A DNA stretch of 64,000 nucleotides from Haliotis rufescens (lineage: Eukaryota), in NCBI RefSeq assembly GCF_023055435.1, contig NW_025964334.1, forward strand, positions 46,376,001 to 46,440,000. Reading direction: 5' to 3'. Positions 1 to 64,000 of the stretch are shown in pieces. Made by a program: the position numbers and the translations under genes. Position 1 is the stretch's first letter. Each line of letters starts with the position of its first letter. The notes under the pieces were generated by a model that had not been told where the DNA came from, made no database searches, and saw only the letters and a program-made list of their open reading frames with translations.

Positions 1-1662
1 ACAGCGTCGTATGTTTGTCACATGACATGAGAACACACACTAACCAAACAGCATCGTACGTTTGCCACATGACATGAGAACACACTAACCCGACAGCGTC
101 GTATATTTGTCACATGACATGAGAACACACACTAACCCAACAGCGTTGTATGTTTGTCACAGGACACGAGAGCACACACTAACCCAACAGCATCGTATGT
201 TTGCCACATGACATGAGAACACACACTAACCCAACAGCGTCGTATGTTTGTCACATGACATGAGAACACACTAACCCAACAGTGTCATATGTTTGCCACA
301 TGACACGAGAGCACACACTAAACCGACAGTGTCGTATGTTTGCCACATGACATGAGAACACACACTAACCCGACAGCATTGTATGTTTGTCACATGACAT
401 GAGAACACACACTAACCCGACAGCATTGTATGTTTGTCACATGACATGAGAACACACACTAACCCAACAGCATCGTATGTTTGTCACATGACATGAGAGC
501 ACACACTAACCCAACAGCATTGTATGTTTGTCACATGACATGAGAACACACACTAACCCAACAGCGTCATATGTTTGCCACATGACATGAGAGCACACAC
601 TAACCCAACAGCATTGTATGTTTGTCACATGACATGAGAACACACACTAACCCAACAGCGTCATATGTTTGCCACATGACATGAGAACACTCACTAACCC
701 AACAGCGTCGTATGTTTGCCACATGACATGAGAACACACACTAACCCAACAGCGTCATATGTTTGTCACATGACATGAGAACACACACTAACCAAACAGC
801 ATCGTACGTTTGCCACATGACATGAGAACACACTAACCCGACAGCGTCGTATGTTTGTCACATGACATGAGAACACACACTAACCCAACAGCGTTGTATG
901 ATTGTCACAGGACACGAGAGCACACACTAACCCGACAGCATCGTATGTTTGTCACATGACATGAGAACACACACTAACCCAACAGCATCGTATGTTTGTC
1001 ACATGACATGAGAATACACACTAACCCAACAGCATCGTATGTTTGTCACATGACATGAGAACACACACTAACCCAACAGCATCGTATGTTTGCCACATGA
1101 CATGAGAACACACACTAACCCAACAGCGTCGTAGGTTTGTCACATGACATGAGAACACACACTAACCCAACAGCGTCGTATGTTTGTCACATGACATGAG
1201 AGAACACACTATCCCGACAGCATTGTATGTTTGTCAAATGACATGAGAACATACACTAACCCAACAGCGTCGTAGGTTTGTCACATGACATGAGAGAACA
1301 CACTAGCCCGACAGCATTGTATGTTTGTCACATGACATGAGAGCACACAATAACGTCGACAGTGTCATATGTTTTGTCACCTGACATGAGAGTACACACT
1401 AACCCAACAGCATCACATGTTGGTCGTATAACATGAGAGCACACACTAATGCCGACAGCATCGTATGTTTGTCACATGACATGAGAACACACACTAACCC
1501 GACATGCGTCATATACTTGTCACATGACATGAGAACACACACTTACCCGACAGCGTCGTATGTTTGTCACATGACATGAGAACATACATTTACCCTATAG
1601 CGTCGTATATTTATCACATGACACGAGAACACACACTTACCCAACAGCGTCGTATGTTTGTC
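1..1662. repeat. 47-bp minisatellite (~35 copies in the window) whose unit spans the NDUFA9 exon 8 3' end and donor site
   Basis: Unit acagcgtcgtatgtttgtcacatgacatgagaacacacactaaccca. The last copy is the real exon 8/intron junction at 1641/1640. Confidence 0.95.
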
Positions 1663-4600
1663 CCACAGAATCAGGGTTTCTGATGGCCTGGATTACTGCT
1701 TCCGCCACATCCGATACCTGCAAAAAAACCTCTACAATAACAGCACATCAAGATAAACATACTAACCAAGAGCTACTTTAAGCATTCATTAAGCTGACAT
1801 GTAAATACCTAGAGAGATCCAAGCTATCCAGAGCTGACATGTAAATACCTAGAGAGATCCAAGCTATCCAGAGCTGACATGTAAATACCTAGAGAGATCC
1901 AAGCTATCCAGAGCTGACATGTAAATACCTAGAGAGATCCAAGCTATCCATTGTTGACATGTAAATACCTAGAGAGATCCAAGCTATCCAGAGCTGACAT
2001 GTAAATACCTAGAGAGATCCAAGCTATCCAGAGCTGACATGTAAATACCTAGAGAGATCCAAGCTATCCAGAGCTGCCATGTAAATACCTAGAGAGATCC
2101 AAGCTATCCAGAGCTGACATGTAAATACCTAGCGAGATCCAAGCTATCCAGAGCTGACATGTAAATACCTAGAGAGATCCAAGCTATCCAGAGCTGACAT
2201 GTAAATACCTAGAGAGATCCAAGCTATCCATTGTTGACATGTAAATACCTAGAGAGATCCAAGCTATCCAGAGCTGACATGTAAATACCTAGCGAGATCC
2301 AAGCTATCCAGAGCTGACATGTAAATACCTAGAGAGATCCAAGCTATCCAGAGCTGACATGTAAATACCTAGAGAGATCCAAGCTATCCAGAACTGCCAT
2401 TAACATTAACTCAAAAGAAGTTTGACAGACTTACAATAGGAACATGAAAGAATCAGGTGGCCCTTGACTTCTTTTGAATAGTATATGAAAGGCATGGGGA
2501 GCAAGCAGATTATAGGAGAAACCTGCTGGCACTATCCTTGTGGCCAGCATTAGAAATTCTACAAGAGCCATGTTGCTGTCATTCATTTACACAAGATCAT
2601 ACAGCCAAGCTAATGTAACATTGAAATATGGCTGAACAAGTATCCTTCTTATTTGAACAATCCGACTGATTCATAATCATGCATAAGACTTACAAAAACA
2701 GGCTGCTTGATGGTGGCATCTCCTTTGTGCCACAAAGGCATGGTGCCACGAGCTCTCCTCCCTGCAAAATAGTACCAATACCGATACACTAAATCTCAGG
2801 CTAACAACCTGCACGACAAGCAACAACATGAATCATGTTTCCATTTAATGATAATGTTTCTTTGCTGTTACAGTCGAACCTTGTTGTGTCCAACTCATGG
2901 GGACCTTGAGAAATGTTTGAGTTATCTGGGGACAACCAACAAAGTGAATTTTCAAAAAACAAACAGATGTTATAAGAGATTATTACCAGGTCTGGACGCA
3001 ACAATAGATTTCAAGGCGTATGTAAATTTCAGTGCCCAGGCTGCGTCAACTCAGGCCCATCATTGATCCTACTGACCCCATCAAGATTGACTTCACTGTT
3101 TAAGTCTTAGCTCGAATAATAGATTCACTAACATTAATCTTATTGATCTGTTTTACTCATTTTTCAATTTTCATGTGTCGTCAGCAGTCAAGTGCTTTTA
3201 GCAATATACAACAACATCACGGCAGGGGACACCAGAAATGGGGCAGTCAAGTGAATATTAACAGGGAATTTGACACATCCAGTTCAACAGATCCGAGTAT
3301 AAAGGATGATAAATATTGAAGGAATTAGCAGGGACCACAAAATCCACTTATTTGCTTGTATTGACGAGTAGCAGCAGGGCAAGAAAGAATTGAAGAAATG
3401 CTCATCCTACTGGGCAAGTACATATACATTTCAATCGTATCAATTCATTTTTAATTTTTTTTCAAAAATATATGCAAGTTGATTTCGAACCTAAAACATG
3501 TTTTCATCTCTCGTACAATCTAAGTATAAACAACAAAATACATGCCGCTCATATCATGAATAGACGACACACTTGACAACTGACTGTTACAGAAATAAAC
3601 AGGAAATGTGTTTGCGCAGCAGGTATTGAAATAATATCTACTTGCCCTGCAGGACAAGTTGGGTTAAAGGATTTTTAAAGCCCTGTTCAGCCACTGTTTC
3701 CTGCACATTTCCTTTTGGCAAGGCATTATGTAATGTCTAGTCTCTTAATATCCTGGTTACTTACAGACGCTGGCATAGTATCTGATGAATCGGTCCTCTG
3801 CCCCAAAAATGTCAGCTGGTCTGAAGATGGTGGCATCGGGGAACTCTTCCCTCACAGCCTCTTCACCAGCATACTGGGGGAGCATACAACAAAGGTGTGT
3901 ACTTTTCTTAAACACTTCATTTCAGTGACTGAGTGAGTTGGATTCAATGTACATGTAGTTTTAAAGAGTATTTCAGTTACGTCAGAGCAGTTCAGCTTGG
4001 TGAGAAAAGTGATGCAGTTCATAAAATTTACCACTTCGTTGAAACCCACGAGCACAGGTATGGTGCTGACAAACCTAGAAACATAATTGGGCAAACCAGG
4101 ATTTGAATCCGCAATCATAGGACTATGCACACCAATGGGACACAACTTTGCACAGCAAACTGAGGTGCCTTAGATGACTGGGCACCTTTGACCCAACTTG
4201 GTTTACAGATGTACCAAACGAACAGTTTAAGCATAATCCCTTTTTCTCCCAGAGCTTGAACTTCTTTCAGTTTCAAATCTCCATTTGAATATCATAAATC
4301 CCCAATCCCCACCACAGCTGATTGTAAAGTGACATCACCGTGTACATTTTCCTATCCCTTGCTATTAAGCTTGAAATCAAAACAAATGAAAATGAATTAT
4401 GTTAGGCAAAGATCTACATTGAAAGTGACAGACACATTAACTTATCATGAAGGAATGGACATATAAAACACTGGATAATCAAGGCCAATAGGGGAAATGA
4501 AGTAACTCTTTCAGTCACCTGTCATTCCCACTTTTTCACTTTCATGTTCTCATTATTTCACCGAACAGACAATACCTGTAACATATCTCATCTATTTCTA

Positions 4601-7345
4601 TTTCATGTTTTCATGTGTAGAACTCAAAACAGAAACCCAAATGAAAACCTTCTTCACCTTAGTTTTCAAGAAGCGTGATCCTCCTTTGATGTAAATCTGT
4701 TGTGGGTTAGGACTAGCATTGAGTGAAGAGAAGTGGATCAGTCTCTCCACACCATTCTCCCGGGCCAGTCTGGCAACTAGGCGGGCAGACTCCACATGAA
4801 CTTCATTGTACTTGAAGTTTCTGAAACAATAATGTGAAACAGCAAAGGTAAAAAAAGGTATTTGTAAACCCAAGAAAATTGAGACACTCATTACATCCAT
4901 TAAATTATTCATCTTTGGCAAGTTAGTGTTACCTTGTTTCCCAGTCTCGTCCAATCAGATTGATGACAACATTGGAGTACTGCAATACCTTCCTCACAGA
5001 CTCCTCATCTCGGAGGGAGTAAGGCTGGAATACAATACAAGAGTCACTCACTGTATCTGTACAACAGCACATTGCCACATTCAAATGAAACAGGAAGAAA
5101 ATCTTTCATTGTCTCTTGAGCTTATCAGGTTATTAATCATGTTAATGATGACTATCAAAATCTACCTACTGACCCTAAAACATAAGAACTTACAAAGAAC
5201 AAGATCTGTCCCAAATCCCCTGACAACTTGAGTCTCTGAATGTCAAGTGGTTCACCACGATAAGGGATGATCACCTGTGACCCTACTTTACCTGAAAATG
5301 CAATGACAATGTTAAAAATATTAATTGCACATTCATGTGAAAGTATATTGTCATGTTTATGTTGATACTGAATCTACTTTACATTGACCTAACTTTCTTC
5401 TTCATAAACAATATTAAACATGATAAATATGTCCATCGACATAATATACAGAATGTTTAGCTGTTGATATTTTTTCTGTTCTAATTGCAAATTTAAAGAT
5501 AATTTACTGAACAAATATTCAAAAACTGCTTTGGGATTATTGGAAAAGAATTACCTAGTCTGTTGACAATATAGCGGCCAACAAACCCGGTGGCACCAAA
5601 TACCGTAGCAACAACTCCACTGAATGAGGACCTTCCTCCACGGCCTCTCTTGTAGGAAGCTAGGTTGGTACTTTCATCTCTCTTGCTGATGTAAACTGCA
5701 CTAACCAAGCGAGGTACTGTTGCCTTTCCATGCCCTACACATATACAAAAAGGAAATACAAATATGTCTGCATTCACAGTAGAGCACAACATGACAAGTA
5801 GCTCTGAATAAATATGCATATTAATGTTTCATTTTTTCAGTTGTGAGACTGACCAAATTCAAAAGTCACCAATGAAAAATAGAATACATATATAAGACTC
5901 TCAAGGCTCCTAAACACACTACAAGTAACATGCACTATAACATCATAAATCATTACTGGCTTGCGACCAATTATTGCCGAGGACCAATTATCGTCCAACA
6001 CCCCATTATAGCGCACATGAACTGACTTAAGTCTTTCCCATTTTCATTAGAAGGGAGAAATATTTACCTGAATAGATGTGCAAAATTGACTCTTTATCAC
6101 CAAATATTAAAAATACCCGAAAAGAGCTGCCTGCTTAAATATAGTGACGATAACTAGTATAGTTAGCAATACAACTGTAACCCTTTTTTCCATGCACTGA
6201 AATAAGTGCATTTGCTCATAATTTCACAAAAATTAATAGTAGTACTGTAAACTTTAATTCCAAATATTTCAGAAATAACACCGAAAAATGGTGATACCTG
6301 ATCAGTGGCCAGGATGCTTTTACAACTTCTAGTTCCTTTGCTTTATAGTATGAAGCTATATAATTGCAGGCTCGATATTATTGCGGTAACGAAAGATCTT
6401 ATACCACAGCCCCCTGTCAACTGTTTACTTATGCAAACCTAAGCACGATATTTCATCGCTTGATCAAATACAGGACTCATTGCAGTATGTCACAGATGCT
6501 TGTGTCACAACACAAAAGAGTGATACCTCGATAATAGAGTTGCCCACCCTTGAGTCGCTAATGACAGGTACTTTGTTAGCCAATTTTAGAAAATAAGCAT
6601 TAATCAGTCCTAATTGATGTGTCATAAAAGTTGAACAAGAACAAGAAACATTTGCATATGAAATATTTAATAGGTTAGTAAGCGTTCGCCATTACGATCC
6701 ATTGGAAATTAACTACAGCGATAATATAGCGTACCATGCTACCTCGTAACAGTTTACAATATTCCAATGATCGACAATGATCAAATACATTAATTACATT
6801 TGCATCAATGATCTGCTGATGTATGTGTCAAAAATAGGTAATATTACACTGGATATAATACAGAAATACTTAGGCCAATACACTACAATCAGCTACCTCA
6901 CAACAGGATAAGTTGCACGATTAGTCCTGTTTCAAGCGGACATGACTGTCATAAACACCAATATTCACTCCATACATTCTGTACCGTTAACAGTTTTTGA
7001 AAGTGAATCTAGTCCAAAACCCAGAACCAATTGCGCAATGGTGGAAACTTCAAAATTGCAGAAGGTTTTCCTATACAGCATCAATATCCATTATCATAAC
7101 GACGAGTGATATAAACAAGAAAGCTTCAACCGGTGCAGTGCGCTAAACGTGTTGGAGGTCAAAGGGACGGTACCCTTGATTATTATTACTTTGGTAGATG
7201 GTTATCAAAAGTAAGAGTAAATGTGATAACTGTTATGCTTATGAGCATTTTCACCGACATTTCAGTTGCAACTGACAACACAAACGATAATAAACTTACG
7301 CCCAACTTGGACGACAGTTTTGGAAACAGTGGCAATCGCCGCCAT
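1641..7345 (-). CDS. NDUFA9: NADH dehydrogenase (ubiquinone) 1 alpha subcomplex subunit 9, exons 1-8; 3' exons lie beyond the left edge
   Basis: Exons (minus): 7345-7300, 5734-5555, 5291-5194, 5024-4933, 4820-4658, 3873-3765, 2761-2694, 1717-1641. All introns are GT-AG with consistent phase. Spliced protein contains [73 protein letters not shown] and KQPVFVSDVA, which are hallmark NDUFA9 motifs. Confidence 0.96.
1793..2400. repeat. 40-bp minisatellite (~15 copies) in NDUFA9 intron 7
   Basis: Unit gctgacatgtaaatacctagagagatccaagctatccaga, with near-perfect copies. Confidence 0.95.
3928..4195 (-). mobile_element. tRNA-derived SINE (same family as 56760-57040)
   Basis: Reverse complement aligns over ~260 bp with 56760-57040, including degenerate A/B boxes and an actcactc tail. 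Confidence 0.8.
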
Positions 7346-7815
7346 ATTGCCGACACTCAAATTGCATTATGGGAGGATCTTATTTCATGTCAAACGTATT
7401 TTCGTGTGTAACCTATTACGTATTGATCTGTAAAACTGAAGTTCAAAATAAACCATAGGAACATATGTTACAGTACGCATAAAAAGTACGTATAAACATT
7501 AAAAGTAAGATATCTTTGTGTTATTACTACGAAAACTGAAGCGGAATAGAAATGATTAAAACAGAACATTCAAAATAACGTTCGAACTTGTTCCATCATT
7601 ACTTAATTACTAATCAATGTTAAGCAGTAACACATAACTTACGTAATGAACTTTCCTAAAACATCGAAATTACCATTTTAAGAAATCCGCTTTCCTTTTT
7701 AGAGTTTATATTTTGTGAAACCTCGGGCACAGCGCTCGAAAACCGGTCATCAGAAGTTGTATGCACTAACCACAGTCCTTTATCCTTTATTTAACAAAAT
7801 CGAGAATAATTTGGT
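7340..7815. promoter_or_regulatory. Probable bidirectional promoter NDUFA9/TXNL4A
   Basis: NDUFA9 ATG at 7345 (-) overlaps a YY1-like CGCCATATT (7340-7348). A ZNF143/Staf-like CTCCCATAATGCA lies on the minus strand (~7363-7375). A plus-strand donor TTG|GTAAGT at 7814 is the likely end of a TXNL4A 5'UTR exon. Confidence 0.55.
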
Positions 7816-8390
7816 AAGTTTGTGGTATCAATATATGACCTGCTAACATTTTGTATAAATAATTGATGCGTCAATATTCATGCTAACACGATTTATGATT
7901 GTGTGCGCCCAAACAAGTGAATGTGCATGTTATTTCGTGGTATCGTGAAAACGTTTGATTTACGTTGACGGTTGTTTTTGTTGTCTCAAAACGACGACGT
8001 TCATTTCTTTGTTTATCCAAAGATCATAACTGAATTTTCAAGGCACTGCATTTAATTTATTGTAAAAAGGGGAGTAGTGCTCTTTTTCAGATCCAGTTAG
8101 CGCTGTGGGGGCTCGAACGTGGGAAAATTAGCCGACGCTCTACCACTGGACCACAGGCGCTATCACATGTTATCAGTGCTCTTTTAACGGGTCATTAGAA
8201 TCCCCATTAACATTCATGCATAATTCAGTAAACAATGAATTGTGCATGCGTGTGACGTCACGGTCCACTCTCCCATTCATCTTTTTCTTGAAACCACACC
8301 CGCCATTGTTTATGTCAACATGACCGACCAATGGGATTAACCGGATTAATGCTTGAAATTTATGGCTAACCCTTGCCCAAAGCAAGCTAA

Positions 8391-8605
8391 CCCTAGGGAC
8401 CGAAAAGGGGTGTTGGATCGTAAAGACGTGTAAGTTTCCCTAAGACCGAAAAGGGGTGTTGGATCGTAAAGACGTGTAAGTTTCCCTAAGACCGAAAAGG
8501 GGTGTTGGATCATAAAGACATGTAAGTTTCCCTAAGACTGAGAACGGGTGTTGCATCGTAAAGATGTGTAAGTTTCCCTAAGACCGAAAACGGGTGTTGG
8601 ATCGT
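8391..8605. repeat. 46-bp tandem repeat (~4.5 copies) in the putative TXNL4A 5'UTR intron
   Basis: Unit ccctaagaccgaaaaggggtgttggatcgtaaagacgtgtaagttt. Confidence 0.85.
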
Positions 8606-8968
8606 GAAGCGAGAGTCACCAGAGTGTGTGGCACAGTAACGGTATAACGAGACAGCGGTGGCACTATAGCGCGGTAATTGAGCGGATGGTAGAGCTCGGG
8701 CTGCGCCCAGTAAACTGCATTGTTGCCACTTTAGAGTTCTGTACACATGCATTATCCTGGACCCCTAACTGCCATCTTTGTTTGATGCTACTAATGAAGA
8801 CTCACGTGATAGCATCACTATTTGAAAAATATGGCGATAAAGCTGAAAATAAGCAGAAAAATTGCCACTTGCATTTGTAAAGCTGTCCCTGCAATCCACT
8901 GGTGTATAATAATTACCTGTACTTATGTTTCAGACAGATATTGAGTGAGAGCTTCATCAACCAGCAAG

Positions 8969-9397
8969 ATGTCGTACATGCTGCAGCATCTCCACAATGG
9001 CTGGCAGGTGGACCAGGCCATCTTGTCGGAGGAGGATCGCGTGGTCATCATTCGCTTCGGCCATGACTGGGACCCCAGCTGCATGGTGATGGATGAAACT
9101 CTGTACAAGTGTGCCGAGAAAGTGAAGAACTTTGCGGTCATATACTTGGTGGACATTTCAGCAGTACCAGATTTCAACAAAATGTACGAGTTGTATGACC
9201 CCTGCACCTCCATGTTTTTCTACAGAAACAAGCACATCATGATTGACTTGGGCACTGGTAACAACAACAAGATCAACTGGTGTATGGAGGATGTTCAGGA
9301 ATTTATTGACATTGTGGAGACAGTGTACCGTGGGGCAAGGAAAGGACGAGGTCTAGTTGTGTCACCAAAAGACTATTCTACCAAGTACAGATACTGA
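8969..9397 (+). CDS. TXNL4A: Thioredoxin-like protein 4A (Dim1, U5 snRNP 15 kDa), 142 aa, single coding exon
   Basis: MSYMLQHLHNGWQVDQAILSEEDRVVIIRFGHDWDP...GLVVSPKDYSTKYRY. ATG at 8969 (the ORF-track start at 8945 is a GTG). Acceptor tttcag at 8933; AATAAA at 9698-9703. Confidence 0.98.
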   Translation: MSYMLQHLHNGWQVDQAILSEEDRVVIIRFGHDWDPSCMVMDETLYKCAEKVKNFAVIYLVDISAVPDFNKMYELYDPCTSMFFYRNKHIMIDLGTGNNNKINWCMEDVQEFIDIVETVYRGARKGRGLVVSPKDYSTKYRY

Positions 9398-10353
9398 TAT
9401 CTCCCTGAATTCTCCTGTGTCACATTGTGTTTGTCATTGGTCATTTGTTTGTTTATTCATGTGTCACCAACACTGTGTTTCAGACACCATGTACAGTGTA
9501 CTTTTGGTATACAAGGAAGGTATGAACAGTTGGTTGGAAGTGAAATGTCATAAGAAATGTGAAAACATCAGATCGCCAATACGTTAACTATAACATAGAA
9601 GATGTTGTGAGTAATGACTTAATTAGCAAACATCCATATTCCATGTACATAATAGACAGGTAAAGTGCTGTTTTTCATGTGTTTTTCATGATCATGAAAT
9701 AAACACTAAACCTCTCGAATTATTCGAATTTATGGAAACATTGTTTTATATATTATTATGTTGAGAGACAGTGTAGTTAGTTAATTGTGATCACAATGTC
9801 ATCTATTTGGGCAGAATCCCTGCGTGTTAAAGTGTTTGATAGATGGCAACCATGGTTGCTGACAACATCCATAAAGACTAGTGTTTGTCTTTTTGTCTGG
9901 GACAAGGAAATAAATGTTGTGCTATGCTGCTTTTTGTGCTTTGTTGATAAGTATAACAGTCAAGTTGATGAATTTGGTATGGATGACATTTTGGGTGTCT
10001 CCTGCACATTGATCTAAGTGATGCATGAATGTTACATCTGCCACAAGCAAGCTATTTCACATTGGTCTGCAAATAATCATTATCAAGTATGGGCCAAGCA
10101 AAACAGTGGTTGATAGCATGAGTAACAATCCACAAGTAATGATCAATAGACTATGTCCTTCAGTGTGACCACCAGATACCAACTGTGGTGAACTCTTAAA
10201 TACTGACAAGAATGGAATGCTGGGGATATATTCCGAACCAGAAATATCTCAATGTGGTGAGATCAACAGAAAATTGGGATGTAAATTATGTTCTGTATGT
10301 GCTTAGTCTACAAACACTAGATCTCTAAGACATGGGTATAATCTCTAACAATC

Positions 10354-10743
10354 CAGTGTTCCCGTTGGCTTTTGAAACTGCCACTCCTGGTGGACTAGTA
10401 ACTCTAAAAATTACCAGTCCCCACTAATTTTTGTCAGTCCCAACTTCAACAAATAAAAAAACATATGAAAATTACCTGGTCATAATTCTTTCAACATCAT
10501 GTTCAGTGCAATGACGTCATCTCTGAAGTAACTTAGATCTACACGTCATTCGCACAAGGTTCAGTCACAGTTTTCTAATTTTTTTTATGAATATTTCAAG
10601 ACAGTTGCAAAAACTACATTCGGAAAATATATTTACATGAATACCACATATATATACAGTACTTTATTTGCCGGTCCACAGGGACTGGCGGTCACATGAA
10701 TTACCGGTCAAAAACTGGTAATCATCGTTAAATGGGATCACTG
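10354..10743. mobile_element. MITE with CAGTG termini and 5-bp TSD (hAT5-like)
   Basis: TIRs cagtgttccc / gggatcactg, with caatc on both flanks. Confidence 0.6.
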
Positions 10744-11041
10744 CAATCTACTTGTCCAGTGTTAGAAAGACATTTTGTATGAAATATTTGCACTTTTATC
10801 TGGAAATCATAAAGTACAAAAGTGTGGCCTATGTGATTTTTAGAAAAGAAAAAACAACATATGATCTTGCACCCTGTGCACATGATCATCCACACCAAAA
10901 TTAGAGTTTATATTGCTTTTGATCAATTGCAGCATATTCCTCACATGCAGTATATATGAACACTGCTAAAACACTAAATACATTTTATCAAGTTTATTCA
11001 TGAAGTTTCATGAAACTATGTGTCCCCTCATACGAAATTAA

Positions 11042-13093
11042 AGGGGCACTGATCTAACGCAATACCCCGGACTGGTTGTTGCCTTTGTTATTGTTTTTTT
11101 CCCCGTGAGTACCCGGATGATACGCAACGCAACTGAGCGTGACCAGAGACTGGGCTACCGTCTGCAAGGATAGCTAAATAAACTTGGAGGCTGGAGGCAT
11201 AATTTGTTTTACGCATTTTTGCATAAACACTGATTGGTTAACTGTGATCTATAAAGATTTCGACAAAGGGCGCATGTTAATTAATTTCTTCAGCCTAAAC
11301 AAACAGACAAAAAGAACGGCGGAGCTCATCGGATGTCGTCATTTGGAAATACCCCAGATGGTTATAGTTTAATACTAAAAAAAGTATCCATGCAAGGAAA
11401 GCATTTTCGGATTTCGGCTTGCGTCGATAATACGATTACTACTCCCTTGTTGTCATCCACGTTTTCTCGTATAACCCCTACACTTGTGTATTTGTCGTCA
11501 TTCACTTGGTGCTCAGTTAATGAATTTATTACAGGTACAATTAGTGGTAGCGCCACTTAGATTACCTGACAAAAGTTCCCATTTGGCATTTATTGTGTCT
11601 GGGGTAATTATTCAATCTAAATCCAGGTTTGAAGTGAGTTGAAATGTGTGTTATGTAATATGCACGTGGCAGCCCAGCAAGAGATGAATGATAGGTTGAT
11701 TTACTTTTATTTGTAAATCAACGGATCGTTCCTAGTCATCAAAGGATTAACAGAAAATACGTTGATTGATTAATCACTGTTATCTTGCACAGTGGATATG
11801 TCAAGAGTGAGTGTTTACATGTCTAGGTTTACTAAAACAAAGGGAATACACATATATCATGGCGTGAAGTGCCGATGTAAAAACAACATACTTTGTTCAA
11901 AGGGTTAACTGATAATACGTTGATTGATTGATCATTGTTATCTATCACTCAATGGATTTTTTAGGAACCGTGGTCGTTAGTTGTCAGGTGCGCTTTCTCA
12001 GCCGTCCATTGAGACTTGACACCTATGTAAAACACCTGAAACAATCCAAGTGATCAGTTGAGAAACGAACACGGGTTATAATATCCCGAAACGATATATA
12101 TCTTTTAAGATATCATTTTTGATTGTTACTGAGACACGTGACATCGAATAAGTTTCTTTGTACAGCTACAGACAAGTGGGATATTGTTGCTTTGTGTGGA
12201 TATTCACGGATACATTCCTCGAACAAGGAAGCTACCTAAAATTTATACACATAAATTTGGTAGGTTGTAATTATGAAATTTGCATTTTGTTTTCCTTCAT
12301 TTGAACGGATTCGTTCTTGTTTCTCTACGTCTTGGTTGGGACATTCTTCAATGCGCGATAGACGTTGTTTTCACAGGTCTTTTCCTTTGTAAGCGTGTAT
12401 ATATTACCGTCAATTTGTAAAATGTGATTCTCTCAGGCAATTTATAAAATGTGTAAATATTTCAGTCATTTTGACTAAAAAACGATCAAAAGGGCCTACA
12501 AACATCACAACAGATTATTATGTAGGATTAGAAGCCAAACAACATAGAAATGTACTTTTCAAAGTAACATTTTCAGTCTCTTGGTGATGACATTACACAT
12601 CAAAATGTTTGGAACTCACACTGTCATAATAATACAGATGGAAATGTTTTTCAGTCACTTTGTAAAATAACTGAATATTTAGACGTTTTAATAAATTTGT
12701 TACACATTTGACAGTAAAAAAAATATACACACTATAAAAAAAGTAATGCTCAGGTGAAATATTTACTTTGCGTTGCAAGTCAAAATAGTGTAAACGAAAA
12801 TCGCAAAATTACCAAGCAAGTGACTTATCAAAACTTCGTCACCATTACCGATGCTACCCACAAAGATACCTACATTTCCTTATTATCTCGAAAACTGTAT
12901 AATATCATTTTGTTGATCAATGTGACCATACGCCCTTATTACTACCCATAAAAGTGACTAATGCGCTTACGAATGGCGCAGCAGAGGTCGCGAACTAGTC
13001 TAGATTTCTGCTATACATCCGGGTACTCACTGGGAAAAAACAATAACAAAGGCAACAACCAGTCCCGGGGAATTGCGTTAGATCAGTGCCCCT
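11042..13093. mobile_element. Non-autonomous Kolobok-like DNA transposon, copy 1
   Basis: ~80-bp TIRs aggggcactgatcta...gagtacccggatg and TTAA TSD (11038-11041, 13094-13097). 5'-AG...CT-3' ends with TTAA fit Kolobok rather than piggyBac (CCY ends). No intact ORF. Confidence 0.8.
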
Positions 13094-14210
13094 TTAAATA
13101 CACAGGTTTTTTTTATAATATAAATAGTTTTAGTTGCTTCGTCTGTAACGTGTAATGATACATTAGATCACCTATGCAGAAGAATTATATGCTGCCAAAT
13201 GAATTGAATATTTCGAACATTATTTCCAGAACTTCTATTGACCGACTCATGGTCAAAGGGAGATAATTCTTTCGAATTACCTCCCTTGATCCATACCTAC
13301 ACCTTATGTAAGCACTTCACAAGCTGCTGCAACACGTCGTGGATACAAGTTCGTCCCCTGTGGTATGTAGTAACCTTTCTCACTGTCATCCAACTAGCGT
13401 ATGTCTAGCATGGAGCAGTAACAAAAGTTATATTGTAACTGAGACATCTAGCAAAGAGCCGCGATGTAGGGTCATGTCTTGACTGTAGGACCATCGCGGC
13501 TCTCGGCTATGGGACAGGCACCTCTGGTCGGGTGGGTATTGAGTAGGACCCGTGGTGAGTCAGGTGAAATATTGTTAAATGACAAACATTATCTATAACT
13601 CCATGGTTACAACTTACACTACAAGTCACTAATGTTAGCCTCTCTGATTATGCACGCATCCCTTCTGACATTCATATGTTGGAATAAATATAAAGATTCA
13701 GTCAGTTTCAGTGACCAGATCGTTTTATACGTGTATCTAAATACATTTTGCCAGGGCTACGGTCAAACTATTCCCAATCGGACAAATTGTACCCAACTCC
13801 TGATACCTACAGCGGGCACCGGGTGGGGTAGGGTAATAGGGGGTTGGGTACCCGGCTAGTACATTTGGATTCGTCCCAGCCCAACATTCATTCATGCAGG
13901 AGTGACAGATAAACCATACATAGGAGTTTAATTCATGTTGGTTTTTTTCCATATAGATCTAGGGAATACTACTTATTGTCATACTAGGAAGTATATGAGG
14001 AACATATGGAGTGTCAATCATACAACGAAACTTCACTGAAATCAGCCCATTGCACAGACATTGCTGTGTTATCAATTTGTGACTTCATGAGTAATGGATG
14101 ATGACGCATATTGTTCTCAATGAGGAATTAGTGTGATGTCCTGTCACCTCAACTAACCAATTCACCCTGGGATTATTACACAAGACCTATCTACCCTTAT
14201 TGGTAATATA

Positions 14211-14583
14211 TACTCTTTAAAAAATGAAACGCAAAGACATATTTGTGTGAGGTAGGAAAATACATTTATACAAGAAACCGTACAAGGTATTGAGCCAAAA
14301 TGTTGTGGAGAGAACACTTGGTGATTGTATTCATCTCAGTTATTGGTGCATGGGAATAGTCCAAGGTGAAGGTGAGCTACCATCAATAACGCGTATGTCC
14401 CCCGTTGGAATCGATAGTGGCCTGACACCTCCTGCCCATGGAAGAGACGAGTATGCGAAACACATCTATCCAATTCATCCCCCAGTTGCTCTATAGGGTT
14501 CAAATCCAGGGATATGGAGGGCCAGGGGAGAACAGCTTTTATGGCCCAAACTATCCATTTTGCACTTCTTTTTTTGAAGAGTA
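14211..14583. mobile_element. MITE with ~25-bp imperfect TIRs and TA ends
   Basis: tactctttaaaaaatgaaacgcaaa ... ttttgcacttcttttttttgaagagta. Confidence 0.55.
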
Positions 14584-16994
14584 TTTATGGGCAGCCATTC
14601 GGTAACAAAATACAAAGATGAAAAAAGGACAAAAGGACGCAAAAAAACGTCAGATATTACGAATAGAGAACTAAATGTTACAAATGAAGGTCAAAATATA
14701 AAACAAACGGAGGCCGGTAAAAAAATACAAAGCTGAAATAACGTAACAAGTATGCAATATTGATAGTCAAATGTTACGAAAAGACATAAGAAAAGAAAGA
14801 ACATTGTGTAAGAAAGAACGTCAGTGAGCATGAAAGGACTTTGACAGTAAAGAACACCAGATGGCGCTGCAATTTGTAAAAAATTCCGACTTTAATCGGC
14901 TTGTTCCACCGTGTATATGATAACTACATGCCGCGGTTCACGACCTATTACATCATTCCTCGTGCACTCACTGTCTGACGTATGCATGATGTACATATTG
15001 TGTATACATGGTGTGTTTAAGTATCGTCACCGGGCAAGGGCCGTTTCATAAATACAGTATACTATGTAATCTGGCATCTGCCTAATTAGTACATGTATTT
15101 AGTATACAACCTTCAATAAACACTCATTTGGCACTAAACCAGGATTAATCTACAATGATCCAATTATCTGTACATGCTTGGTGCAACACGAGGGTGCTAT
15201 GATGCTGAGTTTTGTTTCAGACGCACATTGTCATAACATCTGAAAAGTGAACACTGTGCGAGAATTTTTTTATTTAACCGCTTTTTGGAAACTGTGCATA
15301 TATATAATGTTATACATTCGTTAGGAAAAATAGCTTGCCATAAATGAAGAAAATCAATTTTCCTCTAAGGCATCAGCGTTCGTTTTCACACCTGATGTAT
15401 TTTGCTTGTTAACATCTAGACCATTTATATTTGCAACAAAGACAAGTTGTACGCTCACTTTGAAGTTGAATAAACTTTAAAATACATTACACAAACTCAC
15501 AGATTGGAATTCTGTGGGAAATTCTAATTTTTCTGATATCACACGCAGCCATTTTTAGGCAAAGTTAAATTACTGAAAAATATATATGAAAATTATGCTA
15601 CTTATGATATGTTACTAAATCACCATTCACTGCGTTATTTCGAGTACGTTTTTAAATCTAAATGTTGGATATATACTCGGAAAATTCAATAACGAAAACA
15701 GCACATTAGTGATCACGTATATGTGTGGTTTATCACATCAATAATGATAATTCGGAAATGTCGCAGATAACCCGAGAATCGTTTGAAATGTTTTAGAAAA
15801 TAAGCAAACACGAACCTCATATTGGATAGTGTTTACTAAATCCCGTTTCTTGTATGCCGGTTATGAGACGCATATTACATCACATATATTTCACACACAG
15901 CTTCGATGTATACATCCCCGAATTACGCATACATTTTAGCATCAACTTACAACTTGTCTTTGTTACAAATATCAATGGTCTAGATGTAACCAGCGAAATA
16001 AATCAGGTGTGGAAACGAACGCTGATGCCATAGAGGAAAATTGATTTTCTTTATTAATGGCATGCTATTTTACCTAACGAATGTATGACGTTATACATAT
16101 GCATACAAATCCATTTGATGTATATTTTTGTTGTTCAGATATTAGGCAACATTTTATTCACACACAGTTTTCGAAAAGCTGTTAAATAAAACAAATTTCA
16201 CAACGTTTACTTTTCAGATGTTATGAAAATGTGCGTCTGAAACAAAACTCGGCATCATAGCACCCTCGTGTTGCACCAAGCATGAACAGTTATTGGATCA
16301 TTGTAGATTTATCCTAGTTTAGCATCAAATGAGTGTTTATTGAATGTTGTATACTAAATACATGTACTAATTAGGCAGATGCCAGATTACATAGTATATT
16401 GTATTTATGAAATGGCTCTTGCCCGATGACGATACTTAAACGCACCATGTGTATAAACAATATGTACATCATGCATACGTCAGACGGTAAGTGCACGAGG
16501 AATGACGTAATACATCGTGAACCTCGGCATGTAGTTATCATATACACGGTGGAACAAGCCGATTAAAGTCGGAATGATTACAAATTGCAGCGTCATCTGG
16601 CGTTCTATATTGTCAAAGTCCTCTCGTGCTCAGTGACATTCTTTTGTACACATTGTTCTTTTGTTTCTTAAGATGTCTTTTCGTAACATTTGACTATCAA
16701 TATTGCAAACTTTTTACCTTTATTTCAACTTTGTTTTTGTTTAACTGGTGTCTGTTTGTTTTGTATGTTGACGTTTATTAGAAACATTTAATACTTTATT
16801 AGTGACATTTGACTGTTTTTGTGTACTTTCGAACTTTATTTCAGCTTCGTATTTTTTTACTGGCATCCGTTTGTTTTGTATTTTGATCTTTATTAGTAAC
16901 ATTTAGTTCTTTATTTGTAATATTTGACCTTTATCGTGTACTTTTGTCCTTTTTTACAACTTTGTATTTTTGACCGAATGGCTGCACATAAATA
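14582..16994. mobile_element. Foldback-type element with ~0.9-1.05-kb inverted arms
   Basis: 14582-~15455 is the reverse complement of ~15945-16994; e.g. gactttaatcggcttgttccaccgtgtatatgataactacatg versus its inverse at 16528-16570. Spacer ~490 bp; AT-rich subterminal repeats. Confidence 0.88.
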
Positions 16995-17108
16995 TATGCT
17001 TTCATCATGTTTACTAAACTAAATATTTCAGCTCTTATTCCTATAAACTAACTTTGGGCAGAATTAAAAAGTTGAATAGAATTTGATCACATTGGTGCTA
17101 AGAATGAG

Positions 17109-20100
17109 ATGGCAAATATTTTGAATCCTCAGCAAATGCAATCCCCAAGAGTGGCCATTGTGGGTGGAGGAGTATCTGGCCTGGTTTGTGCTGCCAGGCT
17201 CGGGCAGCTGAACATTCACGATGTAACCGTGTTTGACACAGGTAAAGTGGCACTCCCTGTAGTATAAGGACATTTGTTCACACATCTGCTGACCTGTGAA
17301 AGGAGGTATTGATAATACAATGTATATTAAGTTTAACCAGGTCATTTGTAAATTTATCTAAATGGGGGTTACAGTTAGCACTGGCTCAATATTTGAAGCA
17401 TTATCAACCATTTCAAAATTGTATATGTATGCACAAGCATGACCAATGGAACAAGAAGTCAATGGCCACATTCTGACTTTCCATTGATGTGATTCTCAGT
17501 TACATAATTCAAAGAATCTTTTGGAATAAAATATAAAACTGTGTGTGCTTCTACAAGATTTGTATATTAGATATATTTATGTTGTTAATGCTTCATCATG
17601 CAGGTCAAAATGCAGTGGGAGGTCGCTGCTCATCTCGCCATGTGCCGATTGAGGGGAAAACATACATATTTGACCACTCAGCTCAGTACTTCACAGTCAC
17701 GGACAAAAGGTTTGCTAAAATTGTCAGTTTTCTGCACTCCAAAGGGGCAGTGAAAGTGTGGTCAGGTAACATTGGACATCTCAAGAAGGGCAGATTCTCG
17801 ACAGATGCTAATATCACTCAGGCTTTTATTGGCAGTGAGGGAATGAGGTCTGTGGTGGAATGTCTGGCATCACTTGTCAAAGTACAGCGGCCTTGTTGGA
17901 TTGGCAGTGTCAGCTTCGACAGTGTGTCTAGGAAATGGCAGGTAGACAAGTATGGCTTCTTTGACTATTTGGTTGTAGCTCACAATGGTAAGTGTGCTGA
18001 CAAGTTAATGTCAAACGCTGGAGTACCCGACATTCATAGACTGCTGACAGTGAGGTTTGGGGATCATCTTGTCTCCAGGGATCCACGGATGCAACTTTGT
18101 TCATTGTGGGTTCTACTGGTTGCATTCAGAGAGCCACTTAAACTCCCCTTTCAGGGAGCACATGTTGAACATCAAGATATATCATGGATTGCAAACAACA
18201 CTGCCAAGCTAGGACAGAAATTTCCTGCTAGTAAGATTGAATGTTGGACAGTGTTTAGTACGAGAGAGTTCGGCACAGCAAACAAGGTTCCTCAGGAGAA
18301 CATTCCCCCGGGGAAGGCCCAAGGCGTTACCAGCAAGCTGCTCGATGCATTCAGCCAGGCCACGGGGAAGGGCCAGCTCCCCGCCGTCGTGTATTCCCGA
18401 GTACAGTTGTGGGGGGCAGCTGTGCCCATGAATGTGTTGGGAACAGATGAGGAGTGTGTGTTTGACAGCTTCAGTAATGTGGGTATTTGTGGGGACTGGC
18501 TGGTGAGCCCCTGTATTCAGGGGGCAGCGCTCAGCGGGCTCGCTCTAGCAGAGAGGATACATCAACACTGTAATGGTAGGTGTCAGTCTTAAAAAGATGC
18601 AGTTTGGAGGAATGGTGAAATTACTATAGTCAAAAAATATTATGCTCATTTGGAAACAAAAGGAATCTTTCGTAAATAATGTATACATAAGATGTGCTTA
18701 CCTAGTCTCTCAGTCCCATTTATTAAGCGGGAAAAGAAACTGTTGGACATTATTAGTAATGGTGTCTTTATGGTGTCTTATATGACACCGTATACCCGGT
18801 ACGGCAACTTAAGACACCATAACAAATTTATTATGCCGGAAAGTGTACACTATTTGGTATCTTCATGGCACATGTGATGTCAAAATAAAAACTTGACACT
18901 TACAACCAATATAAATGACAGGACCAGTACATATGTTTCCAATACAACGCTTTAGTTTAAACACAAACGTTAACAATTGGAATATATAATGCATTAGATG
19001 TGGACGTTTAAACATTTATTATTGCTAAATGGATATATTTATCATTAAAATTGCCTGCAGAAATCTGCAGTGTGAGGAAATGCTTACCAGGTACTATTGT
19101 GGATATATTGTAGTGTAAGGGCCATGCTTACCAGGTACTATTGTGGATATATTGTAGTGTAAGGGCCATGCTTACCAGGTGCTATTGCGGATATATTGCA
19201 GTGTAAGGAAATGCTTACCAGGTGCTATTGTGGATATATTGCAGTGTAAGGAAATGCTTACCAGGGGCTATTGTGGATATATTGTAGTGTTAGGAAATGC
19301 TTACCAGGTACTTTTTTGGGTATATTGCAGTGTAAGGGCCATGCTTACCAGGTACTATTGTGGATATATTGCAGTGTAAGGGCCATGCTTACCAGGTGCT
19401 ATTGTGGATATATTGCAGTGTAAGGAAATGCTTACCAGGTACTATTGTGGATATATTACAGTGTAAGGGCCATGCTTACCAGGTACTATTGTGGATATAT
19501 TACAGTGTAAGGGCCATGCTTACCAGGTACTATTGTGGATATATTACAGTGTAAGGGCCATGCTTACCAGGTACTATTGTGGATATATTACAGTGTAAGG
19601 GCCATGCTTACCAGGTCTTGTTATCATGGATGTCATGCATCATGTTCGATCCATTCTGCCGCTTTTTCAGTGTTCCTGTTTAATTCGCTGGACTGCCAGT
19701 CCCTATGGACCGGCAAATAAAGTACCTCATAAATCTTTGTATTTGAAAAAAACATTGGCGATATTCATAAAAGTATTTTTTTTTTTAACGAAGTTAGCTT
19801 GTCTGTTACCATCAGGGTTCCCCCTTGTCTAATTTGCCACGAAATATTAAAAAAAAGAAGAAACTTGTGACATGTAGATCTAACTATGTTACTCCAGAGA
19901 TGACGGCATTGCTTTGAAAACTAAAGAACTTAACTGAGAACTAAAACCAGGTTTTTTTCATATGTTTTTTTATTTATAGACTGACACAAAATTTGGGTGG
20001 ACTGGTAATTTTTGAGTTGCCATTCAACAAGGACTGGCAGTTTCAAAAGCCAGCAGGAACACTGTTCTTGTATTATTGTTTTAAAACTTTAATGCAACTG

Positions 20101-20262
20101 TTTTGCAATGCAAAAGAGAAAAATATAGCACCATCTGCTTTTTCAGGGGTGGCCATCACCAGCACCAGTGTGAAGCCTGTGTTTGTGCCAGCCAGTGGTC
20201 ACATGATAGGGGCCTTCCCCACAGACAGGAACATGATCTTCACTCCCAACAAGTCACAGTAG
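17109..20262 (+). CDS. Renalase-like FAD/NAD(P)-dependent oxidoreductase (~406 aa)
   Basis: Exons 17109-17241 (MANILNPQQMQSPRVAIVGGGVSGL, GxGxxG Rossmann motif), 17604-18575 (GGRCSSR, FDHSAQYFT, AHNGKCA, NKVPQENIP, QLWGAA, GICGDW) and 20147-20262 (GHMIGAFP...SQ*). Phases 1/1 are consistent. Probable 5'UTR intron 13555-17031. Confidence 0.88.
19065..19615. repeat. 43-44-bp minisatellite (~12 copies) in an intron of the oxidoreductase gene
   Basis: Unit gtgtaagggccatgcttaccaggtactattgtggatatattgca. Confidence 0.93.
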
Positions 20263-23200
20263 GTGTTGCCAGCACAGACAGGAACATGATCTTCACTCTC
20301 AACAAGTCACAGTAGGTGTTGCCAGCACAGACAGGAACATGATCTTCACTCCCAACAAGTCACAGTAGGTGTTGCCAGCACAGACAGGAACATGATCTTC
20401 ACTCCCAACAAGTCACAGTAGGTGTTGCCAGCACAGACAGGAACATGATCTTCACTCCCAACAAGTTATAGCAGGTGTTGCCAGCACAGACAGGAACATG
20501 ATCTTCACTCCCAACAAGTCATAGCCGGTGTTGCCAGCACAGACAGGAACATGATCTTCACTCCCTACAAGTTATAGCAGGTGTTGCCAGCACAGACAGG
20601 AACATAATCTTTACTCCCAACAAGTCACAGCAGGTGCTTGCCAGCACAGACAGGAACATGATCTTCACTCCCAACAAGTTATAGCAGGTGCTTGCCAGCA
20701 CAGACAGGAACATGATCTTCACTCCCAACAAATCATAGCCGGTGTTGCCAGCACAGACAGGAACATGAACTTCACTCCCAACAAGTTATAGCAGGTGTTG
20801 CCAGCACAGACAGGAACATGATCTTTACTCCCAACAAGTCACAGCAGGTGCTTGCCAGCACAGACAGGAACATGATCTTCACTCCCAACAAGTTATAGCA
20901 GGTGCTTGCCAGCACAGACAGGAACATGATCTTCACTCCAAACAAGTCACAGCAGGTGCTTGCCAGCACAGACAGGAACATGATCTTCACTCCCAACAAG
21001 TTATAGCAGGTGCTTGCCAGCACAGACAGGAACATGATCTTCACTCCCAACAAATCATAGCCGGTGTTGCCAGCACAGACAGGAACATGAACTTCACTCC
21101 CAACAAATCATAGCTGGTGTTGCCAGCACAGACAGGAACATGATCTTCACTCCCAACAAATCATAGCAGGTGTTGCCAGCACAGACAGGAACATGAACTT
21201 CACTCCCAACAAGTTATAGCAGGTGTTGCCAGCACAGACAGGAACATGAACTTCACTCCCAACAAATCATAGCCGGTGTTGCCAGCACAGACAGGAACAT
21301 GATCTTCACTCCCAACAAGTTATAGCCGGTGTTGCCAGCACAGACAGGAACATGAACTTCACTCCAAACAAATCATAGCCGGTGTTGCCAGCACAGACAG
21401 GAACATGATCTTCACTCCCAACAAATCATAGCAGGTGTTGCCAGCACAGACAGGAACATGATCTTCACTCCCAACAAATCATAGCCGGTGTTGCCAGCAC
21501 AGACAGGAACATGATCTTCACTCCCAACAAATCATAGCCGGTGTTGCCAGCACAGACAGGAACATGATCTTCACTCCCAACAAGTTATAGCAGGTGTTGC
21601 CAGCACAGACAGGAACATAATCTTCACTCCCAACAAATCATAGCCGGTGTTGCCAGCACAGACAGGAACATGAACTTCACTCCCAACAAATCATAGCCGG
21701 TGTTGCCAGCACAGACAGGAACATGATCTTCACTCCCAACAAGTTATAGCAGATGTTGCCAGCACAGACAGGAACATGAACTTCACTCCCAACAAATCAT
21801 AGCCGGTGTTGCCAGCACAGACAGGAACATGATCTTCACTCCCAACAAGTTATAGCAGGTGTTGCCAGCACAGACAGGAACATGATCTTCACTCCCAACA
21901 AATCATAGCCGGTGTTGCCAGCACAGACAGGAACATGATCTTCACTCACAACAAGTTATAGCAGGTGTTGCCAGCACAGACAGGAACATGATCTTCACTC
22001 CCAACAAATCATAGCCGGTGTTGCCAGCACAGACAGGAACATGATCTTCACTCCCAACAAGTTATAGCAGGTGTTGCCAGCACAGACAGGAACATGAACT
22101 TCACTCCCAACTAATCATAGCTGGTGTTGCCAGCACAGACAGGAATATGATCTTCACTCCCAACAAGTTATAGCAGGTGTTGCCAGCACAGACAGGAACA
22201 TAATCTTCACTCCCAACAAGTCACAGCAGGTGCTTGCCAGCACAGACAGGAACATGATCTTCACTCCCAACAAGTTATAGCAGGTGCTTGCCAGCACAGA
22301 CAGGAACATGATCTTCACTCCCAACAAATCATAGCCGGTGTTGCCAGCACAGACAGGAACATGAACTTCACTCCCAACAAGTTATAGCAGGTGTTGCCAG
22401 CACAGACAGGAACATGAACTTCACTCCCAACAAATCATAGCCGGTGTTGCCAGCACAGACAGGAACATGATCTTCACTCCCAACAAGTTATAGCAGGTGT
22501 TGCCAGCACAGACAGGAACATGATCTTCACTCCCAACAAATCATAGCCGGTGTTGCCAGCACAGACAGGAACATGAACTTCACTCCCAACAAGTTATAGC
22601 AGGTGTTGCCAGCACAGACAGGAACATGATCTTCACTCCCAACAAGTTATAGCAGGTGTTGCCAGCACAGACAGGAACATGATCTTCACTCCCAACAAAT
22701 CATAGCCGGTGTTGCCAGCACAGACAGGAACATGAACTTCACTCCAAACAAGTTATAGCAGGTGTTGCCAGCACAGACAGGAACATGATCTTCACTCCCA
22801 ACAAGTTATAGCAGGTGTTGCCAGCACAGACAGGAACATGATCTTCACTCCCAACAAATCATAGCCGGTGTTGCCAGCACAGACAGGAACATGAACTTCA
22901 CTCCCAACAAGTTATAGCAGGTGTTGCCAGCACAGACAGGAACATGATCTTCACTCCCAACAAATCATAGCCGGTGTTGCCAGCACAGACAGGAACATGA
23001 ACTTCACTCCCAACAAGTTATAGCAGGTGTTGCCAGCACAGACAGGAACATGATCTTCACTCCCAACAAATCATAGCCGGTGTTGCCAGCACAGACAGGA
23101 ACATGATCTTCACTCCCAACAAGTTATAGAAGGTGCTTGCCAGCACAGACAGGAACATGATCTTCACTCCCAACAAGTCACAGTAAGTGTTGCCAGCACA

Positions 23201-23814
23201 GACAGGAACATGAACTTCACTCCCAACAAGTCACAGTAAGTGTTGCCAGCACAGACAGGAACATGAACTTCACTCCCAACAAGTCACAGCAGGTGCTTGC
23301 CAGCACAGACAGGAACATGATCTTCACTCCCAACAAGTCACAGTAAGTGTTGCCAGCACAGACAGGAACATGAACTTCACTCCCAACAAGTCACAGCAGG
23401 TGCTTGCCAGCACAGACAGGAACATGATCTTCACTCCCAACAAATCATAGCAGGTGTTGCCAGCACAGACAGGAACATAATCTTCACTCCCAACAAGTCA
23501 CAGCAGGTGCTTGCCAGCACAGACAGGAACATGATCTTCACTCCCAACAAGTTATAGCAGGTGCTTGCCAGCACAGACAGGAACATGATCTTCACTCCCA
23601 ACAAGTTATAGCAGGTGCTTGCCAGCACAGACAGGAACATGATCTTCACTCCCAACAAATCATAGCCGGTGTTGCCAGCACAGACAGGAACATGAACTTC
23701 ACTCCCAACAAGTTATAGCAGGTGTTGCCAGCACAGACAGGAACGTGATCTTCACTCCCAACAAATCATAGCAGGTGTTGCCAGCACAGACAGGAACATG
23801 ATCTTCACTCCCAA
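20220..23814. repeat. 53/54-bp minisatellite (~67 copies) that begins inside the last coding exon of the oxidoreductase
   Basis: Unit cacagacaggaacatgatcttcactcccaacaagtcacagtaggtgttgccag. The first unit supplies codons TDRNMIFTPNKSQ and the TAG stop (20260-20262). Confidence 0.96.
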
Positions 23815-23827
23815 ATTGTCAACTATT

Positions 23828-25482
23828 GCTCTGTGTTGAGGGAGAACAAGTCACAGAGTGACATCAACAAATCATTTCTTACACCAACTTGATATTTTGG
23901 TAACAAGAATGAATGAAAGGAAATTCCTGTAAAATGTAATATTTAAAAAATAATACCAAAATTAAGTAGTGCCTTATTTATAGAGTTTAATCAGAAATGT
24001 ATGTTAGCAATGAAGACAAATGCAGTGTGGGTAAACTGAGTGTAGACAAGTGTAGTGTGGGTAAACTGAGTGTAGACAAATGTAGTGTGGGTAAACTAAG
24101 TGTAGACAAATGTAGCGTGGGTAAACTAAGTGTAGACAAATGTAGCGTGGGTAAACTGAGTGTAGACAAATGTAGCGTGGGTAAACTGAGTGTAGACAAA
24201 TGTAGCGTGGGTAAACTGAGTGTAGACAAATGTAGCGGGGGTAAACTGAGTGTAGACAAATGTAGCGGGGGTAAACTGAGTGTAGAGTGTAGACAAATGT
24301 AGCGTGGGTAAACTGAGTGTAGACAAATGTAGTGTGGGTAAACTGAGTGTAGAGTGTAGACAAATGTAGTGTGGGTAAACTGAGTGTAGACAAGTGTAGT
24401 GTGGGTAAACAGTGTAGACAAATGTAGTGTGGGTAAACTGAGTGTAGACAAATGTAGTGTGGGTAAACTGAGTGTAGACAAATGTAGCGTGGGTAAACTG
24501 AGTGTAGACAAATGTAGCGTGGGTTAACTGAATGCCGACCACCAGACAGGGTAGCAACAAGTACCATCTATTAACATATTATGGGGATCAAACCCTGGAC
24601 CTTTCGTCCTCTGGGCGGACGCTCTACCACTAGTCTAAGCAGACAGTCAAAGTATTGTTTTAAACCGTCCAACATGCTAGGAGTACCAAGTGACCATGCC
24701 AAGTCACTAGAATCTTTGAAAAATCATCACAAACTAGAGGATGTGAAATTTACTAGATTTATTATATAAAATAACTGACAAAAACAAGTTCACTTCAAAA
24801 ACGTTTTTGAACACTTTGTTCATGTTATGTATACAGGAGAGATTAAATAGGAATATGGTATGTACAAATGACAGGTATTGACTTCCTCAAGTCTTCATCG
24901 ACACATACAATGTACATAGAGTATACACAATGTACTCACTGATGACTTAAGCATGTTTCGTCGATCAGAAAGAGGAAAAACACTAAAATGAACAAAAACA
25001 GTAATCAAGGGGATCCCAAATACTGTTTGTTAATGATCAACAAAGGATCACTTTATTGCATTTTGGCTTCATTTTATCGCAGCTGTATATGCATAGACAA
25101 GAGTGGTTCAAAAACTACTACTTCATGAAGTAAAACAACAGATTCAGGGTCATAAATATGCAGTAAAATTCTATTAAGATGAAGATGGGGATCTGACAGT
25201 GTAAAATAACAATCTTGTATAGAGACGATACAAACATGTAAAGGTCATCGAAATTCCTATAGTAGTGAACCCATGTCATGTGGTAACAACTTGAACAAGG
25301 TCAAGGTTAAGTCAGCTCTGTGTTGAGGGAGAACAAGTCACAGAGTGACATCAACAAATCATTTCTTACACCAACTTGATATTTTGGTAACAAGAATGAA
25401 TGAAAGGAAATTCCCGTTAAATGTAATATTTAAAAAATAATACCAAAATTAAGTAGTGCCTTATTTATAGAGTTTAATCAGG
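23828..25482 (+). repeat. ~166-bp near-identical direct repeat pair (23828-23993 and 25315-25482)
   Basis: gctctgtgttgagggagaacaagtcacagagtgac...atagagtttaatcag occurs twice with very few mismatches. Confidence 0.9.
24012..24530. repeat. 30-bp minisatellite (~17 copies) running into a SINE fragment
   Basis: Unit tgtagacaaatgtagtgtgggtaaactgag. It is followed by accagacagggtagcaacaagtaccat, which is shared with the SINE at 43861-44120. Confidence 0.92.
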
Positions 25483-27161
25483 AATGTCATGTGAAGAGAC
25501 GTCATCAAGACAAAGTATGCCCTGCACAGAGACTCCAGGAAATAGTGTTGGCATCATATAAACCAAGACTTCTTGAAGCAATTGAAATCATATGGCGATA
25601 TGCAATCCACCTGACAGGCACAAACAATGGAACTATGCAAGGATGACATGACTGGTAAATGTAAAATCTACTGAAAGCATAATCAATTAGATGAGGTACC
25701 GGTATGTTTAGATATGAAGAAAATGGATATAAACCTTTCATAAGTTCAAGAAAAGCTGTGTTATGAAGATCACATTTTATTTGTGAACAACACTATAAGA
25801 GGAATATTTTGAATGGCTGCTCAGCAGCCAAGATGTGAGACAAGCCCCTGAGATGTACGAGAACACAATCTATCAGCTTCTATCAACCAGGAAGCTAAAG
25901 AAATACCATTCAACTTTGGTTTCCAAACCGAGACACAGTACTTCTTTTAACACTTCAAAATGAATGTGTTCTCAAAATACAATGGCACATGTTTACACAA
26001 AATTAATATCCAAATAGTTTGATCTGAATTAGTATGTAAGAAGAATGTTTTGGCACCTTGTCTGGTATATACTGAGGATGTTTCCTATATAGGCACATTG
26101 ATAATAGTTACTAGTGCCGTTATGTAACTACACAGTGAACTGTTGCAGTAGGTAACTTGAGATGTCATGAATCTGCTCCACATAGCAGTTAACTTTGGTC
26201 CTGGTGACGGATCTAAGGCAGGTATCACTTTTACGCAACAGTTAAGTTGATTCAATGCAATCTCATTGCACTCAGTTCTTTCACAGCTTTCTAAATGATA
26301 TGACTCCACTTCCGTACCACTTGATTCAGTCATTTCTCCACTCAGAGAGGTATTTTATTGGAGTAAGAGATTTGATCTTAATGAGATTGATCCCATATGT
26401 ATACACATATATTCCTTAGAATGAATCACCCAGAAAAGAACATCATGTAGTGTGGGTTGATGGATTTCAAGGTACATGTAATGAACATTATATATGGAAA
26501 TGAAACATCACCAGTGCTTCTTAGCTACAACCAAACAGTCGTTGTCATGGAGATAGGTTTGGAACGGCTCAACAGCATCACAAGACACTAATAAAATAGT
26601 TATAGAATGGTGTTTGGTGTTCACTGTATATGATCAAAACTACGTAGTTAACACTTGTTTTATTTTTAAAGTTAATAAATTTGAACTACATCCATCCAAT
26701 AACTAGATTAGGGTATGACACCACCTCCCCCCCCCCCCCCCCCCGATAGTGTGCAATGATGAAATAATGCCCTATGGACAATAAATATATTCAAAATAGA
26801 TACTAATTTCATGATGATACTACCAACTGCATGCTTAGTACCTAAGATCAATGAAGATTCAAACTACCGCATAGTGAGATTTTTCTTGTCTATCATAAGA
26901 CAAGTGAGTATTACACCACTCTTGCCGAATGAAATGTTTGAAAATAACAGTACCCGGAAAGAAGTTGAATCAATACCCGATGCAGATATATGATTTGCTT
27001 AATGAATCTTAACAGGTTTTGAATGGATAGTCAATGCAGGTATGATTTGCTTAATGAATCTTGTCCTTCCTGTTATAGCACGATGTGGTGTATTGTTGTT
27101 CCGACTTCAGTGGCATTTTATCAGAGATATGGCTAGCCACACACACGACTTCTTGACCAGT

Positions 27162-30100
27162 CTATTTGTCCTTCTTGGCTTCAATAACACCATTGGCTGT
27201 TACAACGCTACCGTTCCTCTTGTGACCTCGTGTTGTACCATTCGCAACTTTGCCGTTGGAGACTTGTGCCTTTGAATCCCCTCCCTGCAGCAGAGGCAAT
27301 ATGTGATGTAGACATGTGACTCGGTAAGCCATGTACACAATTTGAAATAACATGTTTGAACAGGCAAAAATTTAATGTGATTAGGACACAAATAATCTTT
27401 GAAGAAATGCTATACTTTCATTGTGACAAATGCTATATCAGTCTGGATTAATTTAGCTGTTTTGAAGGAAAAATGCTATTGGTCCTTCAAGTTCCAACAA
27501 GTTTAAAACTAAAAATTGTACAAGAGAATGAAAACATACACTCCCATTAAAAGTATCTTAAATATTTTGTTCCCCATTTTCTCTCTGGGTCGTCTGTTAC
27601 CCCTTTCACCCCATCTCTTGTACATATTGACAGATCCACTATGAATGGTTACGAACATGAGCTTTGAAAGCTTTCATCTTTTATATCCTGGTTGCATCAG
27701 CATAAAGTGCCCACCCATCATAAAGTATAATGCCCACCCATCATAGAGCATAATGACTACCCATCATAGAGCATAATTACCACCCATCATAAAGTATAAT
27801 GCCCACCCATCATAGAGCATAATTACCACCCATCATAAAGTATAATGCCCACCCATCATAGAGCATAATGACTACCCATCATAGAGCATAATTACCACCC
27901 ATCATAGAGTATAATGCCCACCCATTATAAAACATAATGCCCACCCATCATAGAGCATAATTACCACCCATTATAGAGCATAATTACCACCCATCATAGA
28001 GTATAATGCCCACCCATTATAGAGCATAATTACCACCCATCATAGAGTATAATGCCCACCCATTATAGAGCATAATTACCACCAATCATAGAGTATAATG
28101 CCCACCCATTATAGAGCATAATTACCACCCATCATAGAGTATAATGCCCACCCATTATAAAACATAATGCCCACCCATCATAGAGCATAATGCCCACCCA
28201 TTATAGAGCATAATTACCACCCATCATAGAGTATAATGCCCACCCATTATAGAGCATAATTACCACCCATCATAGAGTATAATGCCCACCCATCATAGAG
28301 CATAACGACTACCCATCATAAAACATAATGCCCACCATCATTAAAGCATAATGCCAATCCATAGAATAGTATAATGCCCACCCATTATTGAGCATAATTA
28401 CCACCCATCATAGAGCATAATGCCCACCCATCATAGAGCATAACGACTACCCATCATAGAGCATAATACCCACCCATAAAGCATAATGCCCACCCATCAT
28501 AGAGCATAGTACCCACCCATAAAGCATAATACCCACCCATAAAGCATAATGCCCACCCATCATAGAGCATAATGACCACCCATCATAGAGCATAATACCC
28601 ACCCATAAAGCATAATGCCCACCCATCATAGAGCATAATGACCACCCATAAAGCATAATGCCCACCCATCAAAAAGAATAATGCCCACCCATCATACAGC
28701 ATGACACCCAACTATAATAAAGCATAATGCCTACCCATGGTAAAGCATAACACCCAAACACTGCCATCCAAATACATTTTGTATTTCTTATGACTGAACT
28801 GAAAGTAACGAGCCCACTACCTACCTGCTTCAGTCCTATAATGAGAAGTTCTGGCCAACTATGTGTGCAACATACTGAAACTATGTGATGATGGTGATTA
28901 CACCATGAGGATACTACCCTGCTGAGCCACACAAACCTCCACCCCTGTAGCCACTATTCGCTAGCAGTGGACAATGGTACGCTGATCGTCACTATGAATA
29001 CTGCTTAGAACAACCGCCGTGACGACACCAAGTCGACCGTTGTGGGTGCAAGTCTGGGCTCATGGTTTTACCTTGGTCTTGGCTGATCGAGATTTCAAGT
29101 AGGTGTGGAAGTAGAAGTTGAGAAACAGAAGAAGAATGGTGAACGCGTAAATTATCAACGCCCAGTGTAGAGCTTCCGGGAAGTCGCAACCATTCGTCAG
29201 CGACTGAACAGCATGCACGATTCCGGTCACAAACTGAATCTAAAACGGCAGAGAAAACAAAAAGTGTAAAAACTAATTTACCTTTGATTTAGACGTGGGC
29301 TTTTTCTTGAGGTATGCTTGGATGTAAAAGTTGATAAATAGGGTGATAATTGTTATTCCATAGACTAGGCCCGCATACTGCATCCAATTGGGAAAGTCGC
29401 ACTCTATTAACAATCCTTGGATTCCGTACACCATTCCGATAAAGAATTGGAGCTACAAGCAGAAGAGAAATACGCATGCATAAAGGACGTGCCGTAGCAC
29501 CAAGCTTGCTTCAGGTCTTGCAGTCAGTTAGGTTTCATTCACCATAATTTACTGTTATCAGGAAGATCGTGAACTTGGAACCAAGCCTCCAAGTATTACT
29601 GTAAGTATGTTAGTGTCAGGCGTGAAGATAGTATGATATGACAAAGGGGATGAAATAGTCCATATAAAATGTACCGGGTATATAATTCAAGAGTTTTCCG
29701 AGTGTAACATCTATCGGTACATGCTATGACATATTTAAGAAATTCATAATTTTGTGTATTTGGCTTTCGTTTTGGTAATTATTTCTTTTCTTATGTTTCA
29801 TACACAAACTGCCATTGTCATATCATGAGGTTGACTCAGGAATCTATGACTGAGAGTCTCAGTGAGGAGGTGAGATTACAGTCATGCCTACACAAGGTAG
29901 TCACGCGGAACATAAAGCAAGAGGTAGCTACAATATCTATATACCTTCTCACTTCATTATGAAACATATACAAAGTTATTCATTGTACACACAAACATTC
30001 ATGCTTAGCACAAGTGTAGGTGCAAAAACACAAAGATGATCCAAAAGAAAGTATTTCAGAAAGCATTCTCAAACAGATTTAAACTCATTCAGACAAAACA

Positions 30101-33100
30101 CATTTCAAAATGGGAATGTTTCCAGTAGGAAAGTCATTTCGTTTACTTGTCATTAACATGTAGATTGTCTGGTTTTAATGAGGATGGTAGGTCATGATAC
30201 TATTGTGAGAAGCATTTGACTCTTGTTAAACAAAGCATTAGTGTATTAGTCTGAGCAGCCTTGCATCAAGCAACATTTCTGGAGGGCCTGTTAGAAAAAG
30301 CATTAGTCTATAAGGAAGAAGAGTACCTAGCTCAGTCAAACATGAGCATTTGTTGATTACAATGAGAAGAGGCCAGGCAGAAGAATGCAGGGGTAAGTGA
30401 GGATATCATTACACAAAACACACAGAGTTATATAGTTGTACGTATTGTTTTCTGGTTAAACTGCTAATAATAAGCATGGTACTCAAAACAGTCGGATACA
30501 TCAGTTGGGAAAGTTTCCTTGCGATGCCCAAGTTATGATTTGGATGTTAAAAAGTTATGGATTGGTCTGTATCGTATTTGTCTGAACACCCCACCAACCC
30601 CATTGTCTTAGGTACTTGTACTAGTTGCCCCCTCCCTCCCCTCCTAAATACATGTAACAGTTTTTCATGATCACTGCACAACAAATCAACAAATAGAACT
30701 GTGTGTCTTTTTTCATCCCTCCCTACACCCGCCACACACAGCAATTAGTCACCATGACAATCTCTCATTTTCAGTAGTGACTGGGGCGATTGAATCACCT
30801 GGGCATCTACAGATGTTTTCAAAATCTGTTCATGTTTTTAATCAAGGTGCTCAAATGATTTGATGCACTACACAGGGCAAGACCTGTTTTATTAAAATAT
30901 AGATCTTGATTATCGATCAGATAGTCTTGACTGGGCACCGCCATTTTGTTTGAAGCAAATGCAAGTGACACGAGAGATGGAATCTGAGAAGGAACATACA
31001 CGGGGCATAACTTGTAATAGCCACTAGTGGCGCTACGATCGAGCCACGAAATTCCAGCCTAGTTCGGCAAAGGTGGAACTGGACTATTATCATCAGTTAA
31101 CATCCTTGCCTCGGGGAGATGGCAGCAAGACTACCTGCTCATGCATGGGCTATAGAAGGTGGTGGAAATACAAGATGTGATAAATACAAGTAAAAGGAAA
31201 ATAAGGGATATATATAAAAGGAAACTATTGGATAACATGTAACTAGTGGAACACATATGTAGGATAAGACTGCAAGTAACTCAGTTCACAAATCCATTAA
31301 CACAGTAAAGATGTATCTGCGCACATGGTTTCTAAAGTAAACTTTGTTCTAGGCAAGCTTGTTTGCTGACAACATCAGGTTTGCATGCGTACTTCAATAT
31401 TCATTGCTAGCTCCATTCTTACGAGGAAACTAAGGGGAAACCATACCATGATGGTATGTCATCCTCACAAAAGTGACATTTGTGAAAATGAAGATTATTC
31501 GTCACTCCACAACCGATTCATAATTGACATAATGTGGAAGCAAAATGTTGCAATGACATACCATCACCCTGATTAATGAAGAAATGTTAAATGTTGTGAT
31601 ACAAAGATACGCTAATTTGAACTATTTCTCAAAACAAGAATATAAACAATTTGAAAAAGCAAATTAATCAAAGCCTACATGTTACAAAAAAGGATAAAAA
31701 AAGGATTAAACACAGGGTTAAAACATGAAGTAACAAAACATAACAAAATAGGTCAGGAAGAAAGTGATAGGAAAACCATGGAAACATTGAGATTATTTAG
31801 ATTATAACTATCACACTTCTAAGTGTATGCTGTGAAGCCCATTTCTGATGTCCCCTGCCATGATATTGCTGGAATATATGCCATGATAAGCGGAGTAAAA
31901 CCATACTCACTCACTCACTCACTATGCTCTTGAAGCAAGTCACACTATGAGGCAACTAAACTAGAAGCATCCTCGTCGCCCTGTATCATGAATGTAACAT
32001 TCTTGACAGATGAGTCGGCCGGGTAGTCAGGATCAGTGACTTGGCTGATTGTGTGTCACCCCACCCCAACATAATGGGATGTAACGCATAAAATCAATCA
32101 CTGGATTGTCTCGCCGAGACTTGATTATTTACAGACCGCCATCATATAGCTGGAATATTGCTGAGTGCGGTATTAAACAACAAACAAAAACTACACAAAC
32201 ATGTCAGTTGCTTATAGTTGAACTAGTACCTAGCTGAGACAGATCTCATTAACATCAGGTCTTGGATACTCGCTACGGCTACAAAAAAGAACTGAGGACA
32301 TCTCATTACAGATCACATCAGAATGACGTTTCGTCTGACCAATCGAGCTTTGCTTACAAGATCGCAAATGTTAATGTCCAAATGTGTTTTTTGATCATGC
32401 CATCTCGAAAAGTATAACATAGGGCATTTTGAACAACAGTTAATGGCTGTACGACTGATTCCGATATCATCTATCTCTTGCTTCAATGGAATAAACATTT
32501 GAAATGGAAGACTTTCCCTAACCCATAAGAAGTACTGCCATACCATTTCAGCCATCTATTAGACATTTTTTTCTTCAGTTTCAAATTTTGAATTCCCGCC
32601 ATTTTCAAACTAGTGCCATAAAGCTTGAGAAAGCTGCTTTCTGATTGGCAAATGCGTACTTCCTGTCATTTTGTTAGACAAAGTTTGTGGAAGGTCGTTC
32701 TGACATGACCTGTAATGTGATGTCCTCAGATTTTTGGTATTGCGGTAGCGAACATTAAGATTTGATTTAAATGAGACTAAGCTTAACTTGGACGGTCTAA
32801 CCTGCATACAAACAAACACTATGCAAGATTGGGGTACAACCACAAAAGAATACTCTAATCTGTTGGTGCCCAGAGCGTAATCGTTACTATGGAAAAAAAG
32901 CAACATCAAAATCTGATAATGAAATTCTGACAAAATAACAGCACTGGACATGCTAGAAACGATTTCATTGCTAATGCAACCACACTAAGTAAAGGATGAG
33001 TTAATTATTACCACATTTACAATATATGCCAAGTTAATAACTATCTAAGTTAATGCACAAGTTAATTTTGGTCAATTCTAACAAAATGGATCGAACATTC

Positions 33101-36100
33101 TCTGGATGGTAGTCTACCAAGAATGCACTTCTGGCCGTGCCCACTGGTTGTTTTCATGCAAGAAATATTTACATGTCACATGCAGTGTTGGTTCTGATCT
33201 CAAAATCTCAGCACACACATTGGCCACGCAGAACAAAGCCTGGACTCACAGGCTGATCTCACAATTCTTGTCCACAAACTTTGGGAAGAACATCAACTTC
33301 TTGGCACTTTTGGAACTGTAGCACGTAAAATTGTAATCAGTGCTTTCTATTGATAGCAAAGTGACCTTGACCTACAACAGGTTGCCTTGGCCTTCACCAG
33401 CATCAACATTCCTGTTTGGAGTGAGACAGAAATACACTGCACACCGAGTGGCAAAAAACAAGAGACTAAGAAAGCAGACACATGGCATGCCCCTATGTAC
33501 ATTCTAGTCAGCTGCTACTGCATTCACATGTCCAGCTGTCTTGGTTGACGAAAGTTCAGTTTGCACCCGAAATCTGACACATTATTTCATCAAATAATGA
33601 AAGATGTGTCAAGGTGCACCATCACGGCAGTCATGTGTCAGCCATCTCTGCCCTACACAGGTCAACAGCATGCAGAAAAGGTCAGAAATGGACTCACCAG
33701 CTGGAGTTTGGTCAGGTAGCGTTTCCACCACAGGTATTTTTGGTACTCTGGTCCGAGAGCCGACACACCATAATATGTGTACATCAAAACATGGATGAAT
33801 GAGTTGATCATGGCGCCGAAGAAGGCTGGAAGGTCAACATTTACAAGAAGGTCATTTCAAAGAACATTTGATTTGATTATTTTCCTTCTCAAAGATAGAA
33901 ACGCATATTTCATAGCCTTCAAACATATACATCTACTCCAAATTACTTTTCATTAAGGCTCTGTTCATTTATTACAAGAGTGGGGACAGGAATTTGTATT
34001 CTGTAGTTCATTGCAAAAACTAGGAATCTTCGCTTTATGTCGTTTTTAATTTTAGCCTCCCTCAAATTACATCTACTTTTTAATAACAAATCTTTGTTTT
34101 CTGCTTGTTTTGATACTTTAATTTGAGTATTATTTCATGACCTCCCCTGAGCATTTAGTATTTTTTACAAAATTATCTTCCTTCCCCAATCATCCACACA
34201 CAAAAAACGTAGTCTTATATCATTGTGACAGAAGTGTCATTTATATAAGATCTGCACTGTGTGTGTTCAGTAATCAGTCCAGCATTAGTTCTAGATGTCC
34301 TGTGACAAGCAGGTATACTCACACTGTCCACCAGCGACCCACTTGATGCCGACCCACCAGATGGGAAACATGGAGGCATGGTGGTACACGTGCAGGAAAC
34401 TCACTTGGTTGTCCTTCTTACGCATGATGAAGAATATAGTGTCCAGCATCTCCACACACTTGGAGAAGTAGAACCACCACAGTGCACTGGCTACCTGTAG
34501 GCCAATAACAGACATGTTACACAGGCGCTCACAGACAATACAGGGCAATAATAGGCACTTGCAGACAATACAGGGCAATAATAGGCACTTGCAGACAATA
34601 CAGGGCAATAGTAACAGACAATACAGGGCAATAGTAACAGGCACTCACAGACAATACAGGGCAATAATAGGCACTTGCAGACAATACAGGGCAATAATAG
34701 GCACTTGCAGACAATACAGGGCAATAGTAACAGGCACTCACAGACAATACAGGGCAATAGTAACAGGCACTCACAGACAATACAGGGCAATAATAGGCAC
34801 TTGCAGACAATACAGAGCAATAGTAACAGGCACTCACAGACAATACAGGGCAATAGTTACAGGCACTCACAGACAATACAGGGCAATAGTAACAGGCACT
34901 CACAGACAATACAGGCCAATAGTAACAGGCACTTACAGACAATACAGGGCAATAGTAACAGGCACTCACAGACAATACAGGGCAATAGTAACAGGCACTC
35001 ACAGACAATACAGGGCAATAGTAACAGGCACTCACAGACAATACAGGACAAAGATAACAGGCACTCACAGACAATACAGGGCAATATTAACAGGCACTCA
35101 CAGACAATACAGGGCAATAGTAACAGGCACTCACAGACAATACAGGGCAATAGTAACAGGCACTCACAGACAATACAGGGCAACAGTAACAGGCACTCAC
35201 AGACAATACAGGGCAACAGTAACAGGCACTCACAGACAATACAGGGCAATAGTAACAGGCACTCACAGACAATACAGGCCAATAGTAACAGGCACTCACA
35301 GACAATACAGGGCAATAGTAACGGGCACTCACAGACAACACAGAGCAATAGCAGACATGTCTTACGGCTAGTTGACAAACATGAGTGTGCCAAATTATGT
35401 CCAGCCCCTCAGTTGATCAAGAGACTAGTAGACAATTTTGCACCTGAGCTTATGCAGCATCTTTAAATTTGCCTTTGCTAAAACCTCTACATTGCCTGGG
35501 ATAAAATCAATATATTAACTTGCTCCTAAACAATACATAAACAATACACAAGTCAATGAGTGTAGTTTCTTATTACATCAGTGTACCCCTCACACATGTT
35601 TGTCTAATGTTCACAAATGCCTTACTAATTATTTTCACAATAGGTTGAAAAGTCCCAGTTTCTTACTAAACGCTTGGTTTATGACAGTTTTAGTTGTACT
35701 ATGTCAGTTGTACCAAGCAGCTATTGTCTTACCTTCATTTCACCATGCTCTCTGGTGTAGTTGACAGGCTGACAGGAATAACTATAATTTAACTTTGTTG
35801 AATACCATAGAAGCTGAAACAGGAAACAAATTGCCTTGCAGTCATCCACATCATTTTTAAAAAAGACACCAACGACATTATTGCACAAACCATTTCAAGG
35901 CACTTTTATTTCTAAAAACAGTGGATGTTGTTATCTTTAGTTTGGCCTAGACTAAGAATATTGTTTAAACCATTCTTAATACATACATCGTATTTCTACA
36001 GAAATAAGAGACAAACTATTACTATGGTCCATTGCACTTGTGAATGTGATATTTGCTTTATGTGTGAGCAAAGACTACTTCAAGATTAAATCTCTCAAAA

Positions 36101-37916
36101 CCATAAATTATTATCATAAACTTACCTGGGAACATATATGGAAGTTCATTACAATTAAACCAAAATTGTAGAAAAATAATGTCCATTTGAATTTAAACGG
36201 CTCTCTGTCTTTCATTATTTTTGGCCCAACCCATACTGCAAACAAATACAATGCTGTGATGGCTAGTGTGGGTGTGTAACTCTGCATGAACAACCAGTCC
36301 TTGACTCGGTCATCTGAAACATACATATAGGTCATGTATCACACACAACATATTATCACAGAAAATTGACTCAAAGGAAATTCTTAAATAGGATACAATT
36401 TACAAATTTACGCCATATTGTCCCAATGTTATAGAGAAACCAAATAAATTCCAAAACAACTGGACTTTGTCAATCTAAAAGTTTACAACCATTCAAAAAA
36501 ATGTCTATCCATAAGACTTTGAGCTATTAATGGGGCATATGAGAAAAGAATGACTTTTTTCCTGAAAAGATTTGTCCATTAACTGGCACATTTAGGTAGA
36601 CTGTCTGTAGTTGTATGTGAATAACTTTACATTGTAATTAATCTTAGATAAATGCAGTCACATCAGAAACCATAGCTCTAAATACACTACAGATTAAATA
36701 ATCTTCGTATCGGAGAAGCAGGCCTCCTCAGAAGTAAATATACACGTCACTGTAACATACTACGCTGAAACCGGGGGCATGTTTAGGAGGGCGCACTCAG
36801 CAATATTCCAGCTATATGATGGCGGTCTGTAAATAATCGAGTCTGGACCAGACAATTCAGCGATTAATATCATGAGCAATGACCTACGCAATTGGGATAC
36901 GATGACATGCATCAACCATGTCAGCGAGCCTGACCAATCGATCCCCTTAGTTGCCTCTCAGGACAAGCATAGTCACCTCTTTTACGGCAAACATAGCTTG
37001 CTGAAGATCTATTCTCTATCCGGATCAAAATATTAAAAAGGCAATGAAGCTTTGAATGGAAGATCTAGTCTAAAAGATTATTCTTTAGACATCAGTTTCA
37101 TTCTGGTTCAAGGCAAACATAGCTTATCAAATATGCAACAAAAAATATAAATACACTATTGAAATAAAGCAAATGCATATACTACAACTATTGGATAAAA
37201 GGATTGCGTATCAACCGATCACGTAATTCACTAACCGACAGTTACACTAGGAAGAGATTGTACGACAACAAACTTGAATAGCGCCTTGTCAATGTATCTT
37301 AAACAGCTGCTGATTGATGACTAAAAATATAGTGCCTTTCTTACAATGCTAGGTTTTGCAAACAAAAATGTCTTGGAGGGGGAGCTGCAAGCAGGCGTAG
37401 ACGGATATACTACTATTCATTTAGATTTAAATAATTTACAGGAATTGTTACAAAAAAGCTTTTCAAATTAAAATACCCAAATGTCAAGAAACAGGTAGGC
37501 AAAAAAGTCTGAAAACCCTCTAAAACTTGTGGATACCCAATCAAAATCAAATCTTTGGGTAATATACCCAATAACTAAAAGCTTATCTGGAGCTCTGTGA
37601 CTCAAACAAATTCATGCTCAATAAAAATAACAGAAATTGAGCTTCACATTTAGAGATGCATTAAATTCAAAAGGTGTGGCTGAAAAGTGACCTGGTGAAA
37701 GCAGAAATGCACTGTATTACAATAATTGAATATGTCTGCTTGCCAACAACTGCGCTATTCCTGGTGGGCCTGCTCAGTAAGTGCATGTTGTGAAATGTAA
37801 ACACTATGTCTCAATAGTCACATTGTCGACACACTAACAAAACACCCACCTGCTTGTGTCAGTGCCCATGCATAGAACTTTTGAAAATGTTCAACTTTAT
37901 CTGTAATCAGCTCCAT
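27162..37916 (-). CDS. ELOVL4: Very-long-chain fatty acid elongase, ELOVL4-like (gene A), 308/309 aa
   Basis: Coding exons (minus): 37916-37850, 36313-36126, 35813-35733, 34494-34323, 33825-33698, [29452-29282 or 29239-29072], 27284-27162. Motifs [41 protein letters not shown] and C-terminal KKDK ER-retrieval signal. Orthology to ELOVL4 is inferred from motifs and exon sizes (188/81/172/128), not from a tree. Confidence 0.92.
27700..28750. repeat. ~23-bp minisatellite (~45 copies) in the last intron of ELOVL gene A
   Basis: Unit catagagcataatgcccacccat with variants. Confidence 0.92.
29072..29239 (-). CDS. ELOVL gene A alternative exon 6b (168 nt, phase 0-0)
   Basis: Acceptor ttttctctgccgttttag; [56 protein letters not shown]; donor AAG|gtaaaa. 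Confidence 0.88.
29282..29452 (-). CDS. ELOVL gene A alternative exon 6a (171 nt, phase 0-0)
   Basis: Acceptor tttctcttctgcttgtag; [57 protein letters not shown]; donor AAG|gtaaat. Confidence 0.88.
30790..31120 (+). repeat. Interspersed repeat; a second copy at ~43685-44285 is interrupted by a SINE
   Basis: catgtttttaatcaaggtgct...gcaaatgcaagtga...gctacgatcgagccacgaaattccagc...ccttgcctc aligns with 43700-43860 plus 44121-44285. Confidence 0.75.
31825..32190 (+). mobile_element. Two adjacent SINE 3' fragments
   Basis: 31825-31925 matches the 53235-53372 family (tgtgaagcccatttct...actcactcactc). 32010-32190 matches the 40448-40706 family (caatcactggattgtct...tagctggaatattgctgagtgcgg). Confidence 0.7.
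32244..32779. mobile_element. ~530-bp MITE with long imperfect TIRs; inverted second copy at 45876-46380
   Basis: tctcattaacatcaggtctt...ctcgctac versus gtagcgaacattaagatttgatttaaatgaga. Internal agtactgccatac...ccatctattagac occurs reverse-complemented in copy 2. Confidence 0.7.
34505..35358. repeat. 30/33-bp minisatellite (~25 copies) abutting the acceptor of ELOVL gene A exon 4
   Basis: Unit acagacaatacagggcaatagtaacaggcactc. It accounts for the long repetitive ORFs at 34491-35466. Confidence 0.94.
36790..37025 (-). mobile_element. SINE-like interspersed repeat (family of 40448-40706)
   Basis: Reverse complement of the gaagatc...tagaatag...ctggtccagactcgattatttacaga...gctggaatattgctgagtgcg element. 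Confidence 0.8.
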
Positions 37917-39394
37917 CTTGCTCAACCTGTAACCAAAACACAACAACAGAGTAAGTAATACACTCAAAGGCAATCGCACATGTCATATATTAAAAAGTTC
38001 ACAAGAGTCCAAAAATCTTTTACAAGTGTCATTACTGTAGAGAGAAGCTCAAATATTTTGTGCAGCAATCTGCAATATTTCATCTACATAAATAAAACAC
38101 AAATCCAACTGCTGAAAAAAAGAAGAATAATTCTAAAAGTAAATTTGATTAATATGTAATTGGCTTTAAAATAAATTCCATACTTGATAACACAAAACTG
38201 AATTATATCAGCATTCAGTTCCTTGTCGTGTACGATATTGATCAAGTAGACCACCTAACTCCAATCATGTTGGCTACTACCAAATCACATGTCAAGGCCT
38301 GCCAACTCCTTGCTCACGTTCAACCTTTGAACTGTTTTAAGCTTGTGTTTTGGGGCAGTATTTTAGCAACAGGCATGACACTCCACATCAAAGCAAAAGA
38401 GGTCATGATTCCAGATCCTGTTCAGGCTTGAAGACAGATGGCACGGCCTGGTATGCATGTATACACCAGGGGATGAATGACTACCCTGTTGCTAGGGGCA
38501 ACCAGGTTTCAGGTACCGTAAGGATCAGAGAAAGAATGCATGGTTGAGTGGTCAATAACACAAGGAAGCATATACTCTCTCCCTGTTGCCCTAACATCCA
38601 CACAATGAACATTGATTGAGTAGTTTCAGCATCTATCAATATTGGTGTAGATCGTGCTCCCTTCAAATCTTAGCCACATAATATTAAACTGTTTACTTAG
38701 AAACAGGTGATTAGAAATCTGACGTTGTAATTCATACAGTTTGTGAAACTGAGACATTGTTTTGCAAATAAATACACAATTATTAACTGCTACATTGATT
38801 TATATCATAACATTTTAGACAAGTGGTATTAGAAAGACACAAACATGTGACTGCCAAAGTGCCTGAGCCCTTTAGAAACATTCTAATGACTCAAATTATA
38901 TATAGAATGTTTGTTGGAATATGGCCACAGCACATGTAGAATAAGGCAGGAATATATAGTTAAATGTTGATAACCCTTAGTACACATTTTAGACCGCTCT
39001 CTCCTCTACCAGGTTGTGATAAAAAATAACATGCGATCTGTTTTCAACTACAAGCAATAACAGATTACAGTGGCCCATCAATATTTGGTATTGAACGGTC
39101 CATAATTTATTCAAATGGCCTATTATGGCCCTGGTAATAAAATAATTCATAATGTAGACCAGATAACTCTACTCTGACAGCTTTGAAGCAAATGAACATT
39201 TTGAGGAAACAATCACAACAGGAAATTCACCAATCATAACCACAAGAAGACTGCACACTTTCATCATAAGTTGGCATGATATCATCACCAAGCTAAAGCT
39301 GTCATGGAATCACCAGACCCACATACTTTTAAAAAGTGCAGTATAGGGAATCCCAGGTTTTGACTGCAATAATCTGTGCTTTTGTGATTACACG

Positions 39395-39606
39395 CAGTGT
39401 TTGAAATAAGCGCCTGCCAGGTAGTTCTTGTGTCAGGTCCGTATTTTCAAATTTCTATGGGTCCTCATGGCCTGCAGTAAATTTACATTTTGACTTATTT
39501 GTCACAAAAAGCTGCAGATTTTTTAATGAGGGCCTGATGAGTTTAGTCAGGGCTTGGAACTTCTAAATCTGTGGCAGCCTGGCAATTTATCTTATTTCAA
39601 ACACTG
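39395..39606. mobile_element. MITE with perfect 16-bp TIRs
   Basis: cagtgtttgaaataag ... cttatttcaaacactg. TSD not clear. Confidence 0.7.
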
Positions 39607-40447
39607 ATTTATCCCGCCAACAGACATAGCATAATAGTAATACATGTAAGGAAGACAGAAATGTATCACACTGGTTCAAGTGTTCTTGAAAACAATGATA
39701 TCAAACTATATCCATTTTCTTACTGAACAGTCTTTTTGTTAGTATTGGAGGTCGCATAATTTGAATACAACTGTTTATGTTGACATTTTGCTTGATACGG
39801 CTGGATAATGTTTGTAAACAACAGTACATTAAATAAACTAAACTAAAATAAAGGCAGAGATGTTATTAAAACAAAACTACTTGGGAAGTTCTGATATGTA
39901 GGCAGGAGCAAAATGAGATGACAAAGTGAGGTATGTTTCATCATAATATCATTGCCATACTCCTGTGTGGTGTGGGGCCCAGCACTTTATGGGGATGCCA
40001 TGAGTGTTGTATATACTCGATACCATCTATAACATGGGTTCACTATCACTTATCAAGTTAAGAATATTGAACTCAAGATAATAATGTATCACAAAATGAA
40101 GTCCAAGGTCATTTCCAGATACAGGAAATAAAATGACCTGATTGACATTTCATATTAGAAACGCTTCAATTTTACCACTATATTCCCCTCATCCACTTAA
40201 ATGTGTTACAACCTCCAAACAGGGGAATATGTTTTGTTATATTCCATGTTCATATCTCTTTTCTGATTCACTGCAGTCCATTTCAATTGTAAAACGCTTG
40301 CTGCATAACAATTTTATATTATTTGCTACAATTCACACTCAGTAGTTATTGTCAAAAATAATGGCAAAACACTACACTTCATTGCAATAACACATAGAAA
40401 ACTCATCAAGTCAGAAACCATTATCAAACATTTACAGTAACACCAAC

Positions 40448-40706
40448 CCGTGAAGATCTGGGGTAGAATAGGTCTTCAACCCATGCTTGCAGTAAATAGG
40501 CAACTATGCTTGATGTAAGAGGCGACTAAGGGGATTGGGTGGAGAGGCTCGCTGACTTGGTTGATGCATGTCATTGTAATTGCGTGGATCGATGCTCATT
40601 ATGTCAATCACTGGATTGTCTGGTCCAGATTCGATTATTTACAGAGTGCCATCATATCGCTGGAATATTGCTGAGTGCGGCGGTAAACAACAAACAAACA
40701 AACAAA
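40448..40706 (+). mobile_element. SINE-like interspersed repeat with (caaa)n tail
   Basis: cccgtgaagatctggggtagaataggtcttca...gctggaatattgctgagtgcggcggtaaacaacaaacaaac. Four copies in the window. Confidence 0.82.
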
Positions 40707-41512
40707 ACATGTAGCCCCACTTAGATGAGACTGTACACTTGGCTGGCCTACTTCCTCACTATACATCTTTCGGGAGATCTTATAATGAGAGAGTCTAATG
40801 CTACTATGCACACTGGTGCATTCCAGTCGACAGTTTAAAAATTATCAACAAAATGGCCAGCTGTCCATGACAATTATGACTAGGTCTATTACTATTATCA
40901 ATTTATGACATTAACTTAACAAAATATATTTGAGAACACTTGGTAGAGTGTTCAAAACCTGAACTGGAATAAGTTCAATGTCTTTCATCATCACCATCCA
41001 TAATAAAAAAAACCAATGTATGTCATTAGTAATGTAATTGATTATACCAGTGAATGAAATACTATCAATGCAAGAGTTCATACACACACATAAATAAAAC
41101 GGTTGAAATACATTACATGCGTCTGGTTTGGCTACAAAACACACCAGTTGTCAAGTTAATTGAATTATTTACTAGAGATATGTTCTAAGTGTATCAGAAA
41201 ATGGAATGGTGTCACGGATAAATAATGCGATTGTGCAACACATGTTGGAATTGAAACTAACAAGGAAGGAGGCACGCCCACAAATCAGGATTGCGATTTT
41301 CCGGAACAGAAAATGTTTTGAAAGTAAAATCAAGTGTATCACATGGGAAAATAACGGTATGAGCATTATGACTGACAAGCGATAGCTTATATACATGGCA
41401 GATCGCGACGTTTCTAAGAGTAGGCATGGTCTAAATAAACTAAATAAACTGAAGCGTCCATGCTTGTTGGCGAGGGACTCATGAACGGTGATCGGAGAAT
41501 GTGTGAACTCAC

Positions 41513-41993
41513 CTCTGTTGCTGGAGCGTATGAAAATTTCTATTCTGTTGAAATTGAAGTATGTTAGGTCTTTTCTACCAAATGATGCTGATCTCAATTG
41601 GCTGTAATGCATGTACGGACAAGGCAAATGCCATCGAGGTTGCTACCAACAACAACTATACAAACTTCACGCACCTACAAACAACTATGGCACCGGTCAA
41701 ATGACCAATGAGAATAGGTGTTATGCGGCAACCTCCGCATGGGTATCTAATGTTCATTTTCATTGGCTCATAATGGGACAGCACGTTTGGAGGACTTCCA
41801 TTTATCATCAGCCAATGAACATCGCTGTTAACGAATGCATCATTGGAGATACTTTCTTAGGTTAAATCTGATTGGCTCTTACCGGAGGAAGTGTCCGGTG
41901 AATCCCAGTCTGGAGAAGTGACCCCTAACCTCGTGTAAATCAACACATTTCAGTATCCAGGCACCGCATCAACCCTGATTGTTCATCGTTGCT
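41513..41993. promoter_or_regulatory. Probable shared bidirectional promoter and non-coding first exons of the two ELOVL genes
   Basis: Outward-facing consensus donors: minus GAG|gtgagt at 41512 and plus GCT|gtaagt at 41994. Six CCAAT/ATTGG boxes lie between (41597, 41705, 41762, 41812, 41842, 41871), plus an Ets-like GGAAGTG (~41887). Both ELOVL ATG exons begin with acceptors (37926, 56232), so each needs an upstream exon. Confidence 0.65.
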
Positions 41994-43860
41994 GTAAGTA
42001 GTTTTTGTATATAATAATTAGTCTTTAAAAACTAATGTTGCCATATGTGGTTGTTATTTTATCGTAAATAGTTAATTGAAAACTCCAGGCGCTGTATCTG
42101 CAAAGGTCATTTTGCACATGACTTTAATACATGATGATCGATTTACGGTTCCACCCTGTTAATAGGACAATCCATTACTAGTAAAACTTTTTTTGTAATA
42201 CTGTGAATGTAGTTCAAAACGTATGCCATACACCATTCCAAGTTGCCTTAAACACATCAACTAACTGTGTTATTACCACCGTCAGAATGATGAACCCTCT
42301 GCCATAGAGGATGAGGAAAAGCATTCACCCAACTAGATAGGCCTGGTGGTACGAGTCTAAAGTCCAACGTATGATAGCTCTTATACGTCAGCTTTTATCC
42401 ATTCTTTGCGTTATGCATTCAAGGGGAATTTCTCAGTCACCATCTCTGATCTGGTGAGATACATCTCATTTAAATACCTCAGTTGTAAGGAAATACTCTA
42501 GTGCAGTGGTCATCAGCGAAAAGGGATATTGGTAAGAACCTATTTTGTATGTTGCTATCCTTGCATGAAACCTTTGCTTTAATTAGCGAATTCTAGTTAA
42601 ATTACATACAAGCAACTGGGCCTTTTATTATAAAATATATTAATAGTTTATTTGAAATGAAAAAGTCTTCATTTTATCAAACATTGTTAAAAATATCCAG
42701 ATAAGCTTTAACATTTTATCAAAAGTTGTATTTTCATATTATATTGCCCATGCTGACAGATCCAGGTGAAGTACATTATGTTCATGTGAACAAATATCCA
42801 TCATATGCATGGTAAAATATGACATGAATAAAGATATGTAAATTCTCTGTCTGATATGTTTGTAAAATATCTCTTTCTATCAGCATATTGATGACAGTAG
42901 TTTTGAAGTGACTTGAAAATATATTCATAGCAGGTTTAGCAGGAACTTTCCATTTTTTATTGTCACTGACCAATGTTAGCATACAACTATGTTTTCAAGC
43001 ATTTATAATGAAATGGGTTTTTTTGACAGCTATTCAACAAGTTGCATGCTCAGATGTCAATGGGATTTATTAGAACAACAATGTCCACTAATCAATGCTA
43101 ATTAGGCAATTGTGTGAGATAGAAGTGATTAGTGGGGGTATTATTAATGTCACATGGATTACCTGAGCTAATGAGTTGTATTGTTACCTACACAGGGAGG
43201 GGATATACAGTATCTCACAAAGGAGCATTTAATAATGGAAAGAGCAAAATCTGTTTAGGGTATACATGTTTGATCATATCAATGTTAAATGTTTATTCCA
43301 GAATGTTACTATGTTTATCAAGTTTGTAGACATCTTGGAAGTACAGAAAATTCACCTGTACTAAGGGGATCTGAAGTATATGTATATGTGCTAACTGAAT
43401 TAACATCATCAATAATTCAAGGGTTTGTGCACACTACATATCTCCAGTCTGAAGCCTACTATTCTTTACATTGCTTCAATATGAGGAACAGTGGGAATTG
43501 AAAAGAATTCAGCAGAGAGTGCATCTTCCCAAGGCAAGGGAGTTAACTGACCATAATAGTCTAGTTTCCATCCTTGCATAGTCCAGTCAAAATCAGGCAA
43601 CAAACTAAACATCCGGTTCATAAACAACCTGCAACATGCAGATTTCAATCATCTGAAGGATTTGCAAAGCTTGTGGACCGTCAACTGGGCATTGACAGAT
43701 ATTTTCCAAATCTTTTCATGTTTTTGATCAAGGTGCTGAAATGATTTGATGGACTTAAAGGGGCAAGACCCTTTTTAGTACAATATAGACCTTGATTATG
43801 AAGCAGATCATCTTGACTGGGTACCACCATTTTGTTTAAAGCAAATGCAAGTGATGTGAG

Positions 43861-43928
43861 GAGAGGTGAAATGGGGTTTAACATCACGTCCAAGATTATT
43901 GCACTTATATAGGGATGTGCATGCAAAC

Positions 43929-43959
<31 letters not shown>

Positions 43960-44120
43960 GTGGGAGTGCGAGCTGACCAGTCCTTGGTTTAGCCCCCTAA
44001 TGTCGAGCACCAGACAGGGTAACAACAAGTACCATTTTTTAAAACGTTTTTTGGTATGACGCGGCCAGGATCGAACCCCAGACCTTCCGCTCGGATGCTC
44101 TATGGAGGCGATCCCGTAAA
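43861..44120 (-). mobile_element. tRNA-derived SINE nested in an older repeat
   Basis: B box GGTTCGATCC on the minus strand (ggatcgaacc ~44068), internal (gt)n, flanked by TSD tgatgtgag (43852-43860, 44121-44129). Confidence 0.72.
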
Positions 44121-44968
44121 TGATGTGAGAGGTGGAATCTGATTAGTCAATAGGACGGACATAGAAGGGACATAACTCGTAATGGTTACTGGTGGAGCTA
44201 CGATCTAGCCATGAAATTCCAGCATTGTTCGGCAAGGATGGAAACTGGACTTTTGTAGTCAGTTAACTCCCTTGCCTCAGGAAGATGCTCAGAGTGGGGT
44301 TTATTTGACTAGAATGAGTTCTTCAGGCTCTCATTGCATGAGTAACATCGACATGTGTCACTACTACCCACTTTTCGGCCATATGTTTTCTTGAGTGATG
44401 GAGGAACATAGTGTATACAAACCTGAGAATTATTGACAATGAAGTGACAGTAATGACTGCTTAAAGTCCTATTCATAAAGACTGTACCATAGCCTCCATT
44501 TTGGGTAGTGACAGTGAACACTGTAGTAACAGTAACCCATAATTTAGAATGAAATTATAATTTGTACCAAGCCCGAAGTAATAATAAGTAAGGCTTGATC
44601 TATGAAGATCAGCACAGATTATATGTTTTATAGATTTTAACACTGCTGTGATTGTAGACAAATGGTAGATAAATTATGTTTTGAATTTGAAAAATAAGTT
44701 TAATCAAACTGATCTTCGAATAAAACCAAAACACAGATATCCCCAAATGAAGCTGTGTTATTTGTCAACAGTAATGTGGAGTGAACAGCTCACAAGCAGA
44801 GTAACAAGTTTGTTCAAAGGTTAATTGAAAAGTGAAATAGTGAAATCTTTGTTGTGGACATGACGTATGTGATAGAGGTATAGCCGCAAACGCCTTTGGA
44901 CAATTGAGCAAATTGTTTTCCTGTGGCAAGTCAGTAAAATGAGCAGGGGTCTGTGATCTTTTTGGAAA

Positions 44969-45330
44969 ATGGACAAACTGGAGGAATGTGCATTGATCAA
45001 GTACTTGTCCTGAAAAATGCCTGAAACACCAAAAGCCACCATGAAGATATGAGTCATATTGCTAGTTCAGTAGGCATTTCACAGGAGAGAGTACAGTTCA
45101 TTATCACAGAAACTTTGTCAATGAATAAGTGTTAGCTCATTCAGTTCCAAAGCTTCTAACATCAGGCACAGCATGTCTCATGATAATCTAGCTCTGTTTG
45201 AAGCTGATCCAGAAAGGTTCATACAACGATTTGTGACTATGTATGAAACCTGGGTTCACCACTTCTAGTCTTAGTCCTAACTTAATCAAAACAGTGGAAG
45301 CCAGACAATAACGGCAAGGTCATGGTGACA
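44969..45330 (+). pseudogene. Decayed mariner transposase fragment
   Basis: MDKLEECALIKYL..., SVPKLL (WVPxxL-like), FEADPERFIQRFVTMYETWVHHF (xVTxDETWV), SKQWK and GKVMV, with stops, frameshifts and large deletions. Confidence 0.8.
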
Positions 45331-45622
45331 TCTGCTAGATTCGCCTGCGAATCACACACAAGCTTGAGCAACTGTTGGCATATGATGCAAAAACGTAATT
45401 AATAATAAGAGTTGAAAGGTCGTTTCCAGCAATGCTTAAAAGTTTAAGTATGTATGAAACTTTATGAACGGCAAGGTCATGGTGACATCTGCTAGATTCC
45501 CCTGCGAATCACACACAAGCTTGAGCAACTGTTGGCATATGATGCAAAAACGTAATTAATAATAAGAGTTGAAAGGTCGTTTCCAGCAATGCTTAAAAGT
45601 TTATGTATGTATCAAACTTTAT
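45310..45622 (+). repeat. ~157-bp tandem duplication
   Basis: aacggcaaggtcatggtgacatctgctag...aaactttat occurs twice, nearly identical. Confidence 0.9.
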
Positions 45623-45875
45623 AATAAAAGGGAATTTAGCAAGTGTATGCTACTGGAAATTAAGCGCTTAGCTTGTAACATTTAATACATGGTGATATGC
45701 ATGCTCAGAGCAAAAAGACACGATACAATTACATTCGTATTAGGTTAAAACATACTGTGAATAAATGTATATTAATTTGCAAGTTAGCCACACAAGTCTG
45801 CTGTCCACTGTTCCAAGAATACTTCATATTGTGTATCAACATATTCAAACAATCTCATGAGTCTGGGCATACACA

Positions 45876-46380
45876 ATCTCACTTAAACAGATCTTAGTTC
45901 TCGCTACCTCAAAACAGAGATCTCATTACGGGTCAAGCCAGAACAAACTTTTGTGAACTTTGACTAACCAATGAATTCACTAATGCTTTGAAAAATTTGT
46001 TGAAAAAGTTGTTGAGTGAAAAATTTGAAAAACGAACAAAGGATCATTCTGGAAAGTCTAATAGATGGCCAAGATTGTATGGCAGTACTTCTCATGAGCT
46101 ATGCTAGATTCTGTTCAGATGTTTATCCCACTGATGCGAGAGATAGGACGATGATTTTGACTAATTAAATTTTACAGCCCATATCTGTTGTTTGTAATAC
46201 CCTGTGTTATCCTTTTCGAGGTTGCATCATTAGAAAACACATTCCGACTGTCACTTTCCTGATCTGATAAGCGTCGCTCTGATTGGTTGGATGAAAGGTT
46301 GTTCTGATGTGACCCGTAATGGGATGTCCTCGGATCTTTGTTAAACGGTAGTGAGAACTAAGATCTGATTTTAATGAGGT
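45876..46380. mobile_element. MITE, second copy of the 32244-32779 family
   Basis: TIRs cagatcttagttctcgctac / gtagtgagaactaagatctg, and attacgggtca / tgacccgtaat. Confidence 0.7.
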
Positions 46381-46587
46381 TGTGGCATACAGTGGCTATG
46401 GACAATGTATTAAATGCATGTAACACATGACTTGAAATTTGGGGAGATAAACTGTTCAAGAGCAAGTTCACTTTACCTTTGGTGTGCGAGTGACCAAGGC
46501 GTCGAAGTTACAGGCTGAATAATATCCAATTTTATTAATTTTCTGTTACCATTCATATTCTTCTAGGTCTGTTTAAGATATATATAG

Positions 46588-46729
46588 AATACTAAACTCA
46601 CTCCCGTGTAATACCAATTCTATGAAACGAGTGAATAGTTGTGGTATCTGACTCGCTTTCACTCGTCAGATACCACAACTATTCATGAGATTCATAAAAT
46701 TGGTTTTACACGGGAGTGAGTTTAGTATT
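46588..46729. repeat. ~140-bp palindrome (hairpin MITE)
   Basis: aatactaaactcactcccgtgtaa...tgaatagttgtggtatctgac [short loop] gtcagataccacaactattca...ttacacgggagtgagtttagtatt. A truncated arm occurs at ~54818. Confidence 0.85.
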
Positions 46730-47994
46730 TCATTTATTACTTGTCATTGAATTTATACTGTTGAGTATGAATATTGAAGATTTAATACCATACAACGGTC
46801 CACCTTTAGAATTCACAAAATTATCGTAGGGCTAAGACTATCGCAACTCACATACTTTAACTTAGACTAACGAATGTCGTTGCGCTACAATACGATCGCC
46901 TTGTGGAACGGGCCTTGCGCCTCAAAGTTTACAATAACGTCACAATACCCGATGTCGTAATTTGTGGAATTTTGTTGCAAGATCCATCGGCGAAACAATG
47001 CCATGTCACGTCAGCCTAGCAACAAGGTTGCTGGGGGTCATCGAGTGTGCATAAGCTCCCATCAGTGATTTATCAACTCCACACGCAATGTCGTTGAATA
47101 AGCCAAGGGATGTTGTGAGCTTTCAATATTTGTTCGTGAAACGTGTTCAGAGAGTACATAAGCACGTGTTTTGGTATTTCACAATGTGTAATACAGCTGT
47201 ATGTTTATTAAACAGGTGATCTCTTCACCGGCAAGTAATAAAAACAGATATTAATTGCAAATGTCGTTCACCAAGTCATGTTTGCATGGCCAATGTCAAA
47301 GACATAATTCATAAAAACTGTTTTATATCATGATGTATGTATATTTACAGTTACTACATCTATGGGGTTACATTGATATCTGGGGTATTTTGTAACCCTG
47401 TTGTATTTGCATGAACATAAGTGATATTGTACCAAAGGTATCTCCAATGAAACCTCTGGAAATATGTGTCCTATCTCAGATTCCCAGCCTTGCTCCTTGG
47501 AAAAAGGTTGGCTTCTAACAATAAAAGGACTTAAGTGGTCTGCCTTTTACCAGTCATGACAGGATGTGGGGATTGTGGGTTTAAACCTCAAATGTGCCCT
47601 GATTATGAGCCTTGGCTTGTCAGCACCATATCTGTATAAGAGTTTACCCATAGGTTTCCAAGAAGCTGTTGATATCCACAGCATACATCACTTCACCCCA
47701 ATTCATCTGACATGCTGTGATATAACTTAAATCATGTTCCAGGGAGGTAAAACCCAACTCACTCATACATGACTACCGAGTATTGAGGGTGCTTCTCATG
47801 GGTGGGTGCACTCACTGCTAACTTCTAAAATTTCAGTGTTGTAATCAAATAAAAATTATGAGTTGGGTTAAAGATGTTAAATAAACATTTAGCATTAGCC
47901 ATGATGACTATATTTGTTGTTTATTGCATTATTTTAGTATTATATCTTCGTGTTTTCAGCAGACATGCAATGCGGGAGTAGCTTGAAGCGTTAA

Positions 47995-49848
47995 AGGGGC
48001 ACTGATCTAAAGCAATTCCCCGGGACTGGTTGTTGCCTTTGTTATTGTTTTTTCCCCGTGAGTACCTGGATGATACGCAACGCAACTGAGCGTGACCAGA
48101 GTCTGGGCTACCGTCTGCAAGGACAGCTAAATAAACTTGCAGGCAATATTTGTTTTACGCATTTTTGAACACTGATTGGTTAACTGTGATCTATAAAGAT
48201 TTCGACAAAGGGCGCATGTTATTTAATTTCTTCAGCCTAAACAAACAGACAAAAAGAATGGCGGAGCTCATCGGATATCGTCATTTGGAAATACCCCAGA
48301 TGGTTTTAGTTTAATAATAAAAAAAATTATCCATGCAGTGAAAGCATTTTCGGATTTCGGATTGCGTCGATAATATGATTACTACTCCCTTGTTGTCATC
48401 CACGTTTTCTGGTATAACCCTACACTTGTGTATTTGTCGTCATTCACTTGATGCTCAGTTAATGAATTTATTACAGGTACAATTAGTGGTAGCACCACTT
48501 AGATTACCTGACAAAGGTTCCCATTTGGCATTTATTGTGGGGTAATTATTTAATCTAAATCCAGGTTTGAAGTGAGGTGAAATGTGTGTTATGAAATATA
48601 CACGTGGCAGCCCAGCAAGAGATGAATGATCAGTTGATTTACTTTTTTTTAAAATCAACGGATCGTTCCTAGTCATCAAAGGATTAACAGAAAATACGTT
48701 GATTGATTAATCACTATTATCTTGCACAGTTGATATGTCAAAAGTGAGTGTTTACATGTCTAGGTTTACTAAAACAAAGGGAATACACATATATCATGGC
48801 GTGAAGTGCCGATGTAAAAACAACATACTTTGTTCAAAGGGTTAACTGATAATACGTTGATTGATTGCTCATTGTTATCTATCACTCAATGGATTTTTTA
48901 GGAACCGTGGACGTTATGAAAATAGTTGTCACGTGGGCTCAGCCGACCCTTGAGACTTGACACCTATGTGAAACACCTGAAACAATCCAAGTGATCAGTT
49001 GAGAAACGAACACGGGTTATAATATCCCGAAACAATATATATCTTTTAAAATATTTGATTGTTACAAAGACATGTGACATCGAATAAGTTTCTTTGTACA
49101 GCTGCAAACGAGTGGGATATTGTTCCTTTGTGTGGATATTCACGAATACATTCCTCGAACAAGGAAGCTGCCTAAAATTAAACATAGAACATTGGTAGGT
49201 TGTAATTATGATATTCGCATTTTGTTTTCCTTCATTTGCAGTAGCATTGAGCCGATTCGTTCTTGTTCCTCTACGTCTTGGTTGGGAAATTCTTCATTGC
49301 GCGATAGACGTTGTTTTCACAAGTCTTTGACTTTGTAAGCGTGTATATATTACCATCAATTGTAAAATGTGATCCTCTCAAGCAACTTATAAAATGTGTA
49401 AATATTTCAGTCATTTTGACTGAAAAATCTGTCCAGATTGACTAAAATTGATTAAGACTATCAAAAGGGCCTAAAAACATCACAACAGATTCTTATGTAG
49501 GATTAGAAGCCAAACAACATAGAAATGTACTTTTCAACGTAACATTTTCAGTCTCTTGGTGATGACATTAAACATCAAAATGTTTGGAATTCATTATCAT
49601 AATAATACAGATGGAAAGGTTTTTCAGTCAATTTGTAAAATAACTGAATATTTAGGCGTTTAATAAATTTGAAAATGTTACACATTTTGACAGTAAAAAA
49701 AGCAATGCACAGGTGAAATATTTACGAATGGTGCAGCACAGGTCGCTAACTAGTCTAGATTTATGCTATACATCCGGGTACTCACTGGGGAAAAACAATA
49801 ACAAAGACGACAACCAGTCCCAGGGAATTGCTTTAGATCAGTGCCCCT
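47995..49848. mobile_element. Non-autonomous Kolobok-like DNA transposon, copy 2
   Basis: Same TIRs as copy 1, TTAA TSD (47991-47994, 49849-49852), colinear with 11042-13093 in the same orientation, with an internal deletion near the right end. Confidence 0.8.
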
Positions 49849-50879
49849 TTAACAGTTTACTGGTGAACCATATGAGCAGGGCAAGATAGTTTTGAAATTA
49901 ACTGTTAAAAACACATTCATTCACCAGGACTAAATGCATGGTAGATGTACCTCCTAAAAATTTTACTGTGACCTATAACATTAGGGGTCAACAGGACCCC
50001 AATCACTACTTTCAAGAGTCCTTACGGGAAATGTGTGGGTTCTGTAAAGTAATGAAATGGTCTAGTGTACTGTAAGATTTAATAATACTTTTATTACATA
50101 AACTTTATATTTCTTGTCAAAATTGTGGTACAGTGAATAATACTGTGAGTCCGGAGGGATGCAATATATATTTTTTCCTGGGTATGTTCTATACATTGGT
50201 GCATACTGGACACACATTTCCGCGTCACTTTAAACCCAGTTCTAACTTGCCATTATTTATGATTAATACCAGATAAGAATATCAATTTTGTTTCAGCATG
50301 CTCAGATAAGCTTCCTACAATATTTTGAGGAGGTGTCAGCTAAGGTTATCAAATGCCTGAGTGGAAACAATTGCATGCACACTGGTACTTGAGCTGATCT
50401 GGGGAAAACCTGCAGGAGTCGGAGATAAGCTGTGTGCTAGTGTTTGTTTGAAATATGTAACAAAAATCACCATAAACTATTTTGTTTTGTGTTGTTTGTA
50501 TACATGTAACTTTGAAATAATTAAAAGACAACATAATAACAACTTAACCAAGATAACAACGTTATTACCTGATGTAGGCCTTTAACCATATAGCCTTTAT
50601 AGATCTTTATTTACTGATCAAACACAGGAAGCCACCTTGTGTATACTCACATCTTATCATTCTCATTTGGTATCGATTGTTTTCTTTGGGTATTCAACAT
50701 GTTCAATACTTTTATATACATTGAGTTCAATATTTGTGGTATTTTGAACCAAATGAGACCTTTAAAAAGAAAATATCCTGCTTAAAGTTAAAAGTAACAA
50801 CAGCAATATCTGCACTTGTGAATCATTGGTGATGTAGCTGAATATTCTTTTTAAGATCTTCTCATTTGGTTTAAGATTA

Positions 50880-51216
50880 CCATATTCGGCGTAATAAGCG
50901 CCCAGGGAGCTCGCAAAATTAGAAATAGGGGGCTCTTATTAGAACATTATTTTGGTGGAAAAAAGAGAGTTGAAAGATAAATTTCGTGGTTCATGCTGAC
51001 ACACTGAAATGTTTATATGCGACAGATACATTTTTCCAGAATTTAATTGCCCATAATTAAGAATGCATATAACACACGAGTGCGTATTATACACGAATAA
51101 ATAAGTCTTGTGTACATTGATCAATTGGAAGGAGTGCTAATTGGGATTGTTCACTAGCCAATATATTAGCAAATATCGCCGTGGGCGCTTATTAGAGCCT
51201 ATTACGTCGAATACGG
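50880..51216. mobile_element. Tc1/mariner (pogo-like) MITE with TA TSD
   Basis: ta|ccatattcggcgtaata...gcgccc and gggcgcttatt...tattacgtcgaatacgg|ta. Confidence 0.7.
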
Positions 51217-51312
51217 TATACCCAATAGACTGTACCCAAGAGAGTAGAAAAGTATTAAACATGTTGAATACCCTACCTGAGAACACTATCAATACCCAGT
51301 GTGAATGATAAC

Positions 51313-51770
51313 TAGGGGTGACTATTGGTCTGGAAATCACTATTGCGATAACTATTGATATTGCAAGCAACTATTTGCAATAAATATTGATAGTTTTCAG
51401 TGTATCTTTTTAGATGGATTTTAGAGTTGAATTAAACCTTGGAACTGAAGTTTCCTTTGAATAACCATAACAACAAATAAAAAGTAAAGTTTGAGATATG
51501 ACTGATTTGTTTCTTCTTTACCCTTATAATTTAAGAAAAAGAAACTACCACATTACCACGTGTAAATTACTACCACTCATGATCGAAAGAAAAACAAATT
51601 TGAACAGCATTGCATGTATTTTATTGATATGGTAAATACAATCAAAACTATCAATATTCCTAACTGAAACCGATACTACTGATCGGAAACTGATTTAACA
51701 ATCGACTTATTGACTTTAAGTGCTAACCAATAGCAATATATCAATAGTTTGATTTATCGTGACACCCCTA
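51313..51770. mobile_element. hAT-like MITE with 8-bp TSD
   Basis: TIR taggggtg / caccccta; flanks atgataac / atgatgac (7/8 match). Confidence 0.7.
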
Positions 51771-52625
51771 ATGATGACATGTGAGTTAGTATTTGAAGGC
51801 TCAAAACATTATCTGGAGCCCTGAAGTGTGTTGAGCAGTAAACAATGTGATTATTGGGGATCCATATTTTGGGGATGTCTGCACAATTGGAGTTACCATG
51901 GTTACTGATTATCCATGCAGAATCATAGCTTCATAAACTTGATAGACATGGTCTTATGAAATATCACAATTTTGGGATACATTTTGTCATAACGATGCAT
52001 ATTTTGCCTGAACAAAAAACACGTATTAACAGTTGTAAAAGGTTGAGAGAGTTTAAGCTAAGTTTCTCATGTGCATTTAATATATATATGGCTCAGGTTT
52101 TTCAGTTAATGCATTGAAGACAGATTTTATCCGTAATTCCTCTTGGCTTGTTGGTTATTCGGTAATTATTAACCTAATAGTCAGGAATTGAAGTACGGAG
52201 TTCACTTCACCCTCCTGGAAACATGGCCACGATGGTGAACACTGGCAAGGATTTGCAAGATCCCTTACTGGGCACATCAGGAAGCAAAATGTGGCTGTAT
52301 AATTGTGTTAGCATGATTAGACAATTAGAACAAGCCTAAGTTAACTGGTCACGTGAATTAAACTTTTACCTGATATGAAAACAGCCTGTTGTTAGCTGGA
52401 ACACATAGAACATGGAGAATTTCTCGCAAAAAATGCACAGATTAAGTTTTACAGTACATATTGGGTAGAGTTGGGTATGGCCTGGTATCTTGCAATATAA
52501 TAGGTATCACAATACACCAACAAATTGGAAAAAATGATGAAATTACTGAAATATAACTCTAAAACGTCTTGATTTCATACATTTACTTATTATCATCTCA
52601 AAAACAAAAACTTCTTAAGAAAAGT

Positions 52626-53129
52626 CAGAGCTCCAGATAAGCTTTTGGTGTTGTGGGTATTTTACCCATGCATTTTAAAATCACTGGGTATCAGTAATTC
52701 TATCTGGGTATTCAAATTTCTGTTACCCACTAGTTTTTACACATGTGGGTATTTAAGTTAAACATACACTATAAATACACTATTCATCTAGTCCCTGCAA
52801 ACTGGTGTCGTGTGGGTTCGAGAGCTTTATAGGACTCAAAAATACCACGATACTTCCACAAGAAAGTGTGATGGCAAATGATCGTGATGTAACTGTCATC
52901 GTGGAGTTTGGCAAGGTTGATGGAATGCCCGTTTATAATTTCAAAATAAGTTGTTGATTTGCTAATCGAATACGCAAGGGTTACTTCACAATATTTTGAT
53001 GATAGGCACAAGTTTTATTTTTGTAGCTTATCTGTAATGTTCGTTGCGTATTTGATACGCTTGGATTTTATTTTACTGTGTATTTCTGCATTTTTGATGC
53101 GTATTTTACACAGCTTATCTGGAGCTCCG
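52626..53129. mobile_element. MITE with CAGAGCTCCAGATAAG TIRs and apparent 5-bp TSD
   Basis: cagagctccagataagc ... gcttatctggagctccg with aaagt on both flanks. Solo ends of the family occur at ~37581 and ~51809. Confidence 0.7.
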
Positions 53130-53234
53130 AAAGTAATAAGAACAAAACAGTTTTATATGAAAGAATGGTTATGAAATGTAATAGTTTATAGCAGGCACAT
53201 CCTCTATCAACTCTCTTGTTCTGCCATGCTCACA

Positions 53235-53372
53235 AGTTGTGTCTGCTCGTCATGCCGAAGACCTGGTTTCATACTCCCACATGGGTACAGTATGTGAAGC
53301 CCATTTCTAGTGTCCCCCGCGGTGATATTGCTGGAATATTGCTAAAAGCGGCGTAAAACCATACTCACTTAC
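53235..53372 (+). mobile_element. Short tRNA-derived SINE
   Basis: Degenerate B box gaagacctggtttcatactccc, body catgggtaca...gtgaagcccatttct, tail ccatactcact. Confidence 0.65.
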
Positions 53373-54260
53373 AAGTTGCGCTATTCTACTTCTGCCATTA
53401 CGGGAGGTAACTCTATCAGTTCTATCTGTTCTATTTATGGCGTATCATGATCTCACATACTGACGATCAAGTATCGTCTGTACATTAGTAAGAATGAAAT
53501 CGTAGGTATCGGTGAATCATTACAGCCCTAATATCAGCTATCAGCATGTCTGTCTGTTTGTCCTCCGTCTGTTTGTTTTCCGTTTGCAGAGCAGAACTTC
53601 AAAACTGTTAAATATTTCTTGATGAAACTTTCTATACAGATCAGTCTAGTGCTGAACTGGTGACTTTTGATGATTTGGGATATTGAAAAATAGTGAGCAG
53701 CATATTATGTTTTTACTGAACTGAAGGTATCCAATGGTAATAAACCAAATCAGGGGTATAAGTACCCATTTCCAAATTGCACCAAGTGGGGGTTATGTCA
53801 TCATCTCCTGATGACTCTTGTTTTCAAAGAACTTGCCAGATGTTTCCTGCATGGAATGAATAAATAATCACATTGTTATTGTAATAATATGAATAATACA
53901 TGTATAGGAAAGAGGCAGATGCTCATGTTACATCCATTGTGTCAGGACGTCATAATATTCCAGAGTGATTATATCTTGTGAGAGTTCACATAAGAGAGCC
54001 AGAGTGTTGTGGAATATGAGTGGTACCGTTTGTAATTTCTGGAATTTTTCTAGGATTCAAAACAAAGTGCCCTTGCCGGGTAGATTGGAAAATGTTTGTT
54101 TTTTTTGTTTTGGTTTTTTATTTGGTTCATAATTCAGATTTTTTCAGTACTTTTTTTCAAAGGTATTTTAGAATTACCATGAAACAGTGATGTAAAGTTA
54201 AGCCTGTTTCTCTGTTTTAGTCCTATTATCAGTGGGATACAAGTCACCTTGACCAAGCGA

Positions 54261-54500
54261 CCCGTGAAGATCCGGGGTAGAATATGTCTTCAGCTTCCAA
54301 TGCTGGCAGTAAAAGGCGACCAACGGAATCGGGTGGTCAGGCTCACTGACTTGGTGGATGCATGTCATCGATCCCAATTGCGTGGATCGATGCTCATAAT
54401 ATCAATCACTTGATTGTCTGGTCCAGACTCGATTATTAACAGATTGTGGTCATATAGCTGGAATATTGCTGAGTGCAGCATAAAACAAACAAACAAACAA
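54261..54500 (+). mobile_element. SINE-like interspersed repeat (family of 40448-40706) with TSD
   Basis: Full-length match to 40448-40706. accttgaccaagc is duplicated on both flanks (~54247 and ~54501). Confidence 0.85.
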
Positions 54501-55394
54501 ACCTTGACCAAGCCATCACATTAGTTAGATATATACATGATAGCGACATTTTTATTCCTGTTTGGGAATTTATTGTAGCAAATGCTGTAGATTTGGGTCG
54601 GAATATCAGTCTCTGATCAGATCTAGATAAATCTCTGATTGTACAATGTCCAAAAGCAGTATGTGATATCAGGACTGCGGGTGTTTACTAGACTGTCTAC
54701 TAGACTGTCTACTAGAAAAAGATGTTTTCATGTCCTCGACAAGTCTCATGCATCTCTTTACATGCTCTCTCATATGAATATTTGTATGTATGAAAATATG
54801 CTTATGTATGTTATATAGAATACTAAACGAACTCCTGTGTAATACTATTTGTATACTGTGTTTATTGATAAGATGACACCTTGTGCTGATGTCACCAAAA
54901 TTTCCTTGTGATAATAAAGTGTTATCTTATCTCATTACAGCTGTTTACATACTGTCAGTGTCAGATAATGCTTGCAAGTCAAGCAGCATATGTACCCTGT
55001 GTTTCCCTTGTCAAACCCATTCTTTATCTGTCAATTCTACAATTCCGTGATCATAGAAAGATTTTGTAGAAAATGTGACTTACTGCAGAATTGCAGAAAA
55101 ATGGGGAATTTGCCTTTATTATCCATCAATTCACTAATTTCCAAGCTTTTCTCATCAAATTTTGCACTTGCATGATGCCTAAACTTTTAATATTGAACAG
55201 ACCCAAAAGATTGGAATCCTACAATAAAACGAAAATTTAAAATAAATATATCTCACTTTTAAACATTCTTGTGGTGTTATGACGACATAATGGTGACATG
55301 TTAAACCCAAACTGGAATGTCTCAATGCAAGAGACTAATATTTTAAAGAACAAAAATGAGTTTTTTATATTTTGAGGGGGAAATGTTTATGTTT

Positions 55395-56140
55395 TGTTAT
55401 GCTACATGGTGTTTCCAGTCAAGTACTGGCTAATGTGTTTACGACAGGGGAACAAAGTCATTAGGCTACATGGTGTTCCCAGTTGTATCGGGGGTGTCAT
55501 GGATCAAGGCGAGTCAAGTACTGGCTAATGTGGTTAGGACAGGGGAACAAAGTCATTAGGCTACATGGTGTTCCCAGTTGTATCGGGGGTGACAAGGATC
55601 AAGGCGAGTCAAGTACTGGCTAATGTGGTTGGGGCAGGGGAACAAAGTCATTAGGCTACATGGTGTTCCCAGTTGTATCGGGGGTGTCATGGATCAAGGC
55701 GAGTCAAGTACTGGCTAATGTGGTTGGGGCAGGGGAACAAAGTCGTTATGCTACATGGTGTTCCCAGTTGTATCGGGGGTGTCATGGATCAAGGCGAGTC
55801 AAGTACTGGCCAATGTGTTTACGACAGGAAAACAAAGTCGTTATGCTACATGGTGTTCCCAGTTGTATCGGGGGTGTCATGGATCAAGGCGAGTCAAGTA
55901 CTGGCCAATGTGTTTACGACAGGGGAACAAAGTCATTAGGCTACATGGTGTTCCCAGTTGTATCGGGGGTGTCATGGATCAAGGCGAGTCAAGTACTGGC
56001 TAATGTGGTTAGGAGAGGGGAACAAAGTCGTTATGCTACATGGTGTTCCCAGTTGTATCGGGGGTGTCATGGATCAAGGCGAGTCAAGTACTGGCTAATG
56101 TGGTTAGGAGAGGGGAACATAGTCGTTAGGCTTCATGGTG
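55395..56140. repeat. 95-bp tandem repeat (~7.5 copies) just upstream of the ELOVL gene B ATG exon
   Basis: gctacatggtgttcccagttgtatcgggggtgtcatggatcaaggcgagtcaagtactgg... recurs at 55465, 55560, 55655 and onward. Confidence 0.94.
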
Positions 56141-56261
56141 TACACACATTACTCTGTTGTTCCTTCAACAAGTTCCAGTGCAAGATCTGTCAATTGTAAC
56201 ATGATATGAATAATTGATTTGTCTTTTGCAGCCGTCCTAAAGTGGTGACCTTGACCTCACC

Positions 56262-59200
56262 ATGGCAGCCTTTACAGCACTAATGGACAAATATAAATCG
56301 GCCACAACCGATCTCAGAGGTGAGAACATCATGGCTTAAACATATAGAGGAGAGGATATTTAGTGGTGGTTAAAAAATATGCTCAGTGCTCAACATGCAA
56401 GAGTTTTGACAATAGTATAGCCGACCTACTTGTAGATAACCATTTGCCCTATGTGATCTATGGCATGGGGTGGTTGGTGGTGTTCACTGATAACATATAG
56501 TTTTTAATATTGCTAACAAAAAGCTATAAACCAAAGTCCTTCATTCATTAATAGGAATTTCATATCTCAATATCCTGCAAAGTTTGTAGCAAAGAATCTA
56601 AAATGATGAAGGATGTGTCTCAAATTTATATTACTTACTGTACTATATGCAAAGTAGCAATTGCTTAAAGAACTCCTTCCATGTAATAATACAGTCTTAT
56701 TGAATTATTTACCGTGTTTATCATGTTTATCATGTTAACTGACAGTTGATCCACAGAACGGGGGCACAGGTGGCCCAGTCGTCTAAGGCGCCGCGATTTG
56801 CTGAACAGAGTTGTGTCCCTTGGGCACGCCAGAAACCTATGATTGTGGGTTCGAATCCCGGTTCCCCTGATTATGTTTCTAGGTTTGTCCGCACCATACC
56901 CGTGCTCGTGGGTTTCACCGAAGTGGTAAACGCCTGAGACCTGCATCACTTCGGGCTTTCCTCCCACATTAAGCTGACATGCCTTGATATAACAGGAATA
57001 CTGTTAAAAAGGGCATTAAACCCAACTTACTCACTCACTGATTGACAGAACTCATATAAGTCTGATTAAGAGTTACTGTAGTAGATGATAACCACTGATA
57101 TCTATGCTGTAGTAGATGATAACCTCTGATATCTATGCTGTAGTAGATGATAAACACTGATATCTATACTGTAGAAGATGATAACCACTGATATCTATGC
57201 TGTAGTAGATGATAACCACTGATATCTATACTGTAGTAGATGATAACCACTGATATTTATACTGTAGTAGATGATAACCACTGATATCTATGCTGTAGTA
57301 GACGGTAAACACTGATATCTATACTGTAGTAGATGATAACCACTGATATCTATGCTGTAGTAGACGATAAACACTGATATCTATACTGTAGAAGATAACC
57401 ACTGATATCTATGCTGTAGTAGATGATAACCACTGATATCTATGCTGTAGTAGATGATAACCACTGATATCTATGCTGTAGTAGATGATAACCACTGATA
57501 TCTGTGCTGTAGCAGATGATAACCACTGATATTTATACTGTAGTAGATGATAACCACTGATGTTATGCTGTAGTAGATGATAACCACTGATATCTGTACT
57601 GTAGTAGATGATAACCACTGATATTTAGACTGTAGTAGATGATTACCACTGATATTTATACTGTAGTAGACGATAACCACTGATTTTTATACTGTAGTAG
57701 ATGATAACCACTGATATCTATGCTGTAGTAGATGATAACCACTGATATTTATACTGTAGTAGATGATAACCCCTGATGTTATGCTGTAGTAGATGATAAC
57801 CACTGATATTTATACTGTAGTAGATAACCACTGATATCTATGCTGTAGTAGATGATAACCACTGATATCTATGATGCAGTAGACGATAACCACTGATATC
57901 TATACTGTAGTAGATGATAACTACTGATATTCATGCTGTAGTAGATGATAACCACTGATATATATGCTGTAGTAGAGGATAACCACTGATATCTATGCTG
58001 TAGTAGATGATAATCACTGATATCTGTGCTGTAGCAGATGATAACCACTGATATTTATACTGTAGTAGATGATAACCACTGATGTTATGCTGTAGTAGAT
58101 GATAACCACTGATATCTATACTGTAGTAGATGATAACCACTGATATTTATACTGTAGTAGATGATTACCACTGATATTTATACTGTAGTAGACGATAACC
58201 ACTGATTTTTATACTGTAGTAGATGATAACCACTGATATCTATGCTGTAGTAGATAACCACTGATATTTATACTGTAGTAGATGATAACCCCTGATGTTA
58301 TGCTGTAGTAGATGATAACCACTGATATTTATACTGTAGTAGATAACCACTGATATCTATGCTGTAGTAGATGATAACCACTGATATCTATGCTGTAGTA
58401 GATGATAACCACTGATATCTATGCTGTAGTAGATGATAACCACTGATATTTATACTGTAGTAGATGATAACCACTGATGTCTATACTGTAGTAGACTATA
58501 ACCACTGATATTTATGCTGTAGTAGACGATAACCACTGATATCTATGCTGTAGTAGATGATAACCACTGATGTTATGCTGTTTGTAGATGGTAATTATGG
58601 TTACTGATATGTTATGTAGACCTCCGGACTGATGGATGGTTTCTGATGGAGTCTGTGTGGCCGACAGTGGCTACAGTTTTGGTGTATCTTGTCATTGTCG
58701 CCTGGGGTCCCCGATTGATGTCCAATCGACCAGCCTTCCAGCTCAACAACGTCCTTGTCGCATACAACTTCTGTCTCATGCTGCTATCAATGTACATGGT
58801 CTTTGAGGTAATCCACCCTTGTTTCGTTAATGTTGTACTCTGCATTACATTTATCAGGTATATGGGTTGCCTAGCCGTCTAAGGATGTGCCGAGTTGCAG
58901 CCCTTAGCTGTGTCAGGATCCAATGATCACAAGTTTGAATCCCAGATTCACTTCCATTATGGTGATTTATGATCCTTGGTCACATCCATGCTCATGGCTT
59001 CAAGTGGTAAACATCTTGGCCACACTTGGTGTCCTCCCACATTAAGCTGACACACTGTGATGTCACTGAGCTATTTCTCAAAGCAGGATTAAGCCCAACC
59101 CAAATAGATCCAGCATCCCTGATACCAGTAAGTCCACCATACTCAACAATGGCTGGACCCTCTTCCACAAAGCAACTTTGGCGCAAGGACGGTTTTAACT

Positions 59201-62031
59201 CCCATACTTCAACCTTGACCTACAACAGTCCCAACCTGTAGGTTGCTTTGTGAAACAGGGCCCTGGCCCTAAATGTCTAATTCGGTAATAAGCTAGGGCT
59301 AACAGACTAAAATAATTCAACATGATCAAGTAAAGTCAGAAAGTCAGCTGTTATCTTCAATGTGAGCCAAAGACTTATTATTCTACCTTTAACATCATTA
59401 TGGTTGATTTACCTTAATAGGTAGAGATGTTAGACTGAAATACGTTTTTCTAGGCACAAGTTTCACCAACTAAGCACCTAACATGCTCATCTCATGCCAT
59501 TTTGTATTGCTGTCCACTTCAGTTTGTGGTCTCTGCATGGCTGCGTCCAGGGTTCAGTCTGGCCTGTCAAGCTGTGGACTATTCCAGTGATCCCATGTCA
59601 GTCAGGGTGAGTTGCCACTACTTACTCTTCAGATACACAACAAATGTTGCAATTGGAAAGCCCTCTCTGCGACACTGACTATAGATATTTCCTTCATAAA
59701 ACATGGTGCCTACCGCACAAACTGGTACTATTTACAAAACAGTAGTTTTATTGTTACACTGTACTGACGAAACAAGATGGAGGGGTGATATTTTGTTTAT
59801 CAATGCATGATTTGTGCTGTTTTATCATTGACTGAGTATGTGCTGTGTTTCAGCTGGCGCATGTGTGTTGGTGGTTTTACTTCTCCAAGCTTATAGAGCT
59901 ACTAGATACCGTGAGTACTTACTGTTGTTCTTGTATTTGGGCGACATGCCTAGTTTTTAACTACTAAAAACTGGATGACACTGGTTTGTCCGGCCAATGA
60001 AATTATTAACAGAAAGTCAACATTAGCCTGTCAGAAAATAGCTTTCTCAAGCTTTACGAACCTAGTTTCAAAAAGGAGACTTCCATTCCAGACTATGCTT
60101 TGAGAAATATTTTGACAAAGTTTTTGATTCAAATTGTGTGATTTCTGCAGGTGTTCTTTGTTCTGCGGAAGAAAGGTAGCCAGATCTCATTCCTCCATGT
60201 GTACCATCACTCTACAATGCCCATACTCTGGTGGGCAGGGGTCAAATTCGTCGCAGGAGGTGAAGGTCAGTGTCACAATGTCAATGCCAAACAATGGATA
60301 TTTTATGTGATCTCTTAAGCTAAATTATGTGTCAGCATTCACAGTAAACTGTTTGTGGTTACAAGAAACATTTTGATCATTTTGGTCATCAGTAACATTC
60401 TTTCATTTGGATTTTGAACCTTTTTATTCTCTGAAATGGTAAAACGATGATGAGTGTAATGAAAATTTGTGTGTGTTGCAGGTTACTTCTCCGCCAGCAT
60501 CAACAGCTTCGTCCACGTCCTGATGTACCTGTACTACCTCCTGTCTGCGATGGGGCCCAGCATGAGGAAGTACCTCTGGTGGAAGAAGTACATGACCTCC
60601 ATACAGCTGGTGAGTAGTCACAGCCGACACCTGGCGTTAGGGGAGTCTGGCCATTTGATACTCTGCTTGGTAGTCACAGCCGACACCTGGTGGTAGGGGA
60701 GTCTGGCCATTTGATACTCTGCTTGGTAGTCACAGCCGACACCTGGTGTTAGGGGAGTCTGGCCATTTGATACTCTGCTTGGTAGTCACAACCGACACCT
60801 GGCGTTAGGGGAGTCTGGCCATTTGATACTCTGCTTGGTAGTCACAGCCGACACCTGGTGTTAGGGGAGTCTGGCCATTTGATACTCTGCTTGGTAGTCA
60901 CAACCGACACCTGGCGTTAGGGGAGTCTGGCCATTTGATACTCTGCTTAGTAGTCACAGCCGACACCTGGTGGTAGGGTAGTCTGGCCATTTGATACTCT
61001 GCTTAGTAGTCACAACCGACACCTGGCGTTAGGGGAATCTGGCCATTTGATACTCTGCTTAGTAGTCACAACCGACACCTGGTGTTAAGGCGAGTCTGGC
61101 CATTTGATACTCTGCTTAGTAGTCACAACCGTCACCTGGTGGTTGGGGAGTCTGGCCATTTGATACTCAGCTTAGTAGTCACAACCGATATCTGGTGGTT
61201 GGGGAGTCTGGCCATTTGATACTCTGCTTAGTAGTCACAACCGACACCTGGTGTTAAGGGAGTCTGGCCATTTGATGCTCTGCTTAGTAGTCACAACCGA
61301 CACCTGGTGGTTGGGAAATCTGGCCATTTGATACTCTGCTTAGTAGTCACAACCGACACCTGGTGTTAAGGCGAGTCTGGCCATTTGATACTCAGCTTAG
61401 TAGTCACAACCGACACCTAGCGTTAGGGGAGTCTGGCCATTTGATACTCTGCTTAGTAGTCACAACCGACTCCTGGTGGTTGGGGAGTCTGGCCATTTGA
61501 TGCTCTGCTTAGTAGTCACAACCGACACCTGGTGTTAAGGCGAGTCTTGCCATTTGATAGTCTACTGGGTTGTAGTCAAGATTGACACCTGGTGTTGAGG
61601 CAAGTCTGGCCATTTGATACTCTGTTTGGTAGTCACGAGATGAGAGAAACTTGACATTTCACTCGACACTGGAAATTTTTACCTTGGATATTACTTCCCC
61701 TGGGAAGAATCTGGAGGGTGGATAAATACCCTGTTACATGCTTCTCCTCCTCCTCCCACAGGTGCAGTTCTGGGCCATCCTCATCCACACCAGCTACTCC
61801 ATTTACCTGAACTGCGGCTACCCCCTTGGCTACAACATCGGCTTCCTCTCCTACATGATCTCACACATCGTCCTGTTCTCCAACTTCTACTACCAGGCCT
61901 ACATCAACAAGTCCCATCATTCTGCCCCACTGAAGAACGGTAGCGCCAAGACCAAGCACCAGAACGGAGTCATGAACGGCACCGTTAAAAGCGGAGTCAC
62001 AAACGGCAAACTGCGGAAGCGGATAGAATGA
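56262..62031 (+). CDS. Very-long-chain fatty acid elongase, ELOVL family paralogue (gene B), 299 aa
   Basis: Coding exons 56262-56319, 58620-58807, 59523-59606, 59854-59910, 60151-60265, 60482-60609, 61762-62031; all GT-AG and in phase. Motifs [45 protein letters not shown] and LFSNFY; basic C-terminus KLRKRIE. Confidence 0.94.
56760..57040 (+). mobile_element. tRNA(Leu)-headed SINE
   Basis: A box GGTGGCCCAGTCGTCTAAGGCGC, B box GGGTTCGAATCCC, actcactcact tail. Related copies at 3928-4195 (-) and 58860-59105 (+). Confidence 0.82.
57072..58615. repeat. 31-bp minisatellite (~49 copies) ending at the acceptor of ELOVL gene B exon 2
   Basis: Unit ctgtagtagatgataaccactgatatctatg. The last degenerate unit forms the acceptor ...actgatatgttatgtag|AC at 58619. 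Confidence 0.95.
58860..59105 (+). mobile_element. Diverged tRNA-derived SINE
   Basis: gcctagccgtctaagg, gtttgaatccc, aagtggtaaac and cctcccacattaagctgaca are shared with 56760-57040. Confidence 0.65.
60614..61636. repeat. 56-bp minisatellite (~18 copies) starting within the donor site of ELOVL gene B exon 6
   Basis: Unit gtagtcacagccgacacctggcgttaggggagtctggccatttgatactctgcttg. It begins at intron position +5 (CTG|gtga-gtagtcac) and fills most of the 1152-nt intron. Confidence 0.95.
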
Positions 62032-62715
62032 TGAAGGGCCAGAGTAGTTCTTAGTGATGTTTGTGTAACTGAATATCAGATATAACTGACTGACACTCAT
62101 GTCAACTGACAATCATCATGCCAATAGTGCTTACAACATTCATTATACATCACTGGTCAGGGCTGCTAGACATGTCAACAGGCCCCTACCAAGCTCACCT
62201 CCTCCAGTGAAGTAGTCTGACAATGTACTTGTTTCACATGCAGTCTGGGCTCAATATTACTTCCTCCTCCAAGTGTTCTCACACAGATTGGGACATACTT
62301 TATTCAGCATTCAGCATAACATACCCGTGACGGTGTTATCAGTGTACCCACTGCCTTCACGTTATACGATGATCCTACTGCAGGGAGTTTTTTAAGGGTT
62401 TACTTTGTGTCCATGACGCACCTCACCATGAACCTGGCAGTGCCGGCTATACAGGGAATATATGTATGTTGTGCCTGCCACTGATAATGTCCTGTAGATG
62501 GGTGTGTGGTATGACTTATGGTGCTCACACTTAGTGTCAGTACATGGAATCTGTGGGTGGATGATATGTATATTACACAAACACATTGTTATGTACATGG
62601 AAATTGGTGGGTAGATATTATTTTTATTACACACACCTATTGTTACAGGCATGGAATGGGTGGGTGGGTGACACACATACACATATATTATACACATACA
62701 CGCACATGCTCAGGA

Positions 62716-62757
62716 CACACACCACACCACACCACACCACACCACACCACACCACAC
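62716..62757. repeat. (CACAC)n microsatellite in the 3' region of ELOVL gene B
   Basis: acaccacaccacaccacaccacaccacacc. Confidence 0.85.
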
Positions 62758-64000
62758 GTGCATGTGGAGAGGTAAGGAAATATTGGTTCCATTATCATAT
62801 AGGGTGATGTTCGCCAGTGGTGACTTACTACCTGTATATTGCACCAGCCAATGATATGAACATGTCACTGTGGTATGGGGAGAACACTGCACTTCATCTT
62901 TGTAAAGACATGAGCTTTGGTGCAGTTATTGTTGATATTTGCCACTCAACATTCAATTCTGTTTGTTAATTTATTGTAAATATCCCCATCTGCACTTTCA
63001 TATTTTCATGAAAATAGCCCATCAATGCAATGAGATACATAGTATAGATAAGTTTATGAGTTTATGTCATAATGGTGATTATTGAGCTGGTTTAATCAAT
63101 TTGCTGTTATTATTATTGTTTAATTATTGCAATAATTCTGCTGGAAATTATAGCTGGTTTTCGTTATTCCCTCATTTATTGATGATGCTGTAGAATGTAG
63201 TGTCTTAGAACAATCAAACCTTAACTAAGTCAAAACTATTGTTGTTCCTGAGCTTATATTGTCATGTACAGAGACTGATTCTGTGTAAAAGCTTGCCAAT
63301 TGTGTGCATGTTATCAGCAATAAGTATTTAACTACACAACGATGACTCACCCAACTCCAGTACACTAAATTTGTTGTGTTCTACCATTCCAAACATATTG
63401 GTGGTTTTATTTTATTTTGTTCATACATAATTGAGTTGTTACCATGGTTACATTGACTTTTTCTGTCTGCAACAGGGTGTGGTTGGGGACTACCTCGCTG
63501 TTACGGCATATGATATGGGATATATGTCGACATCAGTCATTTGATATACCAATGTACATGATGTCCTTGGGGGATATTTAGATATATCCCTGCATATATG
63601 AGGATGGTTAAAAATACACCTTTTTGACAACTATTAAGATTTGTTAATCTGTGTTTTTAATTTCTTTTTGTTACATAAATGAAAGGGACATACACAAACT
63701 CAGGCCAGGCAACAAGGGATGCCCACTCTTATGTGTGTCCCGTTTTATGTCAACCAATCACAGGAAAAAGGTTAGAATGAGAATGATGAGATAAGGTCAA
63801 GGTTACAGATAGTCAAGAACAAGGTCAAGGTCAGGGTTAGAAAAGTTCAAGTTCACCTTTTGTGACCTTCAGTATGTAAATGTGTCCTACTGTAGCAACA
63901 TTTGACTGGTGTTACTAGCTGCAGTCACACCTGTGTCAGTGTAACATGTAAACTTAGAGCTACCTCGAGTCCGCAGATGTCACTCAGGGTGGCCATTGTT

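Follow-up and report, generated by a model that had tools for sequence, protein, structure and literature searches.

A search of the window (the whole stretch of Haliotis rufescens DNA analysed here, 64 kb in length) for GT/AG splice sites yielded one exon chain only, which encodes a fatty acid elongase on the minus strand. Two alternative exons, 6a (A-type, exon A) and 6b (B-type, exon B), lie in this chain between exon 5, which is their common donor, and the last exon, which is their common acceptor (Table 1). An exon-by-exon phase check revealed that the chain with exon A corresponds at every residue to the RefSeq isoform XP_046367572.1 (X1, 309 aa) and the chain with exon B to XP_046367573.1 (X2, 308 aa), and the two isoforms are the same outside the alternative exon. 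These database proteins, identical to the window chain, were used as the spliced products in the searches. Since the window chain equals X1 and X2 exactly, RefSeq already annotates this gene in the mutually exclusive sense. Exon A was found exactly in X1 of H. rufescens, H. cracherodii and H. rubra, and exon B exactly in X2 of H. rufescens and H. cracherodii; three constant-region residues of H. cracherodii differ from those of H. rufescens. The KKDK at the C-terminus of the last exon is a motif of the dilysine ER-retrieval type.

Table 1. Coding exons of the elongase gene, with the spacer and the candidate branch point between the alternative exons (window positions)
Feature	Position	Strand	Description
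Coding exon 1	37850..37916	minus	ATG at 37916; 67 nt; exact match to XP_046367572.1 residues 1-22
Coding exon 2	36126..36313	minus	188 nt; TM1-TM2 region; exact match to both isoforms, AG/GT flanks
Coding exon 3	35733..35813	minus	81 nt; loop cysteine C99, disulphide partner of C230; exact match
Coding exon 4	34323..34494	minus	172 nt; K..E..DT box, histidine box LHVYHH; ELO profile 87-144
Coding exon 5	33698..33825	minus	128 nt; N...H..MY.YY; ends ...TKLQL, phase 0; ELO profile 142-182
Alternative exon 6a (A-type; derived type)	29282..29452	minus	171 nt, 57 aa; RefSeq X1 residues 213-269
Candidate branch-point motif TTTAC	29266..29270	minus	A at 29267; read from sequence
Spacer, 6a donor to 6b acceptor	29240..29281	minus	42 nt
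Alternative exon 6b (B-type; ancestral-like type)	29072..29239	minus	168 nt, 56 aa; in RefSeq isoform X2
Last coding exon	27162..27284	minus	123 nt including stop; Gly/Asn-rich tail ending KKDK

Exons A and B are both free of stops and in phase 0-0, and each has a pyrimidine-rich tract with AG before it and GTAAA after it, the flanks being ...tgtag and gtaaat for exon A and ...tttag and gtaaaa for exon B. When the peptides were aligned without gaps, 22 of 56 residues were identical (39%), every one of them inside the first 49, and with one gap the count was 24 of 57 (43%); at the nucleotide level, 85 of 168 positions were identical. When exon A was used as a tblastn query on the window, exon B was retrieved with E = 9e-14. 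In these comparisons, the likeness of A and B is far above chance. Moreover, either exon alone passed the Pfam ELO gathering cut-off of 27 bits (35.7 and 40.1 bits), and both occupy profile positions 183-240/241. Exon 5 stops at position 182 and both alternatives start at 183, and thus either exon completes the domain. The original prediction had described two intact phase 0-0 exons of 57 and 56 aa with their own AG and GT sites, an ungapped identity of 22 among the first 49 residues, a separation of 42 nt, and a fit of either exon between the KLQL and the KKDK exon. The coordinates of the exons and of the spacer (29281-29240) were reproduced, the recount agreed exactly, and the fit was borne out by both the flanking exons and the ELO profile positions. 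The pair therefore shows the features by which tandem-duplicated exons are recognised, i.e. adjacent homologous exons that agree in phase, are similar in length and have separate splice sites. A search of the whole 1.33-Gb assembly placed the tandem pair at a sole locus; a duplication introduced by the assembly was ruled out, as each exon had a single match across the whole assembly. The reading of one exon as a pseudo-exon was also rejected, since neither is disrupted and both have good splice sites.

The encoded proteins are elongases of the ELO family (Pfam PF01151, ELO / GNS1-SUR4), with X1 scoring 231.2 bits and X2 234.4 bits against the cut-off of 27 and the matches covering profile positions 2-240/241. 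The characteristic boxes of the family are present, including K..E..DT (as KCVEMLDT) and LHVYHH in exon 4, N...H..MY.YY in exon 5, and T..Q..Q, which straddles the junction between exons 5 and 6 (TKLQL followed by L/I-Q) so that its last Q is supplied by either alternative exon. The ELOVL4 subfamily label was taken from source names and best matches: database matches are named ELOVL4 or ELOVL4-like, and vertebrate ELOVL4 is 51-55% identical; the NCBIfam scan returned no model for the abalone elongase. Residue numbering in Haliotis equals that of human ELOVL7 across the catalytic core, and the sequence E-values of the two isoforms against the human ELOVL7 structure 6Y7F were 7e-67 and 2e-70. 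In two alignments, K124, D130, H150, H151, N177, H181, Q211 and Q214 were invariant, consistent with the ELOVL7 structure preprint, which gives these residues as essential or pocket-lining; C99 was invariant in the same alignments. According to the preprint, TM2-7 form a barrel around a 35-A substrate tunnel, Q211 and Q214 contribute to a malonyl pocket located between TM5 and TM6, a C99-C231 disulphide ties the TM6-7 loop to the TM2-3 loop, and the acyl-lining residues are weakly conserved between ELOVLs.

The alternative block corresponds to ELOVL7 residues 213-270, namely TM6, the disulphide loop and TM7, in agreement with the prediction of a TM6-TM7 swap in an ELOVL4-like elongase. Exon 6a covers the C-terminal portion of TM6, the loop with C230, TM7 and the beginning of the tail. 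The isoforms differ at 33 positions, spread over C-terminal TM6, TM7, the loop between these helices and the opening residues of the tail, while TM1-TM5 and the catalytic boxes are common to both. AlphaFold models of the isoforms had a mean pLDDT of 80 (82-92 over residues 210-260) and were superposed on 6Y7F with a TM-score of 0.89-0.91 on the target and an rmsd of 1.9-2.0 A. The modelled TM6 spans residues 204-227 in both, and TM7 spans 234-260 in X1 and 234-267 in X2. In these models, each isoform is a complete ELOVL7 fold, with seven transmembrane helices and the six-helix barrel. Q211 lies in the constant exon 5, and Q214, C230 and the NFY..Y motif are found in A as well as in B; both isoforms should therefore be active condensing enzymes. 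In other words, the switch is predicted to preserve catalysis and to replace the walls of the tunnel and the portal.

The use of the two exons was assessed from isoform pairs and transcripts. In the RefSeq isoforms X1 and X2 of H. rufescens and in isoform or cDNA pairs from 15 other species, each member carries one exon, and none of the RefSeq isoform pairs includes a protein with both; the abalone isoforms X1 and X2 are known as RefSeq gene models. Among 48 proteins from short transcript-type contigs (1-7 kb, with spliced coding sequence), 6 were of the A type, 29 of the B type and 13 unclear, and none contained two copies. In Crassostrea, many such contigs were observed for the A form and for the B form, and an A-type mRNA has been cloned from Sinonovacula. 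These results suggest that 6a and 6b very probably represent an ancient tandem exon duplication used in a mutually exclusive manner, with one of the two placed between exon 5 and the last exon in each mRNA, and the mutually exclusive use proposed by the original prediction is consistent with both the X1/X2 pair and the transcript-contig proteins. A different outcome is presented by several submitter gene models from genome annotation, which are the sole source of proteins with A and B together, exon A preceding exon B in every case. They come from Nucella (350 aa), Biomphalaria, Bulinus, Elysia, Sinanodonta and Tegillarca. If these models were correct, both exons would normally be included in one mRNA, and a protein of about 365 aa with nine transmembrane helices would result. 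As the lengths of both exons are multiples of 3, co-inclusion would keep the frame and the product would not be removed by nonsense-mediated decay. Despite this, we consider co-inclusion extremely unlikely, because both exons never occur together in a RefSeq isoform pair or in the transcript-contig proteins, the 42-nt intron is far below the other introns of the gene, a retained spacer would read VN and then a stop at codon 3, and the six-helix barrel of the ELOVL7 fold has no place for a duplicated TM6-TM7. The GenBank models with both exons in these six genera are probably wrong.

The spacer itself provides a plausible explanation for the exclusion, namely steric interference. The other introns of the gene range from 312 to 4245 nt, and even the smallest of them is seven times the length of the spacer. 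The sole branch-point-like motif (y-U-n-A-y) in the spacer is the TTTAC listed in Table 1, whose A is separated by 15 nt from the 6a donor and by 27 nt from the 6b acceptor. Two arrangements might block the joining of 6a to 6b. First, a branch point inside the 42-nt intron would be too near the donor (about 15 nt for the sole candidate). Second, the branch point of 6b might lie upstream of 6a, in which case the 42-nt intron would have none, and the joining of 6a to 6b would be blocked again. The minimum distance between donor and branch point is known from vertebrates and flies, and the molluscan value may be different. A similar arrangement is found in alpha-tropomyosin, where exons 2 and 3 are adjacent alternatives and the downstream branch point is too near the upstream donor; Smith and Nadal-Ginard reportedly described in 1989 that this donor and the close branch point are unusable together. 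In alpha-tropomyosin, mapping located the branch point and mutagenesis tested the distance, whereas in the abalone both are inferred from the 42-nt spacer. Unlike the alpha-tropomyosin exons, the abalone exons 6a and 6b are clear duplicates of each other.

Exclusion might also be non-steric, through competing RNA structures (docking/selector pairing) or tissue-specific splicing factors, with the short spacer as a leftover of the duplication. Docking/selector RNA pairing is known from insect Dscam and 14-3-3 xi, and RNA pairing is used by many mutually exclusive exon clusters. Since co-inclusion would be in frame, something must stop it, and the exact length of the spacer does not appear to be fixed, as spacers of about 42-65 nt were estimated in two other genomes from open reading frames that read through the spacer. 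However, any branch point in a 42-nt intron would be at most 39 nt from the donor, with the sole fitting motif at 15 nt, and the inverted repeats observed in positions 28600-30100 were short (12-20 nt), AT-rich and of 75-93% complementarity; no pair joining the spacer to a flank was found in the scan of this region. The Rfam scan of positions 26500-38500 revealed no family match. We therefore regard non-steric exclusion as unlikely, and steric exclusion by the 42-nt spacer as a plausible mechanism, by analogy with alpha-tropomyosin.

The two exons were searched as a profile against 1.8 billion representative proteins, followed by searches with a full-length relative and then by cluster look-ups, which gave the RefSeq proteins of Haliotis. 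Isoform or cDNA pairs identical outside an exon-sized block at the same place were observed in the gastropods H. cracherodii, Gigantopelta, Pomacea, Littorina, Babylonia, Aplysia, Biomphalaria and Physella, in the bivalves Dreissena, Saccostrea, Sinonovacula and Mya, in the annelid Owenia and in the brachiopod Lingula, whose X2 bears the A signature. H. rubra has one A-type and one B-type isoform. A partial pair was found in the nemertean Tubulanus, with a B-type X1 and an X2 in which an A-type exon is followed by a divergent tail. Both exon types occur in other gastropods and in bivalves according to these protein searches. A maximum-likelihood tree of 90 exon peptides was constructed from only 52 columns, so that its deep order is unresolved. 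In this tree, the A-type exons group into a single clade of 27 rows with support of 97/89, comprising gastropods, bivalves, Owenia and Tubulanus, and the B-type exons sit in the unresolved background with other ELOVL4 sequences. The A-type signature Y9, G28, G32 and Q45 is conserved across phyla, and H9, L28, A32 and H45 are common to the B-type exons and deuterostome ELOVL4; rows were sorted into A and B by position 9, and therefore this position is circular and the other signature positions are independent. Six signature positions separate the two types (4, 9, 28, 32, 36 and 45). The identity of other genera and phyla to Haliotis was 52-75% for A, 56-77% for B and 65-78% for the constant part, and A and B inside one species are about 42% identical.

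The single A clade, together with the observation that A and B are each about as conserved as the constant region, indicates that the duplication predates the split of these phyla. On the evidence of these peptide comparisons, the A/B duplication is older than the separation of molluscs, annelids, brachiopods and nemerteans, and purifying selection has acted on both copies from then on; copy B is of the ancestral-like kind, whereas copy A is derived. Long selection on both copies had been anticipated, and this is supported by the level of conservation of each type and by the recurrence of the pairs across phyla. The contrary reading is that one exon is an unused or decaying duplicate and that the second isoform is an annotation artefact, consistent with the excess of B-type over A-type among the transcript contigs (approximately 5 to 1). 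This reading is highly improbable, because the intact exons and their good splice sites are accompanied by 100% identity of exon A across three Haliotis species, by the retention of Y9, G28, G32 and Q45 across phyla, and by A-type mRNAs, which have been cloned from Sinonovacula and recovered in numerous assemblies from Crassostrea.

Concerning function, the region exchanged by the two exons is reportedly important in other elongases. In yeast Fen1/Sur4, a lysine 'caliper' in TM6 is said to set product length, and residues of TM6 or the TM6-TM7 region reportedly determine the specificity, and thereby the product length, of Elovl2 versus Elovl5. These examples concern the same part of the ELO fold as the abalone swap but different proteins, and they serve as a lead for function only. 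TM6 and TM7 would line the acyl tunnel, and TM7 would border the proposed lateral substrate portal. Because of these positions at the tunnel and the portal, the exon switch would most likely alter acyl-chain preference or kinetics, and we infer from the sequences that X1 and X2 might have different substrate or product-length preferences. Herein, we tentatively propose a joint reading, which we rate somewhat below an even chance, to describe these observations. First, the choice between A and B would be one module, over 500 million years in age, that predates the split of molluscs, annelids, brachiopods and nemerteans, and the literature would have treated its products as separate Elovl4_a and Elovl4_b or ignored them. 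Second, the derived A exon, with Y9, G28, G32 and Q45, would confer a different acyl-chain preference. Third, each gene would thus provide two elongases, chosen by tissue.

The relationship of the present pair to known systems can be described as follows. The H. rufescens RefSeq isoforms X1 and X2 are the same object as the pair in the window, and H. cracherodii and H. rubra have the same pairs; the RefSeq entries agree with the window in sequence and are silent on mechanism, age and function. In the bivalve Sinonovacula constricta, cloned cDNAs have been named as two elongases, Elovl4_a (QCF41171.1) and Elovl4_b (QCF41172.1), both of 291 aa and differing in columns 217-266 only; Elovl4_a carries a B-type exon and Elovl4_b an A-type exon. 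As they differ in the same block only, the clam proteins correspond to orthologous splice forms of the abalone pair. These cDNAs come from a study of four razor-clam elongases (Ran et al. 2019, BBA 1864:1083), which reportedly assayed both forms. In a 2015 survey, oyster X1 and X2 were entered as two entries, and a single Elovl4 is described as usual in invertebrates in a 2024 article (PMC11286186). A literature search, with most subscription journals outside its reach, turned up no account of mutually exclusive exons in any ELOVL gene; a match in an Anopheles article was a sentence in its methods only. The suggestion in the original prediction that the switch might be undescribed did not hold for databases, as RefSeq annotates it for this gene and for many relatives, and the clam Elovl4_a and Elovl4_b are the same forms. 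The exon switch is therefore not new, being present in RefSeq and cloned in both forms in a clam; that one switch is conserved over several lophotrochozoan phyla may be under-appreciated. Two ELOVL4 enzymes per animal, with partly different substrates and expression, are also known as teleost elovl4a/elovl4b and Platynereis EloB/EloC (PMC11286186). Those pairs arose through gene or genome duplication and differ over the whole protein, whereas the abalone forms derive from one gene, differ in TM6-TM7 only and depend on exon choice.

Research on the production of long-chain omega-3 fatty acids extends to marine invertebrates, whose elongases are tallied by gene. Should a single ELOVL4 gene regularly give two enzymes with different TM6-TM7 modules, such counts would mislead, and the clam 'Elovl4_a' and 'Elovl4_b' are a case in which one gene lies behind two names. 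The abalone pair also offers a natural minimal swap for studying the way in which substrate choice is set by TM6 and TM7 in the ELOVL fold, and a clean example of a mutually exclusive exon pair conserved over several phyla. If each lophotrochozoan gene does provide two elongases, exon choice in these animals would do the job that gene duplication does in teleosts.

A second member of the GNS1-SUR4 elongase (ELO) family was observed in the window, at 58616-62031 on the plus strand, where it lies head-to-head with the ELOVL4-like gene at a distance of approximately 20.7 kb from the first coding exon of the latter. In this second gene, the TM6-TM7 exon is present once, shows 31-33% identity to the alternative TM6-TM7 exons 6a (A) and 6b (B) of the ELOVL4-like gene, and is fused to the C-terminal tail without a further intron. 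Large minisatellite arrays were also observed within and around both elongase genes, and the composition shift at 20-24 kb of the window is accounted for by one of these, the array of 53-nt units.

Exon pieces of the second ELO-family gene and minisatellite arrays in the window
Feature	Position	Strand	Remark
Second ELO-family gene, exon piece	58616-58813	+	
Second ELO-family gene, exon piece	59851-59913	+	
Second ELO-family gene, exon piece	60151-60267	+	
Second ELO-family gene, exon piece	60475-60609	+	
Second ELO-family gene, last exon	61762 to stop at 62031	+	
Minisatellite, 23-nt unit x46	27699-28750		Intron between exon 6b and last exon, ELOVL4-like gene
Minisatellite, 33-nt unit x23	34614-35351		Intron 3, ELOVL4-like gene
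Minisatellite, 56-nt unit x18	60613-61636		Begins directly after the donor of the second ELO-family gene's exon at ~60609
Minisatellite, 31-nt unit x50	57076-58594		Immediately upstream of the second ELO-family gene
Minisatellite, 53-nt unit x68	20220-23814		At 20-24 kb of the window

In other species, A followed by B within one protein was found in several GenBank submitter models (P0152, P0271, P0305, P0306, P0308, P0161, P0270 and P0244), from Nucella lapillus, Biomphalaria pfeifferi, B. glabrata, Bulinus truncatus, Elysia marginata, Sinanodonta woodiana and Tegillarca granosa. These models are probably annotation errors that produce a duplicated TM6-TM7 region. In the nemertean Tubulanus polymorphus (isoforms X1, P0317, and X2, P0278), the A-type exon is carried by X2 and is followed by a divergent hydrophobic tail that replaces the shared C-terminus, and this tail may reflect intron read-through or an alternative last exon.

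The two isoforms of Octopus bimaculoides (X1, P0232, and X2, P0323) differ only in the N-terminus, and both contain the B-type exon. The two sampled cephalopods showed no exon of the A type, which may have been lost or may simply be unannotated. In the protobranch bivalve Solemya velum, the B-like and A-like versions are encoded in two adjoining, wholly separate genes (P0212 and P0288, with adjacent locus tags 016359 and 016360), which share approximately 57% identical columns over their entire length. In this pair, either the duplication affected the whole gene instead of a single exon, or the gene was duplicated later and each copy lost one exon.
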